Assembly: GCA_030059675.1 (NCBI GenBank)
Contig: JANVYQ010000006.1
Location: 47,940-111,939 of the forward strand
DNA: 64,000 nt
From: Candidatus Pelearchaeum maunauluense
GTDB lineage: Archaea > Thermoproteota > Nitrososphaeria_A > Caldarchaeales > Caldarchaeaceae
Direction of reading: 5' to 3'
Part shown: positions 1 through 64,000 of the stretch, piece after piece
Layout: every line of letters starts with the position of its first letter
Numbering within the stretch: position 1 is the first letter of the stretch
Position numbers and translations under genes: made by a program
The notes under the pieces: model-generated
What the model saw: only the letters and a program-made list of their open reading frames with translations
Told to the model about the DNA's origin: nothing
Database searches by the model: none

Positions 1-363
1 GGCCGCGTGGTCAACCCACTGCTGGTTGAGGGCCAGATTCATGGCGGCGCTATACAGGCTCTCGGCCAGGCTCTCTATGAGGAAGTAGTCTATAGCGAGG
101 ACGGCGCACTGATAACTGCTACATTCTCCGACTACCTTATACCATCAGCTATGGAGGCGCCGCGAATGATAACGGACAGAACCGAAACACCTGCGCCCAA
201 CCCGCTTGGAACAAAGGGCGTAGGCGAGGCCGCTACCGTTGGCCTAACGCAGGCTATAGTTAACGCCGTTGAAGACGCTCTAGCACCGTTTGGCGTTGAG
301 ATAGAAGACACTCCACTAAAACCATCGTATATCTGGGAACTGGTACATCGTAGAAAACAATAA
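1..363 (+). CDS. Xanthine dehydrogenase/CoxL-family molybdopterin-binding large subunit, C-terminal fragment (truncated by window start)
   Basis: Motifs VNPLLVEGQIHGG, DYLIPSA, NPLGTKGVGEA typical of CoxL/CutL/XdhA C-termini. Confidence 0.9.
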   Translation, partial: GRVVNPLLVEGQIHGGAIQALGQALYEEVVYSEDGALITATFSDYLIPSAMEAPRMITDRTETPAPNPLGTKGVGEAATVGLTQAIVNAVEDALAPFGVEIEDTPLKPSYIWELVHRRKQ

Positions 364-379
364 TAAACATGCAACCTCT

Positions 380-1708
380 ATGGTGAAGGCTCTAATGGGG
401 AGGTCGGCCAGCGAGATAATAGAGAGGGACTCGCGTCTCTTTATGCGCTGCTACCCGGCCCGTACAAAACTCGTAATAGCACGTGGCCGTGGAGCTGAAG
501 TATGGGATGTTGAGGGAAAGAGATACTTAGACCTCTTCTCAGGTATTGCGGTGAATAACGTAGGCCACTGCCATCCGCGCGTTGTTGAAGCTATACGAAG
601 GCAGTCTGAGGAACTTATACATACGTCCATGCTCTATTATAACGAGACTGTGCTAAAGCTTGCCGAGAAGCTGGCTGGAATCGTGCCCAGCGGTCTCTCC
701 CGTTTCTTCTTCGCCAATAGCGGGGCTGAGGCTGTTGAAGGGGCTGTGAAGCTGGCCAAGAAGTATGCGGCAAAACGCGGTATGGGGGGAGCGCAGGTAA
801 TAGCTCTTGACTGCTCCTTTCATGGACGGACATCACTAGCGCTAACCCTGACAGGCCAGAAAAAGTATAAACAAGGCCTGGGGAATTTCGCCAACTCTCC
901 AGGCGTTGTGCACGCGCCCTCACCATACTGTTACCGCTGTCCCCTGGGTCTCAGATACCCAGAATGCGGAATAGCATGCGCAGATGCCCTAGAGAGGGTT
1001 TTTGAGTTTAGAACCTCTGGAGAGGTTGCCGCCGTTATTGTTGAGCCTGTACAAGGGGAGGGTGGAATAATAGTCCCGCCTGACGAGTATCTACCGCGTG
1101 TGCAGAGCATATGCCGCGAGCATGGCGCTGCGTTTATCGTGGATGAAGTCCAGACAGGGCTTGGGAGAACTGGCAAGATATTCGCGGCAGAACACTGGGG
1201 ACTTGAGCCTGACATAATGACCATGGCTAAGGCGCTTGGGGGAGGGCTCCCAATAGGAGCTATAGCTGCGCGCGAAGAGGTAGCTAATGCTTTCGAGGCT
1301 GGAGACCACTTCTCAACATTCGGCGGCAACCCAGTATCATGCGCCGCTGCTATAGCTGCCATAGATGTCCTCATTGATGAGAAGCTGCATGAGAGGGCTG
1401 AGAAGCTGGGAAATCTTCTGCTCAAAATGTTTAGAAATGCTCAGGATGAGGCCGAGCTCATAGGCGATGTGAGAGGGAAGGGGCTTATGATAGGTATTGA
1501 GCTGGTTAAGGATAGGGAGGGTAAGCAACCAGCGTCTGACGAAGCAAGCAAAACCAGCGAGGAAGCGCTGAAGAAAGGCATCATAATAGGCGTGGGAGGA
1601 GTGAAAAAGAATGTCATAAGAATACAACCACCACTGGTCATAACTGAGGAACAGGCACAGAAAGCAGCGGAGGAAATCATCGCAATAATCAAACAGATTA
1701 AGAAATGA
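380..1708 (+). CDS. Class III PLP aminotransferase (4-aminobutyrate/acetylornithine aminotransferase-like)
   Basis: NSGAEAVE, SFHGRT, EPVQGEGG, DEVQTGLGRTG, AKALGGG, STFGGNP. Confidence 0.92.
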   Translation: MVKALMGRSASEIIERDSRLFMRCYPARTKLVIARGRGAEVWDVEGKRYLDLFSGIAVNNVGHCHPRVVEAIRRQSEELIHTSMLYYNETVLKLAEKLAGIVPSGLSRFFFANSGAEAVEGAVKLAKKYAAKRGMGGAQVIALDCSFHGRTSLALTLTGQKKYKQGLGNFANSPGVVHAPSPYCYRCPLGLRYPECGIACADALERVFEFRTSGEVAAVIVEPVQGEGGIIVPPDEYLPRVQSICREHGAAFIVDEVQTGLGRTGKIFAAEHWGLEPDIMTMAKALGGGLPIGAIAAREEVANAFEAGDHFSTFGGNPVSCAAAIAAIDVLIDEKLHERAEKLGNLLLKMFRNAQDEAELIGDVRGKGLMIGIELVKDREGKQPASDEASKTSEEALKKGIIIGVGGVKKNVIRIQPPLVITEEQAQKAAEEIIAIIKQIKK

Positions 1709-1763
1709 ACAGCCTGTTCTATTATCTAGAAATAAATACATCCAGCAGGCTCTTATTTTTGAG

Positions 1764-2210
1764 ATGAAAGAGGGTTATGCATCTATTCTAGCTGCATCAC
1801 TGGTGTCTGTGGCTGTTATTGCTGTGGGTTTTCTCGTACTGAGCTGGCAGCAGTGCCAATACACTACCACGCTTGTAGAAGACGCTGCCCTTAGACGTGA
1901 TGGTGTTGTGCTAATAAGTAGCGTAGGAAAATGCGGAAGCCTGGAAAAGCCTACAATAACGTATAAAAGGGCTGGAGAATACCTAATCCTAACATACAGC
2001 GAGCCAGCTAACAATATCTGCTACCGCCACATCATAGAGAGTGTCAAAACCCAGGAAGGAGATACGCCGCTAATTAGGATAGAGCTACGCCTAGTAGAGA
2101 CGAGCGAGGCCTGTGTTATGTGCGTAGGCTACATAACAACAACACTCACTATAGGCCCGCTGCCCGAAGGGGCGCGGGTGTATGTTAATGGCTTATTGGC
2201 CGCTGCGTAA
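1764..2210 (+). CDS. Membrane-anchored/secreted hypothetical protein, Cys-containing
   Basis: N-terminal hydrophobic helix, 148 aa ORF, AT-rich TATA-like segment about 30 nt upstream. Confidence 0.7.
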   Translation: MKEGYASILAASLVSVAVIAVGFLVLSWQQCQYTTTLVEDAALRRDGVVLISSVGKCGSLEKPTITYKRAGEYLILTYSEPANNICYRHIIESVKTQEGDTPLIRIELRLVETSEACVMCVGYITTTLTIGPLPEGARVYVNGLLAAA

Positions 2211-2223
2211 AAGGCTTATATAG
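2209..2223 (+). promoter_or_regulatory. Putative BRE/TATA box of the leader-lysC-aro operon
   Basis: AAAAGGC-TTATATAG; predicted start of transcription about 2245-2250, just upstream of the leader SD. Confidence 0.65.
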
Positions 2224-2248
2224 AAAAAGGGAAATCAAACAAAACACG

Positions 2249-2396
2249 ACCAGGAGGTGCGCGTGGTGAGGGCAGTAGGACTAACCTGTACAGGCTTTAG
2301 CGCCTTCACCACGTTTAGCTATTATTATCGCTGGTAAGCCGCCTCCGGTTTCGGTTCTTGTTTGTTCCTTTTTCTCCGTTTCTGGGGGGTGGTTTT
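2249..2396 (+). promoter_or_regulatory. Putative attenuator RNA: alternative pairings plus U-rich tract
   Basis: 12-bp stem 2262-2273/2302-2313; segment 2336-2346 can pair with 2253-2259 or with lysC SD 2385-2395; pyrimidine/U tract about 2355-2383. Confidence 0.65.
2263..2337 (+). CDS. Putative aromatic-amino-acid leader peptide, MVRAVGLTCTGFSAFTTFSYYYRW (24 aa)
   Basis: GGAGGT SD at 2253-2258, GTG starts at 2263/2266, 3 Phe + 3 tandem Tyr + Trp among the last 13 codons, directly upstream of chorismate-pathway operon; not in ORF track. Confidence 0.8.
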   Translation: MVRAVGLTCTGFSAFTTFSYYYRW

Positions 2397-3620
2397 ATGG
2401 GCAAAATAGTTGTAGTGAAGTTTGGTGGTTCTGTCCTCTCCGATGAGCGAAGCATAGAACGCGCAGCTAGGTGGTTGAAGGGTCTCCGTGATAAGGGCTT
2501 AAGCCCTGTTGTCGTCGTTTCGGCTCTACGCGGCGTAACTGATGAGCTACTTAAGACAGCACAGCGCCTAAACCCCGAAGCCCCACCTGAGCTCATGGAT
2601 GAAGTACTCGCCATGGGCGAGAGAACCAGCGCGAGGCTCTTCGCATTAGCCCTAACCAGAGAAGGCGTGGACGCCCTCGTGGTAGACCCAGACTCTACGC
2701 TATGGCCTGTTATAACCGACGAGAAACACCTAGACGCTACGCCTATACTGGACGAATGCAGGAGAAAAGCCTCCGAGGGTCTTCTGCCAGAGATTGCGGC
2801 AGGTAGGGTTCCAGTGGTCTGCGGCTACATAGGGGTATCCAAGACTGGGCGTATAACCACGCTGGGACGTGGGGGAAGCGACACTACAGCGGTTCTCCTA
2901 GCCAACTGTCTAGATGCCGAGGAGGTCGTCTTGGTGAAAGATGTGGGCGGGATACATTCGGCAGACCCGCGGAAGACACGAGAAGCCGAGGTGATAGAAA
3001 CCATGAGCGCCTCTGAGGTTCTCCAGCTAACCACCGGTGGCGCCAAGGTGCTCCACGCAAAAGCGCTACGCTATATGAATGACAGTATGAGAATACGGGT
3101 AGGGACTCTTGAATCCCTTGAAGAAGGCGGGACGCTCATAACAGCTTCAGGTATGCCAAAACTGGAGGTGGTGGCTACCCACGATAACGTGACGATGGTT
3201 ACTATAATTGGTAAGGATATGGGAGAGCCTTCGAAATTGGCGAAAATGGTGGAAGCCCTCGTGGAGGCTGACGCGAACCTTTTGGCAGCGTCAATAGAGG
3301 AGAACTCGCTAATAATATACTTGGATGGTGATGGTGATGTGGTGGAGAAACTGCATGACCTTCTCGTATCCAGCAGGCTTGGGAAGGCGATAAGCCACTT
3401 CCCAAACCTCAGTATGATAAAAGTTTCAGGAACCATGCTGGAGACAAGCCCAGGCGTCATTCACAAGATAACACAACCCCTAGCAGCGCAGGCGATAAAT
3501 GTCTATGGCCTTGTTACGATAAGCTCTTCTGTCCGCCTTTTCGTCTCGTCCAAAGAAGCCTCAAAGGCTATTAACTTGATACGTGACGGGTTGAGGGAGG
3601 TAGTGGATGAAGCAGCTTAA
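2397..3620 (+). CDS. lysC: Aspartate kinase with ACT domains
   Basis: KFGGS, VVSA, TTLGRGGSDTTA, KDVGGIHSADP; start moved to ATG 2397 behind GGGGGTGG SD. Confidence 0.95.
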   Translation: MGKIVVVKFGGSVLSDERSIERAARWLKGLRDKGLSPVVVVSALRGVTDELLKTAQRLNPEAPPELMDEVLAMGERTSARLFALALTREGVDALVVDPDSTLWPVITDEKHLDATPILDECRRKASEGLLPEIAAGRVPVVCGYIGVSKTGRITTLGRGGSDTTAVLLANCLDAEEVVLVKDVGGIHSADPRKTREAEVIETMSASEVLQLTTGGAKVLHAKALRYMNDSMRIRVGTLESLEEGGTLITASGMPKLEVVATHDNVTMVTIIGKDMGEPSKLAKMVEALVEADANLLAASIEENSLIIYLDGDGDVVEKLHDLLVSSRLGKAISHFPNLSMIKVSGTMLETSPGVIHKITQPLAAQAINVYGLVTISSSVRLFVSSKEASKAINLIRDGLREVVDEAA

Positions 3621-4662
3621 GGTAGCTATACTGGGAGCAACTGGGCTGGTGGGCCAGCACTACATAAAACTGCTAGCGCGGCACCCTTGGTTTAAGATAG
3701 CGACACTTACGGGCAAGGAGTCTGTAGGCAAGAAGTATGCGGAAGCTGTCAGAGGCGAGGCTCCAGACCCGCCTAAGGAGATAGCCGAGATGGAGGTAGT
3801 TCCCACAGAGCCAAAGTATGTTGATGCTGATTTTGTATTCTCCTGTCTCCCTACTGAGGCTGCTCGTGAGGCTGAGCCGAGTTTTGCGAAGGCAGGCTTC
3901 CCAGTGGTAAGTGACGCCTCGGCGCATAGGATGGATGATGATGTGCCGCTCATAATACCAGAGGTTAATCCAGGGCATCTGAAGCTGGTGGAAGCCCAGA
4001 GAAAAAGACGTGGCTGGGATGGCTTTATAGTAACAACGCCAAACTGCACTACCGTAGGGCTTGCGCTAACCCTATACCCGCTCCACAAGACGTATAACAT
4101 CAGAAAAGCCGTTGTAACCACCATGCAGGCAGTATCTGGCGCAGGCTATCCGGGGGTTCCCTCGCTCTCAATAATGGGAAACGTCATACCATACATATCT
4201 GGCGAGGAAAAGAAGGTGGAGGTAGAAACCCTAAAGATACTCGGAAACCTTGAGAACAGTATAGTAAAACCTGCCTCGCTGGAAATAGAAACTACATGCA
4301 CACGCGTTCCTACGATAGATGGGCATCTTGAGTCTCTGCATATAGAGGCGGAGCGGCCAATAAACGTGGATGAAGCCAAATCCGTCTTGGCCGAGTTTAC
4401 TTCCGTGCCGCAGGAGCTTAACTTACCAACCGCTCCGCGTAGGCCGATAATCGTGAGGGAGGAGCAGGACAGGCCGCAGCCTAGGATAGATGCCGACGCA
4501 GGGACAGTGCCAGGGATGAGCGTTACGGTAGGCAGGGTAAGGCAGGGAAAGAGGCCGACAACTCTTAACCTTCTGCTCCTGAGCCACAACTTAATACGAG
4601 GCGCCGCAGGCGTCGCTATACTCACGGCAGAACTAGCGCATCATTACGGGATGCTGAGGTGA
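3607..4662 (+). CDS. asd: Aspartate-semialdehyde dehydrogenase (archaeal type)
   Basis: GATGLVG, PNCTT, QAVSGAGYPG, RVPTIDGH, SHNLIRGAAG. Confidence 0.96.
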   Translation: MKQLKVAILGATGLVGQHYIKLLARHPWFKIATLTGKESVGKKYAEAVRGEAPDPPKEIAEMEVVPTEPKYVDADFVFSCLPTEAAREAEPSFAKAGFPVVSDASAHRMDDDVPLIIPEVNPGHLKLVEAQRKRRGWDGFIVTTPNCTTVGLALTLYPLHKTYNIRKAVVTTMQAVSGAGYPGVPSLSIMGNVIPYISGEEKKVEVETLKILGNLENSIVKPASLEIETTCTRVPTIDGHLESLHIEAERPINVDEAKSVLAEFTSVPQELNLPTAPRRPIIVREEQDRPQPRIDADAGTVPGMSVTVGRVRQGKRPTTLNLLLLSHNLIRGAAGVAILTAELAHHYGMLR

Positions 4663-4671
4663 ACTAATGCT

Positions 4672-5454
4672 ATGGTCTTCGGAAAACAGGTTCGCCTAGC
4701 AAGAATAACCGAGAACGGCAGAATGCTCTGCATACCCATGGACCACGGCGTAAGTGAAGGTCCTATTGCCGGTCTTGAGAATATCCATGATATGATGTTT
4801 ATGCTTGAGGATGCGGGTGTAACGGCTCTACTCGCGCATAAGGGGGTCTTTAGAACGCTTCCACGTCCCCTAAAGGTTGGAGCAATAATGCATATGTCGG
4901 CTAGCACGAAGCTCAGCAGTAAGCCCAACTGGAAAGTCCAGGTGGCGTCAATAGAGGAGGCAATAAGACTGGGCGTTGACGCTGTTTCGGTCCATGTAAA
5001 TATAGGAGGCGAGGATGATGCTGATATGTTATCCACGCTGGGGAGAATCGCGGATGTTTGCGACGACTTACAGATACCTTTTATCGCTATGATGTATCCG
5101 CGTGGCCCTAATATCAAGGATGATCGCGATCCTTCTGCGATAGCGCATGTGGCTCGAGTGGGAGCGGAGCTGGGGGCAGACATCGTAAAGACACCCATGC
5201 CGTCGGCTGAGCCTGATGAGATTAGGAAAGTCGTCAGGAGCTGCCCTGTACCTGTGGTGGCTGCTGGCGGGCCAAAGATGGAGCGCGACGAGGATGTTCT
5301 AAGGCTAGCGTGGGCGGTTATCCAAGGCGGCGGCATGGGAATAACCTTCGGTAGAAACGTCTTCCAACACAGCAGGCCGCGGCAGATTGTAAAGGCGCTC
5401 CGCGAGGTTATCTTCAACGGCAAGAAGCCTGAGGAGGCTTTACAAGTGGTATGA
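4672..5454 (+). CDS. aroA': 2-amino-3,7-dideoxy-D-threo-hept-6-ulosonate (ADH) synthase, DhnA-type class I aldolase
   Basis: PMDHG, AMMYPRG, ELGADIVKT, GRNVFQ; adjacent to type II DHQ synthase. Confidence 0.9.
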   Translation: MVFGKQVRLARITENGRMLCIPMDHGVSEGPIAGLENIHDMMFMLEDAGVTALLAHKGVFRTLPRPLKVGAIMHMSASTKLSSKPNWKVQVASIEEAIRLGVDAVSVHVNIGGEDDADMLSTLGRIADVCDDLQIPFIAMMYPRGPNIKDDRDPSAIAHVARVGAELGADIVKTPMPSAEPDEIRKVVRSCPVPVVAAGGPKMERDEDVLRLAWAVIQGGGMGITFGRNVFQHSRPRQIVKALREVIFNGKKPEEALQVV

Positions 5455-6470
5455 AGCGGGTAATTATAGCGTTCAATAAATGGGATGAGCAGCTCGTACA
5501 GAAGGCAGCGAGGCTGGGGTTTAGGGAGTTTCTGGCCGAAAATCCAGAACAAGCACCGAGAGATGCTATAATCTATCTGGAGGAGTCTGGGAAGCGTCTC
5601 AAGCTAGCTGCAGATGGTAAGAGGGTGGAGGTTCCAGTTGTGCATGTAAAGACGCCCACCGACCTTGAGCGTGTGGTTGAGCTGGGCAGGGCTGGGGCTG
5701 GAGAGGTGCATGTTAGGGCTGGAGACTGGAAGATAATTCCTCTGGAGAACCTTATCGCTATGAAGCGTGGGCTTAAGATAGACGTGATAGCTGAGGCTGG
5801 CTCGCCCTCTGAGGCTGAGCTCATGTTTGGGATACTTGAACAGGGTGTTGATGGTGTAGTGGTGAGGGTAGCAAACGCGGGTGAGTTGGAGCTGATTAAT
5901 GACGTGGCCAAAGCACCGACAAGCCTCAGACTTGACGAGGCGGTGGTGGAAGAGATAAAGGATGTAGGGATGGGTGATAGGGTATGCGTGGATACTGTTG
6001 CTGTTCTTGAGTATGGTGAGGGGCTTCTAGTGGGAAGCATGGCGCGCATGTTCTTCCTAATACATAACGAGTCGGTAGGCTCTGCATTTACGTCGCCGAG
6101 GCCGTTTAGAGTAAATGCTGGCGCTGTCCATAGCTATGTCCTTATGCCAGATGGTAAGACGAAGTATCTCTCTGAGATAGGTGCGGGTGATAGGGTGTTG
6201 GTGGTCAGCAGTAAGGGGAAGACACGCATAGCTGCTGTAGGGAGGGCGAAGGTTGAGCGCAGGCCTATGCGGCTCGTAAGAGCGCGGATAGGAGAGAGCT
6301 GGGGAGCGGTAACAGTCCAGAACGCAGAGACCATAAGATTCGTAACACCAGACCATAAGCTCATATCTGTAACCGAGCTAAAGGAAGGAGATAGAATACT
6401 CTGCCACATGGCACCTGAGAAAGCGAGGCACTTTGGAATGGCTGTAGATGAGATGATTATAGAGCGTTGA
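5451..6470 (+). CDS. aroB': 3-dehydroquinate synthase II (archaeal)
   Basis: DWKIIPLENLIA, GDRVCVDT, PRPFRVNAGAVHSY, QNAETI, RHFG. Confidence 0.95.
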   Translation: MKRVIIAFNKWDEQLVQKAARLGFREFLAENPEQAPRDAIIYLEESGKRLKLAADGKRVEVPVVHVKTPTDLERVVELGRAGAGEVHVRAGDWKIIPLENLIAMKRGLKIDVIAEAGSPSEAELMFGILEQGVDGVVVRVANAGELELINDVAKAPTSLRLDEAVVEEIKDVGMGDRVCVDTVAVLEYGEGLLVGSMARMFFLIHNESVGSAFTSPRPFRVNAGAVHSYVLMPDGKTKYLSEIGAGDRVLVVSSKGKTRIAAVGRAKVERRPMRLVRARIGESWGAVTVQNAETIRFVTPDHKLISVTELKEGDRILCHMAPEKARHFGMAVDEMIIER

Positions 6471-6473
6471 AGA

Positions 6474-7157
6474 ATGAAGACAAGACTCTGTGTATCAACC
6501 TACGGTAATGATGTCGGAGAGCTGTCGCATAGGATAGGCGAAGCCCTAGACGCTGGCGCCGAGCTGGTTGAGGCAAGGCTTGACTACCTAAAACTAATAG
6601 AGCCAGAGACGCTGGTAAGAGTTCTCAAACCATATGCTGACAAGCTCATAATAACTCTTAGACCAAAAAACCAAGGAGGACTATACGTTGGAGACGAAGC
6701 CCATAGAGTATCAATGCTCACTAAGCTATGTAGAATATCGCCAGCTTATGTTGATGTGGAACTTAATGCGGCAACTCCAACTCTCATAGATAGCATAAAG
6801 CGAGAAAATGTGAAAATAATAATCTCTTGGCACGACTATACTAGAACACCTGAGCAGGATTTTCTAAGGAACCTCTGTGAGAAGGCTCTCACTATGGGTG
6901 ATGTCGCCAAAATAGTTACGCTCTCAAGTTGTGAAGAAGATAATCTACGTGTGGTTAAGCTATACGCCTACTATCCGCCTGAGCGTTTAGTGGCTTTCTG
7001 CATGGGTGAATCTGGCAGAGTAACGCGCTTGCTGGCGGTGTGCGCTGGAGCGCCTATCATGTATGTGTCTCTTGGAGGGAGAGCCACGGCGGCGGGGCAG
7101 ATTGAGCTGGAAGAGATGAGGAGGCTCAGAGGCTGGGCGCTGGTGAAGAAGGCATGA
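6474..7157 (+). CDS. aroD: Type I 3-dehydroquinate dehydratase
   Basis: EARLD, TLR..QGG, YVDVEL, ISWHDY, KIV, FCMGE.G. Confidence 0.92.
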   Translation: MKTRLCVSTYGNDVGELSHRIGEALDAGAELVEARLDYLKLIEPETLVRVLKPYADKLIITLRPKNQGGLYVGDEAHRVSMLTKLCRISPAYVDVELNAATPTLIDSIKRENVKIIISWHDYTRTPEQDFLRNLCEKALTMGDVAKIVTLSSCEEDNLRVVKLYAYYPPERLVAFCMGESGRVTRLLAVCAGAPIMYVSLGGRATAAGQIELEEMRRLRGWALVKKA

Positions 7158-8008
7158 AGAATAGGGGAAAGATATACGGTGTTATTGGAGACCCTATAGA
7201 GCACTCAGTATCGCCAGCCATGTTTAACGCGGTCTTCAGAGAAGCTGGCCTATGGGATAGCATATACACAGCCATACGCGTAGCGAGTAATGAACTCCAG
7301 CAGCTCGTCAGAGCAATTCGTCTCCTTCCTTTTGGAGGAATTAACGTAACAATACCCCATAAAGTCAGTATTATGCGTTATCTAGACCTGCTTGACGAGT
7401 CTGCAGAAGAAGTGGGGGCTGTTAATACCGTGCATGTGGCTGGTGAGGAGCTGGTTGGCTATAATACGGATATGTTGGCCGTCATGAGAGTACTTAAGCA
7501 GTTTAAACGCGCTGGAGACGGGGCTGTTGTTCTTGGATGCGGAGGTGCCGCCAGAGCCGCCGCCATAGCGCTCAGAGAACTATCCATCAATAAACAGACC
7601 TTCGTTGGCAGAAGTAGGAAAAGAATGCGGGAGATGAAGAGATTCACCGCAAGTCGCGGGATTGACGCAGAAATCATAAGCTTTCAAGATTCCAAACTAA
7701 ACAGCGTCCTTGAAAAAAGTAGTGTTATAATAAATGCAACACCAGTAGGAATGTATCCAAATGTTAAGAGCACACCTATATATTCCTCGTTAATACCGCG
7801 CGGTGCTGTCGTATTTGATATGGTCTATAATCCAGAGGAGACTATGCTACTCAGAGCTGCCAAGCGAAGGGGAGCGCGTATAATCGGTGGGTTGGAGATG
7901 CTGGTGACGCAAGCTGAGGAAGCTTACCGTATATGGTTTGGTAGCCGCGCGCCGCGTGATATTATGATGAGGGCTGCACGGAACGAGTTGAGGAGGTTTA
8001 AGAAGTGA
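7154..8008 (+). CDS. aroE: Shikimate dehydrogenase
   Basis: GDPIEHSVSP, NVTIPHK, GAVNT, YNTD, NATPVG, DMVYNP. Confidence 0.95.
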   Translation: MKNRGKIYGVIGDPIEHSVSPAMFNAVFREAGLWDSIYTAIRVASNELQQLVRAIRLLPFGGINVTIPHKVSIMRYLDLLDESAEEVGAVNTVHVAGEELVGYNTDMLAVMRVLKQFKRAGDGAVVLGCGGAARAAAIALRELSINKQTFVGRSRKRMREMKRFTASRGIDAEIISFQDSKLNSVLEKSSVIINATPVGMYPNVKSTPIYSSLIPRGAVVFDMVYNPEETMLLRAAKRRGARIIGGLEMLVTQAEEAYRIWFGSRAPRDIMMRAARNELRRFKK

Positions 8009-8874
8009 AAGGCTACGCAAAAGCTTTTGGCGCTGTATCAATAGTTAATGCAATAGCAGCAGGCCGCGGGTCGGCTTTAGGAATAGACCTATACACCGAA
8101 GCTAGTGTGGAGATAACCAATAAAACTCAAGACATAATTTTAAAGTCTGAGAATAATATTGGAGATTCTTCTCTTACGCGTGAAGTTTTTAGAATTATCG
8201 CCGAGAGGATAGGCTTGGCGGATGTTGGAGCGCTGATAAGAACCTCCTCCAACATCCCTGTAGCTGTGGGGCTTAAGAGTTCCAGCTCCTCGGCAGTAGC
8301 TATTGCTTGCGCAGTTCTTGACGCTGCGAGAGCCAGGATGCAAGATGAGGAGCTCTTATCCCTGATAGCAGAGGCTTCCTTAAGGTCGGGGACATCAATT
8401 ACAGGAGCTATGGATGACGCTGCTGCATGTATGCTTGGAGGGCTTGTAATAACCGATAACATAGGTAGAAAGCTCTTAAAACGGGTTGAAATACACGACC
8501 GCCTCTATGCGGTTATACACATACCCGAGCAGCAAAGAATATTCACACGTGACTTTAGAAAAGAGTTGTTATACCCTGTGAAGAGGCTGGTTGAGGAGGC
8601 GTTTAGGCTTGCATTAGAGGATAGGTACTGGGATGCGATGACGCTAAACGGCCTGCTCCACGCGGCGGCGCTCTCCATCCCAGTAGCACCAGCGTTAGCC
8701 GCGTTAAGAGCAGGCGCCTTGGGGGCTGGGCTATCTGGAACAGGCCCCGCAACAGCTGCGATATGCACAACAGACAAACTAGATGCCGTTAGAGAAGCCA
8801 TGGAAGAGTATGGTGGTATGGTAATAGTTGCTCAGGTGAGCAATAAACGTGCAATAATTGGTGGCGGGTTTTGA
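8005..8874 (+). CDS. aroK: Archaeal GHMP-family shikimate kinase
   Basis: AVSIVNAIA, GLKSSS, SITGAMDDA, GLSGTGP. Confidence 0.93.
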   Translation: MKGYAKAFGAVSIVNAIAAGRGSALGIDLYTEASVEITNKTQDIILKSENNIGDSSLTREVFRIIAERIGLADVGALIRTSSNIPVAVGLKSSSSSAVAIACAVLDAARARMQDEELLSLIAEASLRSGTSITGAMDDAAACMLGGLVITDNIGRKLLKRVEIHDRLYAVIHIPEQQRIFTRDFRKELLYPVKRLVEEAFRLALEDRYWDAMTLNGLLHAAALSIPVAPALAALRAGALGAGLSGTGPATAAICTTDKLDAVREAMEEYGGMVIVAQVSNKRAIIGGGF

Positions 8875-10157
8875 TAACTGAGATAAGAAGAACATGTATT
8901 GATGGCGAGATAACCGTACCACCTAGCAAAAGCTATACCCACAGAGCAGTAGCTTTGGCGCTGCTGGCAGAAGGCGAATCCTATATAGAACGGCCACTAA
9001 TATCAACAGATACTGAAGCAACAATCCATGCAGCAAAACAGTTAGGAGCCAACATAAAGATGAAAGATAACTTACTCGTTACTACTGGGCGTAAACGCCT
9101 AAGATGCCCCGAAGACGTTATAAACGCAGAGAACTCTGGAACAACGCTACGTTTCTTCACCGCCATAGCTGCCTTGGCTGAAGCAGGTTATACTATCATA
9201 ACAGGCGACGAAAGCCTCAGACGACGGCCTATGGATGCTCTTTTGGGCGCTCTTACAAAGCTGGGAGTTAGCTGCTGGTCATCTAAGGGTGATGGAACTG
9301 CACCGATAATAGTTAGGGGAGGTGGTATAAGAGGTGGTGAGACCAGCATAATAGGCTGGCAGTCATCACAGTTCATCTCCGCAATACTCATAGCGGGACA
9401 GAGAGCAGATGGTATGATAACACTACGTGTGGGAGGTGAGCCAGTCTCCAAACCCTACATAGACGCAACAATCGCGATGATAGAGCGGTTTGAAGGATGT
9501 GTGGAGAGAAGCGGCTATACGCTCTACACTGTAGGGCATCAGAGAGAGCTTAAAGCAACTGAGTTTAGAGTCCCAGGAGACTTCAGCTCTGCTTCATTTC
9601 ACGTAGCCGCGGCATACCTGTCTGACGGTAGCGTTATGCTAAAGGGTCTGGATAAGAATCTACCCCAAGCTGACGCAGCTATTCTTGACATAGCGTCAAA
9701 GATGGGCGCTGATGTGAATTGGTTATCTGGTAAAGTAGTGGTTAAGGGAAGGGGTACTCGTAAGCCAATCGAGATAAAGCTACGCGACTCCCCTGACCTA
9801 TTGCCAGTGGTCGCTGTAATGGCTGCAGCCACACCTGGAACCAGCACCTTAAGAGACGTTGCACACGCACGCCTCAAGGAGAGCGACAGAATACAGATGA
9901 TAGCCAAAGAACTGACAAAGCTGGGCGTTAAAACTAAGATTCTCGAAGACGGCTTGGAAATAACTGGGCTGGAACAACCCGAAGGAGGTGTAACGATAGA
10001 CTCCCACAACGACCATAGGCTTTTCATGGCCTTTACCGTGCTTGGCCTAGCATGCAAGAGAGGACTACGAATAACTGGAGCAGAATCAGCTGGTGTCTCT
10101 TATCCAGGATTTATAAACGACCTAACTAAACTCGGCGCCGAAATCCGAACAATTTAG
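8871..10157 (+). CDS. aroA: EPSP synthase
   Basis: PPSKSYTHRA, ENSGTTLRF, SSQFIS, RLKESDRI, HNDHR. Confidence 0.96.
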   Translation: MITEIRRTCIDGEITVPPSKSYTHRAVALALLAEGESYIERPLISTDTEATIHAAKQLGANIKMKDNLLVTTGRKRLRCPEDVINAENSGTTLRFFTAIAALAEAGYTIITGDESLRRRPMDALLGALTKLGVSCWSSKGDGTAPIIVRGGGIRGGETSIIGWQSSQFISAILIAGQRADGMITLRVGGEPVSKPYIDATIAMIERFEGCVERSGYTLYTVGHQRELKATEFRVPGDFSSASFHVAAAYLSDGSVMLKGLDKNLPQADAAILDIASKMGADVNWLSGKVVVKGRGTRKPIEIKLRDSPDLLPVVAVMAAATPGTSTLRDVAHARLKESDRIQMIAKELTKLGVKTKILEDGLEITGLEQPEGGVTIDSHNDHRLFMAFTVLGLACKRGLRITGAESAGVSYPGFINDLTKLGAEIRTI

Positions 10158-10199
10158 GCTCAACTCTTATCCGTCCGCAAGCAACATGCTTAAAACAGC

Positions 10200-10448
10200 A
10201 TGGTGAAGCAGGCAGTAGTAGCAGATTATGACGATGCTGTAACAATAGCTAAACAATATGTTAAGGCAAGCTATAGGCGGGCATCAGATATACAGGTCAA
10301 ACGTGCGTGGATGGAGCCTCATTGGGAGGAGGGGCTGTGGATAGTTGAGCTCTCGTTCAAACATAGGCCTAAGCTGTTGTCAAGAGCTAAGCGCATTAAG
10401 CTGCGGCTGAGGATAGACCCTATATCAGGGGAGGTTAAGGGAGATTAA
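10200..10448 (+). CDS. Small basic hypothetical protein (PepSY-like ending IDP.SGEV)
   Basis: 82 aa ORF with ATG and TATA-like TCTTAT upstream. Confidence 0.6.
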   Translation: MVKQAVVADYDDAVTIAKQYVKASYRRASDIQVKRAWMEPHWEEGLWIVELSFKHRPKLLSRAKRIKLRLRIDPISGEVKGD

Positions 10449-10635
10449 GGATTTTAAAAGGAAGGTCGTAGGTTGCAAGTGGCTTATCTTGCTTCTTATC
10501 TTCTTATGTTAATTCCGCTAGGTTTGCGGGAGTTGCGGCTCCCTCTGCTTGCGGTTGGGCGCGCGGGTCTCCTATCTCCATAATTTGGATTTAAATACTC
10601 CCTGAAACATTCTGCCAGCGTTTGAGGTTGAAAGT

Positions 10636-10953
10636 GTGATGAGAGCGCGATACCTCCTCCCTCTTGGTCTGTTGATACTTGCGGCGTTTGCGCTTGTTCC
10701 AGCGAATGCGCAGGAGCAGCCTCAGCAGGCTGCCTTGACGGATTTCGGCTCTAAGGTTATGGCTGCTGCTATAGCCTTCTTCGGGGCAGCCATCGGAGCT
10801 GGCGTTGCTATAGGCCGCGCTGGTGCTGCCGCGATAGCAGCGGCTGTGGAGAGAGCGGAGGTCAGAACCTTTGCAATCGTCATAGTAGCTTTCGCAGAGG
10901 CTATCGCAATCTACGGCATAGTCATCGTGTTCTTCATACTGGGCGCTGGCTAG
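10636..10953 (+). CDS. atpK: A/V-type ATP synthase proteolipid subunit K (c) with N-terminal signal-like extension
   Basis: Gly/Ala-rich hairpin GAAIGAGVAIG, conserved Glu in EAIAIYG; TTTAAATA TATA at about 10590. Confidence 0.92.
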   Translation: MMRARYLLPLGLLILAAFALVPANAQEQPQQAALTDFGSKVMAAAIAFFGAAIGAGVAIGRAGAAAIAAAVERAEVRTFAIVIVAFAEAIAIYGIVIVFFILGAG

Positions 10954-10984
10954 CAAAATTCCAACAGATATTTTTCATAAATTA

Positions 10985-11863
10985 TTATCTTATGAAGTAG
11001 CTTGCACCATACGAGAGGTAAAAGAAAGAGAAGGCCGCGGCTAACGCGCTTTGCCATCTAAGTTTCTTAGCATAAGCTATGGCGGCGGTAAGCAGCAAGA
11101 CTGTAATAGTCTGGCTTATCACTAACAATACATCACGAATTATGAAGCTATACTCACCTGTCAATAAACCCAGCTTAAACACGCGGTCTAATATCGTAAC
11201 GCCTGGGAGTAGGCCCATGGGGAGGAACGCCGCCGTCATACATGCTAAGAAGCGGCCATGCTCGGCCAACACTGGGAGAATATTCTGAGATTTAAAATAT
11301 GTGCTTAGTTTTGAAGAATGAGCTTTCCCACCCAGAAGCCAGCTAACAAACGATAAATAAGCATGTGCAGCTATTAAGGTAAACAGGAGCTTCAAACCGA
11401 AGAGCTGGAGAGAAAAAATGTCAGGTCTTACTGCATGAAGTAAAACAAGGTCGTACCGCGCATTAACTAGAAGAAGTGTTATGAGAGCTATTGATGTTCC
11501 TCCCACTATGGCTGAAGCGCCTGTGTTCTCGTATATTGGTGAGAATAACCATACAGGGAAAAAGATGTTACTGAGGGTTGTGATTATCTTGTTTGGTGGC
11601 TTAATTGTAGCGGTATCGGGAGACTGTTGGGTAACTACCCTATAGATTCTCTCACCCTGTTCTGTCAGCATGTAGTTTCTTCTTTGGTCCTGTGTTATCA
11701 GCGGCGCGAGTTGGCGTAGGTTATAGTATAGAGAGCCCGTACTTATTCCCAGCTTCTCCTTGAGGGATGTGGCACTTATCCGTCCAGCCTCACCCACCGC
11801 GAGTAGTATGCGGCGTCTTACCTTATGTCTTACCAGCCAAAGTAGTTCTTCAGCGGACATCAA
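10985..11863 (-). CDS. ArsR-like winged-helix protein fused to a multi-TM C-terminal domain
   Basis: H.VRRRIL...ISTGSLYYNL...Y.LTE.G, then about 5 hydrophobic segments. Confidence 0.8.
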   Translation of the reverse strand: MMSAEELLWLVRHKVRRRILLAVGEAGRISATSLKEKLGISTGSLYYNLRQLAPLITQDQRRNYMLTEQGERIYRVVTQQSPDTATIKPPNKIITTLSNIFFPVWLFSPIYENTGASAIVGGTSIALITLLLVNARYDLVLLHAVRPDIFSLQLFGLKLLFTLIAAHAYLSFVSWLLGGKAHSSKLSTYFKSQNILPVLAEHGRFLACMTAAFLPMGLLPGVTILDRVFKLGLLTGEYSFIIRDVLLVISQTITVLLLTAAIAYAKKLRWQSALAAAFSFFYLSYGASYFIR

Positions 11864-12205
11864 GCAACACCCCTATCGTCTTGATAATAGGCATCCAACC
11901 TACGCGCATCCCCTCCACTCTGCGTGGGTGGTTGGCTGCCCTAGCCATGTCGCTCTCCTCTTATTATTAAATTCTCCCTCCGCTGCAAACCCGTATAGAG
12001 CTACGTAATATCCGCTAGAAATACATCCAGCTCAACCAACGCCGCGTAGTGTTTCAGAGGAAATAGAAAATCCACTTCCACTAGATTAGAGTCCCTTGCA
12101 TGTTTGTTCAACAAGTTAGAACGGCCAGTCCCATAATCCTGCTCTTGAGACGCTGGGGCGGGATGACCACTTATATACTGATGGCTGAATAAGGCATTTA
12201 GAGGC

Positions 12206-12781
12206 ATGGGGTTAGGGATGTTGTGGAGTGAGGATGCCGTAACATTTAGGGGCTTCATAAGGAAAAGCGGGAATAGCCTAGTCATAACTATACCCGCAGA
12301 GCTATCGCAGCGTTTTCTCCTAAGGGAGGGTCAGGAGTTTATAATCTTCGGCATGAGTAGGAGAAACCCAGACTTTGAAGGCGCACTCCAGATATACCTA
12401 GGATACTTCACGGTGTATGAGAAAGCGCCCACCGCGCTAATCAAGATACGCGACAAGCAGGTGGATTTAGATAGAGTAGAACAAGTGGCCAAACGCTATG
12501 GTGCAAGCAGAATATTGAGCGAAGGAGTAGAAGACGGTGAGACAAAACTAAAGATAGTTTTCGGAGGTATAGAGAATGGTGTTGTAAGGCGGCCAAAAAC
12601 TATGGACGAGGTTAATACGCTAATCCCCCGCATAATCCGTGCTTTAGAGGAAGATGGTTATCAAGCATCTTTGAAGGAGGTTAAAGAGGAGATATTCGAG
12701 TGGCATGAGATAGACCCTGCTACCATCTCAAAAGCTCCTACGCGGTTTGGTGAGAGTATTCGGTGGAAGTGGGAGACCTAA
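12206..12781 (+). CDS. AbrB/MazE/SpoVT-domain protein
   Basis: IRKSGNSLVITIPAEL...L.EGQ motif; start may be ATG 12218. Confidence 0.75.
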   Translation: MGLGMLWSEDAVTFRGFIRKSGNSLVITIPAELSQRFLLREGQEFIIFGMSRRNPDFEGALQIYLGYFTVYEKAPTALIKIRDKQVDLDRVEQVAKRYGASRILSEGVEDGETKLKIVFGGIENGVVRRPKTMDEVNTLIPRIIRALEEDGYQASLKEVKEEIFEWHEIDPATISKAPTRFGESIRWKWET

Positions 12782-13977
12782 ACTAGGTGGCGCGAGTTTT
12801 TCCTAATTTTCTCAATAGCCCTAGCTATGTCTTCCAGCTCCTCACGTTCAGCAAGTAGAACATTCTGGGGAATCCACACGGCCTCCTCGCGTGATGCCTG
12901 CTCCGTATTGGTTAGAATCAATTCTCTCGGAGTTTGCGCCGATTCTAAAATCTCATCCCATAGAAACCCGTAAGAGTATAGTGGCTTATAGCCAGCGCTG
13001 CATGGTATTCCCTCAGCCCTTAGAGCCTCGACAAAACGTTCCTTACCGACGCCGTTGAACTCCTCGCGCCTATACTTGAATATGAATAGATGATACGCGT
13101 GGGATGTTACGTAATTTGGTCTTCTTAGCGGCTCTACACCAGGTATGCTCTCAAGAAGATGTGTTAGATATTTAGCGTTCTCTTCGCGTTTTTTCATAAG
13201 TTTGGGCAGTCTTCTTAGTTGTGCGAGAAGTACCGCCGCTTGGAATTCAGTCATTCTGAAATTCCAGCCATATCTAACGTGTTCATACCAGCCTCTCCGC
13301 CTATCGCGGCCTACGTTATGATACGACCACGCCAGCTCTGCGATTTCTTCGTTATTTGTAGTTATGAATCCTCCCTCTCCTGCGGTCATGTTCTTGCTTT
13401 GATAGAAGCTAAACGCCCCCGCGTCGCCAATGCTCCCAACACGTCTAGAGAGCCACTCAGCACCGTGAGCCTGGGCAGCATCCTCAAGAACTCTAAGACC
13501 ATACTCGGCGGCAAGCTTCAGAATCTTAGACATATCTGCTGGACATCCTGCTAAATGAACGGGAATTATACAACGTGTCTTAGGAGTTATTCTATTCTCA
13601 GCATCCTCCGCTGATAGCGTGTAAGTCTCTGGCTCTATATCAGCAAATATGGGCACGGCTCCCGCGTCTATCACAGCGGTAGCAGTTGCTAGAAACGTAT
13701 ATGATGGTATTATTACGTGGTCGCCGCGCTTTACTCCTAATGCCTTTAGAGCTATGAGAAGAGCTGTAGAGCCGCTGGTGCACGCTAGGCCATATTTGGC
13801 ATGTTGGAAGGAAGCAAACTCGCGCTCAAACACTGCTAGCTTAGCCCCACCAACGCTCCAATAACCGCTTCTAAGCGCATCAAGTAGTTCCCGTTCTTCC
13901 TCAGCACCAAAAAGGGGCCATCGCGGGAAGGGCTTGATGCGCGTCGGCTCCCCACCAAGAAGTGCCAGCTCACTCAA
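12778..13977 (-). CDS. DegT/DnrJ/EryC1/StrS-family aminotransferase
   Basis: SGSTAL, PVHLAG, EDAAQAHGA, SFYQSKNMTAGEGG. Confidence 0.93.
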   Translation of the reverse strand: MSELALLGGEPTRIKPFPRWPLFGAEEERELLDALRSGYWSVGGAKLAVFEREFASFQHAKYGLACTSGSTALLIALKALGVKRGDHVIIPSYTFLATATAVIDAGAVPIFADIEPETYTLSAEDAENRITPKTRCIIPVHLAGCPADMSKILKLAAEYGLRVLEDAAQAHGAEWLSRRVGSIGDAGAFSFYQSKNMTAGEGGFITTNNEEIAELAWSYHNVGRDRRRGWYEHVRYGWNFRMTEFQAAVLLAQLRRLPKLMKKREENAKYLTHLLESIPGVEPLRRPNYVTSHAYHLFIFKYRREEFNGVGKERFVEALRAEGIPCSAGYKPLYSYGFLWDEILESAQTPRELILTNTEQASREEAVWIPQNVLLAEREELEDIARAIEKIRKNSRHLV

Positions 13978-13979
13978 AC

Positions 13980-16742
13980 CTACTCTATGACAATTATGTC
14001 ATTATAATAGTATTTCCTACGCCTCCTCCTAACAACAAATACTATAAGAGTTATCACCAATAGTAAAATTGAAACAACTAGTATCATGATGATAATCTGC
14101 CAACCTGAGAAGGGAACTCCGAACAGCTCTAGATAAACTGGCATAACAATATTTACAGAACCCGTTTCAGTCCATTCGGGTCCTATCTCATGATTCTCCA
14201 AAAGCCCCTTATATTCTACATTGATGGAGAGTTTCCGTGCTGGCACTTCTCCAATAGTTATTACACCGTCTTTGCCTGTTGTATCGGCAAACCTTGCTCC
14301 ATCAACCTTAACCTTAACAGTAGCGCCTGATAAGGGCTGACCTCTCTCACCCATAACATACACGGACAAGGGCGCCAGAGGGATATGCACAATAGCTACA
14401 ACAGGCTTATCCACCTCAAGCACATTACCCAGCCCTAGCTCAATGCCATAAACTTCCGCACTCTCAATAACCCAAGAACCAGCTTGAAGCCACTCCGAGT
14501 AAGGAGGCTGCAATTCAATACTTGCATCATCGCGTTTTAATGTTATTATTATGTTAAGCTTCTCTGGAAGCTCCTGGCCCCTGAGATCAACCAGCCTAAG
14601 TGAAGTCAAGTATTCTTCTATCCAATTTACGTGCGTTTCAATAGGGCTTGATATTGTTAGCGTTATGTTCTGCCCTTGCTCCACGTATCCTGTCCATCCA
14701 GCGAAGACGAGTCTATGCAGGGGTGATAGCTGAAGTATTGATGGAACAGATATCTCTAACTCCTCACCAGCATCCATCCATTTATCAATAGAGAATGCTG
14801 GCGTGGCGTTAACTATTACGCGATACTGCGTAACCCACCTAGCTTCTATGAGCTTAGGAGAATCTACCACTACCTCTATCTCCGTGCTAGTGGCGTTGAT
14901 ATCGCCGCTCCAGCCGCGGAAAACGAGCCTCTCACCAACTTCAACAGGTATAGTCTGCTCTGTTATAGTTATAGTGAGTCTAGTATTAGCATCGTACCAA
15001 CCACTCTTCACGCTCGCTAAAGGCTCGCGTATATCCACATAGTATTGCTTCTTCCAGAAAGCGGTAAGTGTGATGGGCTGGTTTATTGTAACCTCCAACA
15101 ACGGCTGGATAAAACTACTCTCCAGCCACCCACTAAAGACATATCTCGTGGCGTTCCCATAATCAGCAACAAGCATCGCCGGGTCTACGCCGATGACTAC
15201 ACTGGTCCCCTCATCATGCCAACCCGCGCCAACAGGCCTTCCAAATGGTGTATCTATTGTAACGCGGTACTGACGTTTAAAGAAAACCTCAACCAACATA
15301 TCATCAGCAACATTTATCATTATCTCGTTTGACTCCGTCCTCTCACCATTAACCACCCAGTATAGGAATACGTAGCGAGAGGAGTCGTTTTCTGGAATTA
15401 TGTCGGGTACACTTAGTATGTACTTTCCTTTTGGAAGGTTTATGTCAGCTATGCCGTCGGCGTTAACTGTGTATATTGTTCCGTTTATTCTTATGTTTAT
15501 TCCTGGAATGTTTGATACGAGCTTTAACTCATAGGTTATTACGCCATATTCTATGCTAACCGTAAATGTTGTTAAAGTTTTGGAGATTATCTTTATGGTT
15601 ATCTGACGTTGTTCATCCACATATTTCTCACCAACATCTAATGCTGCGTTATTGAGAGACTGGCCGCTCTTTCTGACTACCTTAACTATCCCGCCCCCGC
15701 TTGGTTTTGATTCATCCACAACTAATATCAGCACGCCAGCAGAGGGAAGATAACGGTCATATCCTATCTTCTTCCTCAGCTCAATCAAGTAATAGAAACT
15801 ACTTGTTATGGGGATTTTGATTGCAGCCATGCCGTCGCCTGTTTCCAGTGGTGATAGCGTAATTACGGCGGATTCGCCGCGGGTTACTGTTCTCACACGC
15901 TCATCCGCGAGCCAGCCCAGCTTAATCTTGCCCCAACTCGTTAAATGTGCGGGAGAGCTTCCACGGGCAGAAAGGGGGCCGTTCCAAGAGCCTGCCGCCA
16001 TTAAATCCCATGGGCCTACAAAGTTGTCTGGCTCATCCCGTTGTGCAGTGTTATAAAGGTCTGGAAGCCCTATAAGATGACCAACTTCATGAGCCCACGT
16101 CCCCATCGGGCTGTATATGCTAACTATCCCAACAGCATCTATGCTAGTCTCCTCACCCGACGGAAGTCTAAGACCACACGATAGACGAGGACTATAATAT
16201 GCGCTAGACCAAATATCATACTCATTACCAGTCATCGCTTGGTCATTTCTAGCATGTACGATGATGAAGTAATCATATGCTCTAAGATCAAATAATGGGT
16301 CAGCGAGTTGGAATGCTTCATTTATCAGCTGGCAGAGACGGGCATCTATAGACGAGCCTATGTCGTCTCCATAGTAGGTAGATGATTGGCTAACTGTTAT
16401 CCACGTATCAGGCCTAACTATATCTGTCGTGAATACGCCGTAAGAGACTTCCAGCCAATAGTCGGCCATTCTTTCGCCAGAGGAAACTGCTTCATTAAGC
16501 GAGGTTGGTGTGGGTATATCTGGGAAATCCACGGGTATCACCAATACTCTCCTAGTCCCGTACACTGCATTAAGCTGAATCCCAGCCTGTTCAGAACGTT
16601 CCACGTAATCTGGTTGATTTGGCTCCAAGTTCTGGATGGCGGCGGAAACGGAATAGACAGAAAAATATACAACAACAGTAAAAATAGTTAACGTGAGTAG
16701 TAAAAACCTGCTTAGCGGAATGCCGTTAGGGTGGTGAAGCAT
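13980..16742 (-). CDS. Membrane-anchored M6-family (immune inhibitor A-like) metalloprotease
   Basis: Signal helix, HEVGHLIGLPDLY, WDLMAAGSWN, beta-rich W..QY repeats, C-terminal TM + RRRRRK. Confidence 0.88.
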   Translation of the reverse strand: MLHHPNGIPLSRFLLLTLTIFTVVVYFSVYSVSAAIQNLEPNQPDYVERSEQAGIQLNAVYGTRRVLVIPVDFPDIPTPTSLNEAVSSGERMADYWLEVSYGVFTTDIVRPDTWITVSQSSTYYGDDIGSSIDARLCQLINEAFQLADPLFDLRAYDYFIIVHARNDQAMTGNEYDIWSSAYYSPRLSCGLRLPSGEETSIDAVGIVSIYSPMGTWAHEVGHLIGLPDLYNTAQRDEPDNFVGPWDLMAAGSWNGPLSARGSSPAHLTSWGKIKLGWLADERVRTVTRGESAVITLSPLETGDGMAAIKIPITSSFYYLIELRKKIGYDRYLPSAGVLILVVDESKPSGGGIVKVVRKSGQSLNNAALDVGEKYVDEQRQITIKIISKTLTTFTVSIEYGVITYELKLVSNIPGINIRINGTIYTVNADGIADINLPKGKYILSVPDIIPENDSSRYVFLYWVVNGERTESNEIMINVADDMLVEVFFKRQYRVTIDTPFGRPVGAGWHDEGTSVVIGVDPAMLVADYGNATRYVFSGWLESSFIQPLLEVTINQPITLTAFWKKQYYVDIREPLASVKSGWYDANTRLTITITEQTIPVEVGERLVFRGWSGDINATSTEIEVVVDSPKLIEARWVTQYRVIVNATPAFSIDKWMDAGEELEISVPSILQLSPLHRLVFAGWTGYVEQGQNITLTISSPIETHVNWIEEYLTSLRLVDLRGQELPEKLNIIITLKRDDASIELQPPYSEWLQAGSWVIESAEVYGIELGLGNVLEVDKPVVAIVHIPLAPLSVYVMGERGQPLSGATVKVKVDGARFADTTGKDGVITIGEVPARKLSINVEYKGLLENHEIGPEWTETGSVNIVMPVYLELFGVPFSGWQIIIMILVVSILLLVITLIVFVVRRRRRKYYYNDIIVIE

Positions 16743-16917
16743 TTAGCCAATCCCTCAACCAGTTCCAGTTCTTAACGTTTGTCAAGAATAAATAAAGATA
16801 AGACCTCCCCGCCCTCGCGCATTTTGTTATTTTCGCGTAGAGTGTTGAATTTTCTCGGAACTAAGCGAATAAATATTCTATGAGGACTTTTATCTTCCAC
16901 CCGCTTGGTGAGAAACT

Positions 16918-17234
16918 ATGGTTGACGAGATAATTCTGCTAGGTCTTACTCTTGCGGCTCTAATAGTTCAATTAATGGGTGGCCTCGTAGTTCTGTTATT
17001 TATAGAATAACTAAACGGCATAGACTAAAGCTGAAATATCTAACACCATTTATATTAGTCTCAGGCTGGTCTGAGATAAAGGGCAATATAACGTTCTTCC
17101 ATCTACTCATAACGGAAGGTATATTATTCACACTCCTCATAGTAATTAACGCGTTGGACTTGCTGATTTATACGGGCATATATAGCCGTCTCTTGGCCCT
17201 GGCGATAGCTATGACTATGTTTTATGCGCTCTAA
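16918..17234 (+). pseudogene. Frameshifted small membrane protein (about 105 aa if joined)
   Basis: MVDEIILLGLTLAALIVQLMGGLVVLLF continues as YRITKRHRLKLKYL...MTMFYAL* after one added T at TTT 16999-17001. Confidence 0.5.
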
Positions 17235-17348
17235 ATAGTTTATAGAGAGGTAAGCCGGCTCTCAAAGACCGCTAAGGTGGCTGTTGGCTTGTGAATGTGG
17301 CGAGAGATTTAAATTAAACACCAAAAGTGCTGTGGAGAGGGGAAGAAT

Positions 17349-17741
17349 ATGAGTAAGCCTGTTGACCTCGGCTCGCTTAAGGAGGGGCATAACATAGTGA
17401 TTGATGGCGAGCCATGTAGGATTGTGGAGTTGGAGAAGAGCAAGCCCGGGAAGCATGGCTCTGCTAAGATAAGGTTGGTGGCGATAGGGATATTTGACGA
17501 GGTGAAGAGGAGCTACGTAGGGCCTGCTGATAGCAAGGTAGAAGTTCCCATAGTAGAGAAGAAGAGTGGCCAGGTTGTATCCGTTTCAGACGATAGTGTA
17601 AGCGTTATGGATAACGAATCTCTCCAGATAGTTGAGATACCCATGCCCAAAGACGAGAATCTACGTGCCAAGGTAGAGCCAGGAGTAACCGTAGAATATT
17701 GGACAATAATGAATAGACATATGTTGGTCAACGTTAAGTAA
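17349..17741 (+). CDS. eif5a: Translation factor aIF5A
   Basis: Hypusine motif SKPGKHGSAK. Confidence 0.97.
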   Translation: MSKPVDLGSLKEGHNIVIDGEPCRIVELEKSKPGKHGSAKIRLVAIGIFDEVKRSYVGPADSKVEVPIVEKKSGQVVSVSDDSVSVMDNESLQIVEIPMPKDENLRAKVEPGVTVEYWTIMNRHMLVNVK

Positions 17742-17745
17742 GTAT

Positions 17746-19356
17746 CTAACCGTTGTTGTGTTGTCCTCCGTCTATTTTTGCGCTGGCTATACCGAGCTTC
17801 CTTATTACCGCTAGGTTGTAGGTATATCCGTCAGTAATCGCTTTTAGACTTGCCTCAAGTATGTTACGCGAGACCGCTGTAGTAGCCCAGCGCTTCGCGC
17901 CAGACATGAACTCTACAAATACACGGACCGCAGCGGCGGTTCCGTCGCCACTATCTATTACCGCCACCTTATAGTTTACCAGATGCGTATCCTTGAGTTC
18001 TGGGAACTTTCTCAGTAATGCCTTCCTTATAGCCTCGTCAAGTGCATGAACGGGACCAACGCCCTCACCAATCTCGGTTATAGCTTCTCCATTTACGTCA
18101 AGCGAGACTATTGCTTTAGCCATCTGCCTACCTATATCAAACACCTCAACCCACCATGTCCTTATCTTAAAGAAGTCTAGTCTAACGCCTATTGAGTTGA
18201 GGAGTATTAAGCTTACTGTGGCGTCTGCTGGCTCTAGATTATAGCCCAGCAATTCTAGTTTCTTAATCTCCTCTAATGCTCGTGTAAGCTCGTTCTTGTC
18301 TAGAGATAATCCTAGTTTCTGCGCCTGGTATTGTAGTGCAGACCTCCCTGACAGCTCGGATATTGATATTATCCTTTCGTTACCAACCAGCGCTGGGTCT
18401 ATATGCTCGTAGGTTCGCGGGTGTTTGAGCATCGCATCTATATGCACGCCGCCTTTATGAGCGAATGCGTGTCTTCCGACAAATGGATGGTATGGACTTA
18501 GCTCGCGATTAGATAACTCCGCCACCAACCGCGCGGTCTGTGTAAGCCGTCTTAACCTCTCAACCCCATCGCCGCCTAAGACTTTGAACCCCATCTTAAG
18601 CGCTAGGTTAGGAATTACTTGGCATAGGTCGGCATTACCGCATCTCTCGCCCAAGCCGTTTATCGTCCCCTGCACATGTCTAGCACCCTCCTCAACTGCC
18701 GCTAGAGTATTAGCCACAGCCACGCCAGAATCGTTATGAGTATGTATCCCTAATGGACATCCAATCTCTTCACGGACTCTCCGAGTTATCACGCTAAGCT
18801 CACTCGGCAACGTCCCGCCATTAGTATCGCAGAGAACAACAACACGCGCTCCCGCATCGTAAGCGGAGCGTACAACAGAAAGAGCATAGCTGGGAGAGTC
18901 TTTAAACCCATCATAGAAGTGTTCAGCATCAAAGATAACCTCTATACCATGACTACGCAGATATTCTATTGTATCAGTTATCATGTCGAGATTCTCCTCA
19001 TCGGTGCAGCGTAGAACCTCCCTCACATGTAGCAGCCATGACTTGCCGAATATGACCGCCGTGCCTACATCAGCCTTGATTATCGAGTCTAATGATGGGT
19101 CGTTGCTTGGTCTAGTATCCTTACGTCGGGTACTTCCAAATGCGGCTATTCTGCTGTGGCTAAATGAGATATCTTTTGCTGCCTTAAAGAACTCTGCATC
19201 CTTCGGATTGGAGCCTGGCCAGCCCCCCTCAATAATATCAATACCCAGCTCGTCCAGCTTCTCAGCTATGCGGAGCTTTTCATGCAGTGTGAAGGTAACG
19301 CCCCTGGTCTGGGCGCCATCGCGTAGTGTGGTATCGAGGGTCTCAACGTAATCGAT
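17746..19356 (-). CDS. cimA: Citramalate synthase / 2-isopropylmalate synthase family
   Basis: Frame open upstream of the track start through DTTLRDGAQ, IEGGWPGSNPKD, FGKSW; HTHND, GERCGNA, HKGGVH; start codon ambiguous (ATC at 19356 or frameshift). Confidence 0.88.
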   Translation of the reverse strand: MDYVETLDTTLRDGAQTRGVTFTLHEKLRIAEKLDELGIDIIEGGWPGSNPKDAEFFKAAKDISFSHSRIAAFGSTRRKDTRPSNDPSLDSIIKADVGTAVIFGKSWLLHVREVLRCTDEENLDMITDTIEYLRSHGIEVIFDAEHFYDGFKDSPSYALSVVRSAYDAGARVVVLCDTNGGTLPSELSVITRRVREEIGCPLGIHTHNDSGVAVANTLAAVEEGARHVQGTINGLGERCGNADLCQVIPNLALKMGFKVLGGDGVERLRRLTQTARLVAELSNRELSPYHPFVGRHAFAHKGGVHIDAMLKHPRTYEHIDPALVGNERIISISELSGRSALQYQAQKLGLSLDKNELTRALEEIKKLELLGYNLEPADATVSLILLNSIGVRLDFFKIRTWWVEVFDIGRQMAKAIVSLDVNGEAITEIGEGVGPVHALDEAIRKALLRKFPELKDTHLVNYKVAVIDSGDGTAAAVRVFVEFMSGAKRWATTAVSRNILEASLKAITDGYTYNLAVIRKLGIASAKIDGGQHNNG

Positions 19357-19421
19357 TCAGACACCCCCAAACTTGTTGTTCTTGTTAGGGTTTTGTCCGT
19401 ATATTTAATTCTTTCCTGGCC

Positions 19422-20093
19422 TTACTCCAAATATGCTTCGCGGATATGTAGATATCCGCTGTCGCCGCGCCATTCTTTCTCATAGCTTTTTATTTTTATG
19501 CCACGCTTGAAGAGGGGGCAGCTTGTTACGAATGTATCCATCTCACCACCCTCTCCGCAGGGATGGACGCCATAACGTAGCCATAGTTGCTCAAGCTCTG
19601 ATACCGCCTCCTCATCTAATACCCTTCCAAGCCATCGCTCATCAAGGCCTGCCGCCGAGACAGCGGTGACTATCGCAATAAAGCGGGATTCCACTTCCTC
19701 GCGGAGGAGTTCTATTGGTTCTCGTCCCCAGAGCGGTGATAATGTTTTTAGACCAAGCGACTCTGCTATACGCTCAACGCGTGAGCGTTGGTATGTGCTT
19801 GCTATAGCCCCTGTTAGTATTCCATCAGCCTCTGAAGCGTGGCGCTCCACCGCTGCCCGCAGGTCTTCAAGCTCCAGCTCCTTCTCCCCCCGTGTATATG
19901 CTATAGTTTGCGGAATACCCATAGCCTCCGCTTGCAGATGTGTAAACGCCAGGTTGGGATAGTGGAACATGTAGCTCTCCCTACTCTCAGGGATGACCGT
20001 GATTAGCCTTACAACCACATGCCCCATCTGCGTAGCCCTGTATATAGCGTATGTTGAGTCCTTACCGCCTGTATAGAGCGCGATTAGCCTCAA
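19422..20093 (-). CDS. dph6: Diphthine--ammonia ligase (DUF71 PP-loop ATPase)
   Basis: LYTGGKDS, SYMFH, YQRSRVE, PLW, GEGGE; start reassigned to TTG 20093. Confidence 0.9.
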   Translation of the reverse strand: MRLIALYTGGKDSTYAIYRATQMGHVVVRLITVIPESRESYMFHYPNLAFTHLQAEAMGIPQTIAYTRGEKELELEDLRAAVERHASEADGILTGAIASTYQRSRVERIAESLGLKTLSPLWGREPIELLREEVESRFIAIVTAVSAAGLDERWLGRVLDEEAVSELEQLWLRYGVHPCGEGGEMDTFVTSCPLFKRGIKIKSYEKEWRGDSGYLHIREAYLE

Positions 20094-20187
20094 GGGACAA
20101 GTTACAAGAATGCTAAGAAATTTATGAAGTATTCCATCATAGAGGCGGGGGAAAGGGTTATGTGTAAGAAGCTCAGCCTGGCGTATT

Positions 20188-20586
20188 ATGCAGGCTGTTG
20201 TTGAGTATGTAGGTGATGGTAGGCTCCTAGGCGTCGCAGACTCTAAGCAGCTCATCGTGATGGGGTGGCGTGGTGTAGGGATAATGCCCATGGAGGCGGT
20301 GCTTACAGCGTTAGGAGGATGCAGCGCGGTAGATATAGTGGAGATAATCACAAAGTCCAGAAAACAAGTTAATGGCCTTAGAGTGGAGCTTAAGGCAGAG
20401 CGTGTAGAAGAACCGCCTCGCGTATTCTCCAAAATAGAAATAACATACATCCTCAAATCTCCTGATGCGACGGAAAACGAGCTTAGAAGAGCCGTGGAGC
20501 TTTCTATGGAGAAATATTGCTCGGTTGCTGCTATGCTTCGTAAAGGAGGTGTTGAGATAGGTTATACCTTTAAGCTGGAGAGATAA
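20188..20586 (+). CDS. OsmC/YhfA-family protein
   Basis: PME..L.ALGGCSAVD, EKYCSV. Confidence 0.9.
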   Translation: MQAVVEYVGDGRLLGVADSKQLIVMGWRGVGIMPMEAVLTALGGCSAVDIVEIITKSRKQVNGLRVELKAERVEEPPRVFSKIEITYILKSPDATENELRRAVELSMEKYCSVAAMLRKGGVEIGYTFKLER

Positions 20587-20603
20587 TAGCCCGTAGTAGG
20601 CGG

Positions 20604-21452
20604 GTGGGGGTAGGCTACCTGACGAAACCCATAACAGTGGTGTATGCTGGTAAGAAGCCGCAGGCGGTGGCAGCCGCCAGGAAGCTAGGAGAATTCCTCA
20701 AATCCAGCGGCTACTCTACAGCCATACTGAGCCTCCCAGAGTTTGAGGCAAGTGAGGAAAAGCCAAACGAGGGTGTGATAATAGTCCTGGGAGGAGATGG
20801 CACGCTTCTCAGGGTAGTAAGATACATAACCTCACAAGACATCGCAATACTGGGCGTTAATTTCGGGAGAAGCGGCTTCCTATGCCAAGCGGAGCCTGGA
20901 GAGATGATAGAAACGGTTGAGAGCATACTAGCTAGAAATCCCACGACAGACCTAGTTATGAGGCTCGCCATATACGTCAATGAAGAGTTTGTAGGGAATG
21001 TTCTGAACGAGGCTTACCTATCTTCACGCACACCTGGCAGGATTGTAGAATACGCCCTGCGCCAAGATGGGGAGCTTATCCGCGACGTAGCTGACGGCGT
21101 CGTGGTAGCCACGCCAGTCGGCTCAACTGCCTATGCAATGTCAGCAGGAGGCCCAGCTGTTGATGAGCGTCTAGACGCCATAATAATAACGCCCATGGCC
21201 TCACTTCTCAACATGAAACCCCTAGTTTTACCAGCGTCGCATCCAGTTGAAATAGAAATAAGGAAAGGAGAGGCTCAAATAATGATAGACGGCCACTCCA
21301 CGTATCCAATAGCTGACGGCCCCCTCGTAAGGGTGAAAAAATCAGAACACCCAGTCAGGTTTATCCACCTAGACCGCGAAAGACCATTCGCCCGTCGCGT
21401 GAGGAAGCGCCTCTATGGAAAAATCTGGGAAACCCCGCGTAATAGTGCTTGA
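20604..21452 (+). CDS. nadK: NAD kinase
   Basis: GGDGT, NE, ADG.VVATPVGSTAYAMSAGGP. Confidence 0.95.
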   Translation: MGVGYLTKPITVVYAGKKPQAVAAARKLGEFLKSSGYSTAILSLPEFEASEEKPNEGVIIVLGGDGTLLRVVRYITSQDIAILGVNFGRSGFLCQAEPGEMIETVESILARNPTTDLVMRLAIYVNEEFVGNVLNEAYLSSRTPGRIVEYALRQDGELIRDVADGVVVATPVGSTAYAMSAGGPAVDERLDAIIITPMASLLNMKPLVLPASHPVEIEIRKGEAQIMIDGHSTYPIADGPLVRVKKSEHPVRFIHLDRERPFARRVRKRLYGKIWETPRNSA

Positions 21453-21942
21453 TACTTCTGCTATATTATCAGGTCAGCTAGAGGCTAATCCAGCCCATAA
21501 ATATCTGACATGCCAAGGCGTTGTTGATGAGGTTCGCTTCGGTAATCTAGCGCCTGAGAGGCTTGAAGCAGCAATCATGCAGGGATTACTTATTGTGGAG
21601 AGGCCCGAGCAATGGGCCTTGGAGAAAACCATTGAAGCGGCAACCATGACGGGAGATATAACAAGCTTATCCGAGACAGATTTGGAGCTTATCGCTATAG
21701 CTCTACAGTATAGTGTGGCAAACTATGATGTAAGCCTAGTCTCGGACGATTATGGTGTGCAGAATACAGCCATGCAGCTCGGCATAAGGGTATCTGGCCG
21801 CGTCCATCCAGGGATAAGGCGCGTGGTAAAGTGGATACTCAGCTGCCCAGCGTGTAGCTCAACATTTCGCGAAAACCTAAAGACATGCCCGTACTGTGGC
21901 GGTGAACTCAGGCGAAAACCAGTTAAGAATCTTAGCACATAG
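21415..21942 (+). CDS. nob1: Nob1-family PIN endonuclease with Zn ribbon
   Basis: LDTSA, LSETD, SDDYGVQN, CPAC...CPYCG. Confidence 0.92.
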   Translation: MEKSGKPRVIVLDTSAILSGQLEANPAHKYLTCQGVVDEVRFGNLAPERLEAAIMQGLLIVERPEQWALEKTIEAATMTGDITSLSETDLELIAIALQYSVANYDVSLVSDDYGVQNTAMQLGIRVSGRVHPGIRRVVKWILSCPACSSTFRENLKTCPYCGGELRRKPVKNLST

Positions 21943-22013
21943 AGTTAAGTTATGCTAAGGAAGCAGCGTCATAGTCTTTTTAAATTACTAAAAATGCGTT
22001 GAGGCGGGGAGAG

Positions 22014-23051
22014 ATGGTTAAGAAGGTCGCGCTTATCAAAGGCGACGGTGTGGGTCCAGAGCTTACCCAGGCTCTCATGACTGTTTTTGATGCTTTGAAA
22101 CCACCTATTGAGATGATTCCAGTAGAGGCGGGGTGTGAATGGTGGGAGAAGAATGGCGGGAGTAGCATGATACCTGAAGAAACGTGGGAGGTCATACGAA
22201 GCTCAGACGCCTGTTTTAAAGCACCGACAACAACACCACCAGACCCCAAAGCACCAAGAAGTGTGGCAGTCTCAATCAGGCAAGCGATGGACCTATACGC
22301 AAACGTGAGACCGATAAAGACATTCCGCGGCGCTGAGAGCCCCCTGGCCAAGATATTCGGGCCATTTGACTTTGTCTGCGTGCGCGAAGCCACCGAGGGG
22401 CTTTACTCAGGTATAGAATTCATGTTTGACAATAATTCCGCCGCGGCGATAAGAAAGATAACTTTCCACGCATCTGAAAGAATAGCTCGATGGGCGTTCA
22501 AACTGGCCCAGGAGAAGAAATGGAATAGGGTAATAGCTGTTACCAAGCGTAACATCCTAAAACTGACGGATGGAGTATTCATGAGCGCTGTGAATAAAGT
22601 TGCGCAGGAATTTCCTGGAATATCAGTGGAAGAGTATTATATTGATAATATGGCGCAGCAGCTCGTCAAAAATCCAGACAGGTTCAACTACACGGTAATC
22701 TTAAGCACAAATCTCTTCATGGATATTCTATCAGAGGCCGCGTCCGGCCTCATCGGGAACATCGGCCTCGTCTACTCGGCCAACATAGGCGACAACTACG
22801 CGATGTTTGAACCTGCGCATGGAAGCGCGCCCAAATATAAAGGCCAGGACAAAGTTAACCCAACAGCAACTATACTCTCTGGCGCATGGATGCTAAACTA
22901 CCTAGGACTAGAAAAATATGGTGAAGCAATATTCAAAGCAACAGAAGACGTTATAGCCGAGAGAAAGCACGTAACATACGACCTTGGAGGCTCGGCCAAG
23001 CTCTCGGAAATGGCGCGCGAAATAGCGCGTAAAGCCTCGCAGCTAATCTGA
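22014..23051 (+). CDS. Isocitrate/isopropylmalate dehydrogenase family protein
   Basis: [43 protein letters not shown]. Confidence 0.92.
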
Positions 23052-23098
23052 TAATAAAACCAAGAAACAAGCCCAAGCCTCACTTATATTGAACAACT

Positions 23099-23782
23099 AT
23101 GCGCATAATAGTTAGAAATATACGACGCCCACAAAATGCAATTATTGAGAAGTTTAGACTGCTGTCAGTATCTACTGTTTATGAAGCTATTGGGAAAGAC
23201 ACAAAAGTCGTAATGGATTTCTCTATAAAGCCCAGAGCGGCTGGGATGAAACTCGCAGGCCCTGCGATAACTGTTCAACCATATCCAGCTGATAACATAA
23301 CTGTTCACAGAGCTATGTTGTTGGCGCAGCCTGGTGATGTTATTGTTGTGGCCGCCCATGGTTCTTTAGGCGCTATGCGGGGTGCACAGATGACGTATCA
23401 AGCTATTAAACAAGGAATTGCTGGAGTAGTTATCGATGGAGCCATCAGAGATGCGGCTGAGATAAGAGAGATGGGATTTCCATGTTTACAAAAATAATAA
23501 GTCCTATAAGAGCGGCAAAAGAAAACCCAGGCTCAATTAACATAACAATACAATGCGGCGGTATTGTAGTTAATCCAGGAGATATAATAGTAGGAGACGA
23601 TGATGGAGTAGTTGCTGTACGCCGCGAGTCAGCAGAAGAAATATTAGAAGGGGCATTACAGAGGGAAGCTAAAGAGCGAAAGTTTAGAAAGCTTATTGAC
23701 AAGAAAAACGTTATTTGAGCTATATGATTTTGATAGGATATTCAAGGAGCGTAATGTAAAGGAGGTTGATAACTATCCATAA
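23099..23782 (+). pseudogene. RraA/HMG-aldolase family gene with two frameshifts
   Basis: GPA.TV, DN, DGAIRD in frame 1; VNPGDIIVGD.DGVV in frame 2; probable third frame KTLFELYDFDR... Confidence 0.8.
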
Positions 23783-23787
23783 CATAG

Positions 23788-23991
23788 CTATCGTTTCCTA
23801 ATCTTCTTTACCGCTAAGCGGGTCATGACTATTCTCTTCTTTCCAGGCTGAACGACCATCTTGAGCTTATCACCTTCTTTGAAGGGGAACTGGCTGTCAG
23901 AGCCTATCTTTGCTGGTATATGTATATAGTAGTAGCTCTTGCCGCTTACGTGGATTTTCTTCCTTAGATAGACGATGGCCGTCAGGGGCAT
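23788..23991 (-). CDS. Small AbrB/MazE-like DNA-binding protein
   Basis: SYYYIHIPAKI..D..FPFKEGD motif; ATG 23991. Confidence 0.75.
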   Translation of the reverse strand: MPLTAIVYLRKKIHVSGKSYYYIHIPAKIGSDSQFPFKEGDKLKMVVQPGKKRIVMTRLAVKKIRKR

Positions 23992-24102
23992 TTCCAGCTT
24001 TATGGGCAGCCTGCCTGGGATATAAGAATTACCCATAAAAACAGCGGTAAGTTTATCTACAACATGCCTACCTCACATGCTCGGAAAAAATTATAGATAA
24101 AA

Positions 24103-24834
24103 CTATCCTTTAGATGGCCCAAACATCATCTCGCGCCGCATAAGCTGTATCGCCAGCGCTGGGTCAACGCCTTTGGGGCATACCTGGCTGCATGAATCTG
24201 CGAAGTGGCAACGCCAAATGCCGTGAGCGCCATCCACGATCCTGATTCTCTCTTCACGGGCCTCGTCGCGCGTATCTATATAATATCTGTATAACTGGGC
24301 TAGCGCCTGTGGTCCTGGGAAGCTCTTGTCGGTTGATACTACTGGGCATGCGGAGTAGCATAATGCGCATTTTATGCAGTATGCAAACTGGACATAACGT
24401 TCCAGCTCTTCTTCACTCTGCCTGTACTGCTCTCGCGGATTTTCCTGCTCCTCAACATCGCGTCTAATCAGATAGGGCTTTACCAGCTTATGCTTGTTGA
24501 AGAACTCGTCAAGGTCTGCGACTAAATCTTTGATTATTGGAAGATTTCTCAAAGGCTGAACCAGTATATACTTGCTCCTCAGCTCAGATATTTGAGTAAA
24601 GCAAGCAAGTCTAGGTAGCCCGTTTATAGTCATTCCGCAGGAACCGCAGCTCGCCATCCTGCATGAATATCTGATAGATAACGTGGGGTCTAGGTTTTCT
24701 TTTATGTAGATAAGCGCGTCTAGCACTGTCATGCCCCTGAATGTCGGAACTCTATAGTTTTGATAACGCGGCTTTCCACCGTTGGACGGGTCGTATCTAT
24801 ATACTCGTAGCAAGACTTCACTGGTTCCAGACAT
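24103..24834 (-). CDS. sdhB: Succinate dehydrogenase Fe-S subunit
   Basis: SCRMASCGSC, CIKCALC...CP, CHFADSC...CP; ATG 24834. Confidence 0.96.
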   Translation of the reverse strand: MSGTSEVLLRVYRYDPSNGGKPRYQNYRVPTFRGMTVLDALIYIKENLDPTLSIRYSCRMASCGSCGMTINGLPRLACFTQISELRSKYILVQPLRNLPIIKDLVADLDEFFNKHKLVKPYLIRRDVEEQENPREQYRQSEEELERYVQFAYCIKCALCYSACPVVSTDKSFPGPQALAQLYRYYIDTRDEAREERIRIVDGAHGIWRCHFADSCSQVCPKGVDPALAIQLMRREMMFGPSKG

Positions 24835-24836
24835 GC

Positions 24837-25208
24837 CTAAGCTACCCCCTGAGCTATTGAGTATGCTATGATGATTGTTCTCGTGCCGTATATCACTACG
24901 AGTAGAGCCACTACTGTCAATGCCCACGTTACGGCGTGTTCCCATCTTGGAGACTGGTAAAGTTCTATCAATATGACACGCAGCCCGTTGAATGCGTGGA
25001 ATGCAACGAATAGCAATAGAGCCTCTAGAGAGCCTGCTAGGATAGCGTTTCTATAAACACCCATCACGGCAAAGGGAGAGCCTGCGAACTCTAGATTCTC
25101 CTTAACGGGAGCCGTGAGGAATACTGTGCCTATATGGACGGCGCCAGCTACCAATATGCCCAGTCCAGTCAAATAGTGTATGAGCATTAGCGTTCTCTCG
25201 CTCACCAT
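24837..25208 (-). CDS. sdhD: Succinate dehydrogenase membrane anchor
   Basis: Three TM helices, HAFNGLR; operon context. Confidence 0.85.
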   Translation of the reverse strand: MVSERTLMLIHYLTGLGILVAGAVHIGTVFLTAPVKENLEFAGSPFAVMGVYRNAILAGSLEALLLFVAFHAFNGLRVILIELYQSPRWEHAVTWALTVVALLVVIYGTRTIIIAYSIAQGVA

Positions 25209-25210
25209 AG

Positions 25211-25705
25211 CTAAGCCAACACCCCGAAGAATGCATTAGTAGTATAGACCAATGCGAAGACCGCAAACGCTATGCTGGCCCAGAAAAGCGCGCGCTGCGT
25301 GGGGGACATTGACTGTGGCCTATGCATTGGTTCTGGCCTTGTCGGCCTTCCCAGCCCCCAGCCGAAATGCGCCAAGAAGAGTCTTATCCCGTTGATTGTG
25401 TGGAACGCCACAAAGAACCCTATAATAGCCAGGCCAGCGTCAAAGAGTGGGTTGCTTAGGAATTTTATCGTCTCGGTCCAGACGCGCTCAGCGTATTGCT
25501 GTGCGTCGGGTCTGATAGTCCATACAGAGGGCCCTCCAACCACGTAGCCAGTTTCAACAATATGGGCTACGAAATACAGTGTGATAACCACGCCACTGAT
25601 GCGTTGGAGTGTGTAGCTCCATCTCTCAAGCCCATACCTATACGGGACGAGCCAGGTTCTTAGAGCTTCCACAAGGACGGCTAGGCCATTCCTTCTACCA
25701 GCCAT
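25211..25705 (-). CDS. sdhC: Succinate dehydrogenase cytochrome b subunit
   Basis: QRISG, FHTINGIR; operon context; ATG 25705. Confidence 0.87.
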   Translation of the reverse strand: MAGRRNGLAVLVEALRTWLVPYRYGLERWSYTLQRISGVVITLYFVAHIVETGYVVGGPSVWTIRPDAQQYAERVWTETIKFLSNPLFDAGLAIIGFFVAFHTINGIRLFLAHFGWGLGRPTRPEPMHRPQSMSPTQRALFWASIAFAVFALVYTTNAFFGVLA

Positions 25706-25718
25706 TAGAACCACACCT

Positions 25719-27434
25719 CTAGTACTTCCTCTCAACTGGCTGGTATTTGTCTATATGAACTGGAGCATAGCTGAGCTCTGGGCCTTCAACGGTGTAGTGT
25801 ATGAGTGTGTGGCTTAGCCAGTTCTGGTCATCGCGTTTGGGATAGTCTCTGCGTGCATGGGCGCCTCTTGACTCACGGCGCTGTAGGGCGGCTGTAACTA
25901 TTATCTCTCCCACGTTAACCATAGCTTCAATCTCAAGCACGTTTGTCAAGTTAGTGTTATACGCCCTACTACTATCTTCAACACCCATGTATGGTAGCTG
26001 CTTAAGCTCGCGTATCATCCTAAGACCCTCAATCATGGACTTCTCATCACGGTATATGTGGCAATGAGATTCCATCGTTCTCTGCATCTTTTTCTTGACC
26101 TCGTAGGGGTTTATTCGTGGTGCTTTTCCTAGGAGGCCGTCAAAGATTCTCTTCTCCTCCTTCTGAACCTGTTCTGTGGGAAGGCTGCTTGAGAAGCCAT
26201 TTTCCATCGCATACCTTGCTGCCGCCTCACCAGTTATACGTCCCCAGACCAGACACTCTATAGTGGAGTTTGAGCCTAATCTGTTGGCGCCGTTTATGCT
26301 TATACACGCCGCCTCCCCAGCAGCCCAGAGTCCAGCGATGGGCGTAGCGCCGTAGATGTTGGTGTGTATGCCGCCCATATAGTAGTGCGCAACTGGCCGT
26401 ACTGGAATCTTCTCATTCACAGGGTCTATCCCAGCCAGTTTTACGCATATCTCGCGTATCCCCGCGAGACGGCGTTTAAGCTTCTCAGGCTCTATTACCG
26501 TGAGGTCAAGCCACAAGTGGCTCATGCCGTCGGGGCCTTCTACTCCACGACCCTCAAGAATCTCGGTGTACATGGCTCTAGAAACTATGTCGCGGGGTGC
26601 CAGCTCCATCTTCTGGGGTGCGTAGCGTTTTAGGAAGCGTTCCTCTTTTGCGTTGAGCAAGACGCCCCCCTCTCCGCGTGCTGCCTCGGTTATCAGTATG
26701 CCAGATGGAACAAGCCCAGTGGGGTGGAACTGGACGAACTCCATATCCTTCAAAGGTGCGCCAGCCTTGTATGCTATGTAAAGCCCGTCGGGGGTTGAGG
26801 AATGTCCAAAGGTTGCGAAGGTGTACATTCTGCCAGCCCCTCCTGTGGCGATTATACAGCTCTTGGCCTTGACTGCGTGTAGCTCGCCTGTTTTCATCTC
26901 TATTGCGGTTAAACCTCTAAAGCGGTTTTCTTCAACGATTAGCGATGTGGCAAACCACTCTTGATAGAACGTTATGTTATCCCACTTGAGCGCGGTATCG
27001 TATAACGTCTGCATCTCGAAGAACCCGACCTTATCCTCGGCGAAGCAGGCGCGTGGGTAGCTCATGCCGCCAAATGCCCGCTGGGCTATCCTACCATCCT
27101 CACGACGCGCCCAGGGCATCCCCCAGTGCTCCAGCTGGATAATCTCGCGCGGCGCACTATGGACGAAGAGCTCAACGGCGTTCTGGTCTGCTAGAAAATC
27201 GCTTCCCTTGATCGTGTCGTATATATGGGACTCGAATGAGTCGCCCTCCTCGGGATAGAGCACGGCGGCTGTCCCTCCCTCGGCAGAAACGGAGTGTGAG
27301 CGCATAACCTGGGTTTTCGTTACGACAGCTACTGAGAGCTTGCCTCTGCTAACACGGCTAGCCTCAATAGCGGCGCGGAGCCCAGCGAGACCTGAGCCAA
27401 CTATTACCACATCATGCTCTAGAACCTCAACCAT
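25719..27434 (-). CDS. sdhA: Succinate dehydrogenase flavoprotein
   Basis: GSGLAG, RSHSVSAEGG, QFHPT, HYYMGG, GANRLGSNS, RRESRGAH; ATG 27434. Confidence 0.97.
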   Translation of the reverse strand: MVEVLEHDVVIVGSGLAGLRAAIEASRVSRGKLSVAVVTKTQVMRSHSVSAEGGTAAVLYPEEGDSFESHIYDTIKGSDFLADQNAVELFVHSAPREIIQLEHWGMPWARREDGRIAQRAFGGMSYPRACFAEDKVGFFEMQTLYDTALKWDNITFYQEWFATSLIVEENRFRGLTAIEMKTGELHAVKAKSCIIATGGAGRMYTFATFGHSSTPDGLYIAYKAGAPLKDMEFVQFHPTGLVPSGILITEAARGEGGVLLNAKEERFLKRYAPQKMELAPRDIVSRAMYTEILEGRGVEGPDGMSHLWLDLTVIEPEKLKRRLAGIREICVKLAGIDPVNEKIPVRPVAHYYMGGIHTNIYGATPIAGLWAAGEAACISINGANRLGSNSTIECLVWGRITGEAAARYAMENGFSSSLPTEQVQKEEKRIFDGLLGKAPRINPYEVKKKMQRTMESHCHIYRDEKSMIEGLRMIRELKQLPYMGVEDSSRAYNTNLTNVLEIEAMVNVGEIIVTAALQRRESRGAHARRDYPKRDDQNWLSHTLIHYTVEGPELSYAPVHIDKYQPVERKY

Positions 27435-27527
27435 GAAGCATCGCTCAAGAAGATGTTTGAGCGGCCAATAATAAATAAGTTTGTTAGGGAATTGTGGGGT
27501 TTGTGAAAAGCGACTTAAAGTAGACAC

Positions 27528-29210
27528 GTGTTGGGGATGGCTATGCTTGACAGCCCTGCTGTTATACTGGCTTTGTGCTTACTTGCCTATTGGCTTCTCT
27601 CCAGGAGGCTTGGTCTAAATCTTTCAGATAGCCGTATTGGTATGGGTAGCGGGCTGCCCTATGGGCTTGACCGCGTGTTTTCGGTAGCTAGTATTGCAGT
27701 TGTTGCGGCTGCCGTTGGAGCTCCAATAGCCATCAGTGAGTATGGTGTGTTGCCGACATTATTAACGATTGTGATTGGAACATTATTATTCGGCTACGTA
27801 ATAGAAAGAGGTGGAGACAGGCCCTTTCTTAACCTGCTATCTCAATCGCTGGTTTTACGCCATGTAAAACTGGCTAAGCTAGCTGTACTTCTATACCTAA
27901 TACTCATGGGCTCTTTTCTAGCTCTACTCCTGGGAGAGATTATAGTAGCGCATCCATCTATGCCGTTTGCGTTATTTTCGTTTGTTATAGCTGCGGCCTT
28001 GTTAAGTCTTTACGTATCCAGATTTAAGACTGGTTTCACAGCATCTCTCATTTCTGCTCTCTTCCTTGGAGTGTTGGGGGCGGTCATAGGCCTTTACTGG
28101 GAATACTCCATAGATAGCTCTGCAGCCAACATACTACAACCACTCTCCAACGGAGAAGCGCAGCTTATGGCGGTGTGGTTCATCATACTCATAGTTCTCG
28201 TTATAGCGCCAACAATCCATCAAAAGTCGCGACAATTCAAACATCATCTAACGTATCTACTTGCAATAATCGCAATTCCAATCTTGATGCTCATAATTCT
28301 TGGCATAGGAATAACATCAATATTGGGCGAATCAGTCTCTGAATCGTATTTGGTGATGCCTCCTGCCAGCGGGCTTATAGTGGAGGAAGCTGTTGAGGCG
28401 GGGGGAGAGGCTATTAGGATTATGATGCCTCCAGCTATCCCTGCTCTCTTACTAGTTTTGGCAGCGGCAGTAGCGAATCCAGTATTGGCGCTTCAAAATA
28501 ATGGTAATGAGATGATCACCATCTCGCGTGCTGCGCGAGGTATTGCATTTATCGTTGGTGTGGTCTTTGCTGTAATAGTTGCGGCGCGCGGTGTGTTGGA
28601 ATGGGGCTTATCATCTCTGATTAACGGTATCGCTGCGTTGCTTCTGCCTATCTTTGGTGATGTAGCAGCACAGGCTCTGGAGCTTCTCTATTATATGATT
28701 CTCTTCTTCATAATTTTTACCGCCCTCTTAACGGCTGCCTCAGCATGGCATAACGTTCTCATATCGTTGGATAGATTTAGCAAACCTGCTTTGCGGGTGG
28801 AGTTTTCGCTAATTTTGCTGGCGGTGCCAGCCTTGGTTATTGCTTTTGCGGGTTCCTGGCCTGTTCTCTGGCTTCTCTTCGGGTCGGCCAACTTTATGCT
28901 ATTTGGGTTCATAGCTCTCTTGGGAGCGGTGCGTAGGGGCGGGAGGAGCTTGCTCCTTCTTGGGCTGGCTGTGGTGGCGGTAGCCCTGGCAGGGGCTACG
29001 TGGATTGCCATGGCTCTCCTAGTCTCGGTCAGCCTTTCCCTCCCCTTCACCGAGCAGGCTGCTGGGACTGTAACATTCTTCGGCTTAGAGCCCTTTCTGG
29101 TGGCGAATAGCGCTCTCCTAGCCATAACACTCACCTTAATGGCCATCGCGGTTCTTCTCACCGCTGGTATTGTGCGGGCCTATCTTATGCGTAAGGCCAG
29201 CGCTGCTTGA
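27528..29210 (+). CDS. Polytopic membrane protein, divergent CstA-like transporter
   Basis: About 15 hydrophobic segments; WLLFGSANFML resembles CstA W.LFG.ANQL. Confidence 0.6.
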   Translation: MLGMAMLDSPAVILALCLLAYWLLSRRLGLNLSDSRIGMGSGLPYGLDRVFSVASIAVVAAAVGAPIAISEYGVLPTLLTIVIGTLLFGYVIERGGDRPFLNLLSQSLVLRHVKLAKLAVLLYLILMGSFLALLLGEIIVAHPSMPFALFSFVIAAALLSLYVSRFKTGFTASLISALFLGVLGAVIGLYWEYSIDSSAANILQPLSNGEAQLMAVWFIILIVLVIAPTIHQKSRQFKHHLTYLLAIIAIPILMLIILGIGITSILGESVSESYLVMPPASGLIVEEAVEAGGEAIRIMMPPAIPALLLVLAAAVANPVLALQNNGNEMITISRAARGIAFIVGVVFAVIVAARGVLEWGLSSLINGIAALLLPIFGDVAAQALELLYYMILFFIIFTALLTAASAWHNVLISLDRFSKPALRVEFSLILLAVPALVIAFAGSWPVLWLLFGSANFMLFGFIALLGAVRRGGRSLLLLGLAVVAVALAGATWIAMALLVSVSLSLPFTEQAAGTVTFFGLEPFLVANSALLAITLTLMAIAVLLTAGIVRAYLMRKASAA

Positions 29211-29237
29211 TGATGTTTATTAATAGCTGCCTACACC

Positions 29238-29693
29238 ATGCCGGGAGAAGGTAGGTGCCCGGCCTTGGGTAATGGGGAGTTCGCTGCGAGGCATTTGAAG
29301 GTCGTTAGGAACAGGTTTAGGTGGAGTAGTAGGAAGTATATGATTCGGATGCTTGGGCTGAAGGAGAAAGCTGACCCCCTAGAGGGCGCTCCCATGGGTA
29401 GGGGGATAGTTATACAGAAGGTTGGGATAGAGTCGCGACAGCCCAACTCAGCCGTAAGGAAGGCCGTGAGGGTCCAGCTCATAAAGAACAGTAAGGTCGT
29501 AACAGCCTTCCTACCAGGTGATGGCGCGCTCAATGTTGTTGATGAGCATGATGAAGTGCTCATAGCGGGCATAGGCGGCTCTATGGGCAAGAGCATGGGC
29601 GACCTCCCTGGCGTGAGGTATAAGGTTATTTTGGTTAATGGCGTTCCGTTGGATAGGCTGATAACTGGAGAAGTAAAGAAACCACGCAGATAG
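29238..29693 (+). CDS. rps12: 30S ribosomal protein S12 (uS12)
   Basis: [30 protein letters not shown]. Confidence 0.97.
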
Positions 29694-29709
29694 CTTTACA
29701 AAGCCTAAA

Positions 29710-31192
29710 CTAGGGAGATGAGAAACAAGTAATCAGCTCACGCGCCTTCTCAATCCCCTAGATGTTAGCTCTCTCCTTTCAACAAATTTCGCATAATAAA
29801 GCTTCGCTGCATTCATGATGCTCTCTTCACCTAGTTTCATTCCCATATCTGCGACTAGTATAGTAATTATAGCATGGCCCATCGTCTCCAGAATCCGCTT
29901 AGCATGAAACTCTACCTCATACGCTGTCATGTGGGCCATTTTCCCAAGCATACTCTCAATGACCTTAAGAGCCTTTGATGCCATCTCACTATCCACCAAG
30001 CCCTTCATATCATCCAACAATGGCATATGGGCCTTTTTCTTCACTATTGCCTCAAGCATATCCAAAGCCTGTATGTTACTCGTTCCTTCCCATATCGGAG
30101 TGATGAGAAACTCGCGATGTAGGCGGAACCTCGTCAGAAACGCTCTGAAACTCCTGAACAGCCTTAAACATAAGAGCCAGACCACCGTCAATCAGCAGCT
30201 CCATCTCAAGAAGGTCATGCACGACTAGGGGATGCTCAATCAACTTCTTCCCAAAGGCTCTCCTAAACCGAGTATAACCCAAAGCCTCTAGAAACGCCTT
30301 ACGCGCTATGCCCAGAGCTCCAGCAGAGTTGGCGAGGCGTGAGAACCTCAAATCCTCAAGCACATAGTAGATTCCCTTCTCCAGCTCCCCAACTGGATAT
30401 GCTACCGCGTCGTTAAACTCTACCTCACCCGTTGGGACGCTCTTGGTAGCGCTCTTCAGCTTAAGCCGCCTTATCGTGAAATTTGCCGAGCCGTCAGGAC
30501 GTGTGCGCGGAACTAAAAAGAGGCCTACCTTAACACCTGGAGGAGCGCCCTCAGGCCTGGCTGTAACCAAAGCCACATCCGCAAGACCAGCATTACTGGT
30601 AAAATACTTCCAACTACCCGAAAGCCTCCAAGAGTCGCCGATTCTAACAGCCTTGGTAAGATTAGCCCCTAGGTCGCCTCCTCCCTGAATCTCAGTAAAC
30701 CACGTAGCCCCATACATTATAGGCTCAGCCTCGCCTATCAAATGCGGAACGAAGCGCTTAAGCTCACCACCGCCATATTTGGCAAGAGCATACGCGGTCT
30801 GTATAGTTACGGTGAGTATGCAGGCTATTCCGGGGTCAGAGACCAGGTATATTGCCGCGAAATGCTCATGCCAGCTACCACCCCTGAAAGGTGGTTGGTT
30901 AACCTTATACTCGCGCATCAGCCTCTCAAGAACCCAACGCTGGGCTTGGTCAAGAAGAACAGCATCAACACGCTCACCCCTAATACTCCACATAACATGC
31001 CGCGGGTTCGCGAGCTTATCCACATAACCTGCAACCTCGTAAAGCTCCTTGCCAGCAAAAAGCGCCCAGCGATGATAAGTTGGGTGTTCTCCTAAGAAAA
31101 TGTTTGAGAGTCAGCCTGAGGGGCTTATCAACCTCCTAAACATTAGTCCCATACACGCTTGAGATATGATGATAAATACTCCCCTGCGTCAT
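29710..31192 (-). pseudogene. Degraded AidB-like acyl-CoA dehydrogenase
   Basis: ATWFTEIQGG.DLG, RRAFGK, TPIWEGTSNIQALD in different frames; early in-frame TAG and internal deletion near 30120; ends approximate. Confidence 0.85.
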
Positions 31193-31234
31193 AGCTGAAT
31201 CAATAAGTCTTCATGAGGCTTTATCATTTTCGGC

Positions 31235-31744
31235 CTAATCGTCCTCATCATCGCTGTCGCTGGATTCTTCATCAACCATCTCCTCACTCTCTTCCAGCCC
31301 TGCCTCTATAATTGATAGATAATGAGGGTCTATGTCAGGTAAGTATGAGCTGGTTAGACTCTCCTTGAGAGCTATCCCACCTACTAGGCCTGCGGTGAGC
31401 ATGAATGGCAGCCATTCACGGTTCTCTTTCATAATCCTCGCAAGCTCGTTGCCATCTCTACTTTCCGAGGCACGTTTAATAGAATCCACTACACTGCTTA
31501 GTGAGTATTCAGCCTGTCTAAGAGAGCTCACACCCATATCTGTCAGCTTATAGCTAACCCGCGAGACAAACAGGAATGAGCGCTTCTCCGCTATAGCATA
31601 GCCGTAGGATAGCATCTTATCTAATATGAGTCTAGCCTCATCCTCTCCAATCTTGGCGATGTTGGCAACCCTTCTCGGCGAGTATCTTCCCTTATGAATC
31701 AAATAGAGAACCAACAACTCATTAGGGCTTAACATAATCCCCAT
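31235..31744 (-). CDS. Winged-helix hypothetical protein with acidic tail
   Basis: Y.LT..G wing motif, C-terminal EESSDSDDEDD. Confidence 0.65.
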   Translation of the reverse strand: MGIMLSPNELLVLYLIHKGRYSPRRVANIAKIGEDEARLILDKMLSYGYAIAEKRSFLFVSRVSYKLTDMGVSSLRQAEYSLSSVVDSIKRASESRDGNELARIMKENREWLPFMLTAGLVGGIALKESLTSSYLPDIDPHYLSIIEAGLEESEEMVDEESSDSDDEDD

Positions 31745-31790
31745 CTACATCAACGGCCTATTCCCATCAGCCGCTGCTTATATCAGTTGT

Positions 31791-32171
31791 CTAGAGCGTA
31801 GTCTGGCGCCTCATGACCTTCTTAAGAACCCTTATCTCATGTTCAAAATCTATACGGCCATGGGTTATGAGGCCGCCGCCAAATGACTTAGGTATATGCA
31901 GCAACTCGTGGAGTATTATGTTCTCCTTCTCAGCTTCACTCAATTTATCAAAATTTTCCGAAATAAACTCTATCACATAAACAGGCTTCATTCCCAAACC
32001 CGTAAAGAATGCTTTTGAGGCTGAGTGTATCCTTGCATAAGTCCCGCGTGATTGAGAGCCATAGCTTCGCACACACCTAACGCGGCTTGTATCTATGTAG
32101 TTAAGCGCCGCCTGCTCCACTATCTGCTTTACGCGCCTTTCCAAGTCTGGAGCTGGTTTATAGCGTATCAT
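31791..32171 (-). CDS. Putative metallopeptidase (HExxH)
   Basis: YARI, ILHELLHIP..F.GGL..H. Confidence 0.8.
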   Translation of the reverse strand: MIRYKPAPDLERRVKQIVEQAALNYIDTSRVRCVRSYGSQSRGTYARIHSASKAFFTGLGMKPVYVIEFISENFDKLSEAEKENIILHELLHIPKSFGGGLITHGRIDFEHEIRVLKKVMRRQTTL

Positions 32172-32256
32172 GCCCTAGCACGCGCCGCAGCCCAAAGTAG
32201 TAGCCCTATGCCATATCCTTAATGTATATTTCCTGCATGGACCCCGTGAGATTGGA

Positions 32257-33228
32257 ATGAAAGGAATTTGGCGTATAACCGCTGCTCTTACTCTACTCCT
32301 ATTAATTATAGCCGCCCTCATCTCAACACAACAAAAAACTGGAGAAGAAGTCAAAATCCTCTACGCGGGTTCTCTAATATCCCTAATGGAAACCAGCATA
32401 GGGCCAGCATTCGCACGCGAAACGGGTTTTAGATACCTGGGAGAGGGCCATGGGTCTATCCAAAATGCATACATGCTGATAGATGGCCAGCGTTTCCCAG
32501 ACGTATTTATCAGCGCAGGCACAGAAGCGATGGAGCTTCTCATGAAGAATGAACAACCATTAGTATCCTGGTACATGACTTTTGCTGCAGATGAAATAGT
32601 AATAGCATACAATAAGAAAAGCCCAGCAGCAGGTCTTCTTGAAAAAGCAGCGCGTGGCGAGCTACCCTGGTATGAAGTCTTATCCAAGCCTGATATACTT
32701 TTTCTCCGCACAGACCCGGAGCTTGACCCAAAGGGGTATTATACCGTAATAATGGCGCGGCTCGCTGACATATTTTATGGAAACTCGTCAATAAGTAGTT
32801 CTATTCTAAGGGGTGAGCGTAATCTGGATTTCATAAGGCCTGAAGAGGTGTTGATAACGTTGCTTGAGTCTGGTGAGACTGATGCGGTGAGCGCTTACTT
32901 GCATGAGGCTGTTGAGCGAGGTCTACCGTTTATACAGCTACCGCCTGAGATAAGTCTGGGATATCCAGAGTTCGCAGAGTTCTACAAGAAGGCTAACTAC
33001 ACAACTGAGAGTGGAAATGTTATAGTTGGCAAGCCGATAGTCTTCGCTGTTACGATTCCAGAAACCGCTAATAACGTGGAAGGTGCGCTTGCTTTCATAA
33101 GGTTTCTCCTCTCAGATGAGGCTGGAAAAATTATGGAGAAGCATGGCTTTAGGAGGATAAGGCCGCAGATACATGGAGAGGCTCCACAGGAGATAATTAA
33201 CCTACTTAAGAGGGTTAATCATGAGTAG
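32257..33228 (+). CDS. wtpA: Tungstate/molybdate ABC substrate-binding protein
   Basis: YAGSL, GS, DVFISA, TDP.LDP.GY, IRPEE. Confidence 0.88.
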   Translation: MKGIWRITAALTLLLLIIAALISTQQKTGEEVKILYAGSLISLMETSIGPAFARETGFRYLGEGHGSIQNAYMLIDGQRFPDVFISAGTEAMELLMKNEQPLVSWYMTFAADEIVIAYNKKSPAAGLLEKAARGELPWYEVLSKPDILFLRTDPELDPKGYYTVIMARLADIFYGNSSISSSILRGERNLDFIRPEEVLITLLESGETDAVSAYLHEAVERGLPFIQLPPEISLGYPEFAEFYKKANYTTESGNVIVGKPIVFAVTIPETANNVEGALAFIRFLLSDEAGKIMEKHGFRRIRPQIHGEAPQEIINLLKRVNHE

Positions 33229-33244
33229 CGCATAAGGAATAGCC

Positions 33245-34033
33245 TTGGCGTTCGCGGCTATCTTAATAATCCTAGCATGCGTTCTTCTAATCTACATAAT
33301 ACTACCCATAGCTGGGGTTTTCTTCAGAGTGGACATCTACAACGTGGCCCAATCCTTCTCCAGGCCCCAGCTTATTTCTGCTCTCGGTCTTAGTATCCAG
33401 ACCGCTACTATTGCGACTTTCTTAGCTGCCCTAACTGGAGTACCCCTAGCGTATATCTTGGCTCGCGGCAGTTCTCGTCTCTCCGACATTATCAGGGTTC
33501 TGGTAGCTCTCCCACTCGTCTTTCCTCCCCTCATAGCTGGTGCAGCACTCCTAAACATATACGGCTTAACATCACCAATAGGCCAGCTTGCCCGCGAGCT
33601 AGGCATACAGCTAACCCAGTCTCCCATAGGTATAGTGCTGGCTCAACTCTTCGTCTCCTCACCATTCGTAGTCCTTTCAGCCGCAGCAGCATTTGAGAGG
33701 ATTGATAAATACTATGAGTATGTCTCGCGCACCCTAGGCAAAAGCCCTGGCGAGACATTCATACGCGTAACCCTCCCATTAGCTTGGCGTGGAATAGCTA
33801 CGGGGCTTATACTGGCATGGATAAGGGCTATGGGCGAATTCGGAGCCACGGTCATGATGGCATACAACCCAAAAACAGTCTCGATACAGCTTTGGGAGGA
33901 TAACGCCGTAGGCGGCCTCAGCATGGCGCTACCTGGCGTTGTAGTAGTCATATTAACCATACTCATATTATTGGCCGCGTGGGCCTGGATATCGCTTGGG
34001 AGACAGAGGGAATCTGGCTCACCACTATACTAG
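33245..34033 (+). CDS. wtpB: Tungstate/molybdate ABC permease
   Basis: GVPLAY.LAR, AQLFVSSPF, RAMGEFGA. Confidence 0.88.
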   Translation: MAFAAILIILACVLLIYIILPIAGVFFRVDIYNVAQSFSRPQLISALGLSIQTATIATFLAALTGVPLAYILARGSSRLSDIIRVLVALPLVFPPLIAGAALLNIYGLTSPIGQLARELGIQLTQSPIGIVLAQLFVSSPFVVLSAAAAFERIDKYYEYVSRTLGKSPGETFIRVTLPLAWRGIATGLILAWIRAMGEFGATVMMAYNPKTVSIQLWEDNAVGGLSMALPGVVVVILTILILLAAWAWISLGRQRESGSPLY

Positions 34034-34055
34034 AAAATCCTAAGGTGACTTTGTC

Positions 34056-34748
34056 ATGCTAATCCTGCGTAACGTCGTTAAGCAGGTCGGCAGGTTCAGG
34101 CTAGGGCCAGTGAGCCTTGAGGTTGGTGATGAGACGCTGGTGGTGCTTGGCGTTAATGGGGCTGGAAAGACCACACTCCTAAACCTCATAGCAGGGATAC
34201 TGGAGCCTGACGATGGGGAAATAATACTCAATGGCCAGCTCCTCAACGGAGAGCCAATAGAGCGGCGAGGCGTTGGATACATCTTCCAACGACCATATCT
34301 ATTCCCACACATGAGTGTGAAAGAGAATATAGAGTATGGTCTAAGGCGTGGTGAAGAAAATAATATTGAGAAGTTTCATTACGTAGTTTCGTTACTGGGC
34401 ATAGAGAATATACTGAACCGTGATGTGCGTGGACTAAGTGGGGGAGAGGCTCAGAAAGTTGCCCTTGCCCGCACTCTCGTCTCAACACCTAAGATACTGC
34501 TACTTGACGAGCCGTTAGTCCATCTTGACGCGGTGGCAAGACGCGAATTACTGCACGAGCTTAAGCATGTATTAAAAGTACTCAAAATCCCGAAGATATA
34601 CGTAACCCACGAGGCGCGCGAGGCGCGTGTAGTGGCAGATAGGATAGCTGTATTGGATTCTGGGAAGGTTGTTGAAGAAGGAAGTAGAGAGGAGCTTCTT
34701 AAAAATCCAAAAACCAGCTATCTAAGACGTTTTTTGGAGGAAGAGTAG
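34056..34748 (+). CDS. wtpC: Tungstate/molybdate ABC ATPase
   Basis: Walker A GVNGAGKT, LSGGE, LLLDEP. Confidence 0.88.
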   Translation: MLILRNVVKQVGRFRLGPVSLEVGDETLVVLGVNGAGKTTLLNLIAGILEPDDGEIILNGQLLNGEPIERRGVGYIFQRPYLFPHMSVKENIEYGLRRGEENNIEKFHYVVSLLGIENILNRDVRGLSGGEAQKVALARTLVSTPKILLLDEPLVHLDAVARRELLHELKHVLKVLKIPKIYVTHEAREARVVADRIAVLDSGKVVEEGSREELLKNPKTSYLRRFLEEE

Positions 34749-34749
34749 A

Positions 34750-35673
34750 TTATTCGCGACGTAATTTAACGCCGTCGCTAAAGCCTGATACTATAAGTTG
34801 ATGGTTGGGGAATTTTTCCTTAAGAATCCCGACGACATATTCCAGTTCATCTTCATAAACTAATGCATGAACAGCTCTCCCCAGCATATTCTGCGCATAA
34901 CCTATTACTGGTAGCTTCTCGAATTCCCTGAACATGGTCTTGACATCGCTGGTTGCCAGTCCTGTAGTTTCTGCAAACTCGCGCGACTTTTGTAGGAAGT
35001 TCTCAACTGTAGGATTATCTAAAATCTCAGAAAGCTTTGCATCCCCCACCCTCTCTATATGGCGTAGCCTCTCAACGTCTCCCAGTATCTCTGGTGTTTT
35101 GAGAGGCCCAGCAACTAGCGCTATGAGCCTGCAGTGTGGTGGTAAGGGTATAATGTCCATTAACGCGTTATCAGGGGAGCCTTCGCGTAAAACTAAGACT
35201 AGGCCGCTTAGCGTGGCTCCTATCTCGCTGTTAAGGCCAGTCTTGCATCTAAGCTCTATGTAGTGTGTCTGCCTTATTGCCTCGTTCATGGTCATCGGCC
35301 TTCCAGCTGCTAGAGAGCCTGCCAGGAGAACGCCCATAGCGCTTGCCGCGCTTGTGCCAAACCCTGTTCCTATGGGAACGTGAATCTCATGCTTAATGTG
35401 AATAGTGCCGCTTACTCCTATCATATGTCTAAGGACTGTTGCAGCTTCGCGTGATGGTGGAAATTCAAATGCGTTGCCATTAATTGTTATTCTTGTAATC
35501 TCCTCATCGGTATCTTCAATTGAGACCCATGTTTCTACTCCATCTTCAAATGCGAATCCTCCTCCGCGTGCTCCAGTTTGGTCAGGGTTTGTTCTCAGCT
35601 TCTCGCCGTCTAGTATCTTTGGTGAGAATATGCTGGAGAGCGCCGCTGGTATGCGCGCGTATGCTCTCTGCAT
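34750..35673 (-). CDS. Pantoate kinase (GHMP family)
   Basis: GARGGG, PIGTGFGTSA, E....TGL, QNMLG..VHA. Confidence 0.82.
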   Translation of the reverse strand: MQRAYARIPAALSSIFSPKILDGEKLRTNPDQTGARGGGFAFEDGVETWVSIEDTDEEITRITINGNAFEFPPSREAATVLRHMIGVSGTIHIKHEIHVPIGTGFGTSAASAMGVLLAGSLAAGRPMTMNEAIRQTHYIELRCKTGLNSEIGATLSGLVLVLREGSPDNALMDIIPLPPHCRLIALVAGPLKTPEILGDVERLRHIERVGDAKLSEILDNPTVENFLQKSREFAETTGLATSDVKTMFREFEKLPVIGYAQNMLGRAVHALVYEDELEYVVGILKEKFPNHQLIVSGFSDGVKLRRE

Positions 35674-35685
35674 TTTCTTCGCGCC

Positions 35686-36495
35686 TTAGTCTTGACGCAT
35701 CCACGCTGGCATGGCTCTCTTAACAGCCTTCACAAGCGGCGGCAGTAAGGCTACTAGAAATGGTATCTCTGAGAGATAGGTCCAGAGGAACAGCACAAGC
35801 GCCGCATAGAGCGGTGCGTTGATTAGCCCGCTGGGGAGTGCTAGAAACTGGCTATAGGCCCAGACACCGACGCCTATTATGGCGCTGCCCACGAGGAGTC
35901 CTAGGGATGACGACGCTAGTAGGCGGGCGTTTTCATGTCTTATCGCGGTGTAGGCCAGGCCTCCGCCTATGGAGAATCCCGCTAAGGCTAGCATGAGTAG
36001 TGCTCCTATGCCGACTGAAGCCCCAGCTACCGCTAGGAAGAATGTCGCAACCGCTGGCTCTCCAGATAGTAGGTATGCCGAGACCAGGCTCACGGCCGCT
36101 AGTGGGGCTATTAGTAGGCCTCCCAGCGTTGGCTGTGGATTCCATCTCTTGGCAGCTCTATACGCTACCCCAAGTATGTAGAAGCCTAAGACGTTGGCTG
36201 GCACGCCTACCGTGAGGCTGAGTAGCGCGTTCCCATGTATGAGCATGTCGCTTATGAATATGCCTATCCCCGCGCCTGCCGCGCCTATCTTGGGGGAGAA
36301 GAGGACTGTGAAGAGCGCTGGTATGAAGACCACTGGCCAAAACCTTACGGTGCCAAAGAGGGGGGCGAAGATTCCGAGATACGTGAGATACCCTATCCCT
36401 GCGTATAGCGCGGCGTTCAGCGCTATTAGCATGGTTTCCAGGGATATGCTCATGGTTCTTTGTTGCGGCGAGCTTGCCTCCATGCCTGTTCGCAT
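35686..36495 (-). CDS. ECF-transporter S-component-like membrane protein
   Basis: ALNAALYA, VRFWP.V.IPA, GAGIG.FI.D; start may be 36483 or 36453. Confidence 0.7.
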   Translation of the reverse strand: MRTGMEASSPQQRTMSISLETMLIALNAALYAGIGYLTYLGIFAPLFGTVRFWPVVFIPALFTVLFSPKIGAAGAGIGIFISDMLIHGNALLSLTVGVPANVLGFYILGVAYRAAKRWNPQPTLGGLLIAPLAAVSLVSAYLLSGEPAVATFFLAVAGASVGIGALLMLALAGFSIGGGLAYTAIRHENARLLASSSLGLLVGSAIIGVGVWAYSQFLALPSGLINAPLYAALVLFLWTYLSEIPFLVALLPPLVKAVKRAMPAWMRQD

Positions 36496-36546
36496 GTCTC
36501 CTAGATTCTACTGATACTATTGCCTTATCTCCATAGTCTATATAGG

Positions 36547-37224
36547 CTAATGAGAACGAAACAACTCTTCAGCTATACTAGCGCCGCTGCTGGTTCCTAT
36601 TCTGTCAGCCCCAGCCTCAATCATAGCGAGCGCGCTCTCCAGCGTCCTTATACCGCCAGCAGCCTTAACCCGCGCCTTACCCGCTACTACCCTCTTCAGC
36701 AGACGCACATCTTCCACCGAAGCTCCAGATGGTCCAAAGCCTGTTGAAGTCTTCACAAAATCAGCCCCAGCCTTCACTACAAGCTCAGCAGCTACCCGCT
36801 TCTCATCCTCACTTAGGAGACCGCACTCAATAATCACCTTCAACAAAGCTTTATGCCGCTTACAAACACTAGCAATACTGCGTATTTCCTTCAACACATA
36901 TCTATAGTTGCCCGACTTCAGCGCTGGTAAGTTGATTACCATATCAATCTCGTCGGCGCCTTGTTTAAGCGCAAGCCTAGCCTCATACACTTTCACCTCC
37001 ATCAACGTAGCGCCAAGCGGAAAGCCGACTACAGTGCAGACTTTAACTTGGGATGAGCGGAGATGCCTAGCTGCTAGAGGGACATAATAGGGATTAACGC
37101 ACACGGATGCAAACCCATAGCGTTTCGCCTCCGCGCACAACCTAATTATATCGTCCCTCCGCGCCTCAGGTCTGAGGTTTGTATGGTCTATGAGCGATAA
37201 AACCCTACGCGACTCAACATTCAC
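36547..37224 (-). CDS. deoC: Deoxyribose-phosphate aldolase
   Basis: IDHT.L, VVGFPLG, GADEIDMV, FVKTSTGF, KAAGGIR. Confidence 0.96.
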   Translation of the reverse strand: MNVESRRVLSLIDHTNLRPEARRDDIIRLCAEAKRYGFASVCVNPYYVPLAARHLRSSQVKVCTVVGFPLGATLMEVKVYEARLALKQGADEIDMVINLPALKSGNYRYVLKEIRSIASVCKRHKALLKVIIECGLLSEDEKRVAAELVVKAGADFVKTSTGFGPSGASVEDVRLLKRVVAGKARVKAAGGIRTLESALAMIEAGADRIGTSSGASIAEELFRSH

Positions 37225-37270
37225 GGCACTAAATTATGAAGAAACTTCATGAAAAGCCTTACCATCTCTC

Positions 37271-37660
37271 CTATTGTATTGGATGAAACTCTCTACGAAC
37301 TCCATCATATTCGTAGATTATGCGTGTCGCCTGGCCATCAAACTGAAAACCATAATCATATAGGAAGTATGAGCGTGCCTCAACCCTGCTTACTGTTATC
37401 TCCTCAGTGTGGAAGACTTCATCTCCACGTATCCATTTAATCCGTATGGTTAGGTCGTTTATGTCTTCGTTTGAGTAGTTTATTATGAAAACGCGAACTA
37501 TCCTAGCATCTGGTAGATTATCGCGTGGAAAATAAAGCTCGGTTATCTTAACCTCATAATCACGTTCAGCTATGTTATTTTCTACTAATAACTGCATTGC
37601 TAGATATACGTTGAGAGTTAGTGAAACAACCAGTCCTATTAGTAGCATCCTAGTCCGCAT
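37271..37660 (-). CDS. Secreted/membrane-anchored hypothetical protein
   Basis: N-terminal hydrophobic helix, beta-rich body. Confidence 0.65.
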   Translation of the reverse strand: MRTRMLLIGLVVSLTLNVYLAMQLLVENNIAERDYEVKITELYFPRDNLPDARIVRVFIINYSNEDINDLTIRIKWIRGDEVFHTEEITVSRVEARSYFLYDYGFQFDGQATRIIYEYDGVRREFHPIQ

Positions 37661-37688
37661 ACTTGCTGCATGAGATTTTACTACGTCG

Positions 37689-38195
37689 CTAAATAGGTTG
37701 ACCTGAGGTGCCTACCGCTTTTCTAAGAATATCTAAGCTTACTGGCTTATCCTTGGCGCTAACGGCAAGCAGATGGCCCTGATGGTCTAATAGAGCCAGC
37801 ACCCTTTCACCAATCTCGCGACGACGCTTATCAAAGTATCTCACATTTGTCTTGTCGTCGCAGGCTAGATTAACGTCGTAAATACTGTATATGAGGGAAG
37901 CTGTCGGTGCGTAGGGTATCCTTAGGTCTGTCCTGTATCTTATCTCGCGCGACTCTACTACAATACCCATAACGAGCCGCCTGCGTCTTCGCTTGCTCTC
38001 CATCCTGAACATTCGGAATGTGAAAGCCGAAGCGGCGCCTAGAACTATCGCTATGAGCGGAGGCTCATGCTCTAGGAATAGGAGAGCAAGCGCAACACCC
38101 CAGAGTATGACGTTAACCTCTATTAAGAAAACTCGTACTAGCCTGTCGTTTTTGACGATTTCCTCGAAGCTTAATGGCTGTTGATTTGGCTCCAA
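37689..38195 (-). CDS. Hypothetical membrane protein (2 TM + basic patch + soluble domain)
   Basis: Start reassigned to TTG 38195; upstream part of the track ORF overlaps the next gene. Confidence 0.55.
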   Translation of the reverse strand: MEPNQQPLSFEEIVKNDRLVRVFLIEVNVILWGVALALLFLEHEPPLIAIVLGAASAFTFRMFRMESKRRRRRLVMGIVVESREIRYRTDLRIPYAPTASLIYSIYDVNLACDDKTNVRYFDKRRREIGERVLALLDHQGHLLAVSAKDKPVSLDILRKAVGTSGQPI

Positions 38196-38248
38196 TCTCT
38201 GCCCAGGCCTATCTGTTAGACGCCGTACAAAAACTTTGAGCGCTCCTC

Positions 38249-38449
38249 CTATGTCTTGACGCTGCGTTTCATGTATGTTATGGCGGTGAAGACCATCCAG
38301 AGTAGTGCTAGGAGAAGCCAGAGAATTATGTATAGTGGCTCTGTAAGCCCAAGCACGTAGAGGGCGGCGAGTATTGCTATGGGTAGTGCAGTCATCAGTA
38401 GTGCTAGAAGTGTGGATGCTAGGAAGAGACACTTAACCTTCTCCGGCAC
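38249..38449 (-). CDS. Small two-TM membrane protein
   Basis: 66 aa, GGGAG-GTG start, two hydrophobic helices. Confidence 0.55.
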   Translation of the reverse strand: MPEKVKCLFLASTLLALLMTALPIAILAALYVLGLTEPLYIILWLLLALLWMVFTAITYMKRSVKT

Positions 38450-38461
38450 CTCCCGCAGCCC

Positions 38462-39643
38462 TCACGAGATAACGCCATATTGGTAAGATGTACCTATTAG
38501 CCTGCCTTCGGCGAATCTATGCTCGCTGAAGAACTCTGGATTGACCACATCGCTCTTTCCATCGCGGAGTATAAGGTCGCTGACAAGCATTCCGAAGGCT
38601 GGGCAAAGCTTAAACCCATGGCCGCTCATACCCACGGCGTTGTAAAGGTTTTCAAACTTGGAAGACCTCCCAATTATGGGGTGCCAATCAGGGGTTATGT
38701 CGTATAGCCCTATCCAGCCCCCTGCGGCTTCGGCCTTCACCATGCATGGAAAGCGCCGCGAGATTAGCTCGCCATAGCTCATGAACGTATCCATGCTTAC
38801 GCGCTCATCCAAGTTAAAGGCTGTAGGCTCCCTCTCCCTACGTGAGAGGTCTGGATTTATACTGCCCATATACGTCTGCGTATCCCCAAATGGGCGCATG
38901 TAATAGTTATTCGGCAAATCCGCAAATACTATATGCTCCCCCCTAAACTCTTCAGGCCTCTTCCAAACCGCTATCTCCTCCTTCACCACCTCAACAGGAA
39001 GATTCAAACCAATCATGCTGCCAAGCTGGTTAGTCCATACTCCAGAAGCATTCACAACCACATCAGCCTCAAAAACCTCCTTATCAGTCAGCACGGCCTC
39101 AATCCTGTTTCCACCAACCCTGAAACCCTTTACCTCGGTCTTCGTCTTTATTATACAGCCGTTACGGGCTGCTGCTTCGGCGAATGTCTGCGCGGTCATG
39201 ACGGGGTCTGCGTAGCCTGATTCGGGCTCGTAGGCAGCTCCAGCGAGTCCGTTAGTATCTATCTGGGGTTGTATCTCCCTAAGCTCCTCTGGCGTAATGA
39301 GCCGCGTATTTATCCCCAGCGAACGCTGCATTTCTATATTCTTCTTAAGCCCTTCTAGGTCTTCTTGACCCGCAGCTATGGCGAAACCGCAGGCCCGAAA
39401 GCCTGAGGGGCCGCCTATTCTACGCTCCAGCTCGCGTAGAACCTCCCAGCTAATGAGCGCCATGCGTGCTACTTCTGGCGTGCTATAATGAAGCCGAACA
39501 ACGGCCGTTGACCTACCTGTCTGACCCCACGCGACGTACTGTCTCTCTAACAATACAATACGCCCTGCGCCCCGTTCAGAGAGATAGTAAGCTATGCTGG
39601 TTCCAGTGGAGCCTCCCCCTATAACTAGGACATCAGCCTTCAT
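38462..39643 (-). CDS. FAD-dependent oxidoreductase (DAO/sarcosine oxidase beta family)
   Basis: GGGSTG, TGRS, TPDWHPIIG, GMSGHGFK; ATG 39643. Confidence 0.9.
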   Translation of the reverse strand: MKADVLVIGGGSTGTSIAYYLSERGAGRIVLLERQYVAWGQTGRSTAVVRLHYSTPEVARMALISWEVLRELERRIGGPSGFRACGFAIAAGQEDLEGLKKNIEMQRSLGINTRLITPEELREIQPQIDTNGLAGAAYEPESGYADPVMTAQTFAEAAARNGCIIKTKTEVKGFRVGGNRIEAVLTDKEVFEADVVVNASGVWTNQLGSMIGLNLPVEVVKEEIAVWKRPEEFRGEHIVFADLPNNYYMRPFGDTQTYMGSINPDLSRREREPTAFNLDERVSMDTFMSYGELISRRFPCMVKAEAAGGWIGLYDITPDWHPIIGRSSKFENLYNAVGMSGHGFKLCPAFGMLVSDLILRDGKSDVVNPEFFSEHRFAEGRLIGTSYQYGVIS

Positions 39644-39678
39644 GCATGGTGATATGGTTAAAGCCTTGTGATAAGTGT

Positions 39679-40053
39679 TCAGCGCTTTTGCTTGGTAAGT
39701 CTGAAGAAATACCAACAGCTAAGAGGACTTTCACTGGGTCGCTTCTCTATAATGACTTCTATCTCATCCCCTATCGCTATATCCTCATAACGGGCATTCC
39801 TAACTATTCCTGGGAGACGTGCCTCTCCCAACTCTGCTATAGCTACAACATACGGCAACTCCGCCCTTGATGCTGATACATGAATCTCGGAATACGTGAT
39901 TATTCTCCCCCTGTGGGGAAGCTCGACATAGCCCGTCTCCGCTCCGCATTCTGGGCATCGCCGCCTAGGAGGAAGACTACATGAACCACACTCACCGCAT
40001 TTGGACGCTAGTATCCTGCCTTCGCAAAGCGCCGAGAGGAACTCCGCGCTCAT
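39679..40053 (-). CDS. DUF35 Zn-ribbon/OB-fold protein (thiolase partner)
   Basis: CGECG...PPR..CPECG, PYVVA. Confidence 0.9.
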   Translation of the reverse strand: MSAEFLSALCEGRILASKCGECGSCSLPPRRRCPECGAETGYVELPHRGRIITYSEIHVSASRAELPYVVAIAELGEARLPGIVRNARYEDIAIGDEIEVIIEKRPSESPLSCWYFFRLTKQKR

Positions 40054-41207
40054 ACCGCCAGCACGTGAACCACGGCGGTAGAGTTTACGCCTCCCTCATT
40101 AACCGCTATAGCCTTCTCGGCATCTACTTGTCGTTTCCCAGCCTGCTTAGTGAGTTGCTGGCATATCTCATAGATTTGTGCCAGGCCCGAAGCTCCTACG
40201 GGGTGGCCGCGAGCCTTAAGCCCGCCGCTGGTGTTGACAGGTATCTTACCGCCTCTCTGGGTCTCTCCCTCACGCGCAAGAATATAACCACAGCCCCGTG
40301 GTGCAAATCCCAGAGCCTCATAAAGGAGTATCTCGTTTATCGTGAAGCAGTCATGAACCTCGGCGAGCTGTATATCGCTTGGCTTTAGCCGTGCTTGTTT
40401 GTAAGCCTTCTCGGCTGCCGAATGAACCGCGCGGGGCCATGTTAGGTCGCGCCGCTGCGATATGCTGAGAGTGTCGGATGATACCGTTGAAGCAAGTATT
40501 CTAACGGGAGTATCGGTATATCGCCGTGCAGCCTCCTCGGAAGCAACTACTACAACAACGGCGCCGTCACTTATGGGCGCTGAGTCAAGAAGTTTGAGAG
40601 GACGCGCCACCGGCCTGCTATTCATACACTCCTCCACAGTTATCCTTCTCTGTATATGCGCTTTAGGATTATAGAGAGCGTTTTCATGATTCTTAACGGC
40701 TATGAGACATAGGTCCTCTTCTTTTGCTCCAAAATCATGCATATACCTCCTAGCGAGCATGGCGTATTGGGCTGGGATTGTTATGCCGTTGAGCTGGTCT
40801 AGGTAATAGTCGCTGGCGCTCATCAGAGAGTCTGTAACCTCTTCTGTGTTTTTGGAGGTCATCTTCTCCAGACCCACCGCCATGGCTACTTTATACAGAC
40901 CCGACCTTACAGCCATGTACGCCGTATGCAGGGCTAAGGCTCCTGCAGCTGCGCATGCCTCTACGCGGTAGGCCTCGCGCATCAGGAGGCCAGCTCTCTC
41001 GGCAACCAGCGCCCCATACATTATTTGATGCTCATAACGCTCGGACTGGACTCCCACATAAACAGCCTCAATATCGCGTGGTTCTATGGTGTTGGTAGCC
41101 TCGTTAAATGCCTCAACAAAAAGCTCTACTCCATCTTCCTCGCGCTTCCCTATTTTTGACATGCCTGCCGCAACTATGTAGCACAAGCTAGCGTCGCGGT
41201 TTTCCAA
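40050..41207 (-). CDS. Archaeal thiolase-family protein
   Basis: VEACAAAG, PISDGA, AEVHDCF, NTSGGLKARGHPVGASG. Confidence 0.93.
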   Translation of the reverse strand: MENRDASLCYIVAAGMSKIGKREEDGVELFVEAFNEATNTIEPRDIEAVYVGVQSERYEHQIMYGALVAERAGLLMREAYRVEACAAAGALALHTAYMAVRSGLYKVAMAVGLEKMTSKNTEEVTDSLMSASDYYLDQLNGITIPAQYAMLARRYMHDFGAKEEDLCLIAVKNHENALYNPKAHIQRRITVEECMNSRPVARPLKLLDSAPISDGAVVVVVASEEAARRYTDTPVRILASTVSSDTLSISQRRDLTWPRAVHSAAEKAYKQARLKPSDIQLAEVHDCFTINEILLYEALGFAPRGCGYILAREGETQRGGKIPVNTSGGLKARGHPVGASGLAQIYEICQQLTKQAGKRQVDAEKAIAVNEGGVNSTAVVHVLAV

Positions 41208-41293
41208 GGGTCATATAACGGTTTTAGCTGGAAAGCCCTATCTTCTTGCACGGGTATGATTGTGTTATAATATTTCGAAAATACCGGGGAAAA

Positions 41294-41647
41294 TCATCCG
41301 CAGGGAAACTCAAACCCAATCCTGTAGAGTTTCCCCATATACCTTATTTTGGCTGCTCTTTCGCTCAAGTCAATACGACATTTCTCCTCTATCAGTTTAA
41401 TGAGCTTAGCTGACCTATCTTTATCTAATGTAAATACTGCTGGTTTGACAAATAGGTCGTAATAGTCGCGGGGGAATCTCTTTAGCGTGTCCTCAAGCTC
41501 ACGGTCAGCCACTGGGAACGCGTCTATCAACTCGGTAAAGCCGTTGAGCTCCTCCTTATTCAGTTCGCAGCATGGCTCGCCTTCTAGGATGCGTACAACC
41601 TTAAACCTGATAGTTGCGGGTGATGCGGATAAGTATGAGAAGTGCAT
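41294..41647 (-). CDS. Hypothetical protein
   Basis: 117 aa ORF with TTTTTA TATA-like upstream; ends FPCG. Confidence 0.6.
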   Translation of the reverse strand: MHFSYLSASPATIRFKVVRILEGEPCCELNKEELNGFTELIDAFPVADRELEDTLKRFPRDYYDLFVKPAVFTLDKDRSAKLIKLIEEKCRIDLSERAAKIRYMGKLYRIGFEFPCG

Positions 41648-41685
41648 ATCTCTATTATGGGTTTGGCGCGATAAAAAGCTAAAGG

Positions 41686-41808
41686 CTATTTTGTGCGTAT
41701 GCTGGTTTGTGCAGCCTTTTCCAACTCTTCCTTAAGTTCCTCAACTTTCTTCTCTACACGCTCTCGCAGCTCATTAAACCTCTTACGTATCAGCTCCTCA
41801 TGCTCCAA
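41686..41808 (-). CDS. 40-aa charged coiled-coil microprotein, possible A-ATPase accessory subunit
   Basis: MEHEELIRKRFNELRERVEKKVEELKEELEKAAQTSIRTK; TTG overlaps atpD end, GGAGGGTGAG upstream; absent from ORF track. Confidence 0.6.
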   Translation of the reverse strand: MEHEELIRKRFNELRERVEKKVEELKEELEKAAQTSIRTK

Positions 41809-42457
41809 TCTTCATCTCACCCTCCTTACGACGCTCAAGAACCCGCTTCACACGCTTCAATTTAACGAAATCCTCCCTCTCACGTTCTTCAAGAGTCGCA
41901 GCTATAAACCTTATCGAGTCCTGGTACCGCGGTATTATCAGATGCTCAAGCGCATTAAGAAGTCGTTGAGTCTTCTTCAACTCCTCGGCCATCCTGAATA
42001 TAGCGTTCTCAAACTCCGCTACCCTACATATTATAGGCAGGAGGGCTCTAAACTTCATCACAGTATTGTCAAACGCCGATATAGTATCTGCAAAGCCGTA
42101 GGTCAGTCCTACTTTTCTCTCTTCAACCACCACCGATGGAATCCTTATCCCTATGATTGTCTGCTCCCTTACGCGGACGCTTAATGTCTCGGGCATAGTG
42201 GATGCCATGCCCTCGACCTTCATAGGGCCCATAGTCATGTAACTCTCAAAAAGCGCTGCATAAGCTTCTGAGAGGGGGCCTGTTAACTTCTCCCTCTCCT
42301 CTTCAACCCTTTCAATCAGCTCGTTAAGCCGCCGCACAAGAACATCGCGCTTGTCTTCAAGAATCCTATAAACGCTCCTCGCAACTTGGAGAGAGCGTCT
42401 AATCCTAATCATCTCCAGCTTTGTTGGAAGAACCTTGCCGCCAAAGCTAACGGACAA
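41798..42457 (-). CDS. atpD: A/V-type ATP synthase subunit D
   Basis: PTK.E, LEDKRD.L, KTQR..NALE..IIP, LEEREREDF. Confidence 0.95.
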   Translation of the reverse strand: MSVSFGGKVLPTKLEMIRIRRSLQVARSVYRILEDKRDVLVRRLNELIERVEEEREKLTGPLSEAYAALFESYMTMGPMKVEGMASTMPETLSVRVREQTIIGIRIPSVVVEERKVGLTYGFADTISAFDNTVMKFRALLPIICRVAEFENAIFRMAEELKKTQRLLNALEHLIIPRYQDSIRFIAATLEEREREDFVKLKRVKRVLERRKEGEMKIGA

Positions 42458-42525
42458 CTCGCAGTGACCCCGGAAACGCCTTGTAAAGCCTATTATTATC
42501 CCTTAACAGCAGGCCACTCTGTCAG

Positions 42526-43867
42526 CTAACTCCTCTTATTATCAACCATCTTAATACATTCTTCAATAATATCCAACGACTCCATCAAAACATCCTTCTC
42601 TATTGTTAGAGGAGGCTATATGCGTAATGTCCAGTCCCCATGATCCATTAGTGGAACTACGCCCCGCTTGATGGATTCTAGATATACTTGGCGGGTTGCT
42701 TGGGGGTTTCTTGTCTTCAGTTTCTTATCCTTAACAAACTCTATAGCCATGAGCATTCCCTTCCCGCGTACATCACCTACTATGTTGTAGCGTTCTGGCC
42801 AGTCTTGCATTCGTTTGAGAGCTTCTTCACCAAGCTGTGCTGCGCGTTCAACCAGCTTTTCGCGCTTCATAATGCGTATGTTCTCTATGGCTGCTAGACA
42901 TCCTGCAGGATGTCCTCCGAATGTTGTTCCATAGTCTATCTCCTCGCTGGCCATGGCCTCTTCACTACCATAAACCGCCGCTATGGGAATATGCCGCCGC
43001 ACAGCCCCTTACCCAGCGGCATAAGCTCTACATCAATCCCCCAGTGCTCTATCGCAAACCATTTTCCCGTCCTACCAACCCCAGTCATAACCTCGTCAGC
43101 TATTAGAAACCATCCATAGTTGTCCGCAAGCCGTCGCAAGCCGTGTATAAAGCTGTCGGGTGTATCCATATACCCGCTTCACATGCTATAGGCTCAAACA
43201 AAACACCCGCTATGCGCTCTGGACTAGCTACATATGTGAGGATATAATCCTGAATATAGTCTATGATGAATTTTCCCCACCCCTCACCCGTCATTTGTTC
43301 AGGTTTCCTATACGTGTCAGGGTAAGGTAGGATTATCGCCCCGCTTCCATAGAGTGTTTCATAATTCTTCCTTATGTCGGCGCTTTCTGGCCCGTAACCA
43401 AATGTTCCAGTATAGTAGCCGTGGTACTGGCCCATGAATGTCATTATATGAGGCCGTTTCTTCACACCGACGCAGGATTTCACAGCCGCATCAACAGCGC
43501 CAGTACCAGAAAGCTCCAACGCCACGCGCGTAAGCTTTTTAGAAGGCGCTATCTAAGGCAGCTCCTCAACCAAGCTAAAAACAGGCTTATGGAGATTAAG
43601 GCCATAGATTAGAAAACCATACTGCTTCAACCCTTCAATAGCCGCTTCCAAAACCTCTGGATGAACATTCCCTATATTGTTGGTCGACCACTGGCTGGTC
43701 AGGCCGACAAACTTTCTGCCCTCAACATCTATTAGGTAAGAGCCCTTAGCTCCTGCGACTATAAACCCAGTTACTATTGTCTCCTCACCCCAAAACTTCT
43801 TGGGGAGCATTCGTCTTGCCAGTTCTAAGTATTCAATTGTTGTTTTAGACCCGGTATAGTAAGTCAT
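42526..43867 (-). pseudogene. Degraded class III aminotransferase
   Basis: Four or more fragments (GN.HP, SGT.AV, DEVMTG.GRTG, TFGGHP, RGKG.M) plus in-frame TAG before PPLTI. Confidence 0.88.
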
Positions 43868-43922
43868 GCAGCGCGGCGCCTTAGAGCAATGGGTTACCGT
43901 AAAATATGAGGCGCCGCGCTGC
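43868..43922. repeat. Perfect 14-bp GC-rich inverted repeat, 27-nt spacer
   Basis: GCAGCGCGGCGCCT (43868-43881) / AGGCGCCGCGCTGC (43909-43922). Confidence 0.9.
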
Positions 43923-43945
43923 TATTAAAGAGTTAAAGATTCTTG

Positions 43946-45112
43946 CTAAACCAGTGGAATTACTCCTTCAGATGTTTTGACGTAGCTATGGATAGCTCTC
44001 TCAGAAACCTCTTCAATTATAGGCTCAGGGTCAAGCTGCTCTGGAACCATCACACCATACCCCTCAATATCCTCTTCAGCTAGCATCTTGGCAACTACCG
44101 CGGGAACGGTGCCTGTAAGATAGGCGGTTGCACTAGTCCTAAACTGCTTATAAGCATCCACATGGCTCATGAGCGTATACATCGTATACGTTACTATGCG
44201 CCCATCTTTCTCGCCTGTTACCTCTACGACAAGGCCTGCATGGCCTTCTATGTAGCGCGAGACATCTGCGGGTTTGGGAATTAGTGAGAAAAGCACGTCC
44301 TTCGGAGCTATCTTCATGCCGTTTACAGAGAGCTTTCTGGCTCTAAGGAGGCCTATCTTCTTGAATAGCTTAAGAGCTTGAATCAGCTCGTCAGATAAGG
44401 CTAGCTTAAAGTCTACGTATCTTATTCCCTTTCTGATGAAGCGGGGCAGTGTGAATACCTCTTCATGGTTTACCGAGTAGACTGGCTGCCTTCCTATTGG
44501 TTCTGGGAAATAGTATATCTCGTGGCCTCCGAATGGTGGGAGACGCTTATACTCGCCGTCTTCGTATATGTAGGAGGGGCATAGAACCTCATCAAAGAAG
44601 ACCTCTGGAGAGAAAAGCACCACTATCGGGTGTTTCCTACTCTTGGATACTTCACCATCCCTTATCCTAATTTCAGACACCTTATCCAGCTTATCAGCTG
44701 CGTATCTCGCATATAGGTTAGACAGTCCAGGGTCCTCGCCCAAACATATTAACGCCAATAGCTCTTTATTCTTCCAACGCCTGTCCTGAGCAATCTGTTC
44801 CTCCAATTCATCACTCGCGAGGTCTATATAATTCACGTCATTCTTCAGGCATATCTCCATTAGCTGTAGGTTAAAGTCTGGTTTTGATGCGTTGAGTAGT
44901 AGGTCATGGTTCTTTATTACTTCTGTAAGATATTCAGGCTTTGAAGCGTCAAGTAGCTCTATGCGCACTCTCCTATTTTTTATAAGGCGCTTAACCCTAC
45001 GTAGTCTCCGTATATCTACATCAGCGACGGTTAGAGATATGCGGCTGCTTTCTGCTAGATGACGCGCTATAACCTGACCTACAGCGCCTACTCCTAGGAT
45101 AAGAGTCTTCAT
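43946..45112 (-). CDS. Saccharopine dehydrogenase-like oxidoreductase (carboxy(nor)spermidine synthase family)
   Basis: GVGAVG, YIDLA, GEDPGLSN, HEEV, PEQLDP. Confidence 0.85.
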   Translation of the reverse strand: MKTLILGVGAVGQVIARHLAESSRISLTVADVDIRRLRRVKRLIKNRRVRIELLDASKPEYLTEVIKNHDLLLNASKPDFNLQLMEICLKNDVNYIDLASDELEEQIAQDRRWKNKELLALICLGEDPGLSNLYARYAADKLDKVSEIRIRDGEVSKSRKHPIVVLFSPEVFFDEVLCPSYIYEDGEYKRLPPFGGHEIYYFPEPIGRQPVYSVNHEEVFTLPRFIRKGIRYVDFKLALSDELIQALKLFKKIGLLRARKLSVNGMKIAPKDVLFSLIPKPADVSRYIEGHAGLVVEVTGEKDGRIVTYTMYTLMSHVDAYKQFRTSATAYLTGTVPAVVAKMLAEEDIEGYGVMVPEQLDPEPIIEEVSERAIHSYVKTSEGVIPLV

Positions 45113-45300
45113 GATATACCACCATAGCTGGCATAGCCGCGGGAGCTTACGCTAAAAGCCCCCATCAGAGGGTCGTCACAATCAGAATCCTCCTCTAACA
45201 GCCTCCCAGCCCCTTATGCTGCGCAGCGACCACAGCCGCCAACGGCAAGAGAGACGCATCTGGCGGCCATGTTGTCGCCAGTGTTGTTCAGCACAGTCCC
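45113..45300 (-). promoter_or_regulatory. Long structured 5' leader with uORF (candidate cis-regulatory RNA)
   Basis: TTTAAG TATA about 45323; three hairpins; uORF 45294-45214. Confidence 0.45.
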
Positions 45301-45406
45301 GTATTTATGCATTCGGTCTTAAATATCTCTGGGAAGCTCAACAATAGACTATTTCCGCAGAGCGCTTATATATTATTCTGTGACCTCGCTCAGGGAAGGG
45401 CTGGAA

Positions 45407-46627
45407 ATGGCTGGTAGGCGTGATGTTCTGAAAATAGCTGTAACTGGTATAGCTGGCCTACTGATAGGTGGTGCTGGAGCATTCTTTGCCAGGCAGCGGG
45501 AAGTTGATAGGCTGAAGAAGGAGGTTGAAGACCTAGCGAAGCAAGCAGGAATACCGACAAAAACCGTAACCGAAACCAGAACCCTAACGACCACCGTTCT
45601 CGGAAAGCCGCAACTTGAGAAAAACCTAAACATATACAACTGGACATTCTACGTTAACCGGAACCTCGTTGATTGGTGGGCTAAAGAGAATGAGATATCG
45701 CTGGTGTATGACTATTTCGGGTCCTTAGACGAGGTTTCGGCTAAGCTAGAGACTGGCGCGAGCGGCTATGACATAGCGGTTGTGAGCGACGCGAAGGTTA
45801 AGGAGGTGGCCGACCTAGGGCTGATAGAGGAGATAGACCTTAAGAAGATACCTAACTTCAAGTATGTCCCTGACGAGTTTAAGAACCCGCCATACGACCC
45901 TGGAAATAGGTTTAGCGTGATATACAGTTATGGAACCACGGGACTGGGCTGGAATAGCAATAGAGTAGAGCCGCCAGTTACTGCGTGGGGTGATGTCTTT
46001 GAACCTGATAGGCATCTGGGCAAGTATAAGGGTAAGATAACCATGCACTCGGATACCGATGAGACTTTCGCCGCCACGCTCATCTACCTAGGCAAAGACC
46101 CCAACAGCACGAAGGACGAGGATCTCCGAGAGGCTATTGAAGCGTTGATAAAGCAGAAGCCCTATCTGGCTGGTTATGCCACAACCGAAGAATATATGGA
46201 GGGTCTTGAGACAGAACGCTTCCTAATAAGCCATGCCTGGAACGGCGACATAGCTGGCGTAGTCTACGCCAGTGACGAAAGGCAGGTTACCGTCTCTAAA
46301 TCCTTGGACTACATAGTATACACGGTTCCTGAGGAGGGCGCGTTGGCGTGGTATGATAACTTCGTGATACCCAAGGGAGCGCAGAACAAGGAGGCTGCCC
46401 ACGCTTTCATAAACTTTATGCTAGACCCGCGCGTCGCCGCTATAAACAGTATAACCATCAAGTATCCATTCCCAACAGGTGTTGACTATGTACCAGAAGA
46501 GATAGCGAAGGATCAGATGATATTCACGCCCCGCGAGCTGTTGGCGAAGCTTCACTTGAGAAGGCCTTTCACGCCAGATGAGCGGCAGAAGCGTCAGGAG
46601 TACTGGCTTGAGCTTATGGCGGCGTAA
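45407..46627 (+). CDS. potD: Spermidine/putrescine ABC substrate-binding protein with Tat signal
   Basis: RRDVLK twin-Arg, LNIYNW, YDPGN, WNGD, PEEG...W.DN..IPK. Confidence 0.92.
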   Translation: MAGRRDVLKIAVTGIAGLLIGGAGAFFARQREVDRLKKEVEDLAKQAGIPTKTVTETRTLTTTVLGKPQLEKNLNIYNWTFYVNRNLVDWWAKENEISLVYDYFGSLDEVSAKLETGASGYDIAVVSDAKVKEVADLGLIEEIDLKKIPNFKYVPDEFKNPPYDPGNRFSVIYSYGTTGLGWNSNRVEPPVTAWGDVFEPDRHLGKYKGKITMHSDTDETFAATLIYLGKDPNSTKDEDLREAIEALIKQKPYLAGYATTEEYMEGLETERFLISHAWNGDIAGVVYASDERQVTVSKSLDYIVYTVPEEGALAWYDNFVIPKGAQNKEAAHAFINFMLDPRVAAINSITIKYPFPTGVDYVPEEIAKDQMIFTPRELLAKLHLRRPFTPDERQKRQEYWLELMAA

Positions 46628-46692
46628 ATCGTTTCCCCACCATTATATCTTTATTTGGTATTTCTGGCTGCGTGATGGGGTAGAGCGGGGCA

Positions 46693-47577
46693 GTGTCGCT
46701 GCTCGGCAGCCTCGTGAGGAAGGTCAGGAGGAGTAGGCGGGTTAAGCTTACACTTCTCCTAGCTCCACCACTGGCGTTCTTGGCTATCTGGTTTTATGCA
46801 CCATTCATCATAACAGGGCTATACAGCCTGGACATGATTACACGCGCTAGGGAAATAGTCTTCACCCCCTCGCTGAAATATTATGAGCGCATACTCGGCT
46901 GGCGCAGCGGGCTTACAATAATGCTCCGCTCACTATACTTTGGAGCGCTCACCACAGCAATCTGCCTGCTCATAAGCTACCCACTCGCTTACTATATCTC
47001 ATTCAAAGTCAAGAAACACAAGGATGTCCTAATAGTCCTCTTTATAATACCGTTCTGGGTAAGCTTCCTACTTAGAACATACGCCTTCATGACGCTCTTG
47101 GATGAGCGGAGCTTCATAAACAACATCCTACTCTCCCTTGGACTGATACAACAGCCCCTACAGCTGCTCTATACGGATGTGGCGGTGATAACTGTTATGG
47201 TATATGACTACATGCTCTTTATGGTCCTCCCATTATACGCTAACCTAGAGAAGCTGGATAAGAGCTTGCTTGAAGCTTCTTCAACGCTCGGCGCTGGGCC
47301 AGTATCAACATTCTTCAGAGTCACTCTACCGCTAAGTATGCCTGGCATACTGGCGGGCTCGTTATTGGTGTTCATACCTGCTGTGGGCGAGTTTGTAGTC
47401 CCAGCGCTAGTAGGGGGGCCGAACAACTTCATGATAGGAAATCTTATTTATCAAATATTCCTCGGGGCACGCCACTGGTGGATAGGCTCAGCCCTCTCAA
47501 TACTATTCATAGCCATGATACTCGTACTGGCGATAATCTACTTAAAGAAAGTCGGTAGTGTGGGGCCGTCGTTCTGA
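46693..47577 (+). CDS. potB: Polyamine ABC permease
   Basis: PFWVSFL.RTYA, LEAS.TLGA, PALVGG. Confidence 0.9.
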   Translation: MSLLGSLVRKVRRSRRVKLTLLLAPPLAFLAIWFYAPFIITGLYSLDMITRAREIVFTPSLKYYERILGWRSGLTIMLRSLYFGALTTAICLLISYPLAYYISFKVKKHKDVLIVLFIIPFWVSFLLRTYAFMTLLDERSFINNILLSLGLIQQPLQLLYTDVAVITVMVYDYMLFMVLPLYANLEKLDKSLLEASSTLGAGPVSTFFRVTLPLSMPGILAGSLLVFIPAVGEFVVPALVGGPNNFMIGNLIYQIFLGARHWWIGSALSILFIAMILVLAIIYLKKVGSVGPSF

Positions 47578-48359
47578 TGAAGAAAACAAACCTATTCCTC
47601 ATGATTTTCACAGTCTTTGTCTTCATATTCCTATACGCCCCGATGGTTATCATGGTTATCTTCTCATTCAACGAGGCAAAATCGCTTGGTGTCTTTACGG
47701 CGTTCTCGCTAAAATGGTATGAAAAAATATTCACCAATACCGAGGTATGGGTAGCTCTCTATAACTCCGTATGGGTTGGCGCTGTGGTTACAGCCGTATC
47801 TATAGTGTTGGGTATGATGATGGCCTTAGCGGTTACGCGTTTCAGCTTCGTTGGGAAGCCAATACTTGACGCGCTAATACTGATACCTATAATAATCCCT
47901 GAGATAACAGAGGCTCTCTCGCTCCTCGTGATGTATGTCTTCCTAAACATCCCCCTAGGGCCTCTTACAGTTATAATAGGACACGCAGCCTTTGATGTAG
48001 CTTTTGTCACAGTGGTTCTGCGGGCTAGGATGGCTGGCTACGATAGAACCGTGGAGGAGGCTGCGAGGACGCTAGGGGCGAATGAGCTTCAGACGTTCTT
48101 TAGAATAACTCTCCCAGTAATGTATCCCGCAATATTGGCAGCAGGCTTACTGGCTTTCACCCTCAGCTTTGACGACCTCATAAAAACCCTTTTCACAACA
48201 GGGCCTGGCTTTAAGACCCTCCCGCTAATAGTATGGAGCTCCGCAGCCCGCGGAGGTGTTTCGCCTGACCTTAACGCCCTCTCAACATTCGCCATCTCTA
48301 TATCTCTCCTCTTCGCAGTCTTTAGAATAAGGGCTGAGAAGAAGATGCGGGGCGTGTAG
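47577..48359 (+). CDS. potC: Polyamine ABC permease
   Basis: FSLKWY, EEAARTLGA, FTLSFDD. Confidence 0.9.
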   Translation: MKKTNLFLMIFTVFVFIFLYAPMVIMVIFSFNEAKSLGVFTAFSLKWYEKIFTNTEVWVALYNSVWVGAVVTAVSIVLGMMMALAVTRFSFVGKPILDALILIPIIIPEITEALSLLVMYVFLNIPLGPLTVIIGHAAFDVAFVTVVLRARMAGYDRTVEEAARTLGANELQTFFRITLPVMYPAILAAGLLAFTLSFDDLIKTLFTTGPGFKTLPLIVWSSAARGGVSPDLNALSTFAISISLLFAVFRIRAEKKMRGV

Positions 48360-48370
48360 GTGGAGGCTGG

Positions 48371-49435
48371 ATGTACTCCGTTGAGCTGGATAATATCGTG
48401 AAGAGATTCGGCAACGTGGCGGCGGTGGATAACGTATCACTAAAGATAAGGGAGAATGAATTCTTCTCACTCCTAGGGCCGAGTGGATGCGGCAAGACGA
48501 CGACACTCAGAATAATCGCAGGCCTTGAAGAGCCTGACAGCGGCGTGGTCAGACTTCACGGCCAAGACGTTACCGATGTCCCAACACACAAACGTAACAT
48601 CGGGATGGTCTTCCAACATCTGGCGCTCTTCCCACATATGAATGTCTTTGAAAACGTGGCGTTTGGCCTGAAGATGCGTAAAGTCCCCAAGAACGAGATA
48701 AAGGATCGCGTGAAGGCGATTCTGGAAGTTGTTGACCTCAGCGGTATGGAGGCGAGGAGAATAAACCAGCTCAGCGGAGGCCAGCAACAAAGAGTCGCGC
48801 TTGCACGCGCGTTGGTAACGGAGCCAAGCGTCCTATTGCTTGACGAGCCCCTGGGAGCTCTTGACCTCAAGATAAGGCAGCACATGATGGTTGAGCTGAA
48901 GAACATCCAGAGAAGGGTGGGGACGACGTTCATCTATGTAACACATGACCAGACAGAAGCTATGACCATGTCTGACCGAATAGCTATTATGAAAGATGGC
49001 CGACTTCAGCAGGTTGGCACGCCCACTGAGGTATATTTCAAGCCTATGAGCGCTTTTGTGGCTTCGTTCATAGGTGAGGCGATAAACCTGATAAGAGGAA
49101 GAATTCAGGATGGAATCTTAACAACGCAAGACCTAGGTCAGCCCATCCTAGTAAATCATGGCGAGAACTCTTCCGAGGCGTACTTGGCAGTTAGACCTGA
49201 AATAATTAGCATAGATAACGAGCTGGAAGGATTGGACAACATATTGGATGGGATAGTTAGGGATGTGATTTTCAAGGGCTCATATATAGAGTATCGGGTT
49301 GAAGTTGGGCCACGTGTGTTCGTGGTTCATCAGCATAGCCGTGCTTTGATGCAACGTAATTTCACGGTGGGCGAAAGGGTTAAGATTGGGTGGCGGCGCA
49401 ACGAGGGAGCAATAATACCGTCATCAGGCGTTTAA
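48371..49435 (+). CDS. potA: Polyamine ABC ATPase
   Basis: [28 protein letters not shown]-like tail. Confidence 0.92.
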   Translation: MYSVELDNIVKRFGNVAAVDNVSLKIRENEFFSLLGPSGCGKTTTLRIIAGLEEPDSGVVRLHGQDVTDVPTHKRNIGMVFQHLALFPHMNVFENVAFGLKMRKVPKNEIKDRVKAILEVVDLSGMEARRINQLSGGQQQRVALARALVTEPSVLLLDEPLGALDLKIRQHMMVELKNIQRRVGTTFIYVTHDQTEAMTMSDRIAIMKDGRLQQVGTPTEVYFKPMSAFVASFIGEAINLIRGRIQDGILTTQDLGQPILVNHGENSSEAYLAVRPEIISIDNELEGLDNILDGIVRDVIFKGSYIEYRVEVGPRVFVVHQHSRALMQRNFTVGERVKIGWRRNEGAIIPSSGV

Positions 49436-49485
49436 GGATTAAAAAGGGTAATAGGCTTGTCTTCATAACTTAGGCTGGTTGCGCT

Positions 49486-50661
49486 ATGCGGATAGCTGTT
49501 CTGGGTGGTGCTGGGCTAACTGGCCAGTGCGCGGCAAAGAACCTTGCAGAGAGTAAGGCGGTATCCGAGGTTCTGATGGCGGATATAAACGAGAAGAGAG
49601 TAGCTACTGTTGCGGAGAAGCTTGGAAACAATAAGCTCACAACCGCGCGGGTTGATGTGAAAAATCATGATGAGACAGCCAAGCTTCTTCAAGGCTTTGA
49701 CGTGGTGATAAACGCTGTACAATACTATCTAAACCTTGACGTGATGCATGCAGCGCTTAAGGCAGGGGTAAACTACGTAGATTTGGGAGGGCTTTATCAC
49801 ATGACGTTAAAGCAGCTTGAGTTGGACCAGTTGTTTAGGTCTGAGGGGCTTACGGCGGTAATAGGGATGGGCGCGCAGCCTGGAATAACGAACACCGTAG
49901 CCAAATATGCTTCGGCGCTCCTTGATTACATGCGGGCTGTGAAGATACGCGACGGCTCGCGGGACCTTACCGAGAATGCTCCACCATTCGTAGTTACTTG
50001 GTCGCTTCAAACGCTTTTGGATGAGCTTGTTTTAGATGCGGTGATATACGAGGATGGCCAGCTAAAGACAATCCCGCCGCTTTCACGCTCAGAGGTGGTG
50101 GAATTCCCAGAGCCCGTAGGCACTCTGGAGACATATGTAACCATACACTCCGAGATAGCAACGTTCCCCAAGACGTTTAGGGATAAGGGTCTTCGGTATA
50201 ATGATTGGATGGAGGGCAGTCCTGACCTTATGGCTTTGAAGTTGCTAGCTGATATAGGCTTGGCAGATACTAGAGAGGTGGAGGTAGCTGGCGTTAGGGT
50301 GAAGCCTAGGAGTTTTCTGCTGGGGCTTATAGAGGCTCGTGGCCTAATAGGCTATCCTGAAGACATAGTCCCCAACGACTGGGAGATTACGCGCGTGATT
50401 GTTGAAGGGGCTAAAGATAGCCGTGAGCTGAGGTTGGTTTATGATATTATCATACCGCCGAAGCCTGAGTGGAAGATGAGCTGCGCCCAGGTTGGCGTGG
50501 GAATACCAGCGTCAATAGTAGCGATGATGATTGCCGATGGGGAGATAAACACCAAGGGAGTGGTTCCCCCAGAAGTATGCGTACCTCCTGAGAGGCTCTT
50601 TGAAGAGTTGGGAAAACACGGTATAAGAATAGTGGAGAATATATCAGGTCCCATAAACTAG
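49486..50661 (+). CDS. Saccharopine dehydrogenase-like oxidoreductase (lysine 6-dehydrogenase-like)
   Basis: GGAGLTG, YVDLGGL, GAQPG.TN, HSE.ATFP, GVVPPE. Confidence 0.85.
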   Translation: MRIAVLGGAGLTGQCAAKNLAESKAVSEVLMADINEKRVATVAEKLGNNKLTTARVDVKNHDETAKLLQGFDVVINAVQYYLNLDVMHAALKAGVNYVDLGGLYHMTLKQLELDQLFRSEGLTAVIGMGAQPGITNTVAKYASALLDYMRAVKIRDGSRDLTENAPPFVVTWSLQTLLDELVLDAVIYEDGQLKTIPPLSRSEVVEFPEPVGTLETYVTIHSEIATFPKTFRDKGLRYNDWMEGSPDLMALKLLADIGLADTREVEVAGVRVKPRSFLLGLIEARGLIGYPEDIVPNDWEITRVIVEGAKDSRELRLVYDIIIPPKPEWKMSCAQVGVGIPASIVAMMIADGEINTKGVVPPEVCVPPERLFEELGKHGIRIVENISGPIN

Positions 50662-52022
50662 AGAACCTCATCAACCGCGAGCCTTCCAAACTCGCCCTTA
50701 ATCTCCCTAACAGAGTGCTTCATGGCTTCAAGAGTCTTCTCAACATCTTCCCTACTATGCTGCACCGAGACGGTCCACTGCTCATCAAAGCTTAAAGCCT
50801 GCGGGATCACCCCGCGCGCGAGCATCCGCATTATCCACGCATACCATCTACCGAAGTTGCTATAACGTAGAAAGTCTCTCCAATTCTTTACAGGCTCTTT
50901 ACAGAAATAGATTGTTCCGCTAGTGGCTATATGTGAGACATGAGCTTCAATTCCAGAGTCTTGTAGGATATCCTCGTAGCCGCGGGCCAGCTCTTGGCTT
51001 AGCTGCTGTGCGTGTCTAAGGCCGTCTTCGGTTAATATCTTGGTTAGCGTGATGTATGCCGCCGATACTGACAGGATGTTAGAGTTGAACGTTCCTCCAT
51101 GCGCAGTCTTGTTAGGCCCTACAACGTCAAAGATTTCTCTTCTAGCCAGAACAGCCGAGAGTGGATAACCTCCAGCGATTGGCTTTGCTGCAACCATGAT
51201 ATCCCCACGTATGCCGAAATAGTCTTGGGCGCCGCGTAGGAATTTTCCACTTGTCTTGACCTCATCAAATATCAGGAGAGAATTATACTCTTCAGTCAGT
51301 TCTTTCAATCCTTTCATAAACTCTATATCTGGTATGACTACACCCATGTTCATTGCTATCGGCTCTATGATGACACCAGCTATCTCGTTGCCGTGTTCGC
51401 GCATTATCTTCTCTGTTGCTTCCAAATCATTGTATGGCGCGACTACTATTAGGTTTGTGAGCTCGTCGGGCATGCCTAGGCTGGCTGGAACAGAGTTGGG
51501 CTTACGTGGATGCCCTGCTCTGTAGATGCTGGGCTTAACGCTGACCATGACTTGTTCATGCGTGCCGTGAAAACATCCCTCAAACTTTAGTATCTTCTTA
51601 CGCTGGGTAAATGCCCGCGCCAGCCTCACAGCGAGTAGCGTGGCTTCAAGCCCCGTAGTGGAGTAGCGGACCATATCATATCCATATCTCTGCGTGAGGA
51701 CTTCCGCCAGCTTCACGGAGATTTCAGTCTCAAATCCATAGATTGTCCCATCTTCGATAATTCTCCGCATCTCCTCCACAAGTATTGGATGCGCGTGGCC
51801 TATTCCGAGAGCTCCGAAAGCCATGTTATAGTCTATATACTCGTTTCCATCGGCGTCCCATATTCTAGAGCCGCGTCCCTTCTTCATGAAAAGGGGGTAT
51901 GGATCAAAGATGCGCCAGTTGCTGTGAACCCCAAACGGTGTGAGGTTGAGAGCGCGTCTATAAAGTTCGGCTGATGCCTTCGTTCTCTCCCTAAACTCCC
52001 TAGTAAAATCATCATTAGCCAC
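50658..52022 (-). CDS. Glutamate-1-semialdehyde aminomutase-like class III aminotransferase
   Basis: GVHSN.R, KFEGCFHG, FDEVKT, HGGTFN. Confidence 0.85.
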   Translation of the reverse strand: MANDDFTREFRERTKASAELYRRALNLTPFGVHSNWRIFDPYPLFMKKGRGSRIWDADGNEYIDYNMAFGALGIGHAHPILVEEMRRIIEDGTIYGFETEISVKLAEVLTQRYGYDMVRYSTTGLEATLLAVRLARAFTQRKKILKFEGCFHGTHEQVMVSVKPSIYRAGHPRKPNSVPASLGMPDELTNLIVVAPYNDLEATEKIMREHGNEIAGVIIEPIAMNMGVVIPDIEFMKGLKELTEEYNSLLIFDEVKTSGKFLRGAQDYFGIRGDIMVAAKPIAGGYPLSAVLARREIFDVVGPNKTAHGGTFNSNILSVSAAYITLTKILTEDGLRHAQQLSQELARGYEDILQDSGIEAHVSHIATSGTIYFCKEPVKNWRDFLRYSNFGRWYAWIMRMLARGVIPQALSFDEQWTVSVQHSREDVEKTLEAMKHSVREIKGEFGRLAVDEVL

Positions 52023-52077
52023 AGTTGCCTCTCCAAGCTATAGCTTATATAAGCTTTACAGAACGAAACAAAGAGAA

Positions 52078-52713
52078 TCATTTTCTAGGTGTTCTCTCGC
52101 CCGTTACTATATAATCCACTGAGTCGCCCACATACGTTGCGTGGTCTGCTATCCTCTCTAGATACCTGAGAATCAACGTCGTAGCCATGTCGCATCGCTT
52201 GCTTGAGAGTGGATTACTAAGCGCCCTCTTAACATGCTGGACATAAGCATAATCTACTTCATCATCCATCTTTTTCAGACTACGCGCTAATTCTACGTTC
52301 CTCTCCTTAAACGCCTGCACACTTACTTTAATCATCGCCTTAACCTTCTCACCAACCTGCTTAACCAGCGTTGTATCGCATTCTTCCAAATTCCCGAACA
52401 TTCCCAGAACCTGCGTAATATCGTAAGCATATCTACCAAAACGTGAAAAGCCGTATGCTATCTCCATGCATGACCTTATGTATCTGAGGTCTGTTGCCAC
52501 GGGTTGGTAGCGTGCGATAAGCTCAACAGCCAGCTCAGCTACCTCGTCCTGATACCAGCGAAGCTCCTCAGATAGTTGGAAGACTTCCTCACGCATATCA
52601 CGGCCTTTAACATAGCTCTCTATAGCCGTCTCTACGGCCTTCTCACTTATCGCTGCCATGTCCAGCAGCATGTTAGATAGACGCTCAAGACCCATATCCA
52701 TCAATCTAGGCAT
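52078..52713 (-). CDS. phoU: Phosphate transport regulator PhoU
   Basis: YQPVATDLR, DDEVD, LERIADHA. Confidence 0.93.
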   Translation of the reverse strand: MPRLMDMGLERLSNMLLDMAAISEKAVETAIESYVKGRDMREEVFQLSEELRWYQDEVAELAVELIARYQPVATDLRYIRSCMEIAYGFSRFGRYAYDITQVLGMFGNLEECDTTLVKQVGEKVKAMIKVSVQAFKERNVELARSLKKMDDEVDYAYVQHVKRALSNPLSSKRCDMATTLILRYLERIADHATYVGDSVDYIVTGERTPRK

Positions 52714-52719
52714 ATATAA

Positions 52720-53547
52720 TCACCCAATCCTGCCGCGTATATAGTCCTCCGTCCTCTTCTCGCGAGGGTTCGTAAATATTTCACGCGTAGAGCCAAACTC
52801 TACCAGCCTCCCTATGCCATGCTCATCAGGCATCATTACGGCGGTATAATCAGAGACGCGCGCAGCTTGCTGCATGTTATGAGTTACTATCACTATCGTA
52901 TATCTCTCCTTGAGCTGTATCATCAACTCCTCTATACGCGCTGTTGATACTGGGTCCAGTGATGCCGCTGGCTCGTCCATGAGTAGTACTTCAGGCTCAA
53001 CCGCTAGTGCGCGTGCTATGCATAGGCGCTGCTGCTGGCCTCCAGAGAGCTCGTATGCGCTGTGGTTAAGCCTGTCTTTTACCTCGTCCCATAGAGCGGC
53101 AAGCTTCAGAGCCTCTTCCACACGCTTAGCAACATCACCCTTATACCCGTTTATCTTAAGGCCGAACGCGACATTCTCAAAGATATTCTTCGGAAACGGG
53201 TTGGGCTTCTGAAAGACCATACCTATACGCGACCTGATATAATACGAATCAACATCCGAGTCATAGATATTCTTACCGTTGAATAAGACCTTGCCCTCCA
53301 CACGCGCACCTCTTATCAGGTCGTTCATCCTGTTTAGGCATCGCAGAAGTGTTGTTTTCCCGCATCCAGAAGGCCCTATGATTGCTGTTATATTGTTCTT
53401 CGGTATGGATATGTTTATGTCTTTTATTGCGTACCGCCCATTATAACTGACGGAGAGGTTAACTGTCCGTATTACTGTCCTCTCCTCCTCGATGTGCGTG
53501 GACTTCTCCTCAGCGGGCAGCTCCGAATCCCCCAACTCCACCTTCAT
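52720..53547 (-). CDS. pstB: Phosphate ABC ATPase
   Basis: [23 protein letters not shown]. Confidence 0.96.
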
Positions 53548-53549
53548 AC

Positions 53550-54440
53550 CTACTCAATCACCCTCTTTTGAAGCTTGTTGCGCAATATTATTGCCGCTGC
53601 ATTCATCATGAGAAGTAGAGCCAGTAGAACTATTATTCCAGCAGCCGAAAGCTCTCGCATCTCAGGCTGGGGCCTGCTTATCCAGTTGAATATCTGGAGC
53701 GGCATGACCGTAAACTCGTCAAATACCCAGCGTGGAGCGTCTCTAATAAAGAGAAGCCCGCTTATAACGAGTAGGGGCGCTGCCTCACCTATTGCTCTGG
53801 AGGTGGAGAGTATGCTTCCAGTCAATATTCCTGGGAGAGCCTCTGGTAGGATTATCTTGGCTATGACTTGGAGTTTCGTGGCTCCGAGGGCGTAGGCGCC
53901 CAGCTTATGCAGCTCTGGCACGGCTTTTATCGCCTCCACAGAAGCCACCACTATTACTGGAAGTATTAGGAAGGCCAGCGTTATGGCCCCAGCTATCACG
54001 GAGCGGCCTAGGCCGAGGGTATATACGAGCAGGCTTAGGCCAACTAGGCCATAGACCACCGAGGGAACACCCGCGAGGTTCGTCAAGTTGAAGTATACCA
54101 GATTCCTAAGCCTCTCGTTCTTGGAAAACTCTGTCAGATAAAGCGCTGTGGCCACGCCTATGGGAACCGCTATTATCGCAGCTAGGCCGACCACCCATAC
54201 CGAGCCGAGTAATGCTGGGTATATTCCTGCCTTAGCGGGCGTCGCTGAGGGTGGGTTGGTTAAGAAGCTGGGCGAAAGCCGCGCCGCCCCGTCTATAAAG
54301 ACTGTTATAAGAAGGAGAGAGAGGAAGAGGATGCCGAGAGATATGCCGAGAAGAAGTATGAAGCTCACGCTCCTGTCAGCGAATATGAGTAGTGCACCAC
54401 TTCCACGAAACAAGCCCTGTCTCAAGTCTTGATTCCCCAT
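53550..54440 (-). CDS. pstA: Phosphate ABC permease
   Basis: [19 protein letters not shown]. Confidence 0.94.
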
Positions 54441-55336
54441 TTCCTCACCACCAAATTGCCCACAAGGTTAAGAAGCATAACCATTAAGAAAAGATAAAGA
54501 CCAACAGCGAAGATTGACTGGTATTCAATTCCTCCCTGCTCAAAATCTCCAGTAGCCATTTGTGCTATGAAGCTAGTCATGGTCTGCACTGCTTCAAGGG
54601 GGTTGAGGGTTAAGACTGGACTGAAACCTGCTGCGATGGCTACTATCATGGTCTCGCCAACAGCTCGCGCAAGACCGAGGATGAATGATGCGATTATCCC
54701 TGAGAGCGCGGCTGGGACAACGACCTTGAATATGACCTGAATCTTACGTGCCCCAAGCGAGTATGCGGCTTGTCTAAGGGTTTCGGGAACGGCATAGAGC
54801 GCGTCCTCGCTCAACGACGCTACTGTTGGGATTATCATTACACCCATAGCCAGGCCAGCGGATAGGGCGTTGTAGAAACTAATGTCTGGAAATAGGCTGG
54901 ACTTGAGCAGGGGGGTTATTGTGTATATTGCGAAGTATCCATAAACCACCGTCGGTATTCCAGCTAGTATCTCCAGGATGGGCTTAATGACCGCGCGCAC
55001 CCTAGGCGAGGCATACTCGCTTAAGTATATCGCAGAGCCAAGCCCAACAGTCGCGGAGAGGCCTATAGCCACACCAGAGGTTAAGAGAGTTCCAACAAGA
55101 AGCGGGACTGCCCCAAACTTCTTATCGGCAAATAGGGCAGTCCACTCAGTTCCAAATATAAATTCAAGGGGAGACACCTCACGGAAAAACGACGCTGATT
55201 CAACTACTAGCGTGGCCATTATGACTATCAGCGCAGATATGGTGAGTAGCGCCGTGCCTAGAAGCCCTAGGCCAACTATCTTCTCCGAGAGTCGTGCAGC
55301 GCTGAAAGAGCTTCTCCGAGAATCATCCATCTCCAT
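54422..55336 (-). CDS. pstC: Phosphate ABC permease
   Basis: LAGIPTVVYG, RAVGETMIV. Confidence 0.94.
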   Translation of the reverse strand: MEMDDSRRSSFSAARLSEKIVGLGLLGTALLTISALIVIMATLVVESASFFREVSPLEFIFGTEWTALFADKKFGAVPLLVGTLLTSGVAIGLSATVGLGSAIYLSEYASPRVRAVIKPILEILAGIPTVVYGYFAIYTITPLLKSSLFPDISFYNALSAGLAMGVMIIPTVASLSEDALYAVPETLRQAAYSLGARKIQVIFKVVVPAALSGIIASFILGLARAVGETMIVAIAAGFSPVLTLNPLEAVQTMTSFIAQMATGDFEQGGIEYQSIFAVGLYLFLMVMLLNLVGNLVVRKWGIKT

Positions 55337-55345
55337 CCGCCAGCT

Positions 55346-56383
55346 TCACTCCAGCCGCGTGAGCTTTAGAAGGTCATCATGAAGACCTGCCTTAAGAAAG
55401 GCCAAAGCCCGCTTATAGTAGCTCTCAGGGAATGGCGTATAGCCGACCATAGGAACTAGCTGGGGGGCATTCTCTAGGTAGAACTCAACAAAACGCCTAA
55501 GCTCAGGCTTCTCCTCAAACTTCTGCTTATTCACGTATATGAAAAGCGGCCGCGAGAGTGGGTACTTGAATGTTCTTATGTTCTCATCTGTTGGCTCTAT
55601 GCATCCTTCTCCAGCGTTTATCGGGACTGCTCTTATCCTATCCTTCGCTATTGCATAGTAGGCGTATCCGAAGTATGCCAGCGCGTATTTCTCAGCTTCC
55701 ACGCCAGCCACCAGAACATTATCATCCTCACTCGCTACGTAGTCCGTCCTACTAGCGCCAGACTCTCCGACAACATGCTCGGTAAAGAAGTCAAAAGTGC
55801 CCGAATCTGGGCCAGGGCCGTAGAGTTTTATCTCCACATCAGGCCACTCTGGCCGTATATCACTCCATTTCCGCACACCGCTCTTAGGCTCCCAGATTAG
55901 CTTAAGCTCCGCGATTGTAAAACAATCCACCCAATCGTTATCGTTATTCACAACTACTGATAGCCCGTCAATACCTATCGGTATCTCTATCCATTCAACA
56001 CCGTTTTTTTGCGCTCTCTCAACCTCGCTGGGCTCTATCTGCCGCGATGCATCGTTTATATCGGTCTCGCCTTTGATGAACCGTTTAAACCCGCCGCCAG
56101 TTCCAGAGATTCCAACGGTAACCCTAACGTCTGGGTATTCGTTCATGAACGCCTCCGCCACAACCTCGGTTATGGGATACACCGTGCTGGAACCGTCTAT
56201 CACTATACTGCCAGACAGCTCGGAAACGATAAAATCCGTTCCCGTTATTGTAACTGTAACAGTCTTCGCACCGCCTGCGTTTGCTTGAGAACTAAGCATA
56301 TAGCCAAGACCAACACCCAAGAGCAACATTATCATGGCCAAGACCGCCGTGCTGGTTGCGGCTGCGAGCTTGGGTTTACTCAT
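55346..56383 (-). CDS. pstS: Phosphate ABC substrate-binding protein
   Basis: DGSSTVYP, SGTGGG, DSGTFDFF, YPLSRPLF. Confidence 0.95.
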   Translation of the reverse strand: MSKPKLAAATSTAVLAMIMLLLGVGLGYMLSSQANAGGAKTVTVTITGTDFIVSELSGSIVIDGSSTVYPITEVVAEAFMNEYPDVRVTVGISGTGGGFKRFIKGETDINDASRQIEPSEVERAQKNGVEWIEIPIGIDGLSVVVNNDNDWVDCFTIAELKLIWEPKSGVRKWSDIRPEWPDVEIKLYGPGPDSGTFDFFTEHVVGESGASRTDYVASEDDNVLVAGVEAEKYALAYFGYAYYAIAKDRIRAVPINAGEGCIEPTDENIRTFKYPLSRPLFIYVNKQKFEEKPELRRFVEFYLENAPQLVPMVGYTPFPESYYKRALAFLKAGLHDDLLKLTRLE

Positions 56384-56406
56384 CTTCGGGCTGGCGGCCT
56401 GCTAGC

Positions 56407-56470
56407 CATAATATTAAGATAGGCGGTATTCTATATTTAATATATCGTCATCTATATAGAGATATATTGA
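56407..56470. promoter_or_regulatory. Divergent pstS / regulator promoter with AT-rich repeats (PHO-box-like)
   Basis: (C/A)TATAT units at 56431, 56440, 56452, 56462; palindrome TCTATATAGA 56451-56460. Confidence 0.55.
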
Positions 56471-56490
56471 AGCTAGTCTGCCGAATTAGC

Positions 56491-57522
56491 ATGGCCAACG
56501 GCCAGGAGTTCGTCAGGCGATTGCAACAAACTGGCGGAGCCACGCTTATAGTCTCTCTTCCAAAGGAATGGATAGACCGGACAGGGCTTAAGAAGTTTGA
56601 TGAAATACTACTCGTATCAAGTGATGATGGGACACTCCACATAATTCCCCGTAACATGAGCAATAAGACGCAGCAGGAGGAATTCACAGTTGATGTTATG
56701 CCCAACGAAACCGCCGAGGGCGTTTTGAGAGACTACATGTCCGCCTACCTTGCTGGATACAACACTATAAGGATAAGGTTTGACGAGCCCTCACCAGGAT
56801 TGGCTCAGAAGATACGCCAACTGGTGAGGAGATGGCTTATAGGAGTTGAGGTTGTGGAAGAGACAATACATGAGATGGTTACTCAGTGTCTTCCTACGCA
56901 TAATAGCCTTCCCCTGATGAAGGCTTTGGAGAGGATGGGTAGCATTGCTTCTAGTATGCAGCGTGAGGCTGTCTCAGCTTTAGCGGAGCAGAATAAGAGC
57001 ATAGCCCTAGAAGTCGTGCAGCGCGACGATGAGGTTGATAGATTCTACCACTTCATAGTGAGGCAGCTTAACATAGCGGTATCAAGCCCAGTCATATTGA
57101 AGTCTCTCGGCCTCAACAATAGGCAAGACTGCCTAGGATACATGCTGGTAACAAAGAGCATAGAGCGCGCGGCGGACCATGCCTCTTCAATAGCCAACCT
57201 TTCCATGACTCTCCATAGCTCCAAATCATCAATATTGGAGAAGATAGTTGAGGCTGGCTACAGGGCTAATAAGTTGTTTGATGACGCATTAAAGTCAATA
57301 CTCCAGACCGATAGGGAGGCGGCTAAGCAAACAATACAACAGGCGGAGGATGTTACTAAGATGACGCATGAGCTTAATAATCAGTTAATCAGGAAATCAA
57401 TAACATCCACGGCATTGAGGCTTCTTCTGGAGAATATTAAGCGAATAGCTGAATATAGCTCAGATATATCGGAAGTGGCTGTAAATCTATCCGTGAAGAA
57501 GCCTAGGATTAATCTTATGTGA
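56491..57522 (+). CDS. AbrB-PhoU phosphate uptake regulator
   Basis: RRLQQTGG.T..VSLPKEW, RDDEVDR, IERAADHA; ATG 56491. Confidence 0.92.
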   Translation: MANGQEFVRRLQQTGGATLIVSLPKEWIDRTGLKKFDEILLVSSDDGTLHIIPRNMSNKTQQEEFTVDVMPNETAEGVLRDYMSAYLAGYNTIRIRFDEPSPGLAQKIRQLVRRWLIGVEVVEETIHEMVTQCLPTHNSLPLMKALERMGSIASSMQREAVSALAEQNKSIALEVVQRDDEVDRFYHFIVRQLNIAVSSPVILKSLGLNNRQDCLGYMLVTKSIERAADHASSIANLSMTLHSSKSSILEKIVEAGYRANKLFDDALKSILQTDREAAKQTIQQAEDVTKMTHELNNQLIRKSITSTALRLLLENIKRIAEYSSDISEVAVNLSVKKPRINLM

Positions 57523-57540
57523 TTCTGAGGGGTTAGGCTA

Positions 57541-58635
57541 TTGGCTGGGAATATTCTCGGTGAGCGTTTTGTTGTTGTAAGCTTCGGTGAGAGCCATGGA
57601 AGGTGTGTGGGTGTTGTCGTTGATGGCTGTCCAGCGGGGCTTGGGATAAGCGAAGAAGAAATACAGGCTGAGCTTGACAAGAGGAAGCCTGGCCAGTCAA
57701 TAGTTACAACAACCCGCCGCGAGGAGGATAGGGTTGAGATTCTCTCTGGCGTGTTTGAGGGAAGGACAACAGGCGCTCCAATATGCATGCTAATCTGGAA
57801 CAGGGATGTGGATTCGTCGCCATACAGGGCTATACTGAACACGCCTAGGCCTGGTCATGCCGATTATGTGGCTCGTGTGAAGTATGGCGGGTTTAATGAC
57901 TGGCGTGGTGGTGGCCGTTTCTCAGGCAGGATAACGGCTGGCTTCGTTATGGCTGGGGCTATTGCCAAGAAGCTACTTAGAGAAAAGCTGGGGATTGAGG
58001 TTCTGGCATTTACCCGCGAGATAGGCGGCGTTAGGCTGGGAGACGTTTCGGTGGAGGAGATACGCTCCAAGAGATACGGCAACGAGGTGCGTTGCCCAGA
58101 TGAGGAGGTCGCTGAAGAGATGAAGCGGCTTATAGTTAAGGCGCGTGGCGAGGGCGACAGCCTAGGTGGAGTGGTTGAATGCATAGCGCTAAACATGCCC
58201 ATAGGCCTGGGAGAGCCTGTCTTCAGCTCTCTTGACGCCGACCTAGCGAGGGCTCTCTTCGCCATACCAGCGGTTAAGGGAGTGGAGTTCGGCGCAGGAT
58301 TCGGGGCTACGCGCATGCGCGGCTCAGAGCATAACGACCCCTACACAATCAGAGATGGAAAAGTTGAAACGGTCACAAACAATGCGGGTGGAATACTCGG
58401 CGGCCTATCAAATGGTATGCCCTTAGTTCTCCGCGTGGCTTTTAAGCCAGCCTCGTCAATTGCGAAACAGCAGAAGACCGTGAATCTTGAAAATATGAGC
58501 GAGACAACGATACAGGTTCCAGGCCGCCACGACCCTACGGTTGTTCCTAGAGCTGTTCCAGTTGTTGAGGCTGTAGTGGCTATAGTGTTAGCTGACCATG
58601 CCTTGAGAGCTGGCTTGATAGGATGCGTGGTTTAA
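57541..58635 (+). CDS. aroC: Chorismate synthase
   Basis: [35 protein letters not shown]. Confidence 0.97.
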
Positions 58636-58675
58636 AGGAATCGTTTATCAACGATAGCTGCGAGACGCTGTACAT

Positions 58676-59208
58676 ATGGCGGGTAGGGAGATTAGGTTCT
58701 CGGAAGATTTTATAAAACGTATGGAGAGGCGGATGGAGTTCTTCAAGCAAGCCGACGAGAAAGGCACTAGACAGTGGATTGAGGTTGAAGTTGTTAAGCA
58801 TGATAACCTGTTGTCAGAAGCATCTATGCGCGGGGGAGATATAACATGGTTCTCCGACGAGCCCCCTCCCAGGGAGGTTCTGGAAGAGGCGTAAGCCCCC
58901 TAGCCTACTTCCTCTCCAGCCTAGGCCTATGTCAGTTCGTCCATTATGCCGAACATGCTTCAACACGAAAAATACCGCTAAAATCTCTCAGAATGGTTGT
59001 GCGTGGTAAGTTCTCCATAGCTCATCCGCGAAGTTTTGAGGAGATAATCTACGAGTTCTTCATAGAGAGCGATGCCGACAGAGACACAGTATCTTGGCTA
59101 GCACAGAGAGCGGCAGACGACTGCTACGTTACGAACACGCTCAAAAAAGCATGCAGCGTCAGGGGAGTGATAATCCATAACGGAGAGAAGCTGCTTGAGC
59201 TTGCTTAA
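58676..59208 (+). pseudogene. OsmC-like protein split by a single frameshift
   Basis: One extra C in CCCCC 58862-58866 restores DEPPSQGGSG.G.SPL...C...DCYV. Confidence 0.75.
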
Positions 59209-59214
59209 GCATCA

Positions 59215-59280
59215 GCGGCTCAGCCAAATGCCTCGCAATCACCTACGAGGTTCAGCTTAACTCTGGGTCATCACAGCCGC
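59215..59280 (-). ncRNA. Box C/D 2'-O-methylation guide sRNA (double guide, 23S rRNA targets)
   Basis: GCGGC-t-GTGATGA(C)-CCCAGAGTTAAG-CTGA(D')-acctcgtagg-TGATTG(C')-CGAGGCATTTGG-CTGA(D)-GCCGC; 5-bp terminal stem, 12-nt guides, CTTAAA TATA about 25 nt upstream. Confidence 0.9.
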
Positions 59281-59355
59281 GCAGTAGTAATGTGCCACGC
59301 CTGCCTTTAAGGGTTAATTTAAGAGTCAAGAAGACTACGACGCAGAGAAGACGGT

Positions 59356-60132
59356 ATGAGCACGATTAGAGAAGGCGACCAAGTCCTGATAATAACGGAG
59401 AAGGGGAAGCGTTATCTTGTCAAGGTCTCAGACGGAAAGCGTTTTCACTCCAGCGAGGGTTTCATAGAGCTTGGGGAGCTGATAGGAAGAGAATACGGCT
59501 CTATGGTTGTTAGCAATACTGGCTCTAGATGGCGTGTCCACAAGCCAGACCTGACAGACCTGATAATGCACTTCCCTAGGTTGACGCAGATAATCTACCA
59601 AAAAGACCTTGGGTTCATCATACTGCACGCTGGTATAGGGCCTGGTAGCAGGGTTCTGGAAGCGGGGACTGGGAGCGCTGTGCTTACCGCTGTGTTGGCT
59701 AACTATGTTAGGCCTGGGGGGCTTGTGTATAGCTATGACGTGAGGCAGGACTATCTGGAAAACGCGAAGCGAATGCTTGAGCGTGTCGGTCTAGGAGAGT
59801 ATGTCGTCCTAAAGCAGCGTGATATAACTTCCTCTGATGTTGATGAGACGGGTTTGGACGCGGCGGTGCTTGATATCCCAGAACCTTGGAAAGCTATTGA
59901 GACATGTTGGAGGGCTTTAAGGCCTAGTGGTAGGCTGGTCTCGCTAAGCCCAACGGTGGAGCAGGTTGTAGAGACGGTGGAAGCCCTCAAGGAAAAGGGC
60001 TTTAGCGATGTTCAGTGTGTTGAGCTCCTGCTCCGCAACATGCGGGTCAAACGTGGCATGACCAGACCTGAATTCCTAATGCGCGCCCATACAACATACA
60101 TAGTTGTTGCGCGTAGGTCTTCTAGAGAGTAG
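59356..60132 (+). CDS. trmI: tRNA (adenine-N1)-methyltransferase
   Basis: QIIY.KD, EAGTGS, LDIPEPW, SPTVEQ. Confidence 0.95.
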   Translation: MSTIREGDQVLIITEKGKRYLVKVSDGKRFHSSEGFIELGELIGREYGSMVVSNTGSRWRVHKPDLTDLIMHFPRLTQIIYQKDLGFIILHAGIGPGSRVLEAGTGSAVLTAVLANYVRPGGLVYSYDVRQDYLENAKRMLERVGLGEYVVLKQRDITSSDVDETGLDAAVLDIPEPWKAIETCWRALRPSGRLVSLSPTVEQVVETVEALKEKGFSDVQCVELLLRNMRVKRGMTRPEFLMRAHTTYIVVARRSSRE

Positions 60133-60168
60133 GTTTTAATTGATGGTTGGTTGTTGGTGCACTAGGCT

Positions 60169-60342
60169 ATGCGCTGGGCAATAAACCTGGCAATCATAAT
60201 AATCATAGCGATAGCTCCCTTCATAGCATTCTCAGCCGCGCGCTCAGGCATGGGCCAGCCAGCAGCCTCGGGGCTGGGCTTCCTGGTTCTCCTGATAGGA
60301 ATAGCCCTCCTACTCGCTAGACAGCTAATACTCAGAAAATAA
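60169..60342 (+). CDS. 57-aa two-TM microprotein
   Basis: MRWAINLAIIIIIAIAPFIAFSAARSGMGQPAASGLGFLVLLIGIALLLARQLILRK; fills the gap, TTTTAA upstream; below ORF-track cutoff. Confidence 0.65.
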   Translation: MRWAINLAIIIIIAIAPFIAFSAARSGMGQPAASGLGFLVLLIGIALLLARQLILRK

Positions 60343-60343
60343 G

Positions 60344-60967
60344 CTAGCTGTTCTGCTTCTCCAGCAAGCTCTTAATTATCTCAGCTATCTCCTTAGCCGC
60401 CTCCTCCGCGTGTTGATATGGATACTTCTGCTCATAGTAGTAGCGTAGTATCCTCAGGTAGCACATCGCCTCGTTAGCAGCTGATACAGCGTATTGCCTA
60501 CTGATGTCCTGGTCGCGCTCAACCTCGTCGAGAGACTCTAGGCCTCGCTTCCTACCGCTCCCTTCGTCCATGTCCTTCATACGTCTGCTCAGAATATCCT
60601 CAGGCCTGAACTCTAGGTGGATTATAGCGTCGGGAATGACCTGTCTGACCACCTCAGAGGGGAGCCCTGGATAGAAGCCCCATGGAGTCTTCACTATTGA
60701 GTGCGTATCTACCACCACAACGCCATCCATCGCAGAAATCTTCCTCGCCGCAGCAACCTGCAGCTCGCGGTAGTGATGGAGGTTAAGAAGCCTCCGCATA
60801 TCGTCGCGATGCTTAACGCCATAAGACTTTACGGCCTCCTCATACATGAGGTCGCCGAAGTTGACCACCTTCACTTCGGGCATAATCTCCTGCATCTTCC
60901 TGAGGATTGTGCTCTTGCCGGAGCCAGGGAGGGCCACTACGAATACCTTTAACCCTTTCAACAACAC
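60344..60967 (-). CDS. adkA: Archaeal adenylate kinase
   Basis: PGSGKST, NFGD, HRD.MR.L, VDTH, G.YPGLP. Confidence 0.93.
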   Translation of the reverse strand: MLLKGLKVFVVALPGSGKSTILRKMQEIMPEVKVVNFGDLMYEEAVKSYGVKHRDDMRRLLNLHHYRELQVAAARKISAMDGVVVVDTHSIVKTPWGFYPGLPSEVVRQVIPDAIIHLEFRPEDILSRRMKDMDEGSGRKRGLESLDEVERDQDISRQYAVSAANEAMCYLRILRYYYEQKYPYQHAEEAAKEIAEIIKSLLEKQNS

Positions 60968-61017
60968 CGCCTCTAGAGGCTTCCAAAGCCCCAGCCTAAG
61001 GGCTGTGCTCGCTTATC

Positions 61018-61866
61018 TTAAATGCTCCCAGCCTGAAGCTCCAGCTGCCTCTCCAGCTTCTGCTTCTGAGAGAGATAGTCCTCCCGCTTCAACTCGCCAA
61101 TCTTATACCGTATCTCCAGCTTATCCAGCCCCAACTTAATCTTCTTATACTGTTCCATCAATATCTGTAACATATCAAGCGCCGTCCTTATGTCATGCTT
61201 AATCGCCTCAACCAGCTCTGGCTCTATCCCAAGCTCTTCGGGGCTAGCGTTGCTGAATGCGGCTAGTTTCTCCTCTAATTGCTGCTGGAATGAGGGTACG
61301 TCGGCCAGCTTAAGGTTAAACGGGTTCTGGAGTATAGCTAGCTTGGGCTTCAGCCTTCCCATCTCCCTATCAATATCAAGCTTCTGGGTAACGTACTGCC
61401 TATCAGGAATCTCGCCAATCTCATGCCTCACTCTAAGCTGTTCCATCCGTGTGTTTAGCTCGTGAAGCCTATCCTCAATACTCTTAATCTCGCTCATCCT
61501 CTTCTCGTTCAGCATAGTAATCCTACTACGATACTCGTTGTACAGCTCGCTGAATATGTGTGGCGGGCATTCTTTCCTTAGAAGTAGGTCAAGGAGACGA
61601 GACCACCAGCCGTATACGTTTGCTATCTGGTCTGTTAGGTTCTTCTCTTCCAGACTCTCCTCCGCTGGAGACGGTGGCTGAATCTCTGCCACCTGCTGCT
61701 CACCCGAAGCCTGCGCGGCGGGAATCGTTATCGTAGCCTCTTCCTCCTTAGCAGCCTTCTGTGCGGGTTGTTTCTCCTCCTCAAGGACGTATCCGCAGTA
61801 GATGCAGAATTTCCCCTTAATCGTTGAACGGCCACAATTTAGACAGGTAACACGGGTCACCGACAT
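61018..61866 (-). CDS. Zn-ribbon + coiled-coil protein with CdvA-like helical repeats
   Basis: CLNC...FCIYCG; two L..R..IGE(I/L)....Y...K motifs. Confidence 0.65.
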   Translation of the reverse strand: MSVTRVTCLNCGRSTIKGKFCIYCGYVLEEEKQPAQKAAKEEEATITIPAAQASGEQQVAEIQPPSPAEESLEEKNLTDQIANVYGWWSRLLDLLLRKECPPHIFSELYNEYRSRITMLNEKRMSEIKSIEDRLHELNTRMEQLRVRHEIGEIPDRQYVTQKLDIDREMGRLKPKLAILQNPFNLKLADVPSFQQQLEEKLAAFSNASPEELGIEPELVEAIKHDIRTALDMLQILMEQYKKIKLGLDKLEIRYKIGELKREDYLSQKQKLERQLELQAGSI

Positions 61867-62089
61867 TAAATTCACGCCTTATCTACTCATTATTAAATCA
61901 CGTATTAAAAATTTCCTCCTACTTTCCCCGCGGCTAATCAACCCCTATACATGGATGCTCTAAAGGTAATTCTTTGGCCATCCCAGTGGTGAAAGGCTAT
62001 TTTCAGCCGATTCCAGGCGTAAAACCCCGAAAATAGAAGGCTTTAAGTACTCGTAGAGCCGTAGTTTGGCTGGGAAGGTTGAAGCTGGC

Positions 62090-62323
62090 ATGGCGCAAGG
62101 AGAGATTTCGGCAGCACCCATTCATCGTATAATAAAGAAGGCTGGAGCCGCCCGTGTTAGCGAGGACGCGGCCGAGGAGCTTAGACGTGTCCTTGAGGAG
62201 GTAGGTTTGGCTATCGCGAAAGAAGCAATAGGGCTCGCCCAGTATGCGGGGAGAAGAACAGTAAAGAGGGAAGACGTGGAGCGCGCAGCACGGACGGTCC
62301 TAAAAGGTGTCTTCACAGCTTAG
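62090..62323 (+). CDS. Archaeal histone (HMf family)
   Basis: API.RIIKKAGA.RVS.DA, AGRRTVK.EDV; alternative TTG start 62066. Confidence 0.95.
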   Translation: MAQGEISAAPIHRIIKKAGAARVSEDAAEELRRVLEEVGLAIAKEAIGLAQYAGRRTVKREDVERAARTVLKGVFTA

Positions 62324-62474
62324 CAAACGAAGGCATAATCATCATTCTACATGGGTAATATTCCCACAATCCATCCATGGTATTATTATTGCGTCTCCTT
62401 TTTGGATTTTGGCGGGCTTATCTTTATATTCAGCCGCCCAGCACTCCAGAGTGAGCTAACGAGGTGTCTGATAT

Positions 62475-64000
62475 ATGGCACTAGTAGCAGGTCAGCCAGT
62501 TATCATACTCAAGGAAGGAACCACGCGCACACAGGGTAAGGCTGCACAGCGCAACAACATAGCTGCCGCCAAGATTATCGCGGAAATCGTGAAGACCACA
62601 CTTGGGCCGAAGGGCATGGATAAGATCCTCGTTGACAGCCTTGGTGATGTTGTGGTGACGAATGACGGCGCTACGATATTGGAGAAGATTGATGTGGAGC
62701 ATCCGGCGGCTAAGATGATTATTGAGGTTGCTAAGACTCAGGACGATGTTGTGGGTGATGGCACTACCACCGCTGTTGTAATTGCTGGCGAGCTTCTGAG
62801 GAAGGCAGAGGAGCTGCTTGAGCAAAAGATACACGCCAGCATGATCATACGCGGATACAAGAAGGCTCTTGACATGGCTTTTGAGGTTATCCAGAAGCAG
62901 GCGACGAAGATAGACCTCAACGATAGGGAGACGCTCAAGAAGGTTGTGAAGACAGCCCTGGGGAGCAAGTCCCTTGGTTTCGCAACAGACCGCATAGCAG
63001 AACTCGCAATAGATGCTGTTCTCTCGGTTGTTAAGGAGAGGGACGGTAAGCTCGTCGCAGACAAGGATGACATACAGATAGTCAAGAAAGTTGGTAAGAG
63101 CCTGCTTGAGAGCGAGGTCATACGCGGCATAATAGTGGATAAGGAAGTAGTGCACGCAGCCATGCCCAAGCGCGTGGAGAATGCTAGGATAGCATTACTT
63201 GACGCTCCATTTGAGATTGAGAAGACGGAGTTTAGCGCCGAGATAAGGATACGCGACCCGCTCAAGATTAAGGAGTTCCTGGACGAGGAGACAAACATCC
63301 TCAAGGGCATGGTTGACAAGGTCAAGGCCGCGGGAGCTAACGTAGTATTCTGCCAGAAGGGCATTGATGATGCTGCGCAGTTCTTCATGGCTAAGGAGGG
63401 AATCTTGGCGGTTAGGCGTGTGAAGAAGAGTGATATGGAGAAGCTGGCGAAGGCTACAGGCGCGAGGATAGTGACGAACTTCGAGGACTTGTCTGGGAAG
63501 GACCTGGGTAGGGCTGCGCTTGTTGAGGAGCGTAAGATAGGCGAGGATAGGATGGTGTTCGTGGAGGGCTGCGAGAACCCGAAGGCCGTGGCGGTTCTGA
63601 TAAGGGCTGGCCTGGAGAGGCAGATGGACGAGGCAGAAAGAGCGCTCAACGACGCCATAATGAACCTCATAACACTCGTCAACGACAGCAGGGTAGTCCC
63701 AGGGGGAGGCGCTATAGAGACGGAGATAGTCCAGTACCTGCGTGCTAATGCTGGCAAGTTCACGGGTAAGGAGCAGCTGGCATTCCAGGCGTTTGCAGAC
63801 GCGATTGAGATAATTCCGAAGACTCTCGCGGAGAATGCGGGGCTTGAGCCTGTGGAGATTATGGCCGAACTCAGACATGGCCATGAGAAGGGTAAGAAGA
63901 GCCTTGGCGTGAATGTCGTCGGCGGCGGTGTAGCTGACATGCTGGAGCTGGGCGTGATAGAGCCTGTTAAGGTCAAGGAGCACGCTCTAAAGTCTAGCTT
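62475..64000 (+). CDS. ths: Thermosome (group II chaperonin) subunit, truncated by window end
   Basis: [38 protein letters not shown]; GAGGTG SD; missing from track because it has no stop in the window. Confidence 0.96.

Follow-up and report, generated by a model that had tools for sequence, protein, structure and literature searches.

The lysC-aro operon of Candidatus Pelearchaeum maunauluense is preceded by a 5' leader that contains a short open reading frame (ORF) crowded with Phe, Tyr and Trp codons, which raises the question of whether an archaeal ribosome translating this ORF could report the supply of aromatic amino acids to the genes downstream. Amino-acid-sensing leader peptides are a textbook mechanism in bacteria. 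In archaea, control of amino-acid operons is generally ascribed to regulatory proteins, and most 5' leaders are short. The window referred to below is the whole stretch of 64,000 nucleotides that was analysed, and an initial annotation of it had proposed a ribosome-mediated attenuator at this site.

The leader ORF has a BRE/TATA promoter on its 5' side and lysC, with which the operon opens, on its 3' side (Table 1). All elements named in the initial annotation, namely the TATA element, the Shine-Dalgarno (SD) motif of the leader, the ORF, the post-stop box, the U-rich tract and the lysC SD, were recovered in place, and the 12-bp stem said to bury the leader start was present in predicted minimum-energy folds. 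Judging by the usual archaeal TATA-to-start spacing, the transcript would begin at approximately 2245–2248, some 15 nt ahead of the leader ORF. The anti-SD box begins at the second base of the leader stop codon, and SD2 is followed by TTTT and the lysC ATG at 2397. The gene order lysC-asd-aroA'-aroB'-aroD-aroE-aroK-aroA was the same in 10/10 loci checked from other families. The operon starts with lysC-asd because the archaeal aroA' route begins from aspartate semialdehyde, which lysC and asd feed into that route here; a second aspartate kinase is encoded elsewhere in the same genome.

Table 1. Features of the lysC-aro leader and operon in the window (MFE, minimum free energy).
Feature	Position	Strand	Remarks
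BRE/TATA-type archaeal promoter	2210–2223	+	TATA-like octamer at 2215–2222; A-rich BRE-like stretch from 2210
SD1, SD-like purine heptamer of the leader	2253–2259	+	Also 5' strand of the predicted alternative helix with the post-stop box
Leader ORF	2263–2337	+	24 sense codons; TAA at 2335–2337; in-frame GTG at 2263 or 2266 as start
Start-codon hairpin, 12-bp stem	2262–2313 (2262–2273 with 2302–2313)	+	Predicted to bury the leader start; in MFE folds
Aromatic run, putative sensor	2296–2334	+	Phe at 2296, 2305 and 2314; three Tyr at 2320–2328; Arg at 2329; Trp at 2332
Anti-SD pyrimidine box	2336–2348	+	Predicted 5' arm of the lysC-SD-masking hairpin; pyrimidine core 2336–2346; from folds and cognate-partner test
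T-rich loop of the predicted masking hairpin	2349–2381	+	T-rich stretch at 2349–2383; TTTTT at 2370–2374; small CUCC/GGGG local pairing
SD2, lysC SD region	2382–2395	+	Predicted 3' arm of the masking hairpin; G-rich SD at 2384–2392
Operon lysC to aroA, putatively regulated	2397–10157	+	Pfam
lysC, aspartate kinase	2397–3620	+	Pfam
asd, aspartate-semialdehyde dehydrogenase	3607–4662	+	Pfam
aroA', DeoC-type aldolase	4672–5454	+	Pfam
aroB', DHQ synthase II	5451–6470	+	Pfam
aroD, aroE, aroK (GHMP-type shikimate kinase)	between aroB' and aroA	+	Pfam
aroA, EPSP synthase	8871–10157	+	Pfam

Seven of the last 13 codons of the leader ORF are aromatic (three Phe, three Tyr and one Trp), and four Thr codons occur in the whole ORF. 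Orthologous leader ORFs in relatives comprise 13–29 codons, and over 62 leaders aromatic residues account for 46.5% of the last 16 codons, compared with 8.2% in the proteome. Phe and Tyr codons swap within alignment columns that remain aromatic, and GC-rich lineages retain the aromatic run through TTC/TAC codons; outside the run, the peptides have little in common and share no other motif. As to the proposal that the leader senses Phe, Tyr and Trp, conservation was confirmed for the Tyr/Phe run, but Trp turned out to be a minor component, making up 2.5% of residues and being present in 23/62 leaders. The further suggestion that the Thr codons are relevant to lysC and asd was rejected, with Thr not being conserved in the leaders of relatives.

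Translation start signals, either an SD with a start codon or a near-leaderless start, are kept in the operon leaders of relatives. An SD-like purine motif lies 5–9 nt 5' of the leader start in g1, g2, g4, g7, g10 and g14, and the TATA-like octamer is found 33–45 nt 5' of the leader start in SD-led relatives. In genus g3, the leader starts 25–32 nt past the TATA element and has a near-leaderless look. Alignment of g10/g14 revealed the gaps within the ORF to be all of 3, 9 or 12 nt, with gaps outside the ORF not being multiples of three. Readthrough or recoding into lysC was ruled out because the stop-to-start distances, ranging from 20 to 83 nt, keep no common frame. A second promoter within the Tyr codons was judged unlikely; the conserved TATA element is the upstream one, and TGG, TTC and TAC are not TATA-like.

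Each upstream region was scored by the highest number of aromatic codons among the final 14 of any frame that ends 15–110 nt before the gene, and 553 genes of the same genome with an upstream gap of at least 130 nt served as the null set. Scores of at least 5 were reached in 20 of these, at least 6 in four, at least 7 in two (one being the leader ORF itself) and at least 8 in none. The other three regions scoring at least 6 precede unrelated genes, encoding a split GrpB, an AdoMet decarboxylase and an RDD protein. Within its one genome, the leader ORF is unusual, not unique; its non-chance origin is settled by the comparative data.

Upstream of lysC, aromatic-rich short ORFs ending 20–90 nt ahead of the gene recur among relatives. 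The score was at least 5 in 21/38 loci of the window's own class, where all seven loci of genus g7 carry 5–6 aromatic codons in 23–25 codons, and in 32/40 loci from 15 other families of the same phylum, 19 of which scored at least 8. Four of five MAGs labelled Bathyarchaeota or Bathyarchaeia have an aromatic uORF, the fifth (L037) scoring 2, and in a second, Asgard-labelled phylum 4/10 aro-linked loci scored at least 6. Scores of 8–10, absent from the null set, were reached upstream of orthologous operons. The initial annotation would have given up its reading if relatives had conserved neither the uORF nor the aromatic codons in it; both were found to be conserved in the class, in the 15 other families and in the second phylum. 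The comparison indicates that an aromatic uORF before lysC-aro operons is kept despite near-total sequence turnover. Copies of lysC that follow dapB and do not head an aro operon (L217, L219) are without a leader ORF, and among the loci checked the association appears to be with cognate aro operons only. Four loci of genus g3 (L014–L017) have lost the leader ORF, which implies that the leader is dispensable in some lineages. A pattern scan of metagenomes returned 48 matches, with lysC downstream in only two of them (L134, L151); the remaining 46, which lack lysC downstream, were dropped as chance matches. A scan of genome contigs with a lysC alignment gave at least 600 matches and was swamped by generic aspartate kinases, and only a few named MAGs from it were used.

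The post-stop box has two pairing options, SD1 and SD2. The box:SD1 duplex has an energy of −16.7 kcal/mol in the window and −17.9 to −31.5 kcal/mol in relatives, and when prefixes that stop short of SD2 are folded, box and SD1 are paired in 9/9 transcripts. Full-length folds favour the SD2-masked state by 2.4–12.4 kcal/mol; for the window, prediction makes the two states near-isoenergetic. The stretch from the leader stop to lysC folds in the window with 11/12 SD-region bases paired (E = −20.3 kcal/mol; z = −3.7 vs. shuffles), and 7/7 family members form one such stop-to-lysC hairpin with 11–12 of 12 SD-region bases paired (E = −19.7 to −23.2 kcal/mol; z = −3.7 to −4.6). The family consensus fold comprises 13 pairs, with 91% of cells paired; in slid registers, the share is at most 68%. 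The mean energy of cognate box:SD2 duplexes is −24.2 kcal/mol, compared with −16.5 kcal/mol for partners from other genera. As originally envisaged, the box is able to pair with either SD, that of the leader or that of lysC; this holds for the window's family and for g7, where an analogue of the start-codon hairpin is also found. In the window's family, folding predicts the lysC SD to be base-paired in the resting RNA; no such masking was obtained by folding in g10/g14 or in other families.

Two other structural expectations fared less well. Covariation of the anti-SD helices within the family (alignment A3) was not significant, 203/500 shuffles pairing equally well, and the SD and anti-SD cores hardly vary; in alignment A2, the covariation score was reached by 18/500 shuffles, which is weak evidence. 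The U-tract between the leader and the lysC SD is not conserved even in the family, T-tracts of at least four not being kept in L134 and L151. A scan for bacterial promoters and terminators found small local hairpins only, and an Rfam scan of positions 1700–3000 at E values of up to 10 gave two sub-threshold, unrelated matches and no leader RNA or riboswitch family.

The post-stop structure begins no more than 3 nt past the stop in 53/62 leaders and no more than 10 nt past the last aromatic codon in 47/62; in the window's family, the box lies 1–7 nt past the last aromatic codon. Given the size of the downstream footprint of a ribosome, the start of this structure is inside that footprint or at its edge, and in the window's family a ribosome that stalls on the leader is predicted to be able to reach the masking strand. 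Constrained folding of L001–L004 raised predicted SD2 accessibility from 0.09–0.29 in the free RNA to 0.31–0.60 with the P-site on the last codons. Opening of SD2 was predicted only for a ribosome on the last two to three codons or the stop, and a terminating ribosome likewise opened it; a ribosome whose A-site holds either of the first two Tyr codons would not reach the box. In these folds, the idea that a stalled ribosome frees the lysC SD is supported in the window's family for the last codons and not for a stall at either of those two Tyr codons. Ribosome placement barely changed predicted SD2 accessibility in g7, and in g10/g14 predicted accessibility dropped with a ribosome on the aromatic run (e.g., L025, 0.41 to 0.11–0.21). 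For the 15 other families, the post-stop hairpin stops short of SD2 and no consistent effect of the ribosome was seen, on which grounds SD2 masking was rejected as a universal output.

We propose that the 5' leader of the lysC-aro mRNA acts as a ribosome-mediated attenuator, in which the speed of the ribosome through the Phe/Tyr/Trp run would report the supply of charged aromatic tRNAs. In the window's family, the box and the lysC ribosome-binding site, once the latter is transcribed, would form a hairpin of 13–15 bp, blocking translation of lysC and of the downstream genes translationally coupled to it. A ribosome slowed on the last aromatic codons would cover or abut the box, leaving the lysC site open and the operon on, and a ribosome that finishes and leaves would allow the hairpin to form. 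Pairing of the box with the leader SD may shut the leader after one round of translation, making the element a three-way switch. The sequence data show the ORF, its conservation and aromatic bias, and the two pairing options of the box; we infer that stalling occurs, that the stalled state is the on state and that the output lies at the level of translation and not of transcription. From the sequence comparisons, a sensing role of the leader is highly probable; the specific output, masking and unmasking of the lysC SD by the post-stop box as modelled by folding, is put forward tentatively as a possibility of nearly balanced merit. An attenuator sensing Tyr/Phe, perhaps with Trp, and having an SD-masking output is, taken as a whole, the reading we moderately favour.

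The same sensor might act on transcription, with the post-stop hairpin and U-rich stretch serving as a terminator or pause site, intrinsic or aided by an archaeal termination factor; a ribosome detained at the end of the aromatic run would then keep the hairpin from forming, and RNA polymerase would enter lysC. This we hold to be unlikely, even though a stable hairpin 0–4 nt past the stop, present in 53/62 leaders, is the one structural feature common to nearly all families, and reading by eye revealed 5–6 U directly past it in f21, most of f32, f18 g62 and the Asgard-labelled L262, an arrangement known from intrinsic terminators of bacteria. The window's family has 4–6 U past the hairpin, the hairpin loop of the window is T-rich with TTTTT, and SD2 lies outside the hairpin in families of the f21/f32/f18 type, so that a translational mask cannot explain these. 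In an automatic test, however, just 3/62 leaders had a U run no more than 10 nt from the last paired base, a count in which the last paired base often lies beyond the post-stop hairpin because approximate lysC starts were used. Hairpins without a U-tract occur in Bathyarchaeia-type f14 g51, g57, g85 and g103, the 20–32 nt spacers of genus g3 are without significant structure (z ~ 0), a ribosome stalling early in the run would not hold back the hairpin, and we know of no established hairpin dependence of archaeal termination. By analogy with stalled ribosomes on erm leaders in Bacillus, which shield mRNA, a parked ribosome or the closing helix might instead protect the message from 5'-to-3' exonucleolytic decay. 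Such an output would work at any stall position in the run and would account for the structure-poor, near-leaderless g3 leaders; it is nevertheless very improbable, leaving unexplained both the conserved hairpin exactly at the stop and the box:SD2 complementarity.

Readings without any sensor were weighed against the same data. A structured RNA that binds a protein or ligand, with the aromatic codons as an A/U-rich by-product, or a functional micropeptide would fit the strongly conserved helices that overlap the ORF, where pairing constrains some codons and a Phe-to-Ile change in L004 is matched by a change in the partner strand. Its chances are hardly better than those of mRNA protection, since no Rfam family matched and aromatic richness is kept across families, GC-rich ones included, that differ in sequence, in stems and in the codons used (TTT/TTC, TAT/TAC, TGG). 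The retained frame, start signals and triplet indels, the association with aro operons only, and peptides of just 13–29 residues without a motif beyond the aromatic run likewise speak against it. A chance ORF could be entertained in view of the four regions of 553 that score at least 6 in the same genome; recurrence in two phyla before operons that are orthologous, at scores (8–10) never seen in the null set, effectively refutes it and reduces its probability to almost nothing.

The proposed attenuator was compared by description with known leader systems, Rfam aside. The leaders pheL-pheA, trpL, hisL, thrL, leuL and ilvL of Enterobacteria are bacterial leader-peptide transcription attenuators, with which the archaeal leader shares a short ORF crowded with codons for the end products of a biosynthetic operon, alternative pairings overlapping the ORF end and a hairpin just downstream. 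In contrast to them, it has an archaeal host and no Rfam match, lacks the canonical 1:2/2:3/3:4 terminator-antiterminator set, represents three amino acids (mainly Tyr and Phe) and precedes an operon opening with lysC-asd. Where the trpL/pheL type requires mutually exclusive antiterminator and intrinsic terminator hairpins with a U-tract behind them, the leader has a hairpin with a U-rich tail, but in the window's family it holds the SD of the next gene, the alternative partner of the switch strand is the leader's own SD and not an antiterminator arm, and several families are without a U-tract. The ermC and cat leaders work by translational attenuation, responding to a ribosome-bound drug and a specific nascent peptide; here, too, the position of the ribosome on the leader ORF would set the base-pairing of the downstream SD, whereas the proposed signal is the supply of charged tRNA. 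The tnaC leader responds to free Trp, which it senses by way of its nascent chain, and acts through Rho to induce a catabolic operon. As in tnaC, among leader ORFs controlling factor-dependent termination, a ribosome held at the ORF end would mask the RNA just past the stop. According to a preprint, mycobacteria possess cysteine-responsive, leaderless, amino-acid-rich short ORFs ahead of cognate pathway genes (bioRxiv 10.1101/834739). As described there, their output matches the SD masking favoured here, and g3 leaders look near-leaderless as well; that system is bacterial, concerns one amino acid and has its masking strand in the tract itself, whereas in the archaeal leader the box starts at the stop codon and can also pair with SD1 as a second partner. 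No archaeal precedent for a leader-peptide attenuator was found in the literature searched.

Leaders of other pathways in the same genome were also inspected. A hisG gene has a long, conserved 5' leader with only one or two His codons, and one leuA-like gene is preceded by a 9-codon uORF with three Leu codons. For a second leuA-like gene and a trpE fragment of the same genome, no cognate leader was found. In view of these hisG, leuA and trpE results, a general set of cognate leaders is not claimed.

Ribosomal sensing through a leader peptide, a type of sensor for which detailed descriptions have so far come from bacteria alone, is likely to be an old and widespread control of aromatic amino-acid synthesis in archaea, spanning one large phylum (including Bathyarchaeota-labelled members) and Asgard-labelled archaea. 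Lineage-specific read-outs would be built on one plan of aromatic run, stop and hairpin at the stop, one of them being a three-way anti-SD box switch. If true, no family of archaeal attenuators would have been described before this one, as far as the literature searched goes, and the first ribosome on the message would be functionally coupled to RNA folding or transcription in these uncultured archaea. It would provide a defined archaeal system in which to study how translation is coupled to RNA folding and to the termination of transcription, and the alignments would allow mutations to be designed directly. The leader also draws attention to short ORFs that gene callers miss. Archaeal ribosomes would, if the proposal holds, serve as metabolite sensors, and operon regulation would become readable from sequence in the mostly uncultured Bathyarchaeia-type lineages.

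By sequence inspection, all elements listed in the initial annotation were found to be present in the window. An Rfam search assigned the leader to no Rfam family, and it stands outside every curated RNA family. Directly 5' of the promoter lies an unannotated 148-codon ORF (1764-2210, + strand), for which no Pfam match was found.

Elements of the aromatic leader region (SD1 and SD2, Shine-Dalgarno sequences of the leader and of lysC)
Feature	Position	Strand	Basis or remark
Stop codon of the 148-codon ORF	2208-2210	+	5 nt 5' of the TATA-like element
TATA-like octamer	2215-2222	+	sequence; A-rich stretch precedes
Purine SD-like heptamer (SD1)	2253-2259	+	sequence
In-frame GTG codons	2263 and 2266	+	sequence
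Leader ORF product MVRAVGLTCTGFSAFTTFSYYYRW	TAA stop 2335-2337	+	sequence
Pyrimidine box	2336-2348	+	begins within the leader stop codon
T-rich stretch	between box and SD2	+	sequence
G-rich SD (SD2)	2384-2392	+	sequence
lysC ATG	2397	+	sequence

Each gene was scored on the upstream frames that close with a stop codon 15-110 nt 5' of it, the score being the highest number of Phe, Tyr and Trp residues among the final 14 codons of any such frame. Among the 553 genes of the window's genome with an upstream gap of at least 130 nt, scores of at least 5, 6, 7 and 8 were reached by 20, 4, 2 and 0 genes, respectively. The leader ORF is one of the two scoring 7, and the remaining high scorers precede unrelated genes. 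The leader is unusual within its own genome; one genome alone is insufficient to decide. On contig C9 of this genome (L250:488-1008), a GrpB domain is divided between two overlapping ORFs, one with its N-terminal and the other with its C-terminal half, which suggests a frameshifted or split gene.

Conservation of the uORF and its aromatic codons, on which the initial annotation had made its reading depend, was borne out by recurrence in the class, in 15 other families and in Asgard-labelled loci. The class comprises one order with 76 species genomes, 39 of which have lysC of the operon type; upstream sequence was obtained for 38 loci, with scores of at least 5 in 21 and at least 8 in 12. The aromatic leader was present at all loci of genera g1 (2/2), g2 (2/2), g4 (1/1), g7 (7/7), g10 (8/8) and g14 (3/3). 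The g7 loci score just 4 because their aromatic residues cluster 8-14 codons ahead of the stop; the ORFs themselves are 23-25 codons long and hold 5-6 aromatic residues. Genus g3 (12 loci) is mixed, with scores of 5-6 at three loci, ORFs that are shorter or weaker, holding 2-3 aromatic residues, at five (Trp in three of them) and no leader ORF at four (L014-L017). In the AT-rich family f3, two of three loci score 6, but the frames are not shared among them. A metagenome pattern scan added two g2-like members, each scoring 8.

Beyond the class, an evenly drawn phylum sample of 401 genomes contained a lysC homologue at E ≤ 1e-50 in 118, and upstream regions were taken for 40 loci from 15 other families. 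Scores of at least 5, 6 and 8 were found in 32, 27 and 19 of these, with a maximum of 10/14, leaving eight below 5. Bathyarchaeota/Bathyarchaeia-labelled MAGs scored 7-10 at four of five loci (the fifth, L037, scored 2), and the Nanoarchaeia-labelled, haloarchaeal, Nitrososphaerales-labelled (L047) and Hadarchaeota-labelled loci 1-2. In the phylum of a Jordarchaeia-labelled MAG, in which the gene occurs in 12 of the 201 genomes sampled (17 loci, 16 readable), four of ten aro-linked loci scored 6-10. Over the last 16 codons of 62 leaders, Tyr amounts to 22.9% (3.5% in the proteome), Phe to 21.1% (3.6%) and Trp, occurring in 23 leaders, to 2.5% (1.2%).

According to Pfam, the eight genes following the leader encode aspartate kinase, aspartate-semialdehyde dehydrogenase, a DeoC-type aldolase, DHQ synthase II, dehydroquinase, shikimate dehydrogenase, a GHMP kinase and EPSP synthase, a set that makes up the archaeal chorismate route starting at aspartate semialdehyde; this starting point accounts for lysC and asd at the head of an aromatic operon. 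A second, distant aspartate kinase is found elsewhere in the window's genome. In all ten loci read further, one each from ten other families, aro genes lie downstream of lysC. At L217 and L219, from two other families and both among the loci scoring below 5, the best lysC homologue follows dapB (Pfam DapB_C) after a spacer of 22-65 nt and lacks an aromatic uORF; these are lysine-pathway copies and served as negative control. Thus, the phylum has distinct lysine-pathway and aromatic-pathway aspartate kinases with differing upstream regions.

Two other arrangements were observed upstream of lysC. Five loci of the Asgard-labelled phylum sample (L253-L257) have no aromatic uORF and carry two direct copies of a ~17-nt motif 60-170 nt 5' of lysC-asd-aroA', which may point to a different regulator of this operon. 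A stand-alone lysC paralogue (L031, L266-L269; also L261, L265) is preceded by a conserved ~10-codon uORF with Trp/Tyr/Phe/Phe; the region around the uORF start can pair with a complementary stretch located 35-45 nt further 3', and the layout is like that of the aro leaders, with no aro genes after lysC within the locus.

Several features indicate that the leader ORF is read in codons. In the SD-led clades, an SD-like motif is kept 5-9 nt before ATG, GTG or TTG, and the leader starts 33-45 nt after the TATA box; in g3 the distance is 25-32 nt, which is near-leaderless. In the g10/g14 alignment, gaps within the ORF measure 3, 9 and 12 nt, and those before the start or after the stop are not multiples of three. 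Aromatic columns persist while codons alternate among TTT, TTC, TAT, TAC and TGG, and GC-rich families keep the run with TTC/TAC. The g4 leader ORF (L011:1345-1434) has no ATG, GTG or TTG; an ATA occupying the g2 start-codon position relative to the SD would be either a non-canonical start or an assembly error.

Folding predicted a single hairpin between the leader stop codon and lysC in all seven members of the window's family. The 5' arm runs from the second stop-codon base onward and the lysC SD region forms the 3' arm, with 11-12 of 12 SD bases paired, energies of -19.7 to -23.2 kcal/mol and z-scores of -3.7 to -4.6. The RNAalifold consensus has 13 pairs, and 91% of cells pair in register versus at most 68% on sliding. 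Concerning the anti-SD helix proposed in the initial annotation, formal covariation within the family was not shown, because within-column shuffles paired as well in 203 of 500 trials, whereas a cognate preference across genera, which is the more telling test, was evident. In 6-10 of the 7-10 comparisons made for each locus, the box binds its own SD2 region more strongly than one from another genus (mean duplex energy -24.2 vs -16.5 kcal/mol); it is also complementary to SD1 (-23.5 vs -17.8 kcal/mol), with a less clean preference. In 9/9 folds of transcripts ending before SD2, the box pairs with SD1; in full-length folds the SD2-masked state is ahead by 2.4-12.4 kcal/mol, the window's own two states being near-isoenergetic. 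In g2, additional pairing links the last four codons to the spacer separating SD1 from the start codon, and a Phe-to-Ile codon change in L004 is matched by a base change in this spacer.

Other lineages differ in architecture. In g7, a helix of SD1 with the last codons closes the leader, accompanied by two hairpins, one at the start codon and one over the Tyr codons. In g10/g14, the 5' end pairs with Phe-Trp-Ser codons, and the stop codon lies in the loop of a hairpin that has two compensatory pairs; cells paired in register amount to 96.8%, versus at most 61% when slid, and 18 of 500 shuffles attained the covariation score. The other families and the Asgard-labelled loci share a plan of aromatic run, 0-3 codons, stop and a stable hairpin from 0-4 nt on, with SD2 2-8 nt past the hairpin, the stems being wholly different from family to family. 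Structure begins at most 3 nt after the stop in 53 of 62 leaders and at most 10 nt past the last aromatic codon in 47 of 62; the exceptions are mostly g7 and g10/g14, where the element begins inside the ORF.

Among leaders of other amino-acid genes, hisG in the window's genome (L195:1210-1350; contig C2, about 158190-158333) follows a TATA box by ~130 nt and carries a structured 5' leader that is conserved, with five g7 loci (L168, L175, L178, L179, L181) sharing it. Its short ORF ends ~42 nt 5' of hisG, with an adjacent His pair in two of the five g7 loci; holding only 1-2 His codons, it makes too weak a case for a His sensor and may be a different kind of leader. At one locus, a leuA-like gene containing LeuA_dimer (contig C20, 55465-57112, minus strand), the upstream region (about 57110-57200) carries a 9-codon uORF with three consecutive Leu codons, which is preceded by a TATA box and an SD-like motif and lies ~90 nt before the SD-led start.

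Bacterial leader peptides contain runs of cognate codons on which the ribosome slows once the corresponding charged tRNAs run short. Following this logic, the aromatic run would act as sensor by slowing the ribosome on scarce charged aromatic tRNAs, and unmasking of SD2 is the favoured output in the window. The box:SD1 helix would close the leader after ribosome passage and, if first to form, may keep the box off SD2. Ribosome-placement folding (28 nt masked at successive codons; a thermodynamic rather than kinetic model, at 37 °C and with transcript ends assumed) predicted SD2 accessibility to equal that of free RNA as long as the P-site lies before the last 3-5 codons, and then to rise from 0.29 to 0.42-0.53 in the window, 0.13 to 0.53-0.60 in L002, 0.09 to 0.46-0.49 in L003 and 0.17 to 0.31-0.39 in L004. 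In this model, a terminating ribosome likewise opens SD2, and ribosomes stalled at the beginning of the aromatic run stop short of the box.

The freeing of SD2 by a stalled ribosome, as initially proposed, thus holds in the model for the window and L002-L004, but it is absent in g7 and the other families and inverted in several g10/g14 members. For this reason, a transcriptional read-out through hairpin and U-tract has to be taken seriously as a rival, possibly the ancestral form. By eye, 5-6 U directly follow the hairpin in several other families, although an automatic test flagged a U run in only 3/62 leaders. The leader element would work like bacterial leader-peptide attenuators, but their canonical terminator/antiterminator set is absent from the archaeal leader. 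Closest to SD2 unmasking are cysteine-responsive mycobacterial short ORFs, for which ribosome stalling in the cysteine tract is reported to prevent structures that would sequester the ribosome-binding site downstream (10.1101/834739). Protection of the mRNA is a minor rival.

No description of an archaeal amino-acid-sensing leader peptide was found in the full-text literature searched, which covers only a minority of subscription journals, and a prior description is possible. According to a promoter study in Methanocaldococcus, mapped 5' leaders show no enrichment of uORFs, and such uORFs hardly ever come with a ribosome-binding site (PMC2699501); three further articles mention archaea just in passing (PMC1262725, PMC2965389, PMC6393860). 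The strong comparative evidence supports the leader as a putative ribosome-mediated aromatic attenuator, with a read-out which, as we infer it, probably differs among lineages.
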